This document shows positions 1 to 64,000 of a DNA stretch of 64,000 bases, one piece after another. Below the pieces are notes generated by a model. It searched no databases, was not told where the DNA came from, and saw only the letters and a list, made by a program, of their open reading frames with translations. The stretch covers positions 864,001 through 928,000 of the forward strand of contig OY970195.1 of the NCBI GenBank assembly GCA_963708185.1, given 5' to 3'. Made by a program: the position numbers and the translations under genes. Each line of letters starts with the position of its first letter. Positions within the stretch are counted from its first letter, which is position 1. Source of the DNA: Candidatus Peregrinibacteria bacterium. Its GTDB lineage: Bacteria; Patescibacteriota; Gracilibacteria; UBA1369.

Positions 1-1477
1 TTGTTACATCGGTGACCGTTACGTCGACTTTATTATCGGTAGCCGTGGTTGTTCCCGTACGATAACCAAAGGTAAAGTCACCGGTGCTTGCAAAGTCTGC
101 CGGGAGCGGGAAGCGGAACTTCACGTCAATATCCTGCTGTGAGATTCTATTGGTGGTCCAACCGAAATACTGCTGGCTGTTAGTTGCATCGTAATCCTGA
201 ACCAACGTACCGTTATTTGCTGAACCGTCGCGTGAAATCACGTAGTCGGGATACTGAGGAGCGAAGGTCAGATCTTCAACGTTCGGTGCGTTTGCACCTG
301 TCGTGGAGCCGAGTTCCTGGAGGGCGGATTCAACGTTTGTTCCAGTGAAATAACCGCCCGCGTCGTTGATGCCAAGCAGGCTGGCGCCCTGACCGGAAGA
401 GGTGAGGGTCAGAGCATTCAAAGCATCGAGGACTCCTGTATTACCTGCGCCGGTATAGGTCGCAGAAAGACCGGTCTGGCTGGTATTGAAGTTCAACGGA
501 GCCGTGAGGTTGGAATCGTTGAAGGTGATGTTTCCTGCTGAAGACAGAGCGATGTCTCCGGAGGTCGTTGTCTGGAGGTTCAAATCGCCGGTATCGGTTC
601 CCACGGTGGATGCTCCAGAACCGGTGACGCTGAACGCGCCGGTGGTGGAAGAGAAGTTCAACCCTCCCGTTCCCCATGTGCCGGTAATTCCACCGGCGGC
701 ATTGGAAGCGTCGAGGCTGATGGCGTTGGAAGCGGCACCTGAACCTGTGATGTTCGTTGAATCAGCGGTTTGGCTGTAGGTACCAGTTCCGGCATCGATA
801 CTGAAGTTGCCGTTGGATGTGGTCAGTGTCTGATCGCCGTCAGCGTTGTACACTGATTCAAGATCCTGAGGTCCTGCCGTTCCCCAGGTGTTGGTCGATG
901 TACAAACCTGGAGGGTTGCTGAAGTGGTGTTGAAGAAAAGATCACCAGCGGAACATGTTGCCGGGTTGGTTGCGCCGGTTGGAACAGCCGGGGCAGGTGT
1001 TATCCATGTTCCCGGTGTACCGGTTGCGGTACAGATCATGAGGGCGTTAGATGTCGTATTCACGATGACTTCACCGGTGCTTGAACAATCTGCATTGGTG
1101 TTTGGATCGGGATCTTCACGCAGACGAACGCCTGCAGCCGCCGAGAGGTCAACCTGGCCTCCACTGACGGTCAAGCCGTTGGTGGTGGTCAAGTCGCCTG
1201 TTACGTCGACCGGATGGTCAACGGTGAAGCGGTTTGTGGTGATATCCCATGTAATGTTCCCATTTTCGGAAGCGGTCGGGTCAGCGCCGAACTGGATGCC
1301 GGTGTTGACGGAACCGCTGTCGTTGGAACCGATCTGGATGGCGTCGGATTCAACGGTTGCAAAGGTGTCATCCTGGAAAAGGATGGCAGCGGAAGCGGTT
1401 TGCGCCACGATGCCCATAAGCATCATGCCCAGTGCGAGTGAGCTTAAGAAGCGCATTTTGGTGTAGAATTTTTTCAT
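1..1477 (-). CDS. Secreted Thr/Gly/Asn-rich fibre/adhesin-like protein, 3'-truncated by the window edge
   Basis: Absent from the ORF track because it runs off the edge. Manual translation from ATG 1477 gives MKKFYTKMRFLSSLALGMMLMGIVAQTASAA (signal peptide), an open frame to position 1, a phage-fibre-like GASLLGINDAGGYFTGTNVESALQEL motif, and a C-terminal domain similar to that of 1660..2967. Confidence 0.8.
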   Translation of the reverse strand, partial: MKKFYTKMRFLSSLALGMMLMGIVAQTASAAILFQDDTFATVESDAIQIGSNDSGSVNTGIQFGADPTASENGNITWDITTNRFTVDHPVDVTGDLTTTNGLTVSGGQVDLSAAAGVRLREDPDPNTNADCSSTGEVIVNTTSNALMICTATGTPGTWITPAPAVPTGATNPATCSAGDLFFNTTSATLQVCTSTNTWGTAGPQDLESVYNADGDQTLTTSNGNFSIDAGTGTYSQTADSTNITGSGAASNAISLDASNAAGGITGTWGTGGLNFSSTTGAFSVTGSGASTVGTDTGDLNLQTTTSGDIALSSAGNITFNDSNLTAPLNFNTSQTGLSATYTGAGNTGVLDALNALTLTSSGQGASLLGINDAGGYFTGTNVESALQELGSTTGANAPNVEDLTFAPQYPDYVISRDGSANNGTLVQDYDATNSQQYFGWTTNRISQQDIDVKFRFPLPADFASTGDFTFGYRTGTTTATDNKVDVTVTDVT

Positions 1478-1659
1478 AATGTTTTGGGGGTTAAATTTTA
1501 TTTTTAAGATATTTTTATTGTTTGAGAAGGTATGAAGTTTCAAGGCACCTGCCGTTGATTTGACGTTTCCCTTTCGACTGCCATGTTCGACCATTCATAG
1601 CGGACGAAAGGGGTCAAATTGTCATGAAGAATTTTTCATAAGTGCTTGGGGTTACTGGA

Positions 1660-2967
1660 TTAGCGTCCGTTATAATTGAGTTGAAGCCGCGCTGCATCCG
1701 CGAAGCCCGTGTCTTTTGCCGTCATTTTGACGTGGATGGTGATCGGCTCTCCGGCGGCAAACGCTGGTGATCCGCCGAACGTAATGTCAGATGTTGCAAA
1801 GGTTGTGGAAACGAGTCCGGTTGCACCGGTAAGCGTTACGCTGTTGCCGTCGGTGTCTTCAATCGAAATATCCACCTGATTGTCTGCTGTTGAAGCCGTT
1901 CCGGTTCTGTAGGTGAACTGCACCGGTGTGGCCTGCCAGGAGACGAACCCGCTCGGTAACGTCGTACGGATGACGATATCCATGTTCTGAAGCGAGGTCT
2001 GGTTGGTGGTCCATTCATAGTAGTTGATGTTGTTGTTCCCGGGGGCGCCGTCGGTATCGGCAAAGTAGTCTTTGAGTGTGCCTTTATTGCTCGTGCCGTC
2101 GGGTTGAATGACGCCGTCGGCATACTCCGGTTCGTAAACAATGCTCTGGTCGTAAGGGCCAACGGTGGTATTGTCGATGGTGACGCCGTTGATGGTTCCC
2201 GTGGTCGTTAAGTCTCCGGTTACGTTGACATTGTCGTTGAAGTTAAACCATCCCGCGGCCGTATCGTACTCTAAAAATTTATTGAGGGTATTGCCGAACT
2301 GGAGCGAAACCGACCCCGGACCAACCACGGAGTTATCGTTGTCGATGATAAACGTATCGTTATTAGTTCCACCCGGTATGGTGCTTATGGGAAGCTGTCC
2401 CGATCCATCGAGGAAGGGAACATCTCCGGGAGCGCAGGTGGAGATACTGGTACAAGCGTCGTGGTTATCAAGTGTGTCCGCGTTGATGGCGAATGCGGAA
2501 GCGTCCAAAGGGAAACGGTCCGTGGTGTTGGCGGTGTTTCCATCGGGGTCGAGCACTTCATAGCTCGTATCCGGAGAGCCGGAAGGTTTGACGTCGACTT
2601 GGAGATACACGTCGGTTGATGAATTGAAGTTCGGCAGCGTGGTGATGCTGCCAAGTCGGACCTGGAAAAGGCCGTTACTGTCTGGTGTAACGGAATAGGT
2701 TTCGGTCCATCCGGTGTATCCGGGCGCGGAAGGATCAATGGCACCGGAGCCCAAAAGATCGGAAGCCGTAAAATCAGCGTTGTCCCAGAGACTGAATCTG
2801 ATATCCTGCGTCGTGGCGACGGGAACTCCGCTCGTATCGGTTAAGCGGGCACTATAGGAGACCGTGTACGGTGACGTGGTTGTTCCCGGAGGAGGTGCTG
2901 CGAGCGTCTGCTGGAGGAGTCCTCCAACAGTGATCAAAGCAATCAAAACTGTCGTGAATTTTTTCAT
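1660..2967 (-). CDS. Secreted fibre/adhesin-like protein
   Basis: 435 aa with a signal peptide. The N-domain YSARLTDTSG...IRFSLW...WTET...GLFQVRLGS and RFPLDASAFAINADTLD resemble trimeric fibre-like proteins. Confidence 0.75.
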   Translation of the reverse strand: MKKFTTVLIALITVGGLLQQTLAAPPPGTTTSPYTVSYSARLTDTSGVPVATTQDIRFSLWDNADFTASDLLGSGAIDPSAPGYTGWTETYSVTPDSNGLFQVRLGSITTLPNFNSSTDVYLQVDVKPSGSPDTSYEVLDPDGNTANTTDRFPLDASAFAINADTLDNHDACTSISTCAPGDVPFLDGSGQLPISTIPGGTNNDTFIIDNDNSVVGPGSVSLQFGNTLNKFLEYDTAAGWFNFNDNVNVTGDLTTTGTINGVTIDNTTVGPYDQSIVYEPEYADGVIQPDGTSNKGTLKDYFADTDGAPGNNNINYYEWTTNQTSLQNMDIVIRTTLPSGFVSWQATPVQFTYRTGTASTADNQVDISIEDTDGNSVTLTGATGLVSTTFATSDITFGGSPAFAAGEPITIHVKMTAKDTGFADAARLQLNYNGR

Positions 2968-3116
2968 CTCAATCTGAGCTTACATTTTGTTTTTGTTTTT
3001 TGAGATTTTTTACTATCGTTATATTTTAACATATTTTTATTATTTGTGGAGGGGCAAATGTCATTATTTCGTTAAGAATACATTGACATACTTAATAAAA
3101 TATTTTTTATAATACC

Positions 3117-4880
3117 TTGTGGCCGTTTTGGCCAGTTTCTGCTAAGGTGAGGGTTGCAGTTTTCAGCATTTTTTCTTTCCTTACGACAAAATTTACAAAA
3201 AAAATCGGTATCGTCATGGAGATTCTCTGGCTTGCCGTGGTTTTCGCTCTTCCGCTTGTCTTTTTTCCAACAGTTTTTACGACCTTTGAACTGGCAAAAA
3301 CGTTTATTTTTCAAGGAGCGGCCACGCTGCTGTTGCTGTTGTGGATTCTGAAATGTTTCTTCAATGGTTCCGGTCCGGTTTTCGAAAGGAAATCCCACCG
3401 GTTCTTATGGGTGTCATTGGCAATTTTTCTCGGTTTTTACCTTCTGGCGACGGTGTTTTCGGTGGCTCCTGCGTTGAGCGTTTTTGGCTGGTATCCCCGT
3501 TTCCAGGGATTGCTGGCGTTTTTTAGTTACATTGTTTTCGGCTTCGTGCTTTTCTTTGAACTAAAAACCGAAAAGCAAAGGGAACGTTTCATCCTGGCTG
3601 TTTTGCTGGGTTTCGTTTTGGCCTGCCTCATGGCGATGATGCAAAAATTCCTCCCCGGATTTCTGCAATGGTGGAACGATGCCGAATTTAACGGAAGAAT
3701 CTACGGAACCATGGCCAACCCCAACTACCTTGCAGGATACATCGTAATCGTCGCCCCTCTTGCTTTGGGTAACATCTTCAGGAAAAAATTCAGATGGTTT
3801 TCTGTGTTTTGCCTGCTGTTGGGCGTCACTGCATTATTGTTGACGCTTTCACGGGCAGGGTTTCTGGCGTTTTTTTTGAGCGTCGTTTTTTTGCTCGGAG
3901 CGGTCGCCTATCGTCGAAAAGCCATGAAAACACTGGTGGCTCTGGTGATTCTGCCGCTTGTGGCCGCGGGCTTCGTCTGGTTTGTCATCGCACACCAGCA
4001 GGAAGACTGGGTCACCGCCAATCCTTTTTTGAACCGTATCACCACGAATGAAGAGAACGTTTCGTCCGCGCAGTCGCGCCTGGAGATCTGGCCCGCGGCG
4101 GTAAAACAAATATTGGCGAGTCCCTTCATCGGTTTCGGACCGGAAACTTTTGCCGTCAGCTTCCCGGCCTATGCTCCTTCGACCGTCAATACCCGTGAAG
4201 ATATGGGCGAGATCGTCGATCATGCCCACAATGAGCTGCTGGACATGGCCGTTCAGACCGGTATTCCGGGAATGCTCGCCTATCTGTGTTTTCTTGCAGG
4301 ACTGGTCGCCGCGGGAGGAGGTTATTTCCTCAACAAAAAAGGCTCCGACAGCGAATCATGGCTTGTACTAGGTCTTTCCTCCTCCATTCTGGGGCTTTTC
4401 ATTGCCAACGAGTTCGGTTTTTCCGTGACCGTTCACTGGGTACTGTTCGCGGCTTTCGCTGCAGTGATGCTGAACATCATCCATCAAAAAGAGATGCGGG
4501 AAATTCCCTATCGCGTCGCGAACTGGCTGAAAGGATTGCTTTTTGCTTTGGTGGCCCTGTTGAGTATCGGCATGTTCTGGGTTCATGACGTGAACCTTGT
4601 GCTCGCCGATGCCACGATGCGGCAAGGGTATGACGCTATTCTTGCCGGTGATCTTCCCACCACCGCGCAGTACTATCAGGCGGCGGCCCAAACGGCTCCT
4701 GTGGAAGCTTTCTATTCGCTTAACCTGGCTTACGTTGATCTTCAACGGCTGTATGATGAGCAAAAACTCACGGCAGTGGAAATTCTTGACGCTTACGGTT
4801 CAGCTTTGCACGCTTCCCGTTTGCGTGGATATGACAGTTTTTCGCTTTCCGTTGCTCAGGAATTGCATAATACTTTTTAA
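3117..4880 (+). CDS. O-antigen ligase (Wzy_C) family membrane protein; start uncertain
   Basis: Multiple TM helices with motifs GTMANPNYLAGY, LTLSRAG, R..IW, PFIGFGPETF and HAHNELL. Confidence 0.85.
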   Translation: MWPFWPVSAKVRVAVFSIFSFLTTKFTKKIGIVMEILWLAVVFALPLVFFPTVFTTFELAKTFIFQGAATLLLLLWILKCFFNGSGPVFERKSHRFLWVSLAIFLGFYLLATVFSVAPALSVFGWYPRFQGLLAFFSYIVFGFVLFFELKTEKQRERFILAVLLGFVLACLMAMMQKFLPGFLQWWNDAEFNGRIYGTMANPNYLAGYIVIVAPLALGNIFRKKFRWFSVFCLLLGVTALLLTLSRAGFLAFFLSVVFLLGAVAYRRKAMKTLVALVILPLVAAGFVWFVIAHQQEDWVTANPFLNRITTNEENVSSAQSRLEIWPAAVKQILASPFIGFGPETFAVSFPAYAPSTVNTREDMGEIVDHAHNELLDMAVQTGIPGMLAYLCFLAGLVAAGGGYFLNKKGSDSESWLVLGLSSSILGLFIANEFGFSVTVHWVLFAAFAAVMLNIIHQKEMREIPYRVANWLKGLLFALVALLSIGMFWVHDVNLVLADATMRQGYDAILAGDLPTTAQYYQAAAQTAPVEAFYSLNLAYVDLQRLYDEQKLTAVEILDAYGSALHASRLRGYDSFSLSVAQELHNTF

Positions 4881-4892
4881 AAATTAAAGGGA

Positions 4893-4920
4893 TTGACTTT
4901 TTGTAAACTCTTCTTAAAAT
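4893..4920 (+). promoter_or_regulatory. Putative sigma70 promoter of the atp operon
   Basis: TTGACT-16 bp-TAAAAT upstream of atpB. Confidence 0.45.
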
Positions 4921-5005
4921 GTCTGGTTGACTTAATCTGGCAAGGTTAACCATAAATTATGGTTAACTTTTTCGATACATCTTAAGTCCTTACTCCACAT
5001 TTTTC

Positions 5006-5812
5006 ATGGGTATTTCTGACCTCGAGGTCCATTTATCGCCGAAAACGATCTTCCATATTGCACCGGGCATTCCGGTGACGGATACTATCATTACCATGTG
5101 GGTGGTGATGGCGATCATGATCGGTCTGGCACTTTTTGCCCGGATAACGATGAAATATCTCCCCAAAGGCTTCCAGAATTTTGTGGAATGGGCCCTGGGT
5201 GGGTTTTTGAAGTTTACGGAAGAGGTCGGAGGGAAAGAGGCGAGGAAGCATTTTCCGATCTTTGTGACCTTCTTCATCACGATTCTTTTCTCCAACTGGT
5301 TCGGAATTGCGATGGGCCTTATCAGTGAGCAACTTGGATTCCTGAGGGCCCCGACCAGTGACGTGAATACAACCGCCGGCCTGGCGATCGTGGCGTTTTT
5401 CTACTTTGAATACCAAGGAATGAAAGCCCACGGTTTCTTTGGACACCTCAGCCATTTTGTGAATCTGAAAGCGCTTTTCACGGGAGGTCCGATGGGCGTA
5501 CTGGATTTCTTCGTCGGGCTGCTCCACATTGTTTCCGAACTTGTCCGTCCGACCGCGCTGGCGCTCCGTCTTTTTGGAAACATTTTCGGTGGTGAAGTCG
5601 CCCTGACCGTAGCATTCTTACTTATCGCGCCGGCGTTTCCGCTGCCGTTCATGATTCTCGAATTCATCGTGGGGCTCGTCCAGGCGTTCGTATTTGCCGT
5701 ACTGTTCCTTGCCTTTACCGCCTTGAATACCGCTCACGAAGAAGCCGACCACGAAATGATCACTCCGACGAAAGACCAGATCGCTCCTCCGATTCACGCC
5801 GTGGTGGGTTAA
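5006..5812 (+). CDS. atpB: F0F1 ATP synthase subunit a
   Basis: APTSDVNTT and RPTALALRLFGNIFGGE (conserved Arg) motifs; first gene of the atp operon. Confidence 0.97.
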   Translation: MGISDLEVHLSPKTIFHIAPGIPVTDTIITMWVVMAIMIGLALFARITMKYLPKGFQNFVEWALGGFLKFTEEVGGKEARKHFPIFVTFFITILFSNWFGIAMGLISEQLGFLRAPTSDVNTTAGLAIVAFFYFEYQGMKAHGFFGHLSHFVNLKALFTGGPMGVLDFFVGLLHIVSELVRPTALALRLFGNIFGGEVALTVAFLLIAPAFPLPFMILEFIVGLVQAFVFAVLFLAFTALNTAHEEADHEMITPTKDQIAPPIHAVVG

Positions 5813-5906
5813 CAATGCTCATTTACAACCAGAGCTCACGAAGGAATTTCATGAAAGTTTCTCCAAGGAATCTTCCATGAGAGTCCATCTCAACCTTATT
5901 TCTTAA

Positions 5907-6134
<228 letters not shown>

Positions 6135-6189
6135 AAATTTTCGGATCCGAAAATTTTTACTTCTGCACAGGCGATTTTAACGCAAACTT

Positions 6190-6762
6190 ATGAACCAATT
6201 CATTCCCGTCGCTTTGGCGGCTCCGGAACAAGGTGATGCTACCACTGTCCAGCCGGAACCAGCACAACCAGAATCACAAGGACTGAGTCTTGATCCAGCC
6301 GTTATCGGGTTCCAGGCGCTGAACTTTGTTCTCCTCCTGGTGGCCCTCAATCTCATCCTCTATAAACCTCTGACCAAACTGCTCAACGAACGCGAGCAGA
6401 AGATCAGGGAAGGCGTCGAAAACGCCGAAAAGGCCGAAGCTTCACTTCGTGAAGCCCGGTCGGTTCGCGAAGACATGTTGAAAAACGCTAAAGTCGAAAG
6501 CCAAACCATGATGGAAAAATCGAGAAAAGAAGGCGAAAATATCAAGAACGGTATTGTTCAGGAAGCCCAGGAACAAGCTAAAAAAATCGTTGATAACGGA
6601 CACCAGGTCCTGAACATGGAAAAAGCGAAAGCCATGGAAGAGCTGAAAGCTCAGGCCGTGGGCCTCATCGTTAAAACGGCAGAAAAGGTCATCAAGGAAA
6701 AAATGGATTCGGGCAAAGACGCCAAAATGATCGAAGAAAGTCTTAACAGTTACGCAGCATGA
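6190..6762 (+). CDS. atpF: F0F1 ATP synthase subunit b
   Basis: Single TM (QALNFVLL..LYKPL) followed by a coiled coil; operon position. Confidence 0.95.
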   Translation: MNQFIPVALAAPEQGDATTVQPEPAQPESQGLSLDPAVIGFQALNFVLLLVALNLILYKPLTKLLNEREQKIREGVENAEKAEASLREARSVREDMLKNAKVESQTMMEKSRKEGENIKNGIVQEAQEQAKKIVDNGHQVLNMEKAKAMEELKAQAVGLIVKTAEKVIKEKMDSGKDAKMIEESLNSYAA

Positions 6763-7304
6763 CGCTTACGCATTTCCACATCAAGGTCGGTCAGGCACTT
6801 GCACGTGCGGCGATGTCGCAAAAGATGGAAGACAAAGTCGCGGCCGACATGGAGGGTTTGTCCAATCTTCTGAAGGACAAGAATTTCAAACAACTTTTGC
6901 AGAGTGTCTGCTACCTGCCCCATGAAGATGCAAAAAAAGTGCTGACGAGCACTTTTCATGGCAAGATCAGCGACCTTACGCTGAACCTGATGGTGATGCT
7001 TGCCCATGACAAAGCGCTCAAATACCTCGGAAAAATCGCCGAGGTCTACAAGAAAACCTATCATGAAGCCAAAGGGATTACCGAGATCGTCATCCGAACG
7101 GCCCGTGAATTTTCTCCCCAGGAACAGCTGGCTTTCGTCCAGAAACTCCAGGCGAAAAAGAAGCAGACCGTCACCGTGAAATTCGAGGTCGATCCCGGAC
7201 TGGTCGCGGGCGCACAGATTTATGAAAAAAACTATCTTACCGACTACTCTGCAAAAAATTATTTAGAGACGCTTCAAAAACATCTTACCAGCCAAACATT
7301 TTGA
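6759..7304 (+). CDS. atpH: F0F1 ATP synthase subunit delta
   Basis: Lies between atpF and atpA with an ATGA overlap; VDPGLVAG..I motif. Confidence 0.9.
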   Translation: MTLTHFHIKVGQALARAAMSQKMEDKVAADMEGLSNLLKDKNFKQLLQSVCYLPHEDAKKVLTSTFHGKISDLTLNLMVMLAHDKALKYLGKIAEVYKKTYHEAKGITEIVIRTAREFSPQEQLAFVQKLQAKKKQTVTVKFEVDPGLVAGAQIYEKNYLTDYSAKNYLETLQKHLTSQTF

Positions 7305-7430
7305 TAGACGCTCACGGCGGTGGCAAAGCCACACGCTACGCTCTCGTCTCCTTGCCTTAAGGATCGACGTGCCGCCTCAGCGGCAGCCGTGCGCTCGGAT
7401 TACTACGCAAATAATTAATCATCTAAACCT

Positions 7431-8939
<1,509 letters not shown>

Positions 8940-8958
8940 TTTTTTCGTTTTTTTCACA

Positions 8959-9816
8959 ATGGCATCGCTCCGAGACATTAAAATCAGGATCAAATCCGTC
9001 CAGTCGACCAAAAAGATCACCAAGGCGATGGAAATGATTGCCGCGTCCAAAATGAAACGCGCTCAGATGGCTGCTCTTAAAGGCCGTCCGTACCTCCAAA
9101 AACTTGAAGAGGTTATTACCGATATCGTTACCTACAGTGATCCTCCGCTCAGCCATCCCTATTTGAAAGCGCGCAAGACGGTGAAAAACGTCGGCTATAT
9201 TTTCATGACCTCCAACCGTGGATTGTGTGGCGGCTTCAACGGCAACGTCATCCGCAAGATGTTCGAGATTCTCAAGGAAAACAATGAAACGAAGGAGATC
9301 GTCCTGACCGTCGGGAAAAAGGGACGTCAGGCCATGGAGCGTATCGGTAAATCCGTGCTCGCGGATTTCGAAGAGATGACGGATCGCCCTTCTTTCCTGG
9401 ATACGATCGGCATCAGCCGTGTCGTCATCGACGATTTCAAGAGCGGGAAACTTGACGAAGTGTATATGGTTTATAACCACTTTTTCTCCGCTTTAAGCCA
9501 AAGACCGGTCGTCAAAAAACTTCTGCCGATCGAACCGGGGGAACTTCATTCCGCCGGGATGAAACGCGATTATATCTTTGATCAGGACCGTGAAGTCGTT
9601 TTGGATGAACTGCTCAACCGTTATCTTGAAACGACGGTCTACCAGACGGTTCTTGAATCACTCGCCTCAGAACACAGCGCCCGCATGATGGCGATGCGCC
9701 AGGCTTCGGACAACGCCTCGGATATCATCACCAACCTTACGCTGCACTACAACAAAGCCCGCCAGGCCAAGATCACCAAGGAGATTCTTGAAGTCGTCTC
9801 GGGCTCAAACGCTTAG
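8959..9816 (+). CDS. atpG: F0F1 ATP synthase subunit gamma
   Basis: KITKAMEMIAASK, RGLCGGFN and NKARQAKITKEILE motifs. Confidence 0.99.
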   Translation: MASLRDIKIRIKSVQSTKKITKAMEMIAASKMKRAQMAALKGRPYLQKLEEVITDIVTYSDPPLSHPYLKARKTVKNVGYIFMTSNRGLCGGFNGNVIRKMFEILKENNETKEIVLTVGKKGRQAMERIGKSVLADFEEMTDRPSFLDTIGISRVVIDDFKSGKLDEVYMVYNHFFSALSQRPVVKKLLPIEPGELHSAGMKRDYIFDQDREVVLDELLNRYLETTVYQTVLESLASEHSARMMAMRQASDNASDIITNLTLHYNKARQAKITKEILEVVSGSNA

Positions 9817-9838
9817 GCATTGTCTCGCTCACTATTAA

Positions 9839-11260
<1,422 letters not shown>

Positions 11261-11262
11261 TT

Positions 11263-11679
11263 ATGTTTCACTTAAGTATCGTTACAGCTGAAGGACCGCT
11301 CTACGAAGGCGACATAGAAATGCTCGTCGCCCCGTCCGTGGACGGCGAGGTCGGTATTCTGACCAACCATCATCCCCTGGTGACCAAGCTCGGTCCAGGC
11401 GGGATGCGCGTGGTCCATGCCGATAAAACGGAACAGCTTTTGTTCGTGAACGGAGGCTACCTGGAAGTACTCAACAACAAGGCGACGATTCTTGCCGATG
11501 CCGCGGAAAATATTGATGCGATCGAAGTGGAACAGGCCAAGGCCGCTCGTCAGAAGGCCGCTGAGAAGCTGAAACACGCCGCTGACGACGTAGACCGTGA
11601 AAAACTCGAACAGGAGCTGAGAGCCGAAATGATCCGTGAAAGACTGGCCGAGATCAACAAGTACAGGAAGAAGGGGTAG
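11263..11679 (+). CDS. atpC: F0F1 ATP synthase subunit epsilon
   Basis: GEVGILTNHHPL motif; last gene of the operon. Confidence 0.97.
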   Translation: MFHLSIVTAEGPLYEGDIEMLVAPSVDGEVGILTNHHPLVTKLGPGGMRVVHADKTEQLLFVNGGYLEVLNNKATILADAAENIDAIEVEQAKAARQKAAEKLKHAADDVDREKLEQELRAEMIRERLAEINKYRKKG

Positions 11680-11705
11680 GATGCTTGCGAAATCTTTTGA
11701 ATACC

Positions 11706-11737
11706 AAAAGCCCCCTCCATCCGGAGGGGGCTTTTTT
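11706..11737. terminator. Bidirectional intrinsic terminator
   Basis: AAAAGCCCCCTCC-ATCC-GGAGGGGGCTTTTTT between convergent genes. Confidence 0.9.
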
Positions 11738-11774
11738 GTCGTCTGCTGTCATGAATCAGGGCGGCGGGCGAGCA

Positions 11775-14700
11775 TCAATCGTCGTGTGCCATCGTTTCTT
11801 CACCGTCGTTTCCCGACTGCTTTGTCTGCAGGGCTTCCTTGACCTCTTCCATTTCCGACGCTCCGGCTTTGCGGTCGGTTTTTTTATCAATCAGGCCCGT
11901 AAGGTGGTTTGTCCGTGACAACATGGCTGAGACTTTTTCTATGCCCTGACGGTCAACCATTTCCTTCAAGTTTTTGGTCAGATCGGCGTTAAACTTTTCG
12001 ATAGCCTCTTTTTGCCCTTCATATTCACCCTTTCTTGTGGGGGGGATGATTTCCATGACCTTTTGGAACTCCTGATCCATGCCCAGCTGCGATGAGACGT
12101 CCCTGATGACGCCTCTGACTTCCTCAATAAATCCGCCGACGGTTTTCGCTCCGCTGATACCAGGTTTGCTGTTGTAGGTTGTTTCACTGAAGCGGAATCT
12201 GTTCGGATTGGCATGTTCATAACGTGTGGACGCCACGGCATCAAAAATGACGAACGATTTCATCATCTTTATGATGCGTCCGTAATGGGCGCTGATATTT
12301 TCGTCGACCTCTTTCATGTCGAACATCTTTTGCGTCCCAGGAGGCATTTTTCCAATGCGTTTTTTCTCCCTGAGCGATTTATCAAGGTTAAAGATTTCGC
12401 GTCTGATGAACTCATTCAGTCCGGCAAAAGCGTTCTTGATACCCGACGTTGATACCTGCTGACGGGCACCACCTGCAATTCTCGTGATCTGATCGATGGT
12501 CCCTTCATCAAGCATCTGGACGAACATATCCATATCGTCGTGATCCCAGGTACTGGGATCTCTCGCGGCTTTTTCGGCACGGACCGCGGCGTAAGGATCC
12601 CAGGCAATGGTATCACGGACGAAGTTCGTAAATTCTCCTATTTTTCCTTTCGGCCATTTTTTTTGCTTCCAGTAAACGTCGCTGGGGTTGCCCAGGTGAC
12701 CGGCTTCAAGTTTTCCGCTGGGGATGTCGGGAAGAATGTACTGATGAATCCAGCCTTTGAAGGTTCTCACATCAGGGCGTCCGGTTTCATACCCTCCAAT
12801 CGTTCCGTCGTCGTTTTCTTTTTTGGGGTCCCAGATGCGGTTGCCCTTTTCATCCAGACGGTACTGCAGCGGACTGATGAAGAAATCGATCAATGGCAAC
12901 GTATTGAGGTAGACACCCTCCAGCGCCGCGACGCGATCGATGTGGAGCAGGGTTTCTCCATGTGGGTTGGTTGCGCCGACGCCCATGATGAGGAAGAACA
13001 TTTTATCTTCAAAGGCCATCTTTCCAGCTTTCATGGCAAAATCCAGGTACTCCTCATACTGACAGGGATTGACGTGTTCCCCGTTAATAAAATTGTAAAG
13101 TAAACGTCTCAGTTCACCCGGAAGACCGTTTGGGTCATTTTCGAGACGGATCGCGTTATCTTCAAAGTTCTTCTTAATGCTGTTATACGCCGAGTCTCCG
13201 CTGTTGCGGAATTCGCGGAAGGTATCCTGCCCCCACCAGCCGTCGAGAATTTTCTCGATGTCTTCCAAGTAATGATCCGGCCTGATTTCCTCCCCGGAAA
13301 ACTTTTCGATTGCATGCCAGAAATGGTGATCGTCCCAGCGCATCTGGCCTTTTTTACACATTACCGTGATGGCGGCTTTGAGGGTATCTCTGTCCGGCGG
13401 TTCATGAAGTTCGTGCTTGATGTCTTCGATACCCTGAGTTTCCATCACATGGACATGGTGATTCACTTCCTCGTTTTCCGCGGCCTGGGCGATGGATTTG
13501 AATTCGGCGCCCAATGCGGTGCTGTAGTTGCCGAACATCATCCTTCCCGCTGCGCCGATACGGCCTTTTTGCCTTCTGCCCCAGCGACGTTTGATGAGCT
13601 CCCAGACGGTTTTGCCCATTTCGGTAAGGTCGGAGATGGAAAGAAAGTAGGTGTCGCGCCAGAGCTTGCGCATGGCACTCATCGGAACATGAGAATGCGG
13701 TTCCTCTTCCAGCAATACGGCGTTTCCCGGCTTTGCGATGATCCCTTTTTTGTCTTCCTCGATCTCATGTTCGGCTTTGGCTTTTTCTTTTTCGAATTCA
13801 GCCTCTTTCTTGAGCGGGTCTGCGATGTCGTCGGTGGCCTTGTGCGCTTCGGCTTCGGCTTCCTTTTTTTCGACTTCGTTGTCTTTGACCCAGCGCAGGA
13901 ATGCCGTGAAACTCATCATTGTTCCTCCTTCAAACTCGATTTTCTTGTCTTTTTCGTGGACCTTTTTGATGACGAACTCTTTTCCGATGTCATCGTCAAA
14001 ATAAAGCACTTCTCCGTCTTTGGCTTCCACAGGCGGATACTGCGCGCCGGAACGTTCATAAAATGTGTTTTGCTTTTCATTGAAAGCGTGAAGTTCGTGA
14101 CGGAGTTTTTCCAGATTCTCGACCTCCTTCATGACCTCGTTTTGCTTGAACCACTTTGCGAACTCGTCAAAATTGAACTCCTTTTTGAGGCCCTTTGAGG
14201 TTTTGACGTCTTTATCAAGGACGACCCTGTGATTGTCCTTGTCGAGTTTCTTGATCTCGACTTTTTCGTCTTTGTTGACCTCTTTGTCGGTCCCCTTGTT
14301 TTCAGTGATATGGTACTCCAGAACGCCTCCTTCCCTGAGCTCTTCCCCGATGCTTTTGGAGAGTTTGTCGTAGGAGTCGATGTCTTCCAGGACGTCGTAG
14401 TCGTCGGTCCATTCATAGAAGTCGTTTGTGGAGAATTTATCTTCTTCGATCCTGCCGGTATATGGATTGATCGATTCCACCGTCACGACCGGATTATTGG
14501 TTTTTACCTTCCCCACGACATTCCCTTCTTCGTCCTCAACATTGATTTCCTCGAATTTGACGTCCTTGATGACGGCTCGGTGGACTTTGGGTTCCTTCTG
14601 GTCTTTGTCTTTTTCGTTATCCTTGTAATTGAGTGCCTGGCCTGTTTTCACGTTGAGACCTGTGGCCTTTTCAAGTTCAATGAGCGCCCGGCGCTGGCGG

Positions 14701-15443
14701 GCTTTGTCGAGGAGCTTGTCGCCCACTTTGTTGAGAATTTCCCGCTGCTCGTGCATGGCCTTTTTCATGCGCTTGTCGAGCGCTTTGACCTTCTCTCCTT
14801 CTTCGCGTTTAAGACGGAGGAGTTTGATGACCTCGGGAGAATCTTTCTCCAGCCCCGGAATTTTCTTGACGGCTTTGTTCCATTTCTTTTCAAAATCGTC
14901 ATCACCGGGATCCAGTTCGAGAAGTTTTCTGGCCTGCTTCTTGGTGATCTTTTTGGTGGTGACGAGTTCGGTCAAATAGTCCTTGACCGGCTTCTGGGCT
15001 TTGGCATCTTCCTTGTCGATGCGCTGAAACTCTTTATTGATGTCCTTGAGTTTTTCCGCATCGGCTTCGAACTCTTTTTTCTCGCTTTTCTCGACTTCTT
15101 TCTGGACCTTTTCGGATTTTTCCACGGCGGCACGGGCCATTTCGCTGATCCTTTTCTTCGTGAAGTCGACGTTTCCGCCTTCTTCGCTTGCGCCTTCGGC
15201 TTTTTCTTTTTTCTTTTTGTCCTTCTCCTTTTCTTCGTTCGTCTTTTTCTCCTTCTCTTCCTGTTCTTTCTTTTTTTCCTCTTCCTCTCTTTTCTTTTCA
15301 TCATCGCTTTTTTCCGGGTTCTGGGAACCGCCGCCGCTTGATCCGGTAGCGAACACAAAACGTGCTGAGGCAAAAAGAGGCCGTCCTGCATCCTGTGTAG
15401 TTTTTAAATTAGCCAGGTTGTTGAGATAAGCATGTGTCAGCAT
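11775..15443 (-). CDS. Large hypothetical protein (1222 aa) with K/E-rich coiled coil and three internal repeats
   Basis: Long ORF with its own putative promoter (TTGACA-17-TAAAAT on the minus strand near 15627-15655). Confidence 0.85.
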   Translation of the reverse strand: MLTHAYLNNLANLKTTQDAGRPLFASARFVFATGSSGGGSQNPEKSDDEKKREEEEKKKEQEEKEKKTNEEKEKDKKKKEKAEGASEEGGNVDFTKKRISEMARAAVEKSEKVQKEVEKSEKKEFEADAEKLKDINKEFQRIDKEDAKAQKPVKDYLTELVTTKKITKKQARKLLELDPGDDDFEKKWNKAVKKIPGLEKDSPEVIKLLRLKREEGEKVKALDKRMKKAMHEQREILNKVGDKLLDKARQRRALIELEKATGLNVKTGQALNYKDNEKDKDQKEPKVHRAVIKDVKFEEINVEDEEGNVVGKVKTNNPVVTVESINPYTGRIEEDKFSTNDFYEWTDDYDVLEDIDSYDKLSKSIGEELREGGVLEYHITENKGTDKEVNKDEKVEIKKLDKDNHRVVLDKDVKTSKGLKKEFNFDEFAKWFKQNEVMKEVENLEKLRHELHAFNEKQNTFYERSGAQYPPVEAKDGEVLYFDDDIGKEFVIKKVHEKDKKIEFEGGTMMSFTAFLRWVKDNEVEKKEAEAEAHKATDDIADPLKKEAEFEKEKAKAEHEIEEDKKGIIAKPGNAVLLEEEPHSHVPMSAMRKLWRDTYFLSISDLTEMGKTVWELIKRRWGRRQKGRIGAAGRMMFGNYSTALGAEFKSIAQAAENEEVNHHVHVMETQGIEDIKHELHEPPDRDTLKAAITVMCKKGQMRWDDHHFWHAIEKFSGEEIRPDHYLEDIEKILDGWWGQDTFREFRNSGDSAYNSIKKNFEDNAIRLENDPNGLPGELRRLLYNFINGEHVNPCQYEEYLDFAMKAGKMAFEDKMFFLIMGVGATNPHGETLLHIDRVAALEGVYLNTLPLIDFFISPLQYRLDEKGNRIWDPKKENDDGTIGGYETGRPDVRTFKGWIHQYILPDIPSGKLEAGHLGNPSDVYWKQKKWPKGKIGEFTNFVRDTIAWDPYAAVRAEKAARDPSTWDHDDMDMFVQMLDEGTIDQITRIAGGARQQVSTSGIKNAFAGLNEFIRREIFNLDKSLREKKRIGKMPPGTQKMFDMKEVDENISAHYGRIIKMMKSFVIFDAVASTRYEHANPNRFRFSETTYNSKPGISGAKTVGGFIEEVRGVIRDVSSQLGMDQEFQKVMEIIPPTRKGEYEGQKEAIEKFNADLTKNLKEMVDRQGIEKVSAMLSRTNHLTGLIDKKTDRKAGASEMEEVKEALQTKQSGNDGEETMAHDD

Positions 15444-15671
15444 AGTGATCCTTGTAAAGGGATGTATGTGTCCCTGCGGCGAGCATGCTGCGCGTATGCA
15501 TGAACAAGCATGGGTTGCTTTGGGACGTTTATGGCCTTATGGCGGCCATTTGACCATTGCTTTGATTTTCTGGTTGTTCTTTTCGGATTGTCTGATGAGA
15601 AGTGAAACCTGCAGTGTTCTCGCGCTGATTTTATCATTATTTTAATTTTTGTCAATATTTCAGGCTTTCCG

Positions 15672-18335
15672 TTATTTCTTTTTCTGGACCCACTTGGTGC
15701 CGTCCCAATCCCAGAGCGAGACGCCATCCTCACCCTTCACGTCGGTAACTTTGCCTTGAGGAACATAGGCGGGTTCTTTGGGGGTCGGCGGTGGGCCGCC
15801 GGCGGCTTTGGCTTCAACCTTTGATAGCATGCTGTTTTTTCCGCCATCTGGCGCAGCGGTCATAAGATCTTCCTTCTGCTTGGCGTTCATATGCTGACCA
15901 GCGGCCGTGAGGACTTGCTGTTCGGCTTTCTTGTATGCGTCACCACCTTTTTCGGCGTCGGTAATTTCCGAATAACTTTTCTTCCCCATGGCATTAGCGA
16001 TCTGCTGCTGCAGTTTTCCTTCCACGGTCTGGAAATCCTGTTGTCCCACTTTTCCAGCGGTAGCGTTTTTGATCGTGACACTGATGTCGGCTTCGTTCCC
16101 CTGTTTGTGCTGTTCAGCTTTTTCATAATCATCGACTTTCTTTGCTATGGCAGCGACTTCCTCGCGTGCTTTTTTCTTATCTTCTTCGGAAGCTTTGGAA
16201 TTCGGAGCCAGAGTTTTTTCGTCTTTGGCAAGCTTCTTTTGATCATCGGCAGTGATGACTTTTTTATCCACCATATCTTTCTGTTTCTTTTTGTCGGTCA
16301 TCAGTGCATGTTCTTCGGGTTTCAAGCCTCCCAATAATGCAGCTTCCTGAGCGGTCGCCGGCTTTGCTCCTCCAATACCCAGAGACGGCTGAATGCCCAT
16401 CGCCAGGTAAAGCTTGTTCATTTCATCGTCGGATACCTTTCCGTGATTCAAATCGTCGATGAATTTCTGGTAGTTGCCGTTGTATCCGGTTTTTAAAAGG
16501 TATGCTTTGAGAGCTGCATTGTCTTTTGGATTTTTGTGGAAGTATTGCGCGAGGCCTGTCTGGAACTGAGGGCTGCTCCATTGGGCACGGTTGACGTTGC
16601 CGAGTTCCTTCTTCAAGTCTCCCATATTTTTGGCGCTTGCCATTTTCAGGCCTGCCGCACCCTGGAAAAGTTCCGGGAACTCTTCGGCTGCCTGTGCCTG
16701 GAACGTCTGTTGGGCTTTCATCTGGACCTGCTGCATGGCAGCCTGCATTTCTCCAAGATTCACCGCCTTGCCGCCCTTGGTGACCGGGAAGAGCGGGATG
16801 CTCTTTACGGCAAAACCGGCGATACCCTTGCTGGCGCTTGATACGGAATTTTTGATGGATTCGGTAATGCCCTTGGCATAGGTCTTGTCCATCGCCGCAA
16901 AGACACCGACCCAGATAAAGACGGTGGCGCCGACGGCGACGATAAGCTGCTGGAGCGTTGAAACTCCAGAGGTTAACAGACCAATGTTCAGGGTCGGATT
17001 ACTGATCAATGTGTTGACGGTCGTCGTTGCCGACTCGAGATTCTGGGATTTCAATCCCTGAAGCATGATGAATCCGATTGACATGACGAGTGCGACCGGA
17101 ATTGGAACAATGGCGTTCTGGACAAACTTATTCATAATGTCACCAGCCTCTCCGAGCGAATCTTTGATGGCTGGGACCACGAACGGCAAAACCATAAGCG
17201 GGGAAACCGCGATGAGTACCCACAGTACGACAAGACGAATGAGCAGCGTTGCGAAAAGGGCAACGAATGCCGCTCCATAAACGACGTACAGAATGATGCT
17301 GAAAATGAAGTTTACGGAAAGCTGACCCAACGTTGTATTTTGTGAGTTCACCGTCACTTTATCCAGCCCGTCGGCCTGCTGGAGGGTCAGAGCCATGATC
17401 AGTGCGGCGTTGTTGGCGTTCATGCTGTTGAAGAACGTCACCAGTTTATTATTGAGATATCCGGTATTGGCATCGTCGGTTGTCGTACAGAAGGTCAGTC
17501 CGGCTGTAGAGGTGGTTTGTGACTGGTCGCCACTCTGTCCCGAAGGAGGATTGCCGTTGACGGCTATGTTGTAGTCGTCGGTTCCCGGGTCCGCTCCATA
17601 AATGGCCGCGCACATGCTTTTGATCTGGTCTTTCGTCAAGATACCGACCTGTCCTGAACTTGAACCGCCCGTCGAAGCATTCGGACAACCGGCGGCACTG
17701 GGATTCAGGCTACACTGAACCTGGTTGGGAAGCGCGAAAATCGCCGTCGAAACGATGTTGACGCCGTCCAGCACGACCTTGGAAGCAAGGAAAGTGAAGT
17801 TCACGGCAATGAGGGCGATGACGAACTTGGGGAGGATGGTTTTGATGTGATAGTTTTCTCCGGCGCCAAGGACGTTATACAGAGCAATACCAAGAAGGAT
17901 TAAGACGAAAAGGATGTTGACGATGTTGCGGACGTTAACCCAGATTTCGTTGAGGCGCTGTTCCATTCCCGCCCCAAACAGAATGTCGTTCTGCATCAAT
18001 CCGCCGATCATCAAGAGGATCGGCCAGAAAATGTGCTTCAGCACCCCCATAATACTGCTCAGTCCCGTCATCAGGCTTCTGAGTACATCCTGTGAGCTCG
18101 GTGCGGGCGGCGGCGTTGCAGGATCCGCTGCATGCACGACGTGGGGAATGAAGATGATGGACAGTGCCAACAACGTCAGCATTGCGCCGAACAGGACAAG
18201 TGTCCTGTGTCTTTTCCAGAAATGTTGGAGTGTAGTAACCATAAGTGTGTGTTTATTTTTTATTTTTAGGCGAATGCTGGTGCGGCTGTTCATGTTGTTG
18301 TGCGCGCCGCCGCGCGGAGTTTGATTGTTATCCAA
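15672..18335 (-). CDS. CPR-type VirB6/TrbL-like polytopic membrane protein; start may be downstream
   Basis: W.NVRNIVNILFVLILLGIA...KTILPKFVIALIAVNFTF...D and LLIRLVVLWVLIAVSPL patterns, several TMs and a long soluble C-terminus. Confidence 0.65.
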   Translation of the reverse strand: MDNNQTPRGGAHNNMNSRTSIRLKIKNKHTLMVTTLQHFWKRHRTLVLFGAMLTLLALSIIFIPHVVHAADPATPPPAPSSQDVLRSLMTGLSSIMGVLKHIFWPILLMIGGLMQNDILFGAGMEQRLNEIWVNVRNIVNILFVLILLGIALYNVLGAGENYHIKTILPKFVIALIAVNFTFLASKVVLDGVNIVSTAIFALPNQVQCSLNPSAAGCPNASTGGSSSGQVGILTKDQIKSMCAAIYGADPGTDDYNIAVNGNPPSGQSGDQSQTTSTAGLTFCTTTDDANTGYLNNKLVTFFNSMNANNAALIMALTLQQADGLDKVTVNSQNTTLGQLSVNFIFSIILYVVYGAAFVALFATLLIRLVVLWVLIAVSPLMVLPFVVPAIKDSLGEAGDIMNKFVQNAIVPIPVALVMSIGFIMLQGLKSQNLESATTTVNTLISNPTLNIGLLTSGVSTLQQLIVAVGATVFIWVGVFAAMDKTYAKGITESIKNSVSSASKGIAGFAVKSIPLFPVTKGGKAVNLGEMQAAMQQVQMKAQQTFQAQAAEEFPELFQGAAGLKMASAKNMGDLKKELGNVNRAQWSSPQFQTGLAQYFHKNPKDNAALKAYLLKTGYNGNYQKFIDDLNHGKVSDDEMNKLYLAMGIQPSLGIGGAKPATAQEAALLGGLKPEEHALMTDKKKQKDMVDKKVITADDQKKLAKDEKTLAPNSKASEEDKKKAREEVAAIAKKVDDYEKAEQHKQGNEADISVTIKNATAGKVGQQDFQTVEGKLQQQIANAMGKKSYSEITDAEKGGDAYKKAEQQVLTAAGQHMNAKQKEDLMTAAPDGGKNSMLSKVEAKAAGGPPPTPKEPAYVPQGKVTDVKGEDGVSLWDWDGTKWVQKKK

Positions 18336-20064
18336 AAAAATGAGGAAGATACTGGGTCAAGGCAATCATGAACGTATGGACCATGTGCCATGCAGTGTTG
18401 GGCGATGACGCTGGTGTATTGGCCACGGACCCCAGCCACCAACCGCTGCCGATGGCCGTACCGATGCCCAATGCATGGCCCACGGCGACTTTCGCCAGAG
18501 GATTTCCTTTTTTTTGAGGAGGAGGCGGCGGAGCAAGGGTTTCTTCGTTGACTCTTCCGGGGGCAAGCGGCGGCGCACTGGCACCCGCCTGACCCTGCTG
18601 TCCCTCTTCTTCGGCCTGTTTCTGCGCTTTGAGTTTGCTCTTTGCTTCCATGACGCTTTTGGCCGGGATGCCGGGGACCGGACGGGTCTTTATTTTGTAC
18701 CCGATACCGCGTTCTTTTTCTTTTCCTCCCTGTGCCTTCGGCATTTCCGGAGCTTTACCTTCGGTGGGTAATTTGAGCGGTGCCCCGCCTTCAAGACCTG
18801 TTTTTAATCCGCCGGGAAGGCCCGTCGGTATTTTCCCGGGAACCTGTCCCGGAGGAAGTTTGAAAGGAACTCCCTGACCCTGCGGGCCGGGAAGTTCCAC
18901 CTTGGGAACCGGCTGAGGTTTTTGCGGGGCTTTTTGGGGATAGGCGTCGCTTTGGATGCCGAGTTTTCTGCACAGGTCGATGTCGTCGTAGAGTTCGCGC
19001 GCGGTGCGTTTGCTTCCGTCGGCTTTGGTGAAAGCCTCGTGGAGTTTCGTTTCTTCAACGGCGAAGCTTTTTCCGGCAGCCGCGCCCGTCTGGAAGGTAA
19101 AATTCAACTTGAGATCCTGGTCGAAAGGCACGCGTGTATCCGCCGAAACCAGCAAATTGTCCGTTCCGGATTTTACTTTGACCATGGCATGTCCGTTCGT
19201 GTCGAACTGGACTTCCCCCGTCACCTGGAACCCTTCTTTCTGAAGCAGGTTGGTGATGGCCGTTCCGCGTTTTTGCTGGAAACTTTTGGTAAGTTCTTCA
19301 TTTGAACTGACCTGGTCGGGGATACCCGCCGTAGCTTCAGGCATATATTTGCTCGCGCCGGAGACTGTCTGCGGGCTTGAGGCTCCCTGACCGATGCTCT
19401 GGAGAGTTTGCATGGAAGGTATGGCGAAACCGCCCTTGAGCAGTTCGGCCATTTCCTGTGGAGGAGGAGGCAGGAACTGGACTTCGGTCTGGCCCGTTTT
19501 GAGTTCCGTGGCGCGAATGTATTTGTTGAACTCTCCGGTCGCCGGATCTTTGACAAGCATGAGCATTCCTTTTTCCAGGAGTTCACGGTCCTTTTTGGCT
19601 TCTTCGGTTTTGCCGGCGGCCTCTTTGGCCAGAATGAGGTTGTTGATCTGATCTTTTTCAAAATGTTCCGCGATGTGATAGCTCATCAAAAAGAGATTGC
19701 GTTTGACGTCGGCCGGCCAGGTGACTTCCTTGACCGGTCCTTCGGATTTTTGGTTGACCACCGGCAAAAAAGCGCGGATGCGGTCCGCCGGCTTCGCGCC
19801 GCGGCTGGCCATATAATCGACAAAATAGTTCAAAAAAATTTCTCGTTCTTTCTGTTCCTCTTCTCCCACGAACGGTACTCCCTCGTTCTTACGAACGGGA
19901 TTGAAATAGTAGTCCATCAGATTTTTCTTCTCGATGGCTTCGAGCGTTCCATTGATGAAAAGCTTGTCGAGATAGTCTTTTTTGCGCTGCGCGGTATCGG
20001 TCAGCATCTCCTCGAGAAGAGGCATTAAATGGAAATTGATGAATTGTGGTCCGAACTGCTGCAT
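18328..20064 (-). CDS. Hypothetical protein with Pro-rich linker and C-terminal hydrophobic segment
   Basis: 578-aa ORF tightly packed with its neighbours. Confidence 0.8.
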   Translation of the reverse strand: MQQFGPQFINFHLMPLLEEMLTDTAQRKKDYLDKLFINGTLEAIEKKNLMDYYFNPVRKNEGVPFVGEEEQKEREIFLNYFVDYMASRGAKPADRIRAFLPVVNQKSEGPVKEVTWPADVKRNLFLMSYHIAEHFEKDQINNLILAKEAAGKTEEAKKDRELLEKGMLMLVKDPATGEFNKYIRATELKTGQTEVQFLPPPPQEMAELLKGGFAIPSMQTLQSIGQGASSPQTVSGASKYMPEATAGIPDQVSSNEELTKSFQQKRGTAITNLLQKEGFQVTGEVQFDTNGHAMVKVKSGTDNLLVSADTRVPFDQDLKLNFTFQTGAAAGKSFAVEETKLHEAFTKADGSKRTARELYDDIDLCRKLGIQSDAYPQKAPQKPQPVPKVELPGPQGQGVPFKLPPGQVPGKIPTGLPGGLKTGLEGGAPLKLPTEGKAPEMPKAQGGKEKERGIGYKIKTRPVPGIPAKSVMEAKSKLKAQKQAEEEGQQGQAGASAPPLAPGRVNEETLAPPPPPQKKGNPLAKVAVGHALGIGTAIGSGWWLGSVANTPASSPNTAWHMVHTFMIALTQYLPHFFG

Positions 20065-20067
20065 AGT

Positions 20068-21666
20068 TTACGAAGAAACGACTTTTTTGACCTGCGGAGG
20101 AAGGACCGGCGCCGTGGCGAGTCCCTGGTACTGCCTGACGTCGGCGATCTTGCTGTTGTAGTCATCCTGGGTTTCAAACTTCAAGACTCTCATGGCTTCC
20201 GCGACGGTATTGACCTGGACAATGATCTGCTGGGGAAAATTTTTCTGTGCGTTGGCGAGCCTTGATTGCTGGTTTCCGTTCGTCTCCGCTTTCATCAATT
20301 CGTCGAAACTTATCAAAAGTTCCTGACCCTTCTGCCCCTTTCCGATCTTGGCTTTGCGCAGATTGATAATGGTTGCCGCGCCGCCGTTCTCAAGATAGGA
20401 ACCGAGATCGGGATAGTTCAGATCGATGTCGGCGATGTTTTTAAATGCACTTTTTTCAGCGGTGGTTTTGGGGCCTTCTTTCTGAGTCCATTTTTCAAGG
20501 GCTCCGGACACCCACCCCGATCCGATGCCGAAATTTCCTGAACCTTTTTTCATACTTCCTGAAGCCATTTCAACGCCAAGGGTCCCTTCTCCTATCGCGG
20601 CCCAGATGTAAGGGTTTTTCGTAAAAAGCGTTTTGAAATCTCCACCCGAAGCGAGGACGTTCGTCAGGATCCAGAACAGCGAATGCAATGCCATTCCAAG
20701 TCCAAGAAGCGGAGATCCCACGATCCTGTTCATGATGTTGTCGGAATAAACGCCCTTCATGTGCTCAACCTCCTTGTTGAGGGCTTGCCTCACTTTCTTG
20801 ACTTCGTCGACGTAGAATCCGTTGTGGAGTTGCTTCTCATAGGTCTGATTGAAATCCTGCTCGGAGATCAGTTTCTTTTTGATGGCCTCCTGGAAAAGAG
20901 CTTCACCCTGCGCGACGGTAAGGATGCCGCTTTTCAGGAATCCGTCGATGAGTTCTGCGGTCTGTTCGCGCTTTGACGAATCCATCATCTCCTCGACGAG
21001 CTTGTAACGCTGGGCGGGTTTCATGAAGCCGACCAGAATACCGGCCGTGGTGATTTCAAAACGCTTTTGGGGGCTGGCATCTTTTGTGGCGAAGTCGAAT
21101 TTATCAATCATTCCCACGATGTGATTGTAATCCTCGGCGTTGATTTCCTTATGTTCTTTGAGTTTTCTTAAAATCTGCTGGGTCTCCACGTCCTTCATTG
21201 AAATTTTTTCGACGCCCACCAGAACACGTTTGAGTTCTGCGGCCTCTTCTTCGGTGATGTAGTCGCCCTTCACCAGACTGTCCAGCACCAGCTGGATGTT
21301 GAGAATGCGGAATTGGGCTTCCGATTCGGCTTCTGTCAGGAGTTTCTGCGCAAGCATATCTCGTTCGGCTTTGTTTTGTTCGGACTGTTCGCGATACTGT
21401 TTCTTGAACTGGTCGAAGGTTTCATGGATAACTTTTTTCTGGTTTTCCTTCATGGTACGGACTTCGTTCAAAGCGACCTCGGCAAGCTTGGAACCGGAGA
21501 TGCGTTTTTCGAACATCTCATCAACCTGTTTGACGTTCTCGGCTTCCTTTTCTTCAAATTTTCCCAGAACGGCACGTGAAGCTTCATCGAGAGGAGGAAG
21601 CTTTTTTTCTGGTCCCGTCAACGGCTGCTGGGGTTGTTTTTCCGGATTTTTTTGATTTTCCGCCAT
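20068..21666 (-). CDS. Hypothetical protein (coiled coil plus hydrophobic hairpin)
   Basis: 532-aa ORF with 3-nt spacing to both neighbours. Confidence 0.8.
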   Translation of the reverse strand: MAENQKNPEKQPQQPLTGPEKKLPPLDEASRAVLGKFEEKEAENVKQVDEMFEKRISGSKLAEVALNEVRTMKENQKKVIHETFDQFKKQYREQSEQNKAERDMLAQKLLTEAESEAQFRILNIQLVLDSLVKGDYITEEEAAELKRVLVGVEKISMKDVETQQILRKLKEHKEINAEDYNHIVGMIDKFDFATKDASPQKRFEITTAGILVGFMKPAQRYKLVEEMMDSSKREQTAELIDGFLKSGILTVAQGEALFQEAIKKKLISEQDFNQTYEKQLHNGFYVDEVKKVRQALNKEVEHMKGVYSDNIMNRIVGSPLLGLGMALHSLFWILTNVLASGGDFKTLFTKNPYIWAAIGEGTLGVEMASGSMKKGSGNFGIGSGWVSGALEKWTQKEGPKTTAEKSAFKNIADIDLNYPDLGSYLENGGAATIINLRKAKIGKGQKGQELLISFDELMKAETNGNQQSRLANAQKNFPQQIIVQVNTVAEAMRVLKFETQDDYNSKIADVRQYQGLATAPVLPPQVKKVVSS

Positions 21667-21669
21667 GGT

Positions 21670-22278
21670 TTAGAGTTTGAGGAGTCGCAAAACGAGATCG
21701 CTGAAACTTTCGTGTTTTCCTTCCCATTCGGGAATCTGTCCGCATAAAAATTCCCGGATCGGTACGGGATCTTCATGATTGAGCTGAATGATGACGTCGG
21801 AAAAGAAATGTTCCTTGACGCGTAAATTCAACGTCGAAATGTGCGGCGGGTTGTAGAATATCCAGAATGCCCTGATGCTGCTGTAGGGAAAAACCATTTT
21901 CCCGACCTTGATGCCCATTTTGGAAATGGTGATTTTGATTTCCTTCGGCGGATGATGGCTGTGGACATACATGTAAACGACCGCAAGAACGATGACGGCG
22001 AGCGCCATGGTAAAATCCGCGGTAAAAATATCGACGATGACGACAATTCCCGCAATAATCGCTGCGGCGATGTACCAGACCCTGGATTTGGGATGCTGGA
22101 TATACTCCGGGGCGATCCAGGTAAAAACCGCTTTGTCGTAAAGCGAAAGTTCGTCCTTCGTCGGAGTGTGTGGCGTGAAATTCAACGGCGCTTTCTGTTT
22201 TCCTGATTTTGCCGTTTTTTCTTCGCGCTCCTGGGCTTCAAGGAGCTGCTTTTGATGTGACGGTTTATTTCTGGACAT
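21670..22278 (-). CDS. Conserved CPR two-TM protein with PH-like C-domain (DUF5673-like)
   Basis: W.APEY...KS..WY motif, two TMs, and I.ISKMGIKVG...PYSSI.AFWI. Confidence 0.7.
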   Translation of the reverse strand: MSRNKPSHQKQLLEAQEREEKTAKSGKQKAPLNFTPHTPTKDELSLYDKAVFTWIAPEYIQHPKSRVWYIAAAIIAGIVVIVDIFTADFTMALAVIVLAVVYMYVHSHHPPKEIKITISKMGIKVGKMVFPYSSIRAFWIFYNPPHISTLNLRVKEHFFSDVIIQLNHEDPVPIREFLCGQIPEWEGKHESFSDLVLRLLKL

Positions 22279-22397
22279 AATTTGTTGGTTTATTTGTTTA
22301 TTTTTATCTTGTTATTTTACCACAAAAAGGCCTTTTCAACAATCCGGGAAAGGCTTGGGGAAGCCATAAATGCTTGACGTATTTTTATATTATTTTA

Positions 22398-24803
22398 CTA
22401 TAGTTTTTCGCGCAAACCGTTCATCCATCGGTCAGCGGCTTTGGTGAGGTCGAGGTCGATGAGTTTTCCGGAGCCGTTTTTGAAAATGAGTTTTGATGCG
22501 GTTGTGGTCTTGCCGATCAGGAAAGGTTCTACTCCGTACCTTTTGCAAAGCGTCAGAAACTTCTTCTCGTTTTTAGGTTCGATTTCACAGACGAAACCTC
22601 CGGTTTCGCCGAAAAGTTTTTGGTCTTCACGGAGCGAATTCAGGGTTTGAGTGGAGGTCATTTTTTTGGATGATTTTTTCGCGCTTCCGTCGCAATGCGC
22701 GACGTCGATTTGAACTCCGATTTTTCCTTCGCCGGTGTGACCGATGGCCATTTCAGCGACCGCTGCCGCAAGTCCTCCTTCACTGATGTCATGGGCGCTG
22801 GCGATCAATCCGGCCTTTGCTCCATCGACCATCGTGTAGATTTGATGCTGTGTTCCTGTGAAATCAGGTTCCGGAACGTTTTCGCCGAGGTATCCGTGTA
22901 AGCGATAATATTCGGAACCGCCGAGTTCGTTTTTGCGTTTTCCCAAAAGATACATCTTGCTTCCTTTCTTTTTGAGTTGGATGGTAACCGCTTTGGTATA
23001 GTCGTCGATTTTTCCGATGCAGCAGATGATAGCGGTCGGAGCCACGTGCCCGTTTTTGCTTTCGTTGTAAAGGCTGACGTTTCCTGAAATCACCGGCGTG
23101 GGTGACCCGGGATAGTTTTTCAGTTTTACTCCGTAACAAGCGTCGCGGACACCTTCGACGCCTTCTTTCAACTCCCACATCTGTTCTGGTTTTTCCGGAT
23201 TGCCGTAATTGAGACAATCGGTGACGGCTTGTGGATACGCTCCGACAGCTGCCACGTTACGCATCGATTCCAGCACGGCGTTGGCGGCACCTGCATACGG
23301 ACTGATCAATCCATATCTCGGGTTGCTGTCGGTGGAGACAGCCATGCCGACTTTCTTGGCTTTGGCATCTACATCTTCATCCATGAGCGGAGCGAGGATA
23401 CCGGCATCAGCAGCACCGGCTTCCAGTACCACGAAACCCTGGACCTGTTTATCGTACCGTTCGTAGACGGGTTTGCGGCAGGCGATGTTTTCGGATGAAA
23501 GGAGCGCGAGAAGTTCTTTGTTATAGTCTTTCGGAGCCGGTAAATCCGGTTCCGAAACTTGCATTTTTGGAGGCAGGTACGGACGGTTGTAGAGCAGTCC
23601 TTCGGTGATATCCCGGGATTTTGCGTCAACAACTTTTTTTCCTTTGTATTTGAGGACGTAATTGCCTTCTTTCACCTTCCCTACGAGCGATGCCCTGGCG
23701 TTTTCGGCTACGGAAGGGAGGTTCCATTTTTTGTTGTAGTGATCAAGAATCATCCTGGTGAGACTTGGATGGCACATCCAGGTGAACCGCTCCTGGGTTT
23801 CCGAACAGGCGATAACGGACGGCGGAAGGTTCTTGACGGCCACGTGGACTTTTTCCAGATTGATCTCGGCTCCGAGGCCGACCTTGGCGACCTGCTCCAC
23901 GGTTGAGCAGCTTACGCCGCCGGCACCCATGTCTTTGTAACTGACTTTGTGGATACGTTTCTTTTTTTGAAGTTCGGCGAAAAGATCATAGGTTGAAACC
24001 AGGATATGACGTTTCAAAAAAGGATTGGGTTCCTGAACGGCTCCTTTATTCTTTTCTTTCTCCGACTCCTTTAAAATTCCCGAAGCGAAAGCGGCTCCCC
24101 CCATACCGCTGAAATCCGTGGGTTTTCCCACAACAATGATGTCCCATTTTTCTTTGGCGGCGTTCTTGCTGACGAAGGAATGAATGAGCTGAGATTCACG
24201 GACCAGACCCAGCGCCACGACGTTGACGAGACAGTTGTCGTTGAAGGAAGGATCAAAATACACGTCACCTCCGAGGTTCGGGACCCCGATAGGGTTGCCG
24301 TATCCGGCGATGCCGCTGATGGCTCCGCCGGAAATCTGGCGGGCGGCGTTATCTTTTACATCACCAAAGCGGAGCGGGTCCATCACGCCGATGACTTTCG
24401 CTCCCATGCAGGCCACGTCGCGGACGCAGCCGCCCACACCGGTCGCCGCGCCTTCAAACGGGACGATCTGCGAAGGATGGTTGTGGCTTTCGTGGCTGAC
24501 GACCAAACCGTAGCGGTCGCCTTTGACTTTGGCTATTTCCACCACGCCGGCATCTTCACCCACACCCAAAATGACGTTCGGAGCGCTTATCGGCAGCATT
24601 TTAAGATAGGGTTTGCTGCTCTTGTACGAACAATGTTCGGATCCCTGGATGCCCCACAAGACTGCCTCGGTCATGGTGGGCGGACGTTTTAAAATCCCTT
24701 CCACTTTTCTCGCTTCCTCGACCGTCAACCCGATCTGATGTTTCTGAAGGGCCAAAGTGACCTCATCATCAGTCATCCGGGAGAAAGCTAAGGTTTTTTC
24801 CAT
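22398..24803 (-). CDS. purL: Phosphoribosylformylglycinamidine synthase subunit PurL (small type)
   Basis: SEHCSYKSS, ESHNHPS, DMGAGG and LNYGNPEKP motifs. Confidence 0.97.
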   Translation of the reverse strand: MEKTLAFSRMTDDEVTLALQKHQIGLTVEEARKVEGILKRPPTMTEAVLWGIQGSEHCSYKSSKPYLKMLPISAPNVILGVGEDAGVVEIAKVKGDRYGLVVSHESHNHPSQIVPFEGAATGVGGCVRDVACMGAKVIGVMDPLRFGDVKDNAARQISGGAISGIAGYGNPIGVPNLGGDVYFDPSFNDNCLVNVVALGLVRESQLIHSFVSKNAAKEKWDIIVVGKPTDFSGMGGAAFASGILKESEKEKNKGAVQEPNPFLKRHILVSTYDLFAELQKKKRIHKVSYKDMGAGGVSCSTVEQVAKVGLGAEINLEKVHVAVKNLPPSVIACSETQERFTWMCHPSLTRMILDHYNKKWNLPSVAENARASLVGKVKEGNYVLKYKGKKVVDAKSRDITEGLLYNRPYLPPKMQVSEPDLPAPKDYNKELLALLSSENIACRKPVYERYDKQVQGFVVLEAGAADAGILAPLMDEDVDAKAKKVGMAVSTDSNPRYGLISPYAGAANAVLESMRNVAAVGAYPQAVTDCLNYGNPEKPEQMWELKEGVEGVRDACYGVKLKNYPGSPTPVISGNVSLYNESKNGHVAPTAIICCIGKIDDYTKAVTIQLKKKGSKMYLLGKRKNELGGSEYYRLHGYLGENVPEPDFTGTQHQIYTMVDGAKAGLIASAHDISEGGLAAAVAEMAIGHTGEGKIGVQIDVAHCDGSAKKSSKKMTSTQTLNSLREDQKLFGETGGFVCEIEPKNEKKFLTLCKRYGVEPFLIGKTTTASKLIFKNGSGKLIDLDLTKAADRWMNGLREKL

Positions 24804-24856
24804 GGAAGGAAGAAAAAATTAGAGAGTTGCGGCTGGATCCGATCTTCGCTTCAAGC

Positions 24857-25072
24857 CTATCGTACGAAAGGCATGAGCGCCATGAAGCGCGCGTTTTTGA
24901 CGGCACGAGCCAACTGTTTCTGATATTTCAATGACGTTCCCGTGTAATAGCGGGCCGTGATCTTATTGTATTGTGAAACGTATTTCCTTAAAAGCTTTAC
25001 GTTCTTGTAATCGATGTACTTGATGTTATTGACCGTAAAGAAGCAAGGTTTGTTGTATTTATTCTTCGCCAT
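24857..25072 (-). CDS. rpsR: 30S ribosomal protein S18
   Basis: IDYKNVKLLRKY...ARAVKNARFMALMP. Confidence 0.97.
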   Translation of the reverse strand: MAKNKYNKPCFFTVNNIKYIDYKNVKLLRKYVSQYNKITARYYTGTSLKYQKQLARAVKNARFMALMPFVR

Positions 25073-25107
25073 AGTTCAGAGAGATTTAGAGTATAAGTAG
25101 AAAAGAG

Positions 25108-25539
25108 TTATTCCTGATGTTCGTCCATGGGCATGTCATCGGGCATCTGGTCCATTCCGGATTCGTCATGGTGATGCATGTCGTGTTCATGTTCGCCGTC
25201 TTCGGAAGAGCGTTTATCGAGCATAATCAGATCGTTGACGACGATTTCCGTTCGGAACTTCTTCACGCCTTCAGGAGTATCCCAGCTGCGGGTCTTGAGA
25301 TAACCTTCGACGTAGACCAGTTTTCCTTTGCGGATATATTTGCTGCAAATTTCAGCGAGTTTTGACCATGCAACGACTTCATGGAACTCACTCGAAGTGT
25401 GATGTTCGCCGTTCCTCGTCATCCAGTCACGGTTGGTGGCAATGCCGAATGTCGCAATCGGCTGACCGCTTACGGTCTGTTTGATTTCAGGGTCCCGCGT
25501 GACGTTTCCGATGAGAATGACTTTATTGATACTTCGCAT
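25108..25539 (-). CDS. ssb: Single-stranded DNA-binding protein
   Basis: INKVILIGNVTRDPE and KGKLVYVEGYLKTRSW motifs. Confidence 0.97.
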   Translation of the reverse strand: MRSINKVILIGNVTRDPEIKQTVSGQPIATFGIATNRDWMTRNGEHHTSSEFHEVVAWSKLAEICSKYIRKGKLVYVEGYLKTRSWDTPEGVKKFRTEIVVNDLIMLDKRSSEDGEHEHDMHHHDESGMDQMPDDMPMDEHQE

Positions 25540-25544
25540 AGATG

Positions 25545-26165
25545 TTAGAAGTTAATGTCCGGGTTTGAAAGGATGCTGTCGAGCTTGGCATCGATATCTT
25601 CCAGAGACTTTTTCTCTTCTTTTTTCTTTGCGGGTTTCTTTGGGGTTTCTTCCGTTTCGGCTTTCTCTTCTTTCTTCTCTTCTTTTTCAGCCTTTTCAAC
25701 TTTCGCCGGCTTTTCCTCCTTTACAGGCTCCTCTTTCGGGATTTCAGCCTTTCTGACCTGGCCGATTCTTGGTTTCTTCTCTTTTTTATCCACTTTCTTT
25801 TCTTCAGGCATGATCTGTTCGACCTCAGCTTCCATTTCGGAAATGGTCTTGGGCTGGTAGATGGACGGAAGCTTGATCATGAGATGGCGAAGGACTTCCG
25901 TTTCGAGTTGGAGCATTCTTTCCAGCTCCCTGACCCGTTGAGGATCGAAGTTGAGATCCAGGACTGCGTAGTAGCCCTGGTCTTGTTTTCTGATCTGATA
26001 GGCCAGATCGCGAAGACCCCAAATGTCTTCGAAAAAGATCTCCCCGCCGAAATCCTTGATGGACTTGCGGAGAGCGTCGAGTCTTTTGTTGATAGCCGCT
26101 TCGCCGATTTCCGGCGAGACGATGACCATCAATTCATACCTTACGGTATCGGTTTGTGTGCTCAT
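25545..26165 (-). CDS. rpsF: 30S ribosomal protein S6 with K/E-rich C-terminal extension
   Basis: RYELMVIVSP and WGLRDLAYQI motifs; start reassigned to ATG 26165; rpsF-ssb-rpsR order. Confidence 0.95.
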   Translation of the reverse strand: MSTQTDTVRYELMVIVSPEIGEAAINKRLDALRKSIKDFGGEIFFEDIWGLRDLAYQIRKQDQGYYAVLDLNFDPQRVRELERMLQLETEVLRHLMIKLPSIYQPKTISEMEAEVEQIMPEEKKVDKKEKKPRIGQVRKAEIPKEEPVKEEKPAKVEKAEKEEKKEEKAETEETPKKPAKKKEEKKSLEDIDAKLDSILSNPDINF

Positions 26166-26657
26166 CTTAGCTTTGGATGAAGGAATAAAATTCTTAAGAA
26201 GAGTCGATGCTCCATTGAGAGGAGTCGCTCTCCAGGAAAGAAGAAGCATGAGGACTCTAACAAAAAGTTTTAGCTCATGCAAGGCTAATTTCGGGGTTTT
26301 CCTTGAAATTCCGACGGGAAGAATATGTATATCAATTCAATAAAGTGCCATCCAAGTCAATACTTTGCTTGCATTTTGTAAAAATTGTTTTATTTTAATA
26401 TGCTAATTTTTTGTTTTTGGCTTCTATAAGTCAAAAATCAAGATATCCGTTTACTCTTTACAAATCTTTTTTGACACTATATATTCCCTGACCGGTCAAT
26501 GGTAAAGGATAGCAAGAGTACTGAATTGGGTGTAGATTGGATTAATGGAAGGCAAGAAAAAAGTGTTCTATAAGCTAATAACTCGGTAAAACGTTTTTCC
26601 TTTTCTCACTCAAAATCAAATCGGGAGCATAAGGACTGGGACAACTAAAAAGTTATT

Positions 26658-27941
26658 ATGAGCCAAACGCCTGTCGCTAGGACTACTGAACAATTCGCTG
26701 TAAATCAGAACGCCCGCAGAGCGCGCCACCAGAAGGTTTTTGCAAAATCAACCTTGCTGCGTTGGCCAAGCTTCTCGCTTTCGTCACTCTTCGCTTCAGC
26801 CAAGAGTTCTTCAAAGGGGGTTCTTTTGGGAAAGATCGCTCCTCTTTTACATCGCGGGCATGTTGACGCTCAACATTATACTTCTCCGTCACATCGTTTA
26901 TTTACTCGCTATGGAGCTGTCGTGGCTCTTTTGTTTTTTATCGGATCAATCACGCCTTCAAATGCCTATTCCGACGGTTTTGTCTCGGGATATGTTGACC
27001 TCAACGGATCCATTGATCAGACCGCGACGGATTCTCCGCTCATGGCGGATCAGGATGGGTACCTTACAAAGGTCAATCCTCAGACCGATGCCGGAGACCG
27101 CAGCAGCATGAACGACTATCTTACGCATACCGTCGTTTCCGGCGATACCATCTCCACCATTGCCGCCCAGTACGGCCTGAAGCAGAATACTATCTTATGG
27201 GCGAACAATCTGAGCGCAAATTCGACTCTCAAAGTGAGCCAGCAATTGCTTATTCCTCCAGTGGACGGAATTTATCATCAGGTATCCAAGAATGAAACCG
27301 TCTCTAAAATCGCCAGCTCCTACAGTGTCAGCAGCGACAGCATCATCAAGCAAAACGGGCTTACCGCAGACGCAACGCTGACCGCTGGCGATGAAATTTT
27401 CATTCCGGGAGCCAAACCTCTTATCGCCGACGCACCGGTCACTTCAACAACGGGACGCGATACCCCGGCCCGCGTCGCTTCAAGTACCCGCGTGAACGCT
27501 GTCACAACGGGCGGGGCCATTCTCCAACCGACCGATGATACTCCGGTCGGAGACAAACCATTCATTTTCCCGACCCGCGGTATCATCACCCAGGGTTTCC
27601 ATCCAGGCCACTATGCCTTTGATATCGCCAACCGCGACCGTCCCGCTATCTGGGCTGCCGGTTCAGGGACCGTGGTCAAGGTTGTCAGCGGATGCGCAAA
27701 CGTCTCCTACAGCTGCGGAGGAGGCTACGGAAACCACGTTATTATCGACCACGGCAACGGCCTTCAGACACTTTACGGCCACATGACCTATCCGACGGTA
27801 AAAGTCGGTGACCACGTCACTCAGGGTCAGGTTATCGGAAAGATGGGACGTTCAGGAAACGTCCGCGGTATCACCGGCATCCATCTCCACTTCGAGGTCC
27901 GCAAGAACGGCGTGAAGATGCTTCCTTCGAACTACTACTAA
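26658..27941 (+). CDS. LysM-repeat M23 family metallopeptidase
   Basis: Two LysM repeats, H...D (HYAFD), LYGH and HLHFEVR motifs. Confidence 0.93.
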   Translation: MSQTPVARTTEQFAVNQNARRARHQKVFAKSTLLRWPSFSLSSLFASAKSSSKGVLLGKIAPLLHRGHVDAQHYTSPSHRLFTRYGAVVALLFFIGSITPSNAYSDGFVSGYVDLNGSIDQTATDSPLMADQDGYLTKVNPQTDAGDRSSMNDYLTHTVVSGDTISTIAAQYGLKQNTILWANNLSANSTLKVSQQLLIPPVDGIYHQVSKNETVSKIASSYSVSSDSIIKQNGLTADATLTAGDEIFIPGAKPLIADAPVTSTTGRDTPARVASSTRVNAVTTGGAILQPTDDTPVGDKPFIFPTRGIITQGFHPGHYAFDIANRDRPAIWAAGSGTVVKVVSGCANVSYSCGGGYGNHVIIDHGNGLQTLYGHMTYPTVKVGDHVTQGQVIGKMGRSGNVRGITGIHLHFEVRKNGVKMLPSNYY

Positions 27942-28698
27942 TATCAATTCCCGGCGAGGCTCTTACCACTGCGTTTTTTAAAAGTGCCAGTGGTTTTTCG
28001 AATGCCGCCGGGTTTTTGAGGGATGCAAACCGATCTTTCAGTTCGCGAGGCGCAAACTGATCAAGAAACAGACCAAACTGGGCTGTCCCGACGGCTCCGC
28101 TGACGCGGGTGGCCGCTTGGATTTCTCCAATGGACGGGTCCTGATGCTGACTCGCCTGTCGTCCTGTGGAACGAATCCACTGCCATACTTCTTTATTTTT
28201 CTTTCCAAGTAATTGTTCAGCAAATCCCTGACATTCAAGAATAAACTGAAATAGGGCCAGCGTTTCGTTGTAATAGTCATAAAATCCTTCCTGCGGGCGG
28301 CCTTGAGTCCATCCGAAATCCATATCCAATCTTTCTTTCGATGAAATAACATCGGGCGGGAGCTTTTTTACAAATCTCTGCTTCCTTGATCCCCTGACCA
28401 GGAAATGGACGTATCCCCGTTCATCTGTGTACTCTTCATAGACCGTCCCTTGTAAATCATAAAAAAGAGAAGGATTATGAACCATTTCCCTTTTGCTTTT
28501 GTCTTTCAGGAAGACCAAAAGTCTCGACCGATAACGCATGTCATTGAGCAGCGATTGCTTCCAGCTGTCTATTCTCGCATCGAAGACCAATTTGTGTTTT
28601 CTTTCTTCAAGGTCAATGTCGGGCGTTTTTCCTTTTGCGGGTGGATTTTCCTTTTCTTGTACTTCTTTTTGTACTTCGAGGGTCTCTTTCCTGGACAT
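27871..28698 (-). CDS. Hypothetical protein
   Basis: 275-aa ORF filling the gap; 3' overlap of 71 nt with the convergent M23 gene. Confidence 0.6.
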   Translation of the reverse strand: MSRKETLEVQKEVQEKENPPAKGKTPDIDLEERKHKLVFDARIDSWKQSLLNDMRYRSRLLVFLKDKSKREMVHNPSLFYDLQGTVYEEYTDERGYVHFLVRGSRKQRFVKKLPPDVISSKERLDMDFGWTQGRPQEGFYDYYNETLALFQFILECQGFAEQLLGKKNKEVWQWIRSTGRQASQHQDPSIGEIQAATRVSGAVGTAQFGLFLDQFAPRELKDRFASLKNPAAFEKPLALLKNAVVRASPGIDISSSSKEASSRRSCGPRSGDGCR

Positions 28699-28870
28699 AG
28701 CGATGTGTTAAAAATTACTTTTAAGGTTTTGCATTAAAGCATTTTTCGTTTTACAGGGCAATACCCAACATTGATCCGCCCGCTTGACCTTGGGGCGTGG
28801 TTTGCTAAACTACCCACGGCCTCAGAGCATACCATACGATGGCGAGGGCCCTGAGCGTAAAAAAAACTTT

Positions 28871-29128
28871 ATGTGGAAAACCCTCCAGGAACTTCCCAGA
28901 AAACCGGTGCTCGCGCTCATCAAGGCCTACCAGATGACACTTTCCCCGGACCATGGTTTTTTCAAGAGCCTCTTTCCCTATGGATACTGCAAGTACAAGC
29001 CCACGTGCTCACAATACGGCTACGGGGCGATCAAAAAATATGGGCTGCTTCGAGGTGTTCCATTGGCACTCTGGAGAATCATACGGTGCAATCCCTGCAG
29101 CAGGGGCGGGCACGACCCGGTGAAGTAA
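28871..29128 (+). CDS. yidD: Membrane protein insertion efficiency factor
   Basis: YQMTLSP, CKYKPTCSQY and RIIRCNP...GGHDPV motifs. Confidence 0.93.
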   Translation: MWKTLQELPRKPVLALIKAYQMTLSPDHGFFKSLFPYGYCKYKPTCSQYGYGAIKKYGLLRGVPLALWRIIRCNPCSRGGHDPVK

Positions 29129-29162
29129 CCCAGCCATTCAATCTTTTAACAACACCGCAGCA

Positions 29163-30698
29163 ATGATCAAACGCGCGATTCTGAGTGTCACGGACAAGAC
29201 GGGGATTGTTGAATTCGCCAAAAAACTGGCGGACAAAGGGATCGAAATTCTTTCCACCGGGGGAACGGCCAAAGTTTTACAGGAAGGCGGCGTCAACGTG
29301 GTGGAAGTTTCGGATTATACCGGTTTTCCTGAAATGATGGACGGACGGGTCAAAACGCTCCACCCAAAAATACATGGGGGCTTATTGGCCGTACGAAGCA
29401 ACAAAGACCATATGGCCGCCCTGGAAAAAATGGGGGCCGGGACCATCGACATGGTGGTGGTGAACCTGTACCAGTTTGAAGAGACCGTTGAAAAAGAGGG
29501 CGTGAGCGAGGCCGAGGCTATTGAGAACATCGACATCGGCGGCCCGAGCATGATCCGCTCGGGCGCGAAAAATTTCGCGTCCGTCACGGTGGTGGTGGAC
29601 CCCGACGATTATGACAGAGTGTGGAAGGAGATCGAAGCCGATGGAGACACAAAACCTGAAACCCGCAAACACCTTGCCTGGAAGGCTTTCAACAGGACCT
29701 ACAAATACGACGAGGCGATCGAACATTACTTCCGTAAAATCCTTGGCGAGGCCGAGCTCATGGACCTGCACTATGAGAAAGTCATGAGCCTGCGTTACGG
29801 TGAAAACCCGCATCAGAAAGCGGCATTTTTCCGCAATCCCGAAAACCATGACGCCAACATCACCAACGCCAAAGTCCTTCACGGCAAACAGCTCTCGTTC
29901 AATAACATCGTTGACGGGGATTCGGCGCTGGAACTGGTCAAGGAGTTCAAACGCCCCACCGTGACGATCATCAAACACAATAACCCCTGCGGCGTGGCTT
30001 CGGCCGATACGATCGAGGAAGCCATGGAAAAAGCCTATCAGGTGGATTCGATGTCGGCATTCGGTGGAGTGATGGCCTGCAACCGTCCGGTGACCAAAGC
30101 CATGGTGGACTCCATCAACAAAAAAAAGTGGTTCCTTGAGATCATCATTGCTCCGAAGTTCGAGGAAGATGCCCTCCAACAGCTTATGAAGAAGCCAAAT
30201 TTGAGGCTTCTGGAAACGGGCCCGCTCAAACTGGACGTCAACCGCCGCGATATCAAAAAAGTTGCCGGCGGCATTCTCATCCAGAGCGAAGACACGTATG
30301 AGGTGACAGAAAAAGACATCAACGTCGTGAGCAAAAAACAGCCGACTCAGGAACAGATCCAGGCTATGCTCTTTGCCACGAAAGTCTGCAAACGCGTGAA
30401 ATCCAACGCCATTATTCTGGCCAAAGGAGAAGAAGTCATGGGCATCGGAGCGGGGCAGATGTCGCGCGTGGATGCGGTGCATCTGGCCTGCTATAAAGCA
30501 GGAGACCGCGCCAAGGGAAGCGTGATGGCTTCGGATGCGTTCTTTCCTTTTGCCGACGGCATCGAAATGGCCGCAGAAAACGGTGTGGTTGCGGTTATTT
30601 CACCCGGCGGATCGATCCGCGACGAAGAGGTCATCAAGCGTGCCGATGAACTCGGCCTGGTGATGGTCTTCACCCGGGTGCGTCTTTTCAGACACTAA
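29163..30698 (+). CDS. purH: Bifunctional AICAR transformylase/IMP cyclohydrolase
   Basis: [24 protein letters not shown] and SDAFFPF motifs. Confidence 0.98.
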
Positions 30699-30702
30699 AA
30701 TG

Positions 30703-31749
30703 TTATTGCCAGGAGACGTTGGTGTCGTCGAACGGCGTTTTGAAGGTGACGAAAATGAGCGGGTGGGTTTTATCGTTGGAGTTCTGAAACGCTTCCGCGA
30801 CGCCGGCCGGAATGATAACCACCGATCCGTCGGTGACGTCCTGTTTCTTGTCGCCGATGGTAAAGACGCCTTTTCCTGAAATGACGAAAATGATCTGGGT
30901 GGTGTTTTCGTAGGTATGGAGGCCGATATTTCCCTTGAGTTTATAGAGTTCGAGACTACCGTTGTTGTTTCTCTGCAGCGTGCTGTCTTCAAAGTTCCCC
31001 TTGATGTCGTCGAGACCGGCTGCCAGGAGTTTGGTCGTATCGTACGAGCCGAAGGTGAATCCGTTCTTGTCGGCAGGATTTGCGGGAGGTGCCGGTTCAG
31101 CCGGTGGCGTTGTCGCGGTCTGGTCGGCCGTGGACGCGGTGTTTGTCGTTGTCGTCGTGGTCCCGGTGGCCACAGGCGTGTTCATGACCGTAACGATGGG
31201 GTTCCCTGTTGGCAGGTTGATCTTTCCCGGATCCCATAACAGATAGACCTTGCTGTAATCGCTGGAAAGGCTCTGTGCCACATTGTTGAACTGTTCGGAA
31301 TCGAGGTCGGGCATCGCCGTCATCGTTGCCGACATAAGATCTTTCGTCGGCATCCATAATTTTTTCTCATCGGCGGTGAAGGTGTTGTACATTTCAGGTC
31401 CGACGATTGTTTCCACGCCGACAAGCCTTGAATCTCCTTCGTTGCCGTCATACAGCTGGCACTGGGTCATGTTGCCGACCACGCTTTTGCAGTATTTGTT
31501 GACTGTCATATCGGCGTTGCCGGGGAAAAGCTTTTTGGAAGTCATGTGGAGCGTCCAGCCTTCGGAAGGGACAAGTGCGGTCTGCTCCTGGGTCTGCTGT
31601 TCCGTTTGGGTCATGGCCGTGTCGGCATTTTCATCGGTTGCCGGAGCCGGGCTTCCTCCGCATCCTGAAAGCAACAGTGCCGTTGCGCAAACCGAAGCGA
31701 GAAGGATTTTCGGGGTGTGTTTTTTTTGCAGAAGCGTAAAAATTTTCAT
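30703..31749 (-). CDS. Lipoprotein, DUF1264/OBAP-like domain fused to a cupin domain
   Basis: Lipobox LLSGC; YC...QCQLYD....RLVGVE; C-terminal IFVISGKG...IIPAGV cupin pattern. Confidence 0.7.
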   Translation of the reverse strand: MKIFTLLQKKHTPKILLASVCATALLLSGCGGSPAPATDENADTAMTQTEQQTQEQTALVPSEGWTLHMTSKKLFPGNADMTVNKYCKSVVGNMTQCQLYDGNEGDSRLVGVETIVGPEMYNTFTADEKKLWMPTKDLMSATMTAMPDLDSEQFNNVAQSLSSDYSKVYLLWDPGKINLPTGNPIVTVMNTPVATGTTTTTTNTASTADQTATTPPAEPAPPANPADKNGFTFGSYDTTKLLAAGLDDIKGNFEDSTLQRNNNGSLELYKLKGNIGLHTYENTTQIIFVISGKGVFTIGDKKQDVTDGSVVIIPAGVAEAFQNSNDKTHPLIFVTFKTPFDDTNVSWQ

Positions 31750-31807
31750 GGCATTCAAGGGTTTAGAAGAGTACAATCGTTGGGCATTATAACCTCATGA
31801 TTTTGCT

Positions 31808-32653
31808 ATGTCAGTACAGGAAGCCTTGATTTTGGGAGTGATCCAGGGTTTAACAGAATTTCTGCCCGTTTCTTCATCGGGACATTTGGTCTTGGCAGAG
31901 TCACTCATGAAGCTTCCGGTGGAAAACCTGAAAAGCTTTGACATTGCCACGCACGTCGGGACGCTTTTAGCTTTGCTTGTGTATTTCTGGAAGGACATCT
32001 GGAACATTATCATGGCCTTTTTCCTGAGCATCGGACAGATCTTCACCAGGAAAAAACTTTCTCCTGAAATGGAAAAATCACAGAAGATGATGGTATACCT
32101 TTTGCTGGCCACCATCCCGGCGATTATTTTCGGCGTGACGTTAAGTGATTGGCTCGATGCCGTCTTCAGACATCCCTTTTCCGTAGCGATTTTCCTGATC
32201 CTCGTGGGTGTGCTGTTTTTCGTGGCTGAATATATTTACAGCAAAATGAAGACCCGCGAAGTAGGTCTGCGTGAAGCCATTATTATGGGTCTTTGCCAGT
32301 GTCTTGCCCTGATGCCCGGGGTATCACGCTCCGGCATCACGATCGGCGCGGGCATTGTGCAGGGCGTCAAGCGCGACGAAGCCGCTAAATTTTCTTTTCT
32401 TTTGGGGGCGATCGCCATTTTCGGGGCCGCGGTGTTCGCGGTATACGACATCAGCAAAGGGAAATATCTGATGCCCTCCACGGATGTGCTCATCGCGGGA
32501 ATCCTGAGTTCCTTTGTGGTCGGACTTGCGGCAATCTCGTTCCTGATGCGGTATTTGAAAAAACACTCCCTGCATATTTTTGGTGTATACCGGGTAATTT
32601 TAGGTTTTGTGCTGCTGTATCTTCTAAACTTCACGACGGTGTTTGCGAAATAG
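31808..32653 (+). CDS. uppP: Undecaprenyl-diphosphatase
   Basis: QGLTEFLPVSSSGHL and PGVSRSG motifs. Confidence 0.97.
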   Translation: MSVQEALILGVIQGLTEFLPVSSSGHLVLAESLMKLPVENLKSFDIATHVGTLLALLVYFWKDIWNIIMAFFLSIGQIFTRKKLSPEMEKSQKMMVYLLLATIPAIIFGVTLSDWLDAVFRHPFSVAIFLILVGVLFFVAEYIYSKMKTREVGLREAIIMGLCQCLALMPGVSRSGITIGAGIVQGVKRDEAAKFSFLLGAIAIFGAAVFAVYDISKGKYLMPSTDVLIAGILSSFVVGLAAISFLMRYLKKHSLHIFGVYRVILGFVLLYLLNFTTVFAK

Positions 32654-32769
32654 TTTTTTCCAAAAAAATTAACTGGACAAAACGTAGAAATATCCATAGA
32701 ATAGTGGAAAATCACCCTGGGAAATTTGGCTGTTTTCAGGCCAAATCTCCCTTTTTTCTTCACATATTT

Positions 32770-33810
32770 ATGGCCTCGATCAAAGATTACGCCATCGTGA
32801 CGCTCGGAAGTCACACCGCTTTGCAGATACTCAAAGGAGCCAAGGATGAAGGTTTCAAAACCATCTGCGTGTGCGTGAAAGGAAAAGAAAAACCTTATAA
32901 AAGCTACGGCGTGGCCGACGAGTTTATTTTCGTCGATTCGTTCAAAGATTATTTCAACATCGAGGACCAGCTCATCAAACAGAACGCCATCATGATTCCG
33001 CACGGTTCTTTCGTGAGCTATCTGGGCTGGAAAAAAGTCCAGGACATCAAAGTGATGCACTACGGCACCAAAGAGATCCTGGAATGGGAGTCGGACCGCA
33101 ATAAGGAGCGGATCTGGATGGGAAAAGCCGGATTGAAACAGCCGAGAATTTTCAGTACTCCCGAAGAGATCGACCGCCCGGTCATCATTAAGTTTCACGG
33201 TGCGAAAGGCGGTTTCGGATATTTCATCGCGAACTCCACCGCTGAATTCTATGAACGCATCCAGAACTATCCCGGTGAAGAAGGCTATGTCATCCAGGAA
33301 TATATCGTGGGCGTTCCGGTGTATACGCATTATTTCTATTCCCCGGTCACCAAGGAACTTGAAATCATGGGTTTTGACAAACGGTATGAATCCAACGCGG
33401 ATTCGATCGGACGCATCGCGGCGAAAGACCAGCTGGATGCGGATATCCGCACCTCGTACACCATTACCGGCAACATGCCGCTCGTCATCCGCGAATCCAT
33501 ACTTCCCGAAGTTTTCGACATGGGGGAACGCGTCATCGAAGAGTCGCGACAACTGATCGGGTACACATCAAAAAAACCTCTTACCAAAGGTTTGTATGGG
33601 CCTTTCTGTCTTGAAGCCATCCTCGATCCTGATTTGAACTTTTATGTTTTTGAAATTTCTGCGAGAATTGTTGCCGGAACCAATCCGTACATCCACGGAT
33701 CACCCTACACCTGGTTGCGTTATAATGAGCCCATGAGTAACGGAAGACGCATCGCGCGGGACATCAAACAAGCCATCGAACAGGACCGGTTGGAGGAGAT
33801 CCTGGGATAA
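32770..33810 (+). CDS. purP: Formate-dependent FAICAR synthetase, PurP family (ATP-grasp)
   Basis: TLGSHTALQILKGAKDEGF, IPHGSF, D.RYESNAD and FEISARIVAGTN motifs. Confidence 0.9.
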   Translation: MASIKDYAIVTLGSHTALQILKGAKDEGFKTICVCVKGKEKPYKSYGVADEFIFVDSFKDYFNIEDQLIKQNAIMIPHGSFVSYLGWKKVQDIKVMHYGTKEILEWESDRNKERIWMGKAGLKQPRIFSTPEEIDRPVIIKFHGAKGGFGYFIANSTAEFYERIQNYPGEEGYVIQEYIVGVPVYTHYFYSPVTKELEIMGFDKRYESNADSIGRIAAKDQLDADIRTSYTITGNMPLVIRESILPEVFDMGERVIEESRQLIGYTSKKPLTKGLYGPFCLEAILDPDLNFYVFEISARIVAGTNPYIHGSPYTWLRYNEPMSNGRRIARDIKQAIEQDRLEEILG

Positions 33811-33825
33811 TTATTCTTCGAGCAT

Positions 33826-34995
33826 ATGATTACACAAAACGATATTGCGGACATCATCAAGGATTACGATCCGAAAAACATTACGATCGGCGTTCTCGGC
33901 GGACACAGTGGACTGGACGTCTGCCGCGGGGCGAAAAAATATGGTTTTAAAACAGTGGCGGTATGCCAGAAAGGTCGTGAACAGACCTATGCCAAATATT
34001 ATAAAACCAGACCTGACGACGGGATGCTGCGCGACCCGATGTACGGTTGGGGCAATTACAAAGGCTGTGTCGACGACGTTATTCTCGTCGACAAGTTTGG
34101 TGACGTCGTGAACACCGGGGTGCAGGAAAAACTGCGCGCCATGAACACGATCTTCATTCACAACCGCTACTTCTGGGTGTACTGCGACTTCGACAAGGTG
34201 GAAAAAGAGTTCCGGGTTCCCATTTTCGGAACACGCGAGATGCTCAAGCTTGAAGAACGTGACGTTGAACAGAATCAGTACTACCTTCTGCAGCAGGCCG
34301 GAATCCGTATTCCAAGAATCTACACGACGCCGGAAGAGATCGACCGCCTGGTGCTCGTGAAAGTCAATGAAGAGCTGCGCGGTTATGAAAGAGCATTCTT
34401 TCTCGCCGCCGACGCGGACGATTATAAGAAAAAATCCGACGAACTGCTCTCGGCAAAAATTATCAGCCAGAAAAATCTGGAAAGGGCCGTCATCGAAGAG
34501 TTTGTCGTGGGCGCTCCCGTGAATCTGAACTATTTCTATTCCCCTCTCGACGGTGAAATTGAACTCATGGGGACCGATATGCGCAGACAAACGAACCTGG
34601 ACGGATTGCTGCGATTACCCGCCACCGAGCAGATGGCGGTGCTCAAGTACATGAAGCCCCGCCTCATTGAAACGGGACACATTGCCGTCACCATGAAAGA
34701 GTCGCTGCTGGAAAAAGCCTTTGATCTTGGTGAAAAGTTTGTCGCCCTGACCAAAACCGAGATCCCTCCCGGACTCATCGGTCCTTTCGCGCTTCAGGGA
34801 GCGGTCGCTGCGGAAGAAGGCAAAGAAGAGTTCGTGATTTTTGACGTCAGCATGCGTATTCCCGGTTCACCAAGCACGCGCTTTACGCCGTATTCAGGGT
34901 ATTTGTACGGTGAAAGTATCAGTTACGGCGAACGCATCGCCATGGAGATCCGGGCCGGCCTGGAACAGAACAAGCTGGGGACGCTTCTTACTTGA
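33826..34995 (+). CDS. PurP-like ATP-grasp paralogue
   Basis: GGHSGLDVCRGAK, ERAFF, D.RRQTNLDG, GHIAVT..ESLLEK and FDVSMRIPGSP motifs. Confidence 0.85.
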   Translation: MITQNDIADIIKDYDPKNITIGVLGGHSGLDVCRGAKKYGFKTVAVCQKGREQTYAKYYKTRPDDGMLRDPMYGWGNYKGCVDDVILVDKFGDVVNTGVQEKLRAMNTIFIHNRYFWVYCDFDKVEKEFRVPIFGTREMLKLEERDVEQNQYYLLQQAGIRIPRIYTTPEEIDRLVLVKVNEELRGYERAFFLAADADDYKKKSDELLSAKIISQKNLERAVIEEFVVGAPVNLNYFYSPLDGEIELMGTDMRRQTNLDGLLRLPATEQMAVLKYMKPRLIETGHIAVTMKESLLEKAFDLGEKFVALTKTEIPPGLIGPFALQGAVAAEEGKEEFVIFDVSMRIPGSPSTRFTPYSGYLYGESISYGERIAMEIRAGLEQNKLGTLLT

Positions 34996-35112
34996 CTTAT
35001 TTTAATTTTAGTTTATTATTACGCTGTCGCTATGCGGGAGATTGTCTCATCGCTATGCGCGTTATTTTGACATCCCGCATGGATAAAACACTTTTACCCC
35101 CCAGGAGGGTTT

Positions 35113-35622
35113 ATGAGGAAGACTCTGACGGTTTTGTTCGCTCTTCTCTGCTTTTTGCTTGCTGCTTGTGCAGGCTCTCAGGTCAAGGACCAGACGGCCC
35201 AGGACCTGAAGAAGGCTCAGGACAAGATCAAGGATCTCGAGCTGTTGAACAAGTCTTTCGACGGCGCGATCAAGCGCTGCGAAGCCCGGCTTCCGAAGGA
35301 AGGCACCTGGCCCAACCTCTTTTCGATGGGGTATTACGGTGACTTTTGGATCACCGATGCCCAGATCGGAAAGATTATCGAGCTGAAGAAGGACTGGTCC
35401 GTGGGCGACGAAGAGCAGCTGTTCATCGTCCCCCGCGTCACCAAAAACGAGGTCATCAAGTTCAAGGGTGCCGGGCTCCGTATGGTCGACTCAGGGACCA
35501 TCTACGCCATCCTGGCGTACATGCCGCCCCAAGATAAGGAAGAACGTAAGAAGCAGCAGATTCTCGTCATTTCGTACAGCGATCGAAACTTCGTCATCAT
35601 CTTCAAGCCTGCTCGGTACTAG
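35113..35622 (+). CDS. Hypothetical lipoprotein
   Basis: Lipobox LLAAC; AGGAGG SD upstream. Confidence 0.8.
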   Translation: MRKTLTVLFALLCFLLAACAGSQVKDQTAQDLKKAQDKIKDLELLNKSFDGAIKRCEARLPKEGTWPNLFSMGYYGDFWITDAQIGKIIELKKDWSVGDEEQLFIVPRVTKNEVIKFKGAGLRMVDSGTIYAILAYMPPQDKEERKKQQILVISYSDRNFVIIFKPARY

Positions 35623-35627
35623 GCCCG

Positions 35628-35658
35628 GGCGGCCCTTGCTGAAAACGCAAGGGCCGCC
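35628..35658 (+). terminator. GC-rich stem-loop after the lipoprotein gene
   Basis: GGCGGCCCTTGC-7 nt-GCAAGGGCCGCC; no clear U-tract. Confidence 0.5.
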
Positions 35659-35792
35659 GGACGAGCTCTCCTTTCCATTTTCCATGCGGGATATTCCTTT
35701 TTCCACCATTTTTTATATCCGGAATACCTCCAAACTTTCTGGCTTTTAGCTGCGCCCTTTGCTAGAATGAAGCCCGTTTTAGGCAATTTTTC

Positions 35793-37160
35793 ATGAAAGT
35801 CATTGTCCTTGCTGCGGGCCGCAGCAAACGTCTTAAGCCAATCGAAGATAAAAATTTTCTGGAGTTTGCCGGGAAACCGCTCATCCAGCTCCAGCTGGAG
35901 CAGATGGCTGCGTCCGGACTCAAGGATTTTATCGTCGTGGGCGGTGCGCACAACCTGGCGAAGCTCCGCGCCCTTTCCAAAAAAATGAAACCTTCATTCA
36001 AGGTCGTCGAACAGAAAAACCTTGATGAAGGCATGGCCGGAGCGATCTTGAGCGTTGAACGTTCCGTCAAAAAAGACGCCATGCTCGTCGTGAGCGCCAA
36101 CGACGTCGTTGATCCCGAGGCTTATAGCAATATTCTTCATGCCGGGAAACATCGTGACTTCGACGTTTTTCTGACGGGGAAAAAAGTCCGCGAATATTTT
36201 CCGGGCGGCTATTTGAAAGTGCGTTCGAACGGCCAGATCACCGGTATCGTCGAGAAGCCGGGAAAGGGCAACGAACCCAGCAAAATGATCAATCTCGTCA
36301 TCCATTACCATCGGGATGCAAGCATGTTCGTCAAGGCTTTGAAAGCGGTCAAAACCAAACGCGACGACAGTTACGAAGTGGCTTTGGATGAACTCATCAA
36401 GGCCGGTATTAAAATGAAAGTCGTTCCGTATGAAGGTTTCTGGCAGGCCGTAAAATATCCGTGGCACGTGCTGGATCTGATGGACTATTTTCTGGAGAAA
36501 TTACCGGCGCTTACGGCGGGCCGCAAACTTGCAAAAAGCAGGCATGGAAGCGCTGAATCGCTGCTGCTTGGCAATGACGTGGCAGTGGCAAAAACGGCAA
36601 CCGTCCGCGGCAACGTTTTTCTGGATGACGGCGTAAAAGTCCTCGACAACGCGGTGATCGTGGGGCCGGCGTATATCGGCAAAAACACTGTGGTAGCAAC
36701 CAACGCGCTGGTTCGCGGAAGCAATGTGGGGGCGAATTGCGTGGTGGGTTTCGGAACGGAGGTCGCGAGAAGTTTTTGGGGAAACGACGTGTGGACGCAC
36801 ACGAATTATGTGGGTGACAGCGTGCTGGGAAACGACGTTTCTTTCGGCTCAGGAACGGTCACCGGGAACTTGAGACTCGACGAGCGTAACATTGCCGTCA
36901 CTATTCAAGATGACAAGATCGACTCAGGGAGAAACAAGTTTGGTTTATTGACCGGTGACCATGTTCGTTGCGGAATTAATACGAGTTTTATGCCAGGCAT
37001 TAAAGTCGGGAATAACTCCTTCGTGGGTGCAGGGATCACGGTGGCGCAGGATATTCCGGATGACACGTTTGTTTATGCGAAAACGGAATTGATGATGAAG
37101 CCGAACAAGGCTAAGCTGGATGTGAAACAGCGCGAAAAAATGAAGAAAAAGCTCAGATAA
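35793..37160 (+). CDS. Bifunctional sugar-1-phosphate nucleotidyltransferase/acetyltransferase (GlmU-like, archaeal-type architecture)
   Basis: LAAGRSKRL, IVEKP, YPWHVLD, C-terminal hexapeptide repeats, YVGDSVLG and GNLRLD. Confidence 0.85.
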   Translation: MKVIVLAAGRSKRLKPIEDKNFLEFAGKPLIQLQLEQMAASGLKDFIVVGGAHNLAKLRALSKKMKPSFKVVEQKNLDEGMAGAILSVERSVKKDAMLVVSANDVVDPEAYSNILHAGKHRDFDVFLTGKKVREYFPGGYLKVRSNGQITGIVEKPGKGNEPSKMINLVIHYHRDASMFVKALKAVKTKRDDSYEVALDELIKAGIKMKVVPYEGFWQAVKYPWHVLDLMDYFLEKLPALTAGRKLAKSRHGSAESLLLGNDVAVAKTATVRGNVFLDDGVKVLDNAVIVGPAYIGKNTVVATNALVRGSNVGANCVVGFGTEVARSFWGNDVWTHTNYVGDSVLGNDVSFGSGTVTGNLRLDERNIAVTIQDDKIDSGRNKFGLLTGDHVRCGINTSFMPGIKVGNNSFVGAGITVAQDIPDDTFVYAKTELMMKPNKAKLDVKQREKMKKKLR

Positions 37161-37202
37161 CTTTCTTTTAGGCTTTTACGCCTTTACGTTTTACCGCGAC
37201 GC

Positions 37203-37997
37203 ATGAAACTTTCCGTCATTATCGTCAATTACAATCACAAGTATTTCCCCCGACTTGCCGTTGAAGCACTGGAAAAGAGCGAGGTGGACTTTCCCTATGA
37301 AATCGTTGTGGTGGATAACGGTTCTCATGATGAGGAGAGTTTGGGGTTTCTTGAAAAAGCGCATGCCGAAAAGCGTATCACTCTTATTAAATCTCCACAG
37401 AACATCGGTTTTGGACGTGGCAATAATCTTGGCGTGGCCAATTCCAGCGGGAAGTACGTTTTTTTCCATAATCCCGACGTGACGGTGCATGAGGACAGCC
37501 TTCAAAAAATGGTGGATTATCTGGAACACCATCACGACATCGGCATCCTGGGTCCGAAACTGATGTATTCGAGCGGGAAGATCCAGGAGTCGTGCCGGCG
37601 CAACATGACCTGGGGAGATCTGATCTTCAAACGGACGTTTTTGGGGAAACTTCCCTTTTTAAAGAAGCGCGTCCAGAAGTATCTGATGGCGGATTTTGAC
37701 CACAGCAAGATCCAGGACGTTGATCTTATCACCGGGGCAGCCATCATGATGCCACGCGCGGTCTATGACAAAGTGAAGGGGTTCGACCCGAGATATTTTC
37801 TGTTCATGGAGGATTTCGACCTGTGCCGCATGGTGAAAAAAGCGGGTTACCGTGTGGTTTATTATCCCGAGTCCGTCATGATGCATTACCACAAACGTTT
37901 AAGCGAAGGCTCCTTTTTTAAACTGCTCACCCGTAAGGTTTTCTGGCACCACGTGGCGAGTGCGCTCAAATATTTCTGGAAGTGGAAGGGCGGTTGA
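37203..37997 (+). CDS. Glycosyltransferase family 2 (rhamnosyltransferase-like)
   Basis: SVIIVNYN, VVDNGS, GFGRGNN, NPD and FLFMEDFDLC motifs. Confidence 0.92.
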   Translation: MKLSVIIVNYNHKYFPRLAVEALEKSEVDFPYEIVVVDNGSHDEESLGFLEKAHAEKRITLIKSPQNIGFGRGNNLGVANSSGKYVFFHNPDVTVHEDSLQKMVDYLEHHHDIGILGPKLMYSSGKIQESCRRNMTWGDLIFKRTFLGKLPFLKKRVQKYLMADFDHSKIQDVDLITGAAIMMPRAVYDKVKGFDPRYFLFMEDFDLCRMVKKAGYRVVYYPESVMMHYHKRLSEGSFFKLLTRKVFWHHVASALKYFWKWKGG

Positions 37998-38224
37998 CGG
38001 GTTGACTTTGGCGGTACGATATGGGAAATTTTTACACCCCTGAAGGAGAAGATTTTTTTCTTGTGTTCTTTGACAACGAAACAGAGAGTCACTTGCTTAT
38101 CATGTAAAATGCTTTCACTCATCAGGAAAGGAGCAGCGCGAAGTATTTTCGGTAGGCAGGTTATCTCTCTGCTTTGCATATTTTCGCTTACAGGCTCAAG
38201 GACCGGAACAGAAAGGGCAGGCAC

Positions 38225-38605
38225 ATGGCAACCAGGAAAGATTTGTGGGACAAGCTCGGGAAGCTCATAGAAGAAAAGGCCGACCTCATCCACCGGCTCA
38301 TGGAGCTGGCAGGTGAGGAGTCCGAGCTTTTGCAGAAGCTCAACGAGACCGATGGGAACCTCGACAGTGAGGTCCCCGAAGGAGAGAAGCCGGAAGCTAC
38401 TGCTGAAGCTGAAGCCGCTCCCGCGGCCGAGGCGGACGCAGCAACTGACGACGGTGGCGACAACGACAAGCCGACAGCTGAAGCTTCTCCCGAAGCACCC
38501 GCTGCGGAGGAAACTCCTGCTGCGGATGCCGAAGAAGAGGCTTCCGGCGACGGCGACAAAGAAGAGTCCTCCGACGAGAAGAAGGAAGACGAGCAGGCCG
38601 ACTGA
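38225..38605 (+). CDS. Small protein: N-terminal coiled coil plus very acidic disordered tail
   Basis: MATRKDLWDKLGKLIEEK...; E/D/A-rich tail; followed by a stem-loop. Confidence 0.7.
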   Translation: MATRKDLWDKLGKLIEEKADLIHRLMELAGEESELLQKLNETDGNLDSEVPEGEKPEATAEAEAAPAAEADAATDDGGDNDKPTAEASPEAPAAEETPAADAEEEASGDGDKEESSDEKKEDEQAD

Positions 38606-38637
38606 AGAAGCCAGGCGGCGCGGCAAGGCAGAGGCTG

Positions 38638-38664
38638 GGCGGGTACACGAATAGTGTACCCGCC
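38638..38664. terminator. Stem-loop between convergent genes
   Basis: GGCGGGTACAC-GAATA-GTGTACCCGCC. Confidence 0.55.
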
Positions 38665-38681
38665 ACCTCTTTTATCGTGCA

Positions 38682-39269
38682 TTATTTTATTTTCCCTTCC
38701 GCAAACCAGCGGATGACTTCGGGATACCATTTTTTCTCGAGAGCCTGGACTTTTATTTTTAAGGTTTCCGGGGTGTCTTCAGGTTCGACTGCTACTTTTT
38801 TTTGCAAAATGATTTCTCCGGTATCCACGCCTTCGTCGACAAAATGGAACGTGCAGCCCGTTTCCTTTTCTCCGGTTTTCAAGACTTCTTCGTGGACGTT
38901 TGTGCCGTAAAACCCCTTCCCGCTGAATTTCGGCATTAACGCCGGATGAACGTTGATGATTCTTCGCGGAAATCTGTTGACGAATTCAGGTGTAAGCACT
39001 CGCATGTATCCGACCAGTACCACCAAATCGACCCCGTATTCTTTGAGAACGTCAGCCAGATCGACGTCGTACTCTTTGGGCGTTTCATCTTTGGGATCGA
39101 CAAAAACCGCAGGATATCCCTGATTGCGAGCGCGTTCCAGGGCGAAGGCGTTTTTTTTATTGCTGGCGACGACCGCCAGCTCAATGCCGGTCATTTTCCC
39201 GGTCTTCATCTCATCGATGATGGCCTGGAGGTCCGTTCCTTTGGTTGATGCGAGTACGCCTATTCTCAA
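38682..39269 (-). CDS. purN: Phosphoribosylglycinamide formyltransferase
   Basis: GTDLQAII, INVHPALMP and GCTFHFVDEGVDTG motifs. Confidence 0.96.
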   Translation of the reverse strand: MRIGVLASTKGTDLQAIIDEMKTGKMTGIELAVVASNKKNAFALERARNQGYPAVFVDPKDETPKEYDVDLADVLKEYGVDLVVLVGYMRVLTPEFVNRFPRRIINVHPALMPKFSGKGFYGTNVHEEVLKTGEKETGCTFHFVDEGVDTGEIILQKKVAVEPEDTPETLKIKVQALEKKWYPEVIRWFAEGKIK

Positions 39270-39385
39270 GATTGAGCGTGATAATATGTTCCAAGTTTAC
39301 CACAACTTTTTCGAATCTACAGCTTTCCGGAGTGGCTTTGGAAGCCCTTTTTTGCTATAATACACAGATAACTTTAATTTACTTC

Positions 39386-40381
39386 ATGTTCTGGACATTC
39401 TTTTTCTTCATTCTGGGTCTTGCGGTTCTCCTCAAAGGGTCGGAGTTCCTTATTGACGGAAGCGCGGGCCTCGCGAAAAGATTTCGGATCTCTCCTTTTA
39501 TTGTGGGGATCACCATTGTTGCGCTCGGAACGAGTCTGCCGGAACTTTTTGTGAGTATCCTTGCGGCTCTCAAACAGGAGAGCGGTCTTGTCATCGGAAA
39601 TATCGTGGGAAGCAACATTGCCAATATTGCTCTTATTCCAGGGATCTCCGCAATGATACGTCCTTTGCGTTTTGATAATCCAAAAATTGTACGCTACGAG
39701 ATTCCTTACGTTATTCTGGCAGGATTAGTGCTGTTTTTGCTTGGTTTCGATGAGGTGTTCCAAAACCACGGACTGCCCGTCATCAACAGCCTCACACTGG
39801 GAGATGGGCTTATTATGTTGCTCTTTTTTACCATCTTTATTTTTTATATCTTCGGAAATCTTAAAATCGGCAAAGCGCTTGAATCACAGGCCGAACGGAA
39901 AGAGAAAATAACCGGGAAGGAACCTCTTTCCAAACTGATTTTCTTACTTATCGGCGGTCTTTTGGCAGCTGTCGGAGGAGGAAAACTCGTTGTCGATAAT
40001 GCCGTGAGCATTGCCCAGTTCCTCGGAGTCAGTGAAACGACGATCGGTCTGACCATCGTGGCTATGGGCACTTCCCTGCCTGATATTTCCGCTTCGGTTA
40101 TCGCGGTCGCCAAAAAACGAGAGGATATCGGCATTGGCAATCTCATCGGCAGCAACGTCATCAATGTTTTCCTGGTTCTCGGCCTAACCACATTCATTAC
40201 CCAGCTTACACTCGGGACATTTGAACTGTTCGACGTATTTTTTATGATCGGCCTGAGTATTTTACTCTTCCTGTTTGCCTATTTCCGTAAACAGCTCACC
40301 AAGATCTCAGGCGTCACCTTCCTTATCTTGTATGTCGTGTACATTATTTTCGTCCTTTACCGTGACGTCGCGTTGAAATAG
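39386..40381 (+). CDS. Calcium/sodium antiporter (CaCA, YrbG-like)
   Basis: Two alpha-repeats: GTSLPE/GSNIAN and GTSLPD/GSNVIN. Confidence 0.93.
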   Translation: MFWTFFFFILGLAVLLKGSEFLIDGSAGLAKRFRISPFIVGITIVALGTSLPELFVSILAALKQESGLVIGNIVGSNIANIALIPGISAMIRPLRFDNPKIVRYEIPYVILAGLVLFLLGFDEVFQNHGLPVINSLTLGDGLIMLLFFTIFIFYIFGNLKIGKALESQAERKEKITGKEPLSKLIFLLIGGLLAAVGGGKLVVDNAVSIAQFLGVSETTIGLTIVAMGTSLPDISASVIAVAKKREDIGIGNLIGSNVINVFLVLGLTTFITQLTLGTFELFDVFFMIGLSILLFLFAYFRKQLTKISGVTFLILYVVYIIFVLYRDVALK

Positions 40382-41117
40382 GACGCCGTTTCATAACAGC
40401 AGGATAGAGCGGTTCGTAAAGGCACTGTTCAACCGGCATAACCGGTTCGAGAGGGCTTGTTTTGCCATTGGAGAAGATGACCGGAGCGTTGGTGATCAGC
40501 ACAAAAGGGGTCTGCTCGTCAGACTGCCCCATGAGATAGTTGGCAAGCCCGGCGAGGCTGTCGGCGACAGCTTCCTGGGTGAAATTCAACTTGTTTCCGT
40601 AAAGGTCGTGCGATCCTCTTTTATCTTCGACTCCTTTGAATCCCGAATAACCCAATGCTATTCCTGACACGCCTTTTCGTAGTGGCACACAAAATGAATC
40701 GACGATGACCACTCCGAGTTGCTTGAGTTTCAGATGTTTTTTCAGGTGATTTCTTATTGCCGCCGCGGCCTTGAACGGTTCTTTGGGCCAAAGGATGGCG
40801 CGGCCGCTTTGAATGTTGGACTGGTCGATGCCGGCCCAGGGCGTAAAAATATGATTTTTGAGTGTTAACTGGACCTTGTTGCTGCCGAAAATCTTGTCCG
40901 CTTCGCTCTTTACGGCTTTTTCCAGATCTTTGTGAAAGTTGAGTTTGATGATTCTTCCTTGGGTAATGGCCAGAACCTTGGAACTTACCGCCAGTACGGT
41001 TTTTTCTTTGATCTTTTTCCGTTTCAGCACGCTGGCAAGGAGCCGAATCAGATCCGTTTTTTCCGTAATAATTTCCGATTTCACCGCTTCTGCTTCAAGT
41101 TTTTTCGTTTTTTGCAT
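40344..41117 (-). CDS. CofE-like (F420-0:gamma-glutamyl ligase family) protein
   Basis: VSSKVLAITQG, AGIDQSN, D(S)...PLRKGVSGIALG and DLYG..L..T.EAVADSLA motifs. Confidence 0.85.
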   Translation of the reverse strand: MQKTKKLEAEAVKSEIITEKTDLIRLLASVLKRKKIKEKTVLAVSSKVLAITQGRIIKLNFHKDLEKAVKSEADKIFGSNKVQLTLKNHIFTPWAGIDQSNIQSGRAILWPKEPFKAAAAIRNHLKKHLKLKQLGVVIVDSFCVPLRKGVSGIALGYSGFKGVEDKRGSHDLYGNKLNFTQEAVADSLAGLANYLMGQSDEQTPFVLITNAPVIFSNGKTSPLEPVMPVEQCLYEPLYPAVMKRRPISTRRHGKGRK

Positions 41118-41172
41118 TTTTGGCAGTAATATTGTTTTATAATAATTATATTAATGTGTCCATTACAGTTTG

Positions 41173-41201
41173 TTGACCACGACATTGCACTTTGCTATCA
41201 T
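41173..41201 (+). promoter_or_regulatory. Sigma70-type promoter facing a non-coding region
   Basis: TTGACC-17 bp-TATCAT with an extended -10 TG. Confidence 0.6.
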
Positions 41202-41241
41202 GATCTGAACATTCAAGATTTGATAGTAACGATGAGATTAT

Positions 41242-41607
41242 GTCACCCCCGAATCGATTTTCGGAAGGGGTGACCAACTGACCACAAGGACCTTTGACAG
41301 CCAGACTATATCAGAACCGAGAGGGTTGAGCGACCATCACTTCCGCTTTAGCGGGACAAGGTCCCTCCACCTTCTCTGCTCTGTGATGGCCCCCACTGAC
41401 CAACCGGGCCGACCCTCCAGCTGCCTGGTGACTCCTGTTAACCTTCGGGTTCTTGCAGTCACGCCAACAGGCGATCTTTGGCAAGATTGAAAACTTACGC
41501 CAAAACACAGCAGGATTAAACGGACTTTCTGGTCAATTGTCTACAAACACAAACAAATTCCACAAACAAAAACTCTCGAGCCGTAACTTTATTTTCTTTA
41601 TTTTACG
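41242..41607 (+). ncRNA. Unassigned structured RNA candidate
   Basis: Nested helices including a long closing stem 41275-41297/41516-41539 and a C(UUCG)G tetraloop at 41443-41448; no credible ORF; flanked by a promoter and a terminator. Confidence 0.55.
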
Positions 41608-41628
41608 GCCGCTAGATCAGGAATTTTC

Positions 41629-41655
41629 CCCCCGTACCACGTACGGGGTTTTTTT
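41629..41655 (+). terminator. Intrinsic terminator
   Basis: CCCCGTAC-CAC-GTACGGGG followed by TTTTTTT. Confidence 0.85.
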
Positions 41656-41680
41656 ATGCCCGGATGGCTGTACCAAAAAA

Positions 41681-41757
41681 AGAGCTCCCTTTCGGGATGG
41701 ATCCCGAGCAGGCTTAGCACCTCGCTCATCGGGGTTCAATCCCCCGCGGCTCCACCA
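41681..41757 (+). other. tRNA-like element / tmRNA- or tRNA-Ala-like 3' end
   Basis: Perfect T-arm CGGGG-TTCAATC-CCCCG followed by CGGCTCC-A-CCA; the 5' part is non-canonical. Confidence 0.55.
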
Positions 41758-42623
41758 TCAGCGTTTGAAATATCTACCCCCACCGAACCCCGAAGACGAA
41801 GGTAACGGTGGGCATCAGCAGGATTAGCGTAGTCCAAGTAGACCTGACCATTGCCCCAACCACCGTACGCAACAAGAGAAGATTCTGTCAAGTTCTTACC
41901 GTTGAGGACTGATAAGGTTTTTGGATCAACAGGTTTGCCTTCCGCCAGAGCTTTCATCATTAAAGTCAGATAGGCGTCTGCTCCTTCCATAACATCTAAG
42001 CCCATGTCTTCATATTTTTTCACCCAGAGTTTGCTCATTTCATAATTTGTTCTCTTGCCATCGTAAATTTCGGTATCGCGTTCAACATCTTGAACACCGT
42101 CAACGATTGAAACCCTCCATTTGTTTTCTGTCTTGGACTTTCCGCCATTCCAAAGAGCGTTATCTTTGAGGTCATAGGTGTACGTATCAGCCTTTTGACC
42201 TTTTGCAGGATACTTATTGATAGCCTCAACCTTAGATTGACGGGTTGTCGGTGGAACCAGGAGTAAAGTAGGTTCGGCAAGTTTGAGAGCTTTCTCAAGA
42301 ACTTCAGGAGAAAGGCCTTTCTTCACCTGCTCCCAGGTGGGAGCACCATCAGTTGAAATTTCGTAATGTTCCAGCACGGATTTCATTTTTGGATATTGCG
42401 CTTCGAGGTTCTCTAAAAGTTCCGCTTCCGGAAGTTCAAGATTTTCTCCTCCAATGAGTTCTTTGGCGTGTGTTCGAAAAACACCCTGCGTTTTGTTTTC
42501 GGTTGCGCGGCGCAGGTTTTCCACGGCTTTTTCTTCAACGGGCTGCTCCGGATTTTTTGGTTTACGCTTAAGTTTTTCAGACAGTTTTTCGGTATGATGC
42601 GCGAGTTTGCGGATGATTCCCAT
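41736..42623 (-). CDS. Hypothetical protein with DGR-variable-region-like (C-type-lectin fold) C-terminus
   Basis: C-terminal VAYGGWGNGQVYLDYANPADAHRYLRLRGSV with NNY-biased codons. Confidence 0.6.
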   Translation of the reverse strand: MGIIRKLAHHTEKLSEKLKRKPKNPEQPVEEKAVENLRRATENKTQGVFRTHAKELIGGENLELPEAELLENLEAQYPKMKSVLEHYEISTDGAPTWEQVKKGLSPEVLEKALKLAEPTLLLVPPTTRQSKVEAINKYPAKGQKADTYTYDLKDNALWNGGKSKTENKWRVSIVDGVQDVERDTEIYDGKRTNYEMSKLWVKKYEDMGLDVMEGADAYLTLMMKALAEGKPVDPKTLSVLNGKNLTESSLVAYGGWGNGQVYLDYANPADAHRYLRLRGSVGVDISNADGGAAGD

Positions 42624-42632
42624 GGTAGAAAA

Positions 42633-44201
42633 TTACTGTTGCGGATTTTGCTGAGCCTGGGGTTCATTCATGGCTGCCTGTTGTGGAGCAGACTGGGGCC
42701 CAACTTGTGGCTGGATGTCGGGGGTGCCGACCGGTGCCATCGGTGCCTGCTGTGGAAGAGGTTCGTTGCTGTTTGGCTGCATATTGGGTTCGACATCAGG
42801 CAATGGCATTGCAACGTTTGAAGGAGTCTCCTGCGGGTTTGTATCAACTGGAGGGGCGGACACGATGGGCATGGAGGTTTCAGGTTCTTGCGATTCCTGG
42901 TTAGCTTGCTGCTGTTGCTGGTTTTGTTCTTTGCCGAACGTTTTGACTTCGGGTTCCACTCCCATGTTTTCGATGACGAATTGCGGACGCTGGGCTTGCG
43001 GTGCAGCGGGCTGTGCGGGCTGCTGCGACTGGGCTGGCTGGGATTCCGGCTGGGTCGCGGGCTGTTGCTCAGGCTGATTCTGGCCAGCCGCCTGTTGGAG
43101 CCAGACAGGCGTTTCCATCTGCGCTCCGCCCACACCGATTTGCTGGGCTTGTGGCACAGGCTGCTCAGGTTTGGCATTTTCCTGCTGTTGCAGAGCTTGC
43201 TGCTGCTGTTGTATGAGGCCCGGTTGTTTAGCCACGGCTTTCTTGTGTTTTTCAATATAGTTTTCAGCTTTCTGTTTGACGTCAGGCGGAACATCTTTGT
43301 CGAACACAATCTTGTCGGTCGGGTACGGCAATGACCAGCCTTTGCGATAAAAATCTTTATGAATCTGGCGCATTAGCGAACTGATCGGACGCATGATACC
43401 CTTTCTTGATTCAACCCAGCAGCGCAGCATGATCTTGTTGTAGTATGGTCCCGGCTGGCGGACGATGACATTCGGTTTTGGATGTTTGAGAATCCAGCGG
43501 CATTTATCAACGGACGCGTAGAGCTGATTGATGACCTCCGTGAGGTCCATGTACAGATCAACGCCGATAGTGAGATAAAAGCGTCGTTCGGGATAACTGG
43601 TGTAACTGATGACCTGGTTTTTGAACAGTTCGGAATTCGGAACGATGACTTTGGTTCCGTCGAATTTTTTGATGACGGTGTATCGTGACTGGATTTCCTT
43701 AATGATGCCCATAGTTCCTTTTACTTTGACCCAGTCGTTGATGGTGAACTGCTTTTGAAGGAGCACAATGATTCCGGAAACGAAATTCATGATGATATCC
43801 TGCATGGCAAAACCCACGCCGAAGGCGAGAGCAGCGATGATGGAAGTCAAATCCAGGCCGGCGATCTTGAGGCCCGCCGTGATGCCAATAAGCAATACTG
43901 CGGCGCTCGAGGTGCGGCTGGCTACGATCTGGATCTCCTTGTGCTCTTCTTCGATCCCGGCTTCGGTCAGACGGTTTTCCACCATCGATTTGACGATTCT
44001 GGAAAGGAACAGTGAAAGAACGATGACGATAAAACCGGTGATCCAGTAGGGAATAGAACTGAAAATGCTTTCAATGAGACCCTGCACTTGATTGCCGGTT
44101 GCTGCGGCGGCGGAAGCGGCAATATTGCCATTGCCGGATGTACCGCTCGTTTGGGCGAGAGCGACCGGGATATTCAGGATGAGGTTGAGGAACTTGTCCA
44201 T
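42633..44201 (-). CDS. MscS-family mechanosensitive channel with Q/P-rich tail
   Basis: ALAFGVGFAMQDIIMNFVSG, DWVKV.G..G.I and IVPNS motifs. Confidence 0.9.
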   Translation of the reverse strand: MDKFLNLILNIPVALAQTSGTSGNGNIAASAAAATGNQVQGLIESIFSSIPYWITGFIVIVLSLFLSRIVKSMVENRLTEAGIEEEHKEIQIVASRTSSAAVLLIGITAGLKIAGLDLTSIIAALAFGVGFAMQDIIMNFVSGIIVLLQKQFTINDWVKVKGTMGIIKEIQSRYTVIKKFDGTKVIVPNSELFKNQVISYTSYPERRFYLTIGVDLYMDLTEVINQLYASVDKCRWILKHPKPNVIVRQPGPYYNKIMLRCWVESRKGIMRPISSLMRQIHKDFYRKGWSLPYPTDKIVFDKDVPPDVKQKAENYIEKHKKAVAKQPGLIQQQQQALQQQENAKPEQPVPQAQQIGVGGAQMETPVWLQQAAGQNQPEQQPATQPESQPAQSQQPAQPAAPQAQRPQFVIENMGVEPEVKTFGKEQNQQQQQANQESQEPETSMPIVSAPPVDTNPQETPSNVAMPLPDVEPNMQPNSNEPLPQQAPMAPVGTPDIQPQVGPQSAPQQAAMNEPQAQQNPQQ

Positions 44202-44207
44202 GGATAA

Positions 44208-45551
44208 TTATTGCTGATTGGGTTGTGCCGGAGGATTTTGCTGGTTGTTTTGGTTTTCCGGACCTGATTGTGATTCGGTATTTCCGTCCTGCATCGTTGG
44301 TTGATTATTCACCGGTTCTTCCGGCAGGGGCTTGGAAGGCTGCTGAGAATTGTTACTTGGCTGGGCAAAGGCAGACGGCTTCATCTGTTCCAGAGTCTGC
44401 TGGGTTGCCTGTTGCGCGGACTGGGCTGCCTGGGGCGTGTTCGGAGGAAACGCGGGAGCCGGCTGCTGCGCCACGTTCGGCATGGGCATCGTCGTTACTT
44501 TGAGGAAGGAAGCTCCGCCCTGTTCCAAAGGTCTTTGTTCCTCGGCAATGGCGATGGGCTTGATGAGTTCATCGCGGTTTTTGGAAAGTTCGGTTTCTTC
44601 GTCTTTTCTCATTTTCATGATTCTGTTCAAATCTTCGGGACCGAGTGATTGAGTTTTCACAAACACTTCGTCATCGTCCGTATCGAACGTAAGCGACGTT
44701 GTCGGCCATGGAGAGTCGAGACCGGCCTGTTCGAGTTGCCGCTGGATCTCCATGAAGACTTTCGATTGAATACGTCGCCAGTAGCCTTTGGAATCCACCC
44801 AGAAACGCAACTCCAGGTAGACGTAATAATCGGCGAGGTCGATAAGGATGATGTTGGGTTTTGGACTTAGCATGATGTCCGTATGCGATTTCGCGACGTT
44901 CATACAGATGGCAAAGACCTGCTTCATGTCGATGCAGTAGCGGGTGTAGACCGGAACTTTCATACGTCGGAGCGGGTTGCTGGTGTAGCTCAAGACCTGG
45001 CTTTTGTAGAGTTCGGCGTTGGGAACAATGAGGCGCAAGCCGTTATAGGTATTGAGGTAGGTTGCTCTGACGCGGATGTCGGTCACTTTTCCCATTTTGC
45101 CGTTGACCTTGATCCAGTCGCCGATGCTGAATGGCTGCGAGGCAAGGATTCCGATGCCGGCCACGAAGTTGGAAATCGTGTCCTGCATTCCGAATGAGAT
45201 GCCGAAACCTATGGCCGCGATGAGGTTGGTAATGTTGATGCCCGCCACGGCGAGTGAAATCATACCTCCCACAACGATGACGGCCACGAAGGTCAAACGT
45301 CCTGAAATGATGAGAAACTCCTGATGCTCCGAGGTGATCCTGCTGGCAATTTTGCTTTCCACCATGTTTTTCAGAATCACTCCAAGGATGGCGGAAACGA
45401 TTAAAACGATAATCGCCGTAATCCAGAGTGGCAGATTTTCCAGTACAAATCCCAAAACGTCAAAGGCACTGCCCGCCGATTTTGCCGCGGCGTTCGTTGT
45501 CTGTGCCAAAACCGTTGGAATTCCAAAGATGAGGTTGATGAGATGGTCCAT
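44208..45551 (-). CDS. MscS-family mechanosensitive channel with Q/P-rich tail
   Basis: GFGISFGMQDTISNFVAG, PFSIGDWI and IVPNA motifs. Confidence 0.92.
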   Translation of the reverse strand: MDHLINLIFGIPTVLAQTTNAAAKSAGSAFDVLGFVLENLPLWITAIIVLIVSAILGVILKNMVESKIASRITSEHQEFLIISGRLTFVAVIVVGGMISLAVAGINITNLIAAIGFGISFGMQDTISNFVAGIGILASQPFSIGDWIKVNGKMGKVTDIRVRATYLNTYNGLRLIVPNAELYKSQVLSYTSNPLRRMKVPVYTRYCIDMKQVFAICMNVAKSHTDIMLSPKPNIILIDLADYYVYLELRFWVDSKGYWRRIQSKVFMEIQRQLEQAGLDSPWPTTSLTFDTDDDEVFVKTQSLGPEDLNRIMKMRKDEETELSKNRDELIKPIAIAEEQRPLEQGGASFLKVTTMPMPNVAQQPAPAFPPNTPQAAQSAQQATQQTLEQMKPSAFAQPSNNSQQPSKPLPEEPVNNQPTMQDGNTESQSGPENQNNQQNPPAQPNQQ

Positions 45552-45694
45552 CTTTTTTGTTTTGATTTTTCTTTATAGTATACCAAAAAATGGGCTTTTT
45601 AACAAGCCATTTTATGCCAACTTTGTCAATAAAACCTCGGTTGCCGACGAGGGGTTTTTTAGTACAATACGGAAGATTTCTTTACCTTATCGCC

Positions 45695-46483
45695 ATGGAC
45701 CTTCTTTTTACGGTTATCGGAACCCCCATTTTCCTTGTGATCGCCATTGTTTTGATCATCAGCATCCGCCAGGTGAACGAATATGAACGCGGTATTTTAT
45801 TCCAGTTCGGAAAGTTCAAAAGAATCCTGGACCCGGGCTGGCGGATCATTCTTCCCATCGTACAGTCGATGATCAAGGTCGATATCCGTACGAAAACCGT
45901 TGATGTTCCCGAACAGGAAACGGTGACGAGAGACAATATTCCCATCCGTATGAACGCCGTTATTTACTATAAAATCGTGGACGCCGCGAAGTCGGTGCTG
46001 GCGGTCGAGAATTTTTATTACGCCGTCACGCAGCTGGCTCAGGTCGCCATGAGGAACGTGGTGGGTCAGGCGAGCCTCGACGAGCTGCTGAAAAACCGCG
46101 AAGACATATCGAAAAAGATCGAGGAACATGTCGACGAAGCCACCAATCCCTGGGGCATCGACGTGGCGAGCGTGGAGCTCAAAGACATCGTGCTTCCCGA
46201 CAACCTGAAACGCACCATTGCCAAAGAAGCTGAAGCTGAACGTGAAAAACGCGCCGTGATTATCCAGTCCACGGGTGAAGTCCTGGCCGCTGAAAATATT
46301 TCCAAAGCCGCCAAGATGCTTGCCCAAAGCCCCGGAGCGCTTCATTTGAGGACGTTGCAGGCCATTGACGATCTTTCTTCCGACGAGTCCAACACTACGA
46401 TCTGGATGGTGCCGATCGAGGCTTTAAGAGCCCTGGAAGGGTTCAACGACTTCATGAAAAGCAAAGCAGCGAAAAAAGAGTAA
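45695..46483 (+). CDS. SPFH/band 7 (slipin/stomatin-like) protein
   Basis: EYERGILF.FGK, VDIRTKTVDVP.QE.VTRDN and AEAEREKRA motifs. Confidence 0.93.
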   Translation: MDLLFTVIGTPIFLVIAIVLIISIRQVNEYERGILFQFGKFKRILDPGWRIILPIVQSMIKVDIRTKTVDVPEQETVTRDNIPIRMNAVIYYKIVDAAKSVLAVENFYYAVTQLAQVAMRNVVGQASLDELLKNREDISKKIEEHVDEATNPWGIDVASVELKDIVLPDNLKRTIAKEAEAEREKRAVIIQSTGEVLAAENISKAAKMLAQSPGALHLRTLQAIDDLSSDESNTTIWMVPIEALRALEGFNDFMKSKAAKKE

Positions 46484-46502
46484 TTCGGCTTTGACGGCTC
46501 TT

Positions 46503-47450
46503 TTACTGGCGCAGGAAGTTTCCGCCTTCCGTATCTTCATGCTGCGGTTCTTCCTCTTCCTCTTCCTCTTCTTCGCTTTCATCTGGGATGCCGTAGTCGG
46601 CTCCGTAACTTGTGCTCGTTGCTAAAAAGTCGACGCCGTAGTTCTGGTAGAGCCAGAAGTAGAACATGGCCACCGCTCCCTGGAAAAAGCCGATTGAAGT
46701 CCAAATCACCGGCAAAACGACAAAGAGTACCAGCGTTGTTCCGGTGCCTCCAAGGCCCGTGTACAGGAAAAAGCTGATCGCCGTCGCGACGAGGACGCCC
46801 AGAATGGTCGTGTAGACGCTGATGAGCGAGTAGCGATAGTCATGGATGAGTTCCATGATGAGCGCGCTGGCCGTGGCGCTTAAAATGATCTGGAGTCCGG
46901 CGACGTACGCCGTCAATTCAAGCCGCGTCGTGGAGGTCGTCAGGTAGATCGGCGCCACGAAGGCGAAAATAACGATGTTGATAATGAAAATCTGCGAGAG
47001 CGCCGTCGTGACGCGGTTGTAGCGCTCACGTTCGGTATAGGCGATGAGCAGCGGCGCGATCAAGCTTGAGACGATCGAAGTGGCGAAAATCATCGCCATA
47101 AGAACGAAAATAAACAGCGGGCTCACTTCCTGGGCCTGCGCTTCTGCAGGTGAAAGCACCGGCTGGAGGATCGATGACGTCAAAAGGAAAATCAGGAGAA
47201 GGATCAATGTTCCTGCGACTCCGCCGGCGAGACCGGCGAACGTTTTCAACACCAGCGTGAAAAAGGACATTTTGCGAGGTCCGTAATCCTGTTCGGGCTG
47301 CTGGGGCATTTGTTGCATTTGCTGCGCCTGCTGTGCAGGCATTTGCTCCATCGCGGGCATCTGTTCCTGGTACTGCCCGTTCTGGTTTTGATCGGGTGGA
47401 TAAGGGTTTTGCCCCGTCATTCCGCCTTGCTGATTTTGGTTTCCGTCCAT
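46503..47450 (-). CDS. Hypothetical polytopic membrane protein with Q-rich N-terminus and acidic C-terminus
   Basis: About six hydrophobic segments. Confidence 0.8.
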   Translation of the reverse strand: MDGNQNQQGGMTGQNPYPPDQNQNGQYQEQMPAMEQMPAQQAQQMQQMPQQPEQDYGPRKMSFFTLVLKTFAGLAGGVAGTLILLLIFLLTSSILQPVLSPAEAQAQEVSPLFIFVLMAMIFATSIVSSLIAPLLIAYTERERYNRVTTALSQIFIINIVIFAFVAPIYLTTSTTRLELTAYVAGLQIILSATASALIMELIHDYRYSLISVYTTILGVLVATAISFFLYTGLGGTGTTLVLFVVLPVIWTSIGFFQGAVAMFYFWLYQNYGVDFLATSTSYGADYGIPDESEEEEEEEEEPQHEDTEGGNFLRQ

Positions 47451-47473
47451 GGTTTTTGTGTTAGGAACCGCAT

Positions 47474-47926
47474 TCAGGTTCTGCTATCTCTATGTATTCT
47501 ACCATAAAAAACCAGAATCAGGAAGATGCCGACGGTTAAAAGTGCGTCGGCGAGGTTGAAGACGGGGAAGTTCCCGACGGAAATGAAATCGATGACGAAG
47601 CCGCGCGCGAGGCGGTCAAACAGGTTTCCGAGCGCACCGCCGATGACCATACTGAGGAAAAACTGCGAGTCTTTCCGCCGCAAATCGATATGCTGGCTGA
47701 TGAAAATCGGCAGGATGATGAGCAGAAGCACGTTGATGATGCTCAGCCACGGCTGGGGGATGAAAATGCTCCAGGCAATGCCGACGTTTTGCTGGTACTG
47801 CAAGGAAAACCAGTCGCTCAACCGCAGCGGCGTGCGGAAATAAGCTGACGCGATCCACTTCAGGATCTGATCGGCGACAAAGAAAAACAGCACAGGGACC
47901 CCTACTTTGAAGTAACTTTTTTTCAT
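47474..47926 (-). CDS. lspA: Lipoprotein signal peptidase
   Basis: DQ..K, N.GIAWS, GGALGNLFDR, VIDFI and FNLAD motifs. Confidence 0.96.
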   Translation of the reverse strand: MKKSYFKVGVPVLFFFVADQILKWIASAYFRTPLRLSDWFSLQYQQNVGIAWSIFIPQPWLSIINVLLLIILPIFISQHIDLRRKDSQFFLSMVIGGALGNLFDRLARGFVIDFISVGNFPVFNLADALLTVGIFLILVFYGRIHRDSRT

Positions 47927-48014
47927 ATGGCCATGATGCCCTCCCCCGGATTGCTTTTCAAGCCCGGCTTTGTTAGGATTGAGGCCACGGAATATTTCAT
48001 TCTTTCGCTTTTAC

Positions 48015-49211
48015 ATGAGGAAGAACCACGGTGACAAAGTGCTTTTTGCAATGATCTTAATCCTGATGTGTTTTGGGCTCGTGATGATTACGAGTATCGG
48101 CGTTCCCAAATCCATCCAGCTTTCCGCACCGAACATTCTGTATCCAAACTGCAGCGACCCCCAGGTGGATTGCTATCTGCTTTTCAAGAACCATCTTTTG
48201 CGTCTCTTCATCGGGACGATTTGTCTGCTCATCGCCATCAAAATCCCCATGAAGTTCTGGAAGAAAATTTCGGTGGTGTTTTTCGGGGGCATGGTCATTT
48301 TACTGTTTGTCCTGCTGATTTTAGGCTCCAAATATACGACCTTCGCCAGAAGCTGGCTGGTGATTTTGAACACTTCGATCCAGCCGATCGAGTTCGCCAA
48401 ACTCGCGTTGGTCTTGTACCTGGCGAACTGGCTCGAAAAAAAGAGCGGACAGGTCGATACGTTTGAATACGGATTCCTGCCTTTCTGTATCGTGACCGGA
48501 GTGATGGTCCTGCCGATTCTGCTTCAGCCCGACCTTGGAGGAACGCTCGTGGTGGGTATTATTGCCGTGGCCATGTATTACGCGGCGGGAGCGAGGCTGC
48601 GTCATCTGGCTTTGGGAGCGTTTATCGCTTTACTCGCGGGCATCATCATCGTTTCGAGCATCGGCCACGTGAGGGACCGCTTTCTTGCTTTCTTCAATGT
48701 GGACAAAAACTGCAGCGAGGATTACTGCTGGCAATCCGAACAGGCGAATATCGCCGTGGGAAGCGGCGGGTTCTGGGGAAAAGGTCTGACCCAGGGCGTG
48801 CAGAAATCTTACTGGCTGCCGCAGGCTTCCGACGATTTCATTTTTGCGGCATCGGCCGAAGAACTTGGATTTATCCGCATCTCTCTGCTTGTGATCATTT
48901 ACGCTGTCATCGCTTTCCGCGGATACAAAATCGCTTCCGCTTCGCAAAACAGGTTTACCCAGCTCACCGCGGTGGGTATTTCAACGTGGATCACGGCCCA
49001 GGCTTTCGTGAATATTGCCGTGAACCTGGCGCTGATGCCTGTCACGGGCATTACGCTGCCTTTCGTGAGCTATGGCGGATCATCACTGATATCGGTTATG
49101 ATTGCCGCGGGCATTCTGCTCCATATTTCTCAACAGCACTCCGATTATGCGTCTGGTTCTGACCGGCGGGGGAACAGGAGGACACATCATTCCCAATATC
49201 GCCGTTATTGA
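48015..49211 (+). CDS. ftsW: SEDS family protein FtsW
   Basis: QPIEFAK, QPDLG, GSGGFWGKG and LPFVSYGGSS motifs; directly upstream of murG. Confidence 0.9.
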   Translation: MRKNHGDKVLFAMILILMCFGLVMITSIGVPKSIQLSAPNILYPNCSDPQVDCYLLFKNHLLRLFIGTICLLIAIKIPMKFWKKISVVFFGGMVILLFVLLILGSKYTTFARSWLVILNTSIQPIEFAKLALVLYLANWLEKKSGQVDTFEYGFLPFCIVTGVMVLPILLQPDLGGTLVVGIIAVAMYYAAGARLRHLALGAFIALLAGIIIVSSIGHVRDRFLAFFNVDKNCSEDYCWQSEQANIAVGSGGFWGKGLTQGVQKSYWLPQASDDFIFAASAEELGFIRISLLVIIYAVIAFRGYKIASASQNRFTQLTAVGISTWITAQAFVNIAVNLALMPVTGITLPFVSYGGSSLISVMIAAGILLHISQQHSDYASGSDRRGNRRTHHSQYRRY

Positions 49212-50250
49212 CGAGTTGCGTGCACGCTTTCCGGTGGCGGGTTCGCTCGACCTGCTCTATATCGGAAGCCGCGACAGCATGGAGCAAACCATGATGGAAG
49301 AACATGAGGTTCCTTTTGTGGCCATCAGCTGCGGAAAACTGCGGAGGTATTTTTCATGGAAAAACCTCGTGGATTTTTTCCGCATTCCCGTGGGTATCAT
49401 CGAGGCAACATTGGTGCTTTTGAAATTCCGTCCGGAAGTTATTTTTTGCAAAGGCGGGTACGTTTCTTTTCCGGTCGCGGTCGCGGGATGGATACTGGGA
49501 ATTCCCGTGGTCCTTCATGAATCGGACGTTTCTCCGGGCCTAGCCAATAAGCTTTGCGCAAAGTTCGCCAAAGTGATCTGCGTTTCGTTCGAAGAGAGCA
49601 GAAAATATTTCAAACAGAAAAAAGTCGTCCTCACCGGCAATCCGGTACGTCACGAACTCGCCCTTGCCGATGCGGAAACCGGATTTACATTCATGGATTT
49701 TGTTACGGATCTTCCCGTCGTGCTCGTGATGGGAGGAAGCAGCGGTGCGGAATTCGTCAACCAGCTGGTCTGGCGCAATCTCGAGTATCTGCTGCCGCAT
49801 TACCAGGTCGCTCATGTTTGCGGGCGCGGCAAAGTCCAGTCCGCGGAGAAGCTCTTGGAGCACCTTAAACCGGAACATCATAAATATATCGCCCACTACC
49901 GCGCCTTCGATTTTCTCGACCACGAAATGAAAGACGTTTATGCTGCGGCCGATGTGGTCGTGAGCCGCGCGGGAGCCATTTCGCTCGCGGAGATCGATTT
50001 TTTTGAAAAGCCGGCGATCCTCATTCCTTTGGGAAAATCTGCAAGCCGCGGCGACCAGATTTTGAACGCCGATATTTTCGCGAAAGGCCATTTGTGTAAA
50101 ATCCTCCATGAAGGTGAATTTTCAGACGTCGAGTTCATGGATGACGTCCGGGAAATGATCAAACACCGCAAAAGCGCTCACGTGGGCCACAGGAAAGAAG
50201 ACAAATTCCATGCCCTCGACAAGATTATCCGTTTACTGGAAAAACCATGA
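49147..50250 (+). CDS. murG: Lipid II GlcNAc transferase
   Basis: GGGTGGHI, GGYVS, HESD, GGSSGA and SRAGA motifs. Confidence 0.96.
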   Translation: MRLVLTGGGTGGHIIPNIAVIDELRARFPVAGSLDLLYIGSRDSMEQTMMEEHEVPFVAISCGKLRRYFSWKNLVDFFRIPVGIIEATLVLLKFRPEVIFCKGGYVSFPVAVAGWILGIPVVLHESDVSPGLANKLCAKFAKVICVSFEESRKYFKQKKVVLTGNPVRHELALADAETGFTFMDFVTDLPVVLVMGGSSGAEFVNQLVWRNLEYLLPHYQVAHVCGRGKVQSAEKLLEHLKPEHHKYIAHYRAFDFLDHEMKDVYAAADVVVSRAGAISLAEIDFFEKPAILIPLGKSASRGDQILNADIFAKGHLCKILHEGEFSDVEFMDDVREMIKHRKSAHVGHRKEDKFHALDKIIRLLEKP

Positions 50251-51407
50251 AGATCGGTGTGAACGGCCGTTTTCTGGCCAAGCCCTATACCGGAATCGGA
50301 CAGCATACCAAGTATCTTTTTGATGCCATCGCCAGACTGCATCCTGAAATTTCCATCGTCATGGCCGTGCATGAAAAGGTTTCCGTCCCCTTGCCGAAAA
50401 ACGTTGAGATTCACGTTCTCCCCGAAAAATTCCCCGGGACCGGCGGCATGAAAAAAACTTATTGGGAGCAGCGGCAGGTTCCCCAGTTTTTCCAATCGCA
50501 GGAGGTGGACCTGGCGCATTTTCCATACCCTTCCAACCCCTGGAGCGGTTTTTCAAAACCCGTCTGCGTCACCGTGCATGACGTGATTCCCTGGGAAAAC
50601 GCCGCGTACCGGAGATCCATCACCACGCGGATGTATCAGGACAGCTGCCGCTTCGCCGTAAAAAAAGCCGACCGCATTTTTACCGTTTCCGAAGCTTCGA
50701 AATACGACATCGTTCCCATGTGCCACGTTGAAGAAGAAAGGATCGTGCTGACGTACAACGCGCCGGCCCCGCAGTTTTCCAGGAAAATCGATGAAAGCGG
50801 ACGCGCCAAGATTTTGCAAAAGTACGGTTTGGACCCGGGCCGGCGCTACTTTTTGTACGTCGGCGGATATGACGAAAGAAAAAACGTTCCCGCGCTGGTT
50901 GAGGCTTTTGAACGCTTCATCTCCCCTCATCATGAGATCGACCTTGTGCTCTCGGGAGGCAAAGCCGTCAACGATCCTTTGTACGCGAGTTTCGATCATC
51001 TGCTTCATCGCGACCAGTCCCAGCGTCCGGGGAAAATCCATACCACGGGCTTCATCGACGAAGCAGACCTGCCGGCGCTGTATCAATCCGCTTTCGTTTT
51101 CGTCAACGTCTCAACAAAGGAAGGATGCAATCTTCCCCTGCTGGAAGCGCTGGTAAGCGGCATTCCGGTGATCGCTTCGGATATTCCCGTCCATCACGAG
51201 ATGATCGGTCCCCACGCCGTGTACGTGAAACCCAACGACATCGAACGGATCGGTGCTCTCATGGACCAGCTTCTTCGCGACGATAATTTTTATTCCCTCC
51301 ACCACAAAGACGCAATCGACTATCGATGTCCTTTTTCCTGGGACAAAACCGCCGGGAAAGTTTTCGGAGAATATGAAGAACTCATCAGGCTCAAATCCAT
51401 GCTATAA
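50247..51407 (+). CDS. Glycosyltransferase family 4
   Basis: TVHDVIP, RKN and EGCNLPLLEA motifs. Confidence 0.9.
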   Translation: MKIGVNGRFLAKPYTGIGQHTKYLFDAIARLHPEISIVMAVHEKVSVPLPKNVEIHVLPEKFPGTGGMKKTYWEQRQVPQFFQSQEVDLAHFPYPSNPWSGFSKPVCVTVHDVIPWENAAYRRSITTRMYQDSCRFAVKKADRIFTVSEASKYDIVPMCHVEEERIVLTYNAPAPQFSRKIDESGRAKILQKYGLDPGRRYFLYVGGYDERKNVPALVEAFERFISPHHEIDLVLSGGKAVNDPLYASFDHLLHRDQSQRPGKIHTTGFIDEADLPALYQSAFVFVNVSTKEGCNLPLLEALVSGIPVIASDIPVHHEMIGPHAVYVKPNDIERIGALMDQLLRDDNFYSLHHKDAIDYRCPFSWDKTAGKVFGEYEELIRLKSML

Positions 51408-51428
51408 TATCGACAGTATTTTTACGCC

Positions 51429-51959
51429 ATGAACCAATCCATTCTCATCGCCGTTTTCTCTTTCGTGATCATTCTCGCGATCGCACTGTTGTTTTTGTAC
51501 CTCTATCTGAAAGCGGTCCACGACGAGATTCTCAATTACTGGAATACGGTGCTGGATAAAATGCGCCTGCGCAACGATATGGTTCCCAATCTTATTGAAA
51601 CCGTCCGCAAATACAGCAAGAACGACGATAAAATTTTACAGGAAATGATCCAGCTCCGCTCCAAAAGCTGGCCGATGGCGGACTCCAACAGCCAGAAGGT
51701 CAACGTGGAACTGAGCCTTACCGACGATCTGCGGGCAATCTGGAAGCTCCCCGAAAAAGTCCATGGACTGAACCTGGACACCAATTTTTTATCGTTGAAA
51801 AAAGATTTTCATGATCTCGGCAAAGAGATCGACGCCATGGTCGACGTCTACAATAAAAAAATCCGCGGTTACAACAGTCGGGTTGGGTTTCTTTTGTTCA
51901 AACCTTTTTTTCGTTTGATGGGTTTGAAGAAATTTTCGATTTTTGAGTTTGAACCCTAA
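51429..51959 (+). CDS. lemA: LemA family protein
   Basis: N-terminal TM, R.DMVPNLIETVRKY, NFL.L and YN..I..YN motifs. Confidence 0.8.
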   Translation: MNQSILIAVFSFVIILAIALLFLYLYLKAVHDEILNYWNTVLDKMRLRNDMVPNLIETVRKYSKNDDKILQEMIQLRSKSWPMADSNSQKVNVELSLTDDLRAIWKLPEKVHGLNLDTNFLSLKKDFHDLGKEIDAMVDVYNKKIRGYNSRVGFLLFKPFFRLMGLKKFSIFEFEP

Positions 51960-52053
51960 CCGTCACAGGTGAGTGGTTCCGCACCTTTCCAGAAATATCA
52001 TCGCGCTTTTCTGTTTATCTTAAGAGGTTATTTTTGATTTTTGTAAAAAAGTC

Positions 52054-52082
52054 TTGACGGTGAGTATCCACTCACCTATACT
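52054..52082 (+). promoter_or_regulatory. lexA promoter with a palindromic operator in the spacer
   Basis: TTGACG-17-TATACT; GGTGAGT-ATCC-ACTCACC at 52059-52076. Confidence 0.75.
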
Positions 52083-52108
52083 GAGGTTGTCATTCATTAT
52101 TTCTTGCT

Positions 52109-52732
52109 ATGTCAGAAGTTCTTACCGAAAAACAGGAGGCCCTTCTCCAGTTCATAGAAGACTATCAATTGCAGAACGGCCGATCTCCGACCATCCGTGA
52201 AATGCGCGAACACTTTGGAGTCAGTTCGGACAACAGTATTCTTAAACTCCTTACCGCGCTCAAAGTAAAAGGAAAGATCCAAAAAGACGATACGCCCCGA
52301 GGAATTAAACTTCTTTCCAGCGTGAAGGAAAAACTTTCCTCTCCGGAGTTGAAACTTCCTCTGCTCGGCATGATTCCAGCCGGAGGTCCGGTGCTTTCCG
52401 AGGAGTATGTGGAAAGCTGGATGAAAGTGAGCGACGACATTGTCTATAAAGTGAAGGACTCGTATTTACTTCGCGTCAAAGGAGACAGTATGATCGACGC
52501 CGGCATTTTTGAAGACGATATCCTGGTGGTCTGCGGTTCGATGTCACCGAAAATTTACGACATTGTGGTGGCATTGGTGGATAATCAAAACACCGTGAAG
52601 CGTTACATGAAAGATGCCCAGGGACGTCTCTACCTCAAACCTGAAAATCCACGTTACGATAATATCTACCCCGAGGGCGAACTGTGCACCCAGGGAGTAG
52701 TGACAGGGCTCATGCGCTTCTACAAGCGATAA
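52109..52732 (+). CDS. lexA: SOS repressor LexA
   Basis: N-terminal wHTH (LTEKQ..L.FI...SPTIRE), AG cleavage site (IPAGGP), GDSM Ser and TVKR Lys. Confidence 0.95.
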   Translation: MSEVLTEKQEALLQFIEDYQLQNGRSPTIREMREHFGVSSDNSILKLLTALKVKGKIQKDDTPRGIKLLSSVKEKLSSPELKLPLLGMIPAGGPVLSEEYVESWMKVSDDIVYKVKDSYLLRVKGDSMIDAGIFEDDILVVCGSMSPKIYDIVVALVDNQNTVKRYMKDAQGRLYLKPENPRYDNIYPEGELCTQGVVTGLMRFYKR

Positions 52733-53049
52733 CATCCGGCTTCATCCTTCGTAAGGTTTCAAAAAGAACAACGTGTTCTCCAGTTTTTCTTCGACTAAAA
52801 TTTTATTTCTTCACCATTTTCCCTCTATGACATTCCCACGTTTTTTTTCTCCCTCGGTGACCTCACGTCTTTTTGATCCCATGCCGCTACCGCGGTCGAT
52901 CCGCATCAAAAGAGTTGGCAAAACAAAAGCTAAATTGCCCAGCACATCAAGTTTTAAGGCCGTGAACTTCCGGATCAAAAAAATACCCCTTCATCGTTAA
53001 TACTCTTTCTGCCTTCGGCAGCAGACGTTTCTATCCTGTTACAAATATT

Positions 53050-53345
53050 GACCTCGAGCTGCCTCGCTCTTCTCTTTATAGCGGTCGGGTTGGGGACCCG
53101 CGAGACCCAACCCTCCCTCGCTTCGCCCTCGCGCCGTGCGCTCGGTAGACGCTCGGCCGCTGCCTCGCTCTTCTCTTATCAAAAATGTCATCCTTCACGT
53201 GCTACTCTTGCGCTTAGTTGGGTTTCGTCATCCCTCATTCTCGGCGCAATGGGTACGTCTCTCCTTTCAAAGGGAGAGGCCGACTGGACGCCCCTCACGG
53301 GCGGCTGCGGCTGCGGTCCACCTCGGACCCTGTCTGTGGCACTGC
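53050..53345. repeat. GC-rich REP/MITE-like palindromic repeat region
   Basis: 19-nt direct repeat GCTGCCTCGCTCTTCTCTT (53058, 53159), several hairpins, and motifs shared with 7305-7398. Confidence 0.5.
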
Positions 53346-53348
53346 CGC

Positions 53349-54131
53349 TCACTTCAAGGATGACTTTTTTGCATCTTTAATTTTTTTGGTCTGCTGATAT
53401 TTCATCCACAGTGAAAGCCCCTCACGCTTCCGTCCGCCTCCCTGTTCACGCTGTCCTCTCGCCACATTGCTGTAAAATCCAGCCGTCACTTTTTTTTCGA
53501 CTTTCAGTAACTTTGCGAGCGCGATGGACGCAGCTTCACGATTCTTTTTGATATCCATGGCTTCTTCAGGAAGAATACCTTCACGAGCGGCAAAATCTTC
53601 AAAGGGAAGGAACAATAAAGCAAACTTCACTTCCAGTGGCAGCTCGGGAAAATGTTTCGCTCCTTCAACCTGACGTACATTCAACAGCTTTTTCCGCTTC
53701 ATTTGCGCGACTGTTTTGGAGAGTTTGTTCTGAAAAAATCCTACGACGTCCTTTTCAGGCTCATCGGAAGCGTTTTGTATATCCACGCGGGACAATACGG
53801 CCCTGATTTGCCCACGAACCGACAATAAAACTTCTGCGATCGTCCTGACTTTCCCGGGAACCTCATCGAGATGTGTTTCAAGTTTCGACAAAAAAACAGC
53901 TAAAAGCGTTTCCTGCATTTCTCTCATCGCCCTGATCTCGTCCGGAGATACGGCAACCGCTTGATAAATGGCCTTGCGCTGGTATTCAATTTTTTCGACG
54001 AGCTCTTTCAGTTCTGCGGGGAGACTTTTTCTGCTTCTGGAAAGCTGGGGCAAGAGGGTATCCTTGAAGGCAGGAAACAGTATTTCCGTTTCTTCATGTG
54101 ATGACGTTTGAGGCTTTTCGGGCTTTGACAT
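53349..54131 (-). CDS. Hypothetical protein
   Basis: About 260 aa from ATG 54131 (MSKPEKP...). Confidence 0.65.
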   Translation of the reverse strand: MSKPEKPQTSSHEETEILFPAFKDTLLPQLSRSRKSLPAELKELVEKIEYQRKAIYQAVAVSPDEIRAMREMQETLLAVFLSKLETHLDEVPGKVRTIAEVLLSVRGQIRAVLSRVDIQNASDEPEKDVVGFFQNKLSKTVAQMKRKKLLNVRQVEGAKHFPELPLEVKFALLFLPFEDFAAREGILPEEAMDIKKNREAASIALAKLLKVEKKVTAGFYSNVARGQREQGGGRKREGLSLWMKYQQTKKIKDAKKSSLK

Positions 54132-54253
54132 AAGAAAAGAATAATGGGAGGAAGTATAGGAATATCTGCTCTCACTGTCAAATCCCAAGGAACGATTCTT
54201 GATTTCGGGACTCCTTTCTTTTATCATCATTTGGCAAACGGTTCGCTTAAAAT

Positions 54254-54329
54254 GCCACTTTAGCTCAGCTGGTAGAGCAATGCTTTCGTAAAGCAGAGGT
54301 CTCGGGTTCGATTCCCGAAAGTGGCTCCA
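54254..54329 (+). tRNA. tRNA-Thr (anticodon CGT)
   Basis: GCCACTT/AAGTGGC acceptor stem, D-arm, loop TTCGTAA, TTCGATT T-loop and encoded CCA; 76 nt. Confidence 0.97.
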
Positions 54330-54362
54330 GTCGTTAAATAGCTTTTTTATTGATATAGAAAT

Positions 54363-57300
54363 TTATTTCTGAATCAATACCGCCAGTTTTGCTATTTCTG
54401 CTCTCGTGATTGGACTGTTAGGTCTGAAATATTTATAGGTTATCGGCTTCAGATTTTCTTTCAAAATCTGGCGCCGGGTAGCGTAATCCATTTGGCCAGT
54501 ATTTTTAATGGCTTTTGCTCTCTGATACGCACTAATTGCGCTTTCCAGTTCAGCATCGTAGCTGGTATTTATTTCGCCTTGGTAATAGCCGAGCTGCGCC
54601 ATGATTGTCTTGATGTTCGATACATCTTTGCCTTGATCAGAAACCCCAAGGAGACGCGGGAACGAGTAAAATTTACTGACAGCGCCGGCTTTGTCGAAAG
54701 TCATGGTGTATCCATCAACAATATTTTTTGCTTCGGCATAGGCCACGTAATCATAGTACCAATCACCCAGATCAACATCACCGAAGTCTGCCTCGTAGCC
54801 GCTGAAGTCCTGAATAGCTTTGGCCTTGAGTATCACCTTCAAAGCTTCTGCTCTGGTGATAGACTGATGAGGTTTAAAGTTCGAGCTTTTGTCTGCGTTG
54901 ATATACCCCTCGACAATACCGAGCTTGGCTGCGCGTATTACATAACCGGCAAACCAGTCCGCTGATTTTACGTCAAGAAACGAATCTTCAAATAATGAGG
55001 TACCGAGTTGATAGGTATTTAAAGCAATTTTTACCAGCTCAGCTCGAGTTGACATTCCGTCAGGAACAAACATATCGGAAGTACGTCCGTCAATGATACA
55101 TCTGCGGTAAAGATTTTCTATATAAGCTCTTGCCCAATGATTGGAAATATCCTTGAAAGGAACATTTGAAACTGTTGAGCGGCCACAACTCGGGGTAGGT
55201 GTGGTCTGGCCAGGTGTTATGCTTGTTGGAGGAGTATTACTGCCAGTACTGCAGGACGTGCCTGAACAGGAAGGCGATCCAAACTGCGCGCCTCCGCCTC
55301 CACTTCCGCCTCCACTTCCACCTCCGCCTCCACCTCCGCCCCCGCCACTTGAGGTGGGTAAGGTCAAAGTAACAGTCTGATTAGGAGTGTTGAGGTTTGC
55401 AGTAGTTGAGGAGTTTTGATATCCGGCAGCTGAACCAAACAAACTATATGGATTATATCCTCCGTTTGTTTCTGCTAGGGAAGCACTGGTCAGGTTAAAG
55501 GCCTGTAAGTAGTCTGAGTACAGTGTATAACCGGTACCAGCAGTCACAAGGGCTGAAGCGGCCGTTCCAAGAGCATCCTTAAATACCGCAGATGCTCCGT
55601 TAAGCGGTGCGTTTAAAGCATTTTTTATAAATGCTCTGGCCTTAAACCATACGCGAACTATTCCCGTCCCAGTTATGCTGCTTAATGTCCTATTGAATAA
55701 GGTATTTTTCAGGTCATTGTCGCCGGAACTATCACTATCTACATCGTAGCCTGCATTTGAAGTGAGAGTTGATTCATTGATGCTGTTGCCGGCAGAACTT
55801 CCGGTAAACATAACTCCAACTGCGTTACCTGAAGAAAGTATATTTTGAATGGTATTATTGTTTGAATCCTTGATTTTTATGCCTGAAGAAAAGACGGTTG
55901 TTGCGTGATCCAGACTTGGAGGATCAGTTTCACCCGGTTTCAGACTGGCTGAAGCTAGCGAGACAGCTGTGGGATTGTAGGAATAAGTTCCGTTTCCATT
56001 GGCGGTAAAAATTCCCGGAATGAATTGATCGATAGTGTTAGGGGCTCCGCATTTATTTGTAAGGTAGTCATTCACTCCCGATGAATCAACAGTATAACCG
56101 TCTGATGTAAGAAAGTCGGACTGGATATATATCGTTATTTTGTTACCTGAAGTGTCCACCAGCGCCGCATTTACGTCGTCAGTTGCTCCACCGATGGCGG
56201 TGGTTATGTCTTGGCCGTCCGTGTTAAAGATGGCAGCGGTGCAGGAATTATCAAGCATATAAAGAGCGGCGTCCGCGGTCCCTGTTACCGGCAAAGACTG
56301 ATCATAGGTATTGCCCCCATACACCCACAATGCCTTGGTGATTGTATAAACCGATGTGGCATTGGTCGCATTTTCAACAGCAAGATCCTGAATGGTCGAA
56401 TTGTTGATACCGTCAATGGTGAGGGCATCTTCCGCACCCGACGAATGAATAATTGTGGTGGCTCCTGCTCCGCTGACAGTAACGTTGTTAGCGCCACCGG
56501 GAGCGTCGCTCAATGTGGCTGCGTCGTAAGTTCCAGCGCCAATATGAACCGAATCACCCGTGGAAACAGCGTCAGGTAAAACATCCAAAGTGTTGGAAAA
56601 ACAGGTAGCATAATCAACGACGCAGCTGTCATCGATCAAATAATCGTTGACCCTGGCGCCGGAATAAGCGCCGATATCCTCCGACCCATTAACGTCAAGA
56701 TATCTGCTGATAGGACTTGGGTAATAGTCGTCTGAAGTATCAACGTTTTCTGTTCTGAGAAGAGGGTTGGAGGTGACAGTGTTGGTATTGAGACCTGTAA
56801 TTGTGCCAGTGGAATCGTTAAACAGGTATCCGAAGCCGTAGAACCCATTATAGCTGTCATTCAGGGTCACGTTGGCACTTCCGATGTTATAGTTAAGATT
56901 AATGCCAGTTCCGGCCGCAGGAGTAGCACTTTGATAACAAAGATTGTAATTGGCGGTAACTGTTACTGGCACATTGGGATTCCCCCCGCCGTCGAAAACG
57001 CCAATACAAGCGTCTCCTCCTGCTGCAGTGGAAACATTTTGCCCTATGACCGTATTATGCTCGTAAAGAGCGTCCACGTCATACTGATCGACACGTATGT
57101 TAAATGCCCATGTTCCATTGGTAGCACCTCCGACCTTAGTCGGTGTGATAATGTAGTTGCCGGTAAACTCCGCTTGCGCGTTCTGGACGGTGACCAATGT
57201 AAGATATTCATCATTCATGGTAACCGCGGACTTAATCGTATTGTTTGTAAATCTGATGTCTTTTCCGGCTGTTATAATCACCCAATCTCCCAGTGAGCCC

Positions 57301-58010
57301 GTTGCGTAATTGGTGATGGTGTTATTGTTAAACAGGACATGGTTGCAAATGTGATCATCAAGGGGATCTCCGGGAGGATCGCTGAAGTCGGGAGTGCCGT
57401 TTGCAACCACATTTACGCATGAAGAGAAGCGGCATTCAATCGAGTTATTCTCTATGACGCCGTTATCGGCACCCTGAAGCTGCAGCCTTTGTATTCCTGT
57501 ATTGCCATTTATTTCGTAACCATCGACGGAAGTGAGCGCAAGCCATGAATCAGTAGTGCTGGAGAAAGTATTATTTAAAAAATTGATATTGGTAGCGTTA
57601 CTAGAATCAAAATGCACATTTTCAGTTGAACAGTTCTGCAGCGTAAAATCGCTGCCGGTATATACATCTATTTCCGCGTCCGCTGCGTCGCCGAATGTAT
57701 CGGCTCCCGGATCGCAGGCAATGGTGACGCCGGCCGGAACAGTGAGTGTTGTACCTCCTGCAGTCTCAGCGGTATTGTCAAAAACATAGCTGGACGTTAA
57801 AGTTACGGTATCGACAAAAGCGTCCCCGTCAAGTCCCGGATCCAAAAGTGCATCGGCCAGAGTCGTGAAATCGCATCCGGAAGTGCATACCGTATAATTA
57901 ACGCTTGCAGCATGAGCTTTGTTAAAAAACAAAAGTCCTACAACGAGCGTAAAAAAACACATCGCGACCTTTGTCCTGATTGGATAATTTGTGTATGTAC
58001 CTGTGAACAT
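54363..58010 (-). CDS. Large surface protein: signal peptide, parallel beta-helix repeats, Gly linker, SLH domains and PG-binding domain
   Basis: AHA|A signal peptide; NNTI/GNYI beta-helix repeats; FKDISNHWA, TRAE and FRPNSPITRAE SLH motifs. Confidence 0.88.
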   Translation of the reverse strand: MFTGTYTNYPIRTKVAMCFFTLVVGLLFFNKAHAASVNYTVCTSGCDFTTLADALLDPGLDGDAFVDTVTLTSSYVFDNTAETAGGTTLTVPAGVTIACDPGADTFGDAADAEIDVYTGSDFTLQNCSTENVHFDSSNATNINFLNNTFSSTTDSWLALTSVDGYEINGNTGIQRLQLQGADNGVIENNSIECRFSSCVNVVANGTPDFSDPPGDPLDDHICNHVLFNNNTITNYATGSLGDWVIITAGKDIRFTNNTIKSAVTMNDEYLTLVTVQNAQAEFTGNYIITPTKVGGATNGTWAFNIRVDQYDVDALYEHNTVIGQNVSTAAGGDACIGVFDGGGNPNVPVTVTANYNLCYQSATPAAGTGINLNYNIGSANVTLNDSYNGFYGFGYLFNDSTGTITGLNTNTVTSNPLLRTENVDTSDDYYPSPISRYLDVNGSEDIGAYSGARVNDYLIDDSCVVDYATCFSNTLDVLPDAVSTGDSVHIGAGTYDAATLSDAPGGANNVTVSGAGATTIIHSSGAEDALTIDGINNSTIQDLAVENATNATSVYTITKALWVYGGNTYDQSLPVTGTADAALYMLDNSCTAAIFNTDGQDITTAIGGATDDVNAALVDTSGNKITIYIQSDFLTSDGYTVDSSGVNDYLTNKCGAPNTIDQFIPGIFTANGNGTYSYNPTAVSLASASLKPGETDPPSLDHATTVFSSGIKIKDSNNNTIQNILSSGNAVGVMFTGSSAGNSINESTLTSNAGYDVDSDSSGDNDLKNTLFNRTLSSITGTGIVRVWFKARAFIKNALNAPLNGASAVFKDALGTAASALVTAGTGYTLYSDYLQAFNLTSASLAETNGGYNPYSLFGSAAGYQNSSTTANLNTPNQTVTLTLPTSSGGGGGGGGGGSGGGSGGGGAQFGSPSCSGTSCSTGSNTPPTSITPGQTTPTPSCGRSTVSNVPFKDISNHWARAYIENLYRRCIIDGRTSDMFVPDGMSTRAELVKIALNTYQLGTSLFEDSFLDVKSADWFAGYVIRAAKLGIVEGYINADKSSNFKPHQSITRAEALKVILKAKAIQDFSGYEADFGDVDLGDWYYDYVAYAEAKNIVDGYTMTFDKAGAVSKFYSFPRLLGVSDQGKDVSNIKTIMAQLGYYQGEINTSYDAELESAISAYQRAKAIKNTGQMDYATRRQILKENLKPITYKYFRPNSPITRAEIAKLAVLIQK

Positions 58011-58113
58011 AAATATATATTTAATAAATCATATTATTATATCATATTTTTCATAAATTTTAAAATAGCGCATCATGCATTGGAGCTGCATTTACCGATA
58101 GGCTCATGGTTAC

Positions 58114-58145
58114 AAAAAACCCCGCCCGGATGGGCGGGGTTTTTT
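58114..58145 (-). terminator. Intrinsic terminator (bidirectional form)
   Basis: AAAAAACCCCGCCC-GGAT-GGGCGGGGTTTTTT. Confidence 0.88.
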
Positions 58146-58164
58146 CGATATTGTTGGAGATGTT

Positions 58165-58887
58165 CTATTTGGGAATCCAACCCTGGTTCTTGGCGTTAGT
58201 GATCATATACTGGGCACGTCCGTTTGAAAGCAACGTTGCCGGAAAATAGTTGCTCTTTGGTCCCGGAAGGATATCTACCATTTTGCAATCAGCCAACCTG
58301 TTCACCGCTCCATAAAACCATTGGGTAGATGGAGTATCCTGATAGTAAGGATTGTAAGGATATTGATGTGAATTTGAACAATTAAATACAACGGACAAAG
58401 TGAAAATTTTAGCGGCTTCAGCACGATTGACCGTATTTGCAGGCTTGAACGTTCCGTCTGGATATCCCACCATCCATCCGTGGCTGTAAGCGGTCTCAAC
58501 ATAAGGATAATACCAGACTCCCGGGGCGACATCCGGGAAATGCGGGCCTCCTGATGTTGTTAAAGGAACTTTCATTGCATCAACGATAAGTTTTGCCAGT
58601 TCGGCGCGGGTGATCGGGTCATTCACCGGAGGAGGTTCAGGCGTAACCGGCGGTTCGAGTGAAAGCGGACGCATCGGCACAAGGTTTTGCCTTGATGGGA
58701 TTTGATAGACTGGCGTAACAGCCGGAGCAGAAGCCCTTAAGCCGGAAAAATTAAGACGAAAAAAACCCTGGAGCGCATCTCCGTTCAGGGTCAGTGCCAA
58801 AGCAGCCGTTAAGACGACGACAAGTGAAATGGCGCCTGTGGTGATCATTTTGTTTTCTTTGCCTTTTTTGAAATTGAAAAATTTCAT
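58165..58887 (-). CDS. S-layer homology (SLH) domain protein
   Basis: ITRAELAK, FPDV...WYYPYV and GYPDGTFKPANTVNRAE motifs. Confidence 0.9.
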   Translation of the reverse strand: MKFFNFKKGKENKMITTGAISLVVVLTAALALTLNGDALQGFFRLNFSGLRASAPAVTPVYQIPSRQNLVPMRPLSLEPPVTPEPPPVNDPITRAELAKLIVDAMKVPLTTSGGPHFPDVAPGVWYYPYVETAYSHGWMVGYPDGTFKPANTVNRAEAAKIFTLSVVFNCSNSHQYPYNPYYQDTPSTQWFYGAVNRLADCKMVDILPGPKSNYFPATLLSNGRAQYMITNAKNQGWIPK

Positions 58888-59048
58888 TTTTGATTTTTAG
58901 GGGATATGAATCTTATGACTTCTGTTTACTGTAACATATTTATATATATTTGGCAATTTTGTTGGGTCAGAATATTTTCTTTTGGTATTTTCAAAGCGCA
59001 CTCCATTGACTATGATGGTTGGGCTTTTGAGCTTCATAATCTGCAGCG

Positions 59049-59372
59049 ATGGATTTCCGGTTGGTCAAAATAGTGATTTTTGTTCCCGCGACCCGCGGTG
59101 ACCTTATCCGTAAAACGCTCGCAAAAGCGGGAGCCGGGCACATTGGCAATTATGATTTTTGTTCATTCACCATGAAAGGCACCGGGCGTTTTCGTCCGCT
59201 TGAGGGGTCGAAACCTTTCCTCGGGAAGCAAGGCGGCATTGAAGAGGTCGACGAGGAACGGATCGAAGTGATCTGCCCCCATGCGATCCTTGAACAGGTT
59301 TTACAGGAAGTCCGCACGGCTCATCCTTATGAAGAGCCGGCGATTGACGTTTATCCGTTGTTGAACGAATGA
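59049..59372 (+). CDS. YqfO/NIF3-insert-like (PII-like) small protein
   Basis: AGAGHIGNYDFCSF...GTGRFRP.EG..P and HPYEEPAIDVYPL motifs. Confidence 0.88.
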   Translation: MDFRLVKIVIFVPATRGDLIRKTLAKAGAGHIGNYDFCSFTMKGTGRFRPLEGSKPFLGKQGGIEEVDEERIEVICPHAILEQVLQEVRTAHPYEEPAIDVYPLLNE

Positions 59373-61951
59373 TGACTGCAAAAAAGCTTACACCGATGAT
59401 GGAGCAATACCAGGAGGTAAAGGCAAAATATCCTGAAGCGATTTTGTTTTACAGACTCGGTGATTTTTATGAAATGTTTTTCGAAGATGCCATCGAAGCT
59501 TCGGCATTATTACAGCTGACACTGACGGCGCGGAACAAAGGCGACCATAAGGCTCCGATGTGCGGCATTCCCTATCACGCCGCCCAAAATTACATCGCCA
59601 AACTCACCCGTCTCGGCAAGAAGGTCGCCATTTGCGAACAGCTTTCGGATCCGAATTTACCGGGCATCGTGAAGCGTGACGTGGTGCGGATTATTACTCC
59701 CGGCACGACGCTTGATGAAAACGTTCTGGAACAAAAAACCAATAATTTTGTGGCGGCGATCGTGGAAAGTGACGGCCGTTTCGGCCTTGCTTCAGCCGAC
59801 CTTTCAACGGGCCATTTTCAGGTTACGGAGATCGGGAACGGGAAGGATTTTCTGGTTGAAATGGTGAGGCTTCATCCCGTCGAAGCCGTCGTCGAACCAT
59901 CGTTCCTTGGTTCGGCAGTCATGAAAAAGTTTGATGAAGCGCGTCTTTCGACGTTCTTTTTTGCGCATGAAAGCGCCAGCGGCACACCGGCTGCAAATCC
60001 CGAAGAAGCCGCCTCCGCTTTGCTCATGGATTATCTGAAGCAGACCCAAAAAAGCGACCTTCCTCACATTCGCGATGTTCAACGCTATTCCACAGAGGAT
60101 TTCATGGCGCTCGACGAGGCCACGCTCAAGAACCTGGAACTTCTTTCGACGCTGCGTGAAAACGGCAAGGAAGGTTCCCTTTTATGGGTACTTGATGAGA
60201 CGATCACCTCGATGGGTGGAAGATATTTAAGATACGTTCTTACCCATCCGCTCTTACAAAAAACTGTCATTGAAGAACGGCTGCAGGCGGTCCGTGCGCT
60301 GGTTGAAAAACCTAACGCTTTGGAAGATATCCGTTCATCGTTGAAAAACATTCTGGATCTGGAAAGGCTGCTGGCGCGTCTGAGCCTGGGGCACGGCAAC
60401 GCGCGCGACCTTTTGGCGCTTAAGAACTCGCTGAAATCTGTTCCGGTTACCCGTGAACTTTTGCAGGGCTTCACGGCCGGGTTGATCCAGGCAACGGCAA
60501 AAGATCTTCACGGTCTTCCCGATCTTGCCGATATTCTGGAGCGCTCGATCGTTGACGAACCTCCTTTGGGCGTCAAAGAAGGCGACATGATCCGTGAGGG
60601 CTTCAATCGTGAACTTGATGAGATCAAAACCATCAGCCGCGAGGGCAAAGGATACATTCAATCCCTTCAGGAACAGGAAATCCGACGCACGGGCATCAAC
60701 TCCCTGAAGATCCGTTACAACTCCGTTTTCGGTTATTACATCGAAGTCAGTAAGGCGAACCTTCATGCGGTTCCTCAGGATTACATCCGCAAACAGACCC
60801 TCGTGAACGCCGAACGTTTCATAACTCCCGAACTGAAGGTGTACGAAGAGAAAGTCCTTGGTGCTGAAGAAAAAATCGTCGCCCTCGAGTATTCCATTTT
60901 CAACGGACTGAGGGAAAAAGTCGTGGCGGAAATTGAATGCATCCAGAAACTCGCGCGGGCGCTGGCCCAGCTTGACGTACTGTGCAGCTTCGCAAAAACA
61001 GCGCTGATTTACGGCTACTGCAAGCCTGAAATACATGACGACGCTTCTTTGTCAATTGTGAACGGACGTCATCCCGTTGTTGAAAAAATGAGTGCCAACG
61101 GACGGTTCATTCCGAATGACACCAGCTTCGATAACAAACAAAAACTCTTGCTGGTAACCGGACCGAACATGGGAGGGAAGTCCACCTATCTGCGCCAGAA
61201 CGCGCTGATTGTTCTGATGGCGCACCTCGGTTCGTTCGTGCCCGCGGAGCGGGCGAGCATCGGGCTGGTGGACAGAATTTTCACCAGGGTGGGAGCTTCC
61301 GACAACCTAGTGCGCGGGCAAAGCACCTTCATGGTGGAAATGCAGGAGACCGCGTATATCCTGAATCACGCCACGGAGCGGAGTTTAATCATACTCGATG
61401 AAGTCGGTCGAGGAACTTCCACGTACGACGGCATGAGTATCGCTTGGGCGATCGTGGAGTTTTTGCACGACCATGTGGGCGCAAAAACATTGTTTGCAAC
61501 GCATTACCATGAACTTATTTCCCTGGCCGACAAACTTCCAAACGCCGCCAACTACTCCGTCGCGGTCCGCGAAAACGAGGACGAGGGCGTGGTGTTCCTT
61601 TATACAATCGTTCCCGGCGGCGTTGACCGCAGTTATGGCATTGAGGTGGCGAAACTCGCCGGACTCCCTCAGGATGTTGTGGCCAAAGCGCGCCAGATTC
61701 TGGTCGACCTGGAAGAAGGCTCGCATCAAGCGGCTATCCAGGCCGAACTTGAAGACGCGACCAAGCGGATCCCCGAAGACCAGATGCCATTATTCGAACG
61801 GCAACAAAAAAATATCGAACAGCAGCGCGTTCTTGAACAGAAACCCGCACAGAACCACCCGGCCGTGGACGAACTGCAAAAGATCGACGTCAACAGTCTG
61901 ACGCCGATCGAAGCATTGAACCGGATTGCGGAACTTAAAAAGAAACTTTAG
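59369..61951 (+). CDS. mutS: DNA mismatch repair protein MutS
   Basis: TPMMEQY, GDFYEMF, GPNMGGKST and DEVGRGTS motifs. Confidence 0.99.
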   Translation: MMTAKKLTPMMEQYQEVKAKYPEAILFYRLGDFYEMFFEDAIEASALLQLTLTARNKGDHKAPMCGIPYHAAQNYIAKLTRLGKKVAICEQLSDPNLPGIVKRDVVRIITPGTTLDENVLEQKTNNFVAAIVESDGRFGLASADLSTGHFQVTEIGNGKDFLVEMVRLHPVEAVVEPSFLGSAVMKKFDEARLSTFFFAHESASGTPAANPEEAASALLMDYLKQTQKSDLPHIRDVQRYSTEDFMALDEATLKNLELLSTLRENGKEGSLLWVLDETITSMGGRYLRYVLTHPLLQKTVIEERLQAVRALVEKPNALEDIRSSLKNILDLERLLARLSLGHGNARDLLALKNSLKSVPVTRELLQGFTAGLIQATAKDLHGLPDLADILERSIVDEPPLGVKEGDMIREGFNRELDEIKTISREGKGYIQSLQEQEIRRTGINSLKIRYNSVFGYYIEVSKANLHAVPQDYIRKQTLVNAERFITPELKVYEEKVLGAEEKIVALEYSIFNGLREKVVAEIECIQKLARALAQLDVLCSFAKTALIYGYCKPEIHDDASLSIVNGRHPVVEKMSANGRFIPNDTSFDNKQKLLLVTGPNMGGKSTYLRQNALIVLMAHLGSFVPAERASIGLVDRIFTRVGASDNLVRGQSTFMVEMQETAYILNHATERSLIILDEVGRGTSTYDGMSIAWAIVEFLHDHVGAKTLFATHYHELISLADKLPNAANYSVAVRENEDEGVVFLYTIVPGGVDRSYGIEVAKLAGLPQDVVAKARQILVDLEEGSHQAAIQAELEDATKRIPEDQMPLFERQQKNIEQQRVLEQKPAQNHPAVDELQKIDVNSLTPIEALNRIAELKKKL

Positions 61952-62988
61952 GCCGTTTGCATTGGTGATGTTGGGGGAGTCGGCTGTGAAGGAGGTTCCA
62001 TTGTTTTTTGCATCCCGCCTGCCATTTCAGCTTTGCCCATCAGTGCTTTTTTCATGAAGGAGTAACCGAAAATCATTGAAAAAGTCCCGACGAGCAGGCT
62101 CGGAATGATTCCCACATAGACCGTCATGTATTGAATATAGCTCAAAGAAGACGCCAGGTCCGTTGGCATGGGGAAGACCATTCCGATAATCTGTGCAATA
62201 AGCTGATTCAGGATGACGGCAACGATTCCCACCAATAACGACATCAAAACATAGTTCCAGAAAATTTTTCCGAGCATTCCCCGGGAAAGTTCGATGCTTT
62301 CATGCATGGCTTCTTTGTTTGAGATCTTCTTGGAAAGAAGAATTGGGAAAGCAAACGCGACTTTGCAGAATCTGCGAATAATGAAAACAGCAACAACGAT
62401 CATGACGAGCGGCGTCCATGATGCCACGTAATTGATGTACGTCTGAACCGTTGGAGAGAAAAGGGCGGTTCCATCGCCGGAGATTGCCGCGCCGAATATT
62501 CCTAAAACCATCACCACTGCCAACATCATAAAAATCCAGGCTCCAGTGTACAAAAAAATTCTGATACTGAGCCAGGATGAAGCACCAAGTTCCTTGAGGG
62601 CGTCACTGATGGTCTGTCCAAAAGGAATTTTCCCTTGGGTGTCCGCATAGTACGCACCACGCAAGATGGCGTTGATCCCAAGAAGCTGGATGAGCCAGCC
62701 TAAAACGACGGCAAGAATGACTCCGCCGGCCAGCATCCATATATTGAGATTTTGCAGAAGGGAACCTCCGTTTGCAGCAGATGTCGCTGCGGCATTTATC
62801 CCTACGGCTCCAAAAATAACCAACTGAAAAATAGCGGTAAGTATAACGGGCAAAACGAAAAGTCCCAGAAAGGGGAAGAAGTTTTTGATGTAGAGGTTCC
62901 AGGTTTCTTTTAAAACCGGACCAAGGTTCGTTTGTTTTGAAGTGTACTTCTCTTCGTGTTGATCTTTGGGTTGATTTTGAGCATCCAT
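61948..62988 (-). CDS. Hypothetical polytopic membrane protein
   Basis: 346 aa with about six TMs. Confidence 0.8.
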   Translation of the reverse strand: MDAQNQPKDQHEEKYTSKQTNLGPVLKETWNLYIKNFFPFLGLFVLPVILTAIFQLVIFGAVGINAAATSAANGGSLLQNLNIWMLAGGVILAVVLGWLIQLLGINAILRGAYYADTQGKIPFGQTISDALKELGASSWLSIRIFLYTGAWIFMMLAVVMVLGIFGAAISGDGTALFSPTVQTYINYVASWTPLVMIVVAVFIIRRFCKVAFAFPILLSKKISNKEAMHESIELSRGMLGKIFWNYVLMSLLVGIVAVILNQLIAQIIGMVFPMPTDLASSLSYIQYMTVYVGIIPSLLVGTFSMIFGYSFMKKALMGKAEMAGGMQKTMEPPSQPTPPTSPMQTA

Positions 62989-63114
62989 AAATGCGGGGTG
63001 AGGAAATTTAGATCATTGTACAATAATCGCAATTTTGCTTCAACTTGAGCTCTTTTTAAGGCATTGCCGTGAAAGCTCCGGGAGGGTAGGTTTGCTGTGT
63101 CACTAACGGTTTTT

Positions 63115-64000
63115 ATGAGTAAGATCCAACAACTTCCTGAACACCTCATCAATCAGATTGCAGCGGGTGAAGTGGTGGAGCGTCCTGCATCGGTGGTGAA
63201 AGAACTTCTTGAGAACTCTTTGGACGCGGGAGCAAAAAAAATTATCATTGAAGTGAGCGGCGGGGGTGACAGTTTTTTGCGCATCACGGATGACGGAAGC
63301 GGTATGGACCGCGAGGATGCGGTCCTGGCTTTTGAACGCCACGCCACCAGTAAAATCGCGACGACCGACGATCTTTTTACGATTCACACGCTGGGTTTCC
63401 GCGGCGAAGCGATCGCGAGTATTGCTTCGGTTTCCTCCGTGACGCTCCAGACAAAAAAAAGAGGAGAAATGGAAGGGACGCTGGTGATAGCCGAAGGAGG
63501 AAAAATTTCCAAAATCCAGCCGATAGGCACCCCCGAAGGCACGCAGATCGAAGTGCAGAATCTTTTCTTTAACACTCCCGCCCGAAAAAAATATCTTAAG
63601 AGCGACTCTACGGAATACCAGCACATTCTTGATACCGTGACCTGGATCGCATTGGCTTTTTGCCATGTTTCTTTCCGTGTTATTCACGATGGAAAACTTG
63701 TTTTTGACCTTCCCGGCGTTGAGGACGAATTCACGCGGATCCGCACGCTCTTTGGCAAGACAATCGCCGATGATCTTATTCCCGTTTTTTACGGGCATTC
63801 ACAGATCCAGCTTAAGGGTTTTATCGGCAAGCCCGTCCTTGCAAGGTCGAATCGCAATTTTCAATATCTTTTCGTCAACGACCGCGAAGTGAAATCGCAC
63901 GTGCTGGGTTATGCCGTCAAACAAAGTTATGCTTCCCTTTTGCCCAAGGAAAAATATCCTGTCTTCTTTCTGTACTTCGACATTGATCCTTCGATGGTGG
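63115..64000 (+). CDS. mutL: DNA mismatch repair protein MutL, partial (runs off the window)
   Basis: Manual translation gives MSKIQQLPEHLINQIAAGEVVERPASVVKELLENSLDAGA...DDGSGM...HATSK...TLGFRGEA. Confidence 0.98.
   Translation, partial: MSKIQQLPEHLINQIAAGEVVERPASVVKELLENSLDAGAKKIIIEVSGGGDSFLRITDDGSGMDREDAVLAFERHATSKIATTDDLFTIHTLGFRGEAIASIASVSSVTLQTKKRGEMEGTLVIAEGGKISKIQPIGTPEGTQIEVQNLFFNTPARKKYLKSDSTEYQHILDTVTWIALAFCHVSFRVIHDGKLVFDLPGVEDEFTRIRTLFGKTIADDLIPVFYGHSQIQLKGFIGKPVLARSNRNFQYLFVNDREVKSHVLGYAVKQSYASLLPKEKYPVFFLYFDIDPSMV

Follow-up and report, generated by a model that had tools for sequence, protein, structure and literature searches.

A structured non-coding RNA family in one class of Patescibacteria (CPR) and its possible role as a decoy for mRNA leader readers

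Within the 64,000-nt window (the whole stretch of Candidatus Peregrinibacteria DNA analyzed here), a promoter and a terminator bracket a region for which the initial annotation had found no credible open reading frame (ORF), and the questions raised by this locus are what it encodes and what its product might do in the cell. Positions 41208–41655 of the + strand constitute a stand-alone gene for a structured non-coding RNA of ~448 nt (Table 1). The promoter proposed earlier (TTGACC-17-TATCAT) was recovered as a sigma-70 type site with an extended -10 element (TG), and its geometry (TTGAC-N13/14-TTTGnTAnnAT-N4-TGA) is fixed in 23 of the 25 type-A homologues examined; for the remaining two (L016 and L048), the excised 270-nt stretch started within the promoter. 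Transcription would begin near 41207–41209, at the invariant TGA. The strong terminator was also confirmed, and alignments place a terminator at the equivalent position in the homologues. The number of promoter-like sites in the scan (2 vs. 1.7 ± 1.6 in shuffles) and of terminators (1 vs. 1.4 ± 1.3) does not exceed chance as a count alone. The only ORFs that overlap the region are short (39–124 aa), and indels between homologues are not multiples of three, both of which accord with the lack of a credible ORF. RNAs of the family are 370–512 nt long, and the homologues share the promoter, core, A/C-rich tract and terminator with the window's RNA.

Short contigs that cover nothing but this RNA were present in three RNA-library runs, albeit at low depth (2–3): a 197-nt contig at 41445–41638 in X2 and X3, which are possibly one data set, and a 221-nt contig at 41390–41609 in X4. 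These contigs are a hint of abundance and not proof of transcription. The contigs end at 41638 and 41609. All 22 of the listed sequencing runs contained small shares (0.04–0.07) of the sampled words, and no habitat was deduced from them.

Table 1. Features of the RNA gene and its promoter, in window coordinates.
Feature	Position	Strand	Description
Promoter	41173..41201	+	-35 TTGACC 41173-78; TG extension 41193-94; -10 TATCAT 41196-41201
5' hairpin	41242..41274	+	GUCACCCC/GGGGUGAC; conserved apical motif CGAAUCnAUUUUCGG
Conserved single-stranded motif	41291..41300	+	CCUUUGA(A/C)A(A/G)C in the 5' domain (alignments)
P0, long local hairpin	41319..41376	+	GAGAGGGUUGAGCGACC 41319-35 / GGUCCCUCCACCUUCUC 41360-76
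H1, core-closing helix	41375..41514	+	UCUGC 41375-79 / GCAGG 41510-14
H1 extension	within 41375..41514	+	UGU 41382-84 / ACA 41505-07
H2 hairpin	41387..41411	+	UGGCCC/GGGCCG; loop 41393-41405 with UGACCA 41397-41402
H4/H5 arm	41423..41472	+	H4 41423-27/41468-72; H5 41428-33/41457-62; H5b 41440-43/41448-51; UUCG cap
H6 hairpin	41473..41488	+	GAUCU/AGAUU; loop UUGGC
H8 hairpin	41522..41542	+	GGAC 41522-25 / GUCU 41539-42; loop with UGGUCA 41530-35
G-free A/C-rich tract	41543..41573	+	ACAAACACAAACAAAUUCCACAAACAAAAAC, the window copy's version of the family motif AAAACAAAAAYAAA
P9 (3' domain)	41555..41626	+	AAAUUCC 41555-61 / GGAAUUU 41620-26; encloses P10
P10	inside P9	+	AGCCGU 41579-84 / ACGGCC 41605-10, plus UCU 41574-76 / AGA 41614-16
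Intrinsic terminator	41630..41655	+	CCCCGUAC-CAC-GUACGGGG, then U7; stem-loop 41630-41648

The fold of this RNA was assessed by comparison among homologues. In an alignment of 24 sequences, 96.5% of cells pair (vs. 34–39% for slid partners), and 18 pairs change on both sides vs. 9.5 in shuffles (0/500 reach 18), although such shuffle controls overstate significance because the genomes are related. A second alignment, of 37 additional and more divergent copies, has 93.1% of cells paired (vs. 30–41% in slid controls) and compensatory changes in 33/34 pairs; this alignment was fitted to a covariance model and therefore leans toward the model's structure. Covariation is strong in both sets. G-U pairs are numerous (for example, GU in 24/24 sequences at columns 115–130), and would become A-C mismatches on the other strand, which assigns the RNA to the + strand. 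Folding is stronger than in shuffles for the + strand (z -4.15) and also for the - strand (z -3.69). An apparent match to antisense RNase P RNA on the - strand (AGAAAGTCCG) was rejected as a chance resemblance, given that no model matches there and the G-U pairs fix the + strand.

On this comparative evidence, the core is a four-helix junction (H1, H2, H4/H5 and H6) with a contact between the loops of H2 and H8, flanked by a 5' domain and a 3' domain. H1 is invariant within type A (24 sequences); in the model-fitted divergent set, 4/5 of its pairs and 3/3 pairs of its extension change on both sides. H2 covaries within type A (pair 21–40: CG:11 UA:11 UG:2 in 24 sequences) and changes on both sides at 6/6 pairs in the 37 divergent copies, as does H6 at 5/5 pairs (pair 116–129: GC:20 AU:4 in 24 sequences). 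The UUCG-capped arm reported earlier is present and covarying, and has a bulge (GCCAA, 41463–67) on its 3' side. For the H8 stem, 74% of cells pair and 4/6 pairs change on both sides. The loop–loop contact joins UGACCA of the H2 loop to UGGUCA of the H8 loop (pair 33–178: CG:13 UA:8 UG:3 in 24 sequences), and the position adjoining its UGAC/GUCA center forms a standard pair in 33/42 sequences that have both motifs. The H6 loop UUGGC also has an alternative partner in GCCAA at 41499–41503 (H7), for which no compensatory change was seen in the 24-sequence alignment. The junction strands are highly invariant, with 52/187 columns lacking any variation.

The 5' hairpin, which had also been annotated previously, folds in the window and, with stem sequences that differ between genera, in a large number of homologues, though not in every one; it is shortened or absent in the L022/L044/L051/L052 and L045/L072/L075/L078 groups. 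Within the genus, GAGAGGG/CCUUCUC of P0 is paired at 7/7, 6/7, 7/7 and 7/7 positions, and by eye the P0 strands are near-completely complementary in other genera as well; the variable tip includes CCGC/GCGG (41343–46/41351–54). In the 3' domain, 86.2% of cells pair (vs. 29–50% for slid partners) and 8 pairs change on both sides vs. 6.1 in shuffles (73/500 reach 8), so that the fold predicted for this domain has moderate support. The A-triplets of the A/C-rich tract are invariant in 20/20 sequences.

About half of the helices originally listed were wrong: the UUCG arm and the 5' hairpin stand, and the four others do not. The long stem 41275–97/41516–39 is recovered by single-sequence minimum free energy folding and refuted by comparison: its TGACCA/TGGTCA part pairs at 6/6, 5/6, 2/6 and 0/6 positions in the four genomes of the genus, whereas TGGTCA pairs 6/6 with the hairpin loop at 41397–41402 in all four and this pairing covaries beyond the genus. 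In the same four genomes, GCCAGA/TTTGGC retains 6, 5, 4 and 4 of 6 pairs, GAGGGTTG/CGACCCTC retains 8, 5, 7 and 7 of 8, and CCATCAC/GTGATGG retains 7, 3, 3 and 5 of 7; the decay of these three helices is uncompensated, and they clash with helices that covary.

No Rfam 15 family matches positions 41000–41900 at its gathering score, with only chance-level matches at E ≤ 10, and the same library gave no match for the window's copy, its paralogue or 30 homologous loci. Sub-threshold matches in 20 paralogue loci involved only the terminator tail and no consistent family, and were rejected. A literature search found no description of this RNA. The lack of an Rfam 15 hit, the strong covariation and the absence of a published description together support the assignment of this RNA to a new ncRNA class that is not in Rfam 15, which was one of two options put forward in the initial annotation.

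Homologues were detected by blastn in 15/40 relatives. Of two covariance models built in this analysis, R1 identified the family in 83/151 genomes of the order, 31 of these 83 having two copies, and R2 identified it in 33/151 genomes of the class, with no hit in families f26 (0/15), f29 (0/14) and f34 (0/12); R2 matched 4/151 genomes of a phylum sample, all inside the class, and 0/143 genomes in the other classes of the phylum. As far as these models detect, the family is thus confined to one class of Patescibacteria (CPR), and the MAGs in which it occurs have Peribacteria, Peregrinibacteria or Gracilibacteria in their titles. Two diverged paralogues are present in many genomes, and the second copy in the window's genome is at G000:C1:5252-5425, within a putative RNA gene at C1:~4970-5530. 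The gene stands alone and synteny is kept among homologues, with neighbors that encode an F420_ligase-family protein, PurN, a Na/Ca exchanger and two MscS proteins. The positions of these neighbors are conserved, yet they suggest no function, and a functional link to them was rejected. The genome encodes a canonical tmRNA (C1:1209539-1209952, 123.6 bits), a canonical RNase P RNA (C1:185828-186179, 175.6 bits) and a canonical 5S rRNA elsewhere, and RF00010, a model that includes the conserved CR-I and CR-V regions, has no match in the region (E ≤ 10). As a real gene that is unmatched, shared by the group and often present in two copies, this RNA is probably an undescribed piece of the core cell machinery of these CPR bacteria.

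With respect to function, members of the family display a short G-free motif, AAAACAAAAAYAAA, for which we used the strict form A{2,}[CT]A{3,}[CT]A{2,}. Across 39 RNA regions of type B or of distant members, strict matches number 64 on the sense strand vs. 2 on the antisense strand; in 25 type-A RNAs, they number 21 vs. 1. Motifs of the AAAACAAAAAYAAA type are thus ~40-fold above background on the sense strand (genome background 0.05 per kb). Their placement varies between members (linker, arm loop or 5' domain). In the window's genome, Shine-Dalgarno (SD) sequences are not enriched upstream of starts, and G is depleted there. Of 145 genomic copies of the motif, 21 are located 1–44 nt upstream of the first ATG in an ORF of 150 codons or more, vs. 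3.3% of random positions and 6/111 for a G-containing control motif; this enrichment is approximate because gene starts were crudely defined as the first ATG of long ORFs.

We propose, at a probability of roughly 0.35, that the RNA works in trans, forming the scaffold of an abundant RNP, and that it is specifically a decoy that imitates SD-less mRNA leaders. The folded core would hold out one to four copies of the motif; the same motif would mark the region just upstream of start codons in this genome, which appears to have no SD signals, so that the RNA would titrate the reader of such leaders. That reader could be the 30S subunit/S1 or a leader-binding regulator. By analogy, the mode of action would resemble the titration of Hfq by CrcZ, of CsrA by CsrB and of RNA polymerase by 6S RNA. 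The excess of sense-strand motifs, their variable placement, their enrichment before start codons and the depletion of G there all favor such a decoy. On the other hand, the window's own copy has a degenerate tract and no strict motif, a scaffold for motif display would not need so invariant a junction, the core may have an activity of its own such as ligand binding or catalysis, and A/C-rich, G-free linkers could be selected merely to remain unpaired.

The sponges CrcZ and CsrB/RsmZ are among the closest comparisons: like them, this RNA is stand-alone, strongly promoted, ended by a terminator and several hundred nt long, and it may display several single-stranded copies of a short motif that is also found where translation of mRNAs begins. 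The A-rich motifs of CrcZ are A-A-N triplets, a pattern that the family motif fits. The CrcZ model (RF01675), which has a gathering score of 95, reaches 15–18 bits in 2/20 paralogue loci, and there in the 3' tail only. Unlike the sponge RNAs, the family has a large invariant pseudoknotted core, and the window copy's motifs are degenerate. Also unlike the CrcZ system, no known partner was found in the window's genome: Hfq (PF17209), LSM (PF01423) and Rho were sought there as candidate partners of the A/C tracts and none was detected. A bolder extension of the decoy proposal, which we regard as improbable, is that of a '6S RNA for the ribosome', in which a class-wide, usually duplicated housekeeping RNA would display mimics of SD-less leaders (AAAACAAAAAYAAA) on its rigid pseudoknotted core and capture the 30S subunit or a recruiting factor.

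The foremost alternative, which is unlikely, is that the conserved core is itself active, as an RNP component, an architectural RNA or a ribozyme comparable to OLE, ROOL, GOLLD and raiA, with the A/C tracts as mere linkers. OLE, ROOL, GOLLD and raiA have complex folds and no assigned mechanism. The invariance of the junction strands (52/187 columns), the complex fold with its loop–loop contact, the isolated gene with conserved synteny and the absence of a strict A/C motif from the window's copy are all consistent with an active core, and the new family resembles these RNAs in having a complex covariation-supported fold, occurrence in one lineage and no tie to a downstream gene. However, an active core does not account for the recurrence of the same 14-nt motif on the sense strand, at positions that vary between members and at ~40 times background. 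Moreover, the Rfam models of OLE, GOLLD, ROOL, raiA and HEARO, families that we take to be included in the Rfam library, gave no match, and the new family is set apart by its CPR host, its occurrence as two paralogues and its repeated A/C motif.

A stand-alone sensor of a ligand or signal, in which a riboswitch-like aptamer core would use alternative pairings to control its own 3' domain or a trans activity, is improbable. The topology is typical of aptamers, with a multi-helix junction and contact of a core loop with the loop of a downstream hairpin; H6 and H7 are mutually exclusive; and CUCUGCU of most type-A RNAs can pair with either upstream AGCAGAG or downstream AGCAGRR, which would be a possible switch. 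Nevertheless, the competing strands are separate segments in paralogue B, and the overlap in type A may therefore be an accident of deletion. Furthermore, no gene in the same orientation lies downstream of either copy in the window's genome, no anti-terminator is evident for the terminator, and all Rfam riboswitch families are without a match. A cobalamin riboswitch in particular was rejected: the short strings CCACUG and ACUGUAA, which may recur in this riboswitch, have no support from the Rfam models, and the likeness in topology (a multi-helix junction with a contact between the loop of an internal hairpin and that of a second hairpin, located 3' of the core) is offset by the absence of a Cobalamin or AdoCbl-variant match (E ≤ 10), of a visible B12 box and of a regulated downstream gene.

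The remaining alternatives fare worse. A divergent 6S RNA, which would sequester the sigma-70 holoenzyme by imitating an open promoter and was the other option in the initial annotation, is very improbable. RF00013 matches nowhere in the closed genome (E ≤ 0.001), leaving room for such an RNA, and the strong promoter and two paralogues are reminiscent of Bacillus, which has two 6S RNAs; as a housekeeping-type, abundant, stand-alone RNA that may work by molecular mimicry, the family does resemble 6S RNA. However, the covariation-backed fold branches, forms a tertiary contact and has 5' and 3' domains apart from the core, in contrast to the long, largely double-stranded rod of 6S RNA with its closing stem, central bubble and terminal loop; a search of the region with RF00013 is negative at E ≤ 10 as well; and at 370–512 nt the RNA is 2–3 times longer than 6S RNA (~180 nt). 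An mRNA or dual-function RNA that encodes a small peptide from AUG 41240 in the 5' hairpin region is highly unlikely and was rejected: many homologues keep AUG(AUG)CC...CGAAUCnAUUUUYGG, corresponding to M(M)P-x-(P/S)-N-x-F-x-(E/D/G), but L019 and L021 have a stop in this frame after 3 codons, the segment is missing from the L022/L044/L051 group, the length and remaining sequence are not conserved, and the same bases make the hairpin.

Least credible is that the models overlooked a universal RNA at this locus, be it a divergent SRP RNA, a tmRNA or an RNase P RNA. Searches of the genome with RF00169 and RF01854 gave no SRP RNA, and 41 related genomes were likewise negative with RF00169, which leaves an SRP RNA gene unaccounted for. 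The region, however, has no match to SRP domain IV (helix 8) with either model at E ≤ 10, and SRP RNA is ruled out because the genome encodes neither Ffh nor FtsY: there is no true match to the Ffh M domain (PF02978) or to an SRP54-type GTPase (PF00448), and a six-frame scan of the genome yielded no DTAGR-type protein. In the phylum sample PF00448 was found in 0/151 genomes, a count that may partly reflect the search prefilter; for the window's genome, absence was verified independently. One published account describes the two SRP subunits as absent from Vampirococcus and many CPR bacteria (PMC8080830).

The tRNA-like T-arm plus CCA just downstream (41704–41758) hints at a universal RNA, and its GGGGTTCAATCCCCCGCGGCTCCACCA at 41731–41758 suggested a tmRNA 3' end; one-piece, split and permuted forms were all rejected. 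This piece lies beyond the terminator, is missing in all homologues, and resembles the 3' half of a tRNA at C1:101554-101598. ARAGORN finds no tmRNA in the window, and RF00023 scores 15.8 bits at the piece against 123.6 bits at the real tmRNA gene, which like the RNase P RNA gene is canonical.

CPR/Patescibacteria account for much of bacterial diversity and, to our knowledge, almost nothing is known of their non-coding RNAs. The family described here combines large size and a complex fold with very strong comparative support, a conserved near-consensus promoter, lineage-wide occurrence and often two paralogues, and it lies outside Rfam; RNAs of such properties, among them RNase P, tmRNA, 6S RNA and riboswitches, have repeatedly proved to be machines or regulators of central importance. 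The alignments and two covariance models make the family searchable, and the repeated leader-like motif gives a concrete starting point for tests of how translation initiation without SD signals might be controlled. If the RNA does capture the 30S subunit or its recruiting factor, it would set global translation capacity in organisms without SD pairing, SRP, Hfq or Rho.

The region 41208-41655 of the forward strand very probably (probability above 0.9) encodes a real and new family of structured RNA, with an inferred non-coding transcript of ~448 nt. The initial annotation had seen here a promoter and a strong terminator bracketing an interval without a credible open reading frame (ORF); both sites were located (see the table), and the ORFs overlapping the interval are all short (39-124 aa). 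Promoter-like and terminator-like sites are no rarer in shuffles of the same 1.2-kb stretch, so the site scan by itself is no proof. Among the type-A copies (the type of the copy in the window), the promoter pattern TTGAC-N13/14-TTTGnTAnnAT-N4-TGA is conserved in 23 of 25, the excerpts of the remaining two starting inside the promoter, and the inferred transcripts measure 370-512 nt. Directly upstream of the -35 box, GTCCATTACAG at 41158-41168 (opposite strand cTGTAATGGAC) is kept across genera; its possible roles are as the -10 region of the F420_ligase-family gene that diverges from here (40344-41117, -) or as a regulator site common to both promoters.

Of 40 related genomes, 15 contain homologous sequence by blastn (query 41150-41800). 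The genomes of the genus, four in number, each match at 82-84% across query positions 1-510, and outside the genus the alignment is limited to the part from about 41363 onwards. A degenerate pattern of the most conserved block matched 20 contigs in a species-representative collection, titled Candidatus Peribacteria, Peregrinibacteria, Gracilibacteria, Patescibacteria group or 'bacterium'. Conservation in the alignment covers the promoter, the first transcribed bases (TGAA), the 5' region, a core of ~170 nt, a G-free A/C-rich tract, the 3' hairpin domain and the terminator; 3' of the terminator the sequence differs from genome to genome.

Features of the RNA gene in window coordinates, with the evidence for each
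Feature	Position	Strand	Basis or remark
Promoter, -35 box TTGACC	41173-78	+	sequence scan
Promoter, -10 box TATCAT	41196-41201	+	17-nt spacer from -35 box, ending in TG
P0, long local hairpin	41319-35 / 41360-76	+	replaces three uncompensated helices
H1	41375-79 / 41510-14, plus 41382-84 / 41505-07	+	covariation, A1
H2	41387-92 / 41406-11	+	covariation, A1
H4	41423-27 / 41468-72	+	covariation, A1
H5	41428-33 / 41457-62	+	covariation, A1
H5b, UUCG cap	41440-43 / 41448-51	+	covariation, A1
H6	41473-77 / 41484-88	+	covariation, A1
H8 hairpin, UGGUCA in loop	41522-42	+	
3' domain, AAAUUCC/GGAAUUU around long hairpin	41555-61 / 41620-26	+	comparison
Terminator, G+C-rich stem-loop, then seven T	41630-48 (stem-loop)	+	sequence scan

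The fold was derived from a MAFFT alignment of the core (A1; 24 sequences, window 41370-41538), in which the structure was written from visible covariation and then counted. Standard pairs occupy 96.5% of 1046 cells, compared with 34-39% when partners are slid by 1-3 columns, and both-sided changes occur in 18 of 44 pairs versus 9.5 in shuffles, a value reached by 0 of 500 shuffles. H1, H2, the arm and the 3' hairpins were also recovered by an independent RNAalifold prediction from 14 sequences. The H2-loop sequence UGACCA (41397-41402) pairs with UGGUCA (41530-35), its variable position being C-G in 13, U-A in 8 and U-G in 3 of the 24 sequences; since UGGUCA lies in the loop of the H8 hairpin, this is a loop-loop contact. 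Its UGAC/GUCA part is nearly universal over 46 copies, and of the 42 sequences with both motifs located, 33 have a standard pair at the neighbouring position. The transcript is more stable than shuffles (folding z = -4.15), as is the complementary strand (z = -3.69), so that stability leaves the strand unfixed; the frequency of G-U pairs, with one position G-U in 24/24 sequences, shows that the functional strand is the forward one.

The covariance model R1 added 37 further, more divergent copies, in which 93.1% of cells pair (30-41% in slid controls) and 33 of 34 pairs show both-sided change. Since this alignment is biased towards the model and the genomes share ancestry, we read the covariation figures as strong indications and not as probabilities. 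The 3' domain is less well supported than the core: the proposed pairing fits the comparison, with 86.2% paired versus 29-50% with slid partners, and 8 double-change pairs versus 6.1 in shuffles.

Several helices of the initial annotation differ from this fold. Its UUCG-capped arm (41423-41472) is correct and corresponds to H4/H5/H5b. The 5' hairpin (41242-74) does exist in this genome, and many homologues form it with other stem sequences, but some groups have a shortened version or lack it. The long stem 41275-97/41516-39 lacks conservation already inside the genus: its best part pairs 6/6, 5/6, 2/6 and 0/6 in the four genomes, each of which can instead pair the 3' strand of this stem 6/6 with the H2 loop. 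The helices GCCAGA/TTTGGC, GAGGGTTG/CGACCCTC and CCATCAC/GTGATGG lose pairs without compensation and give way to P0. In most type-A copies, CUCUGCU can pair either with upstream AGCAGAG, lengthening P0, or with downstream AGCAGRR (H1); in the paralogue (the second, diverged copy) the competing strands lie in separate segments. This predicted dual pairing may constitute a switch.

No Rfam 15 family matches the window copy, the paralogue or 30 homologous loci; near the RNA gene there is no match at gathering score, and matches at E<=10 are at chance level, mostly over the terminator. The sole RNA gene recognised by Rfam/ARAGORN in the 64-kb window is a tRNA-Thr (CGT) at 54254-54329. No description of such an RNA was found in the openly searchable full text of papers on CPR/Patescibacteria, subscription-only papers and supplements excluded. 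A 6S RNA, to which a segment had seemed faintly similar, is not detectable in this genome. Neither is a small or large SRP RNA detectable, and an SRP RNA reading would be without a partner protein: the genome has no match to SRP_SPB or to a true SRP54-GTPase (Ffh, FtsY), and a six-frame scan found no DTAGR-type signature protein. In 41 relatives only ~20-bit P-loop matches, and no SRP54-type GTPase, were found; PF00448 at E<=1e-10 is present in 0/151 class and 0/151 phylum genomes, counts that rest on a first-look filter, and a limit of the tool may explain part of the phylum-wide zero. One paper describes Vampirococcus and many CPR bacteria as lacking both SRP subunits (PMC8080830). tmRNA, tested first because of a T-arm/CCA-like string at 41704-41758, is dismissed, as a canonical tmRNA (123.6 bits) lies elsewhere in the closed 1.437-Mb genome, which also encodes an A-type RNase P RNA (175.6 bits) and 5S rRNA elsewhere.

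That string resembles the 3' half of a tRNA (T-arm, acceptor strand, CCA) and immediately follows the RNA terminator. It scores 15.8 bits to tmRNA, is ~80% like C1:101554-101598 of this genome, and overlaps the terminal part of a 295-aa ORF (41736-42623, -). The ORF has no Pfam family and occurs only in this genome among 39 loci examined, and a second copy of 41772-42425 (92.7% identical) is present at C1:1306034-1306687. The segment 41704-42623 looks like an insertion or integration scar between the RNA gene and the MscS genes.

In the order sample, R1 matched 83 of 151 genomes, including 21 of 22 in the own family, with two full-length matches in 31 of the 83; in the class sample it matched 13 of 151. 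Model R2, which is based on 46 copies of the two types, matched 33 of 151 class genomes, reaching families of other orders (f28 11/13, f43 3/7, f25 3/15, f36 2/7). In the phylum sample all four matches (4/151) fall inside the class, with 0/143 from other classes. Whole families in the class sample are without R2 match (e.g. f26 0/15, f29 0/14), which may reflect divergence past the model's reach and not absence. The paralogue of this genome, outside the window at C1:5252-5425 (L084:1453-1626; 79.3 bits R1, 107.1 bits R2), shares the layout of core, A/C tracts, GGAAUUU and terminator, and is flanked by a DnaQ-like exonuclease/helicase gene on one side and an SLH-domain gene on the other, the flanking genes being in divergent and convergent orientation. 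It has a promoter-like TATGAT...TGAAAC, two A/C-rich tracts and two terminators. The two copies are far apart here; in some class genomes they lie 3-6 kb apart on the same strand (G040:C2:49465-52373; G052:C1:90543-93466; G268:C35:21470-27322). The type-A copy has an F420_ligase-family gene upstream on the opposite strand in 25, and MscS genes downstream in 19-21, of 39 loci examined; no functional hint was seen in these neighbours.

None of 22 listed sequencing runs contains much of the window stretch; four runs were compared with it. Two RNA-library runs, equal in size and perhaps from a single data set, yielded a 197-nt contig over 41445-41638 (likeness 95-99%), a third RNA run from another study a 221-nt contig over 41390-41609 (<90%), and a run of unrecorded type a 248-nt contig over 41384-41617. 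Their short length and restriction to the RNA are consistent with a transcript that is abundant in close relatives; they prove neither transcription nor the ends of a transcript.

Family members bear a precise G-free motif, AAAACAAAAAYAAA, with 64 sense versus 2 antisense occurrences in 39 type-B (paralogue) or distant RNA regions and 21 versus 1 in 25 type-A RNAs, against a genome background of 0.05 per kb. Its placement varies by member (linker after H8, arm apical loop, 5' domain or 3' tail); the window copy has degenerate versions at 41543-73, and the A-triplets of the A/C tract are invariant in 20/20 aligned sequences. Shine-Dalgarno (SD) signals are not enriched ahead of long ORFs in this genome: GGAG appears in 2% of the regions from -20 to -1, where G is reduced to 10-17%. 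Copies of the decamer AAACAAAAAC number 39 in the genome, versus about 1.5 expected; they often stand a few bases ahead of start codons, and the decamer may be an SD-independent leader element. Genomic motif copies lie 1-44 nt before the first ATG of a long ORF, a crude gene start, in 21 of 145 cases, compared with 3.3% of random positions.

The RNA has a compact conserved fold and a strong promoter, and is attached to no gene. The motif observations fit a decoy that would imitate mRNA leaders, a mode resembling those of CrcZ, CsrB and 6S; we regard this mechanism as a tentative proposal, less likely than not. Of candidate partners, Hfq, LSM and Rho were not found in this genome. The invariant core could well serve a separate function.
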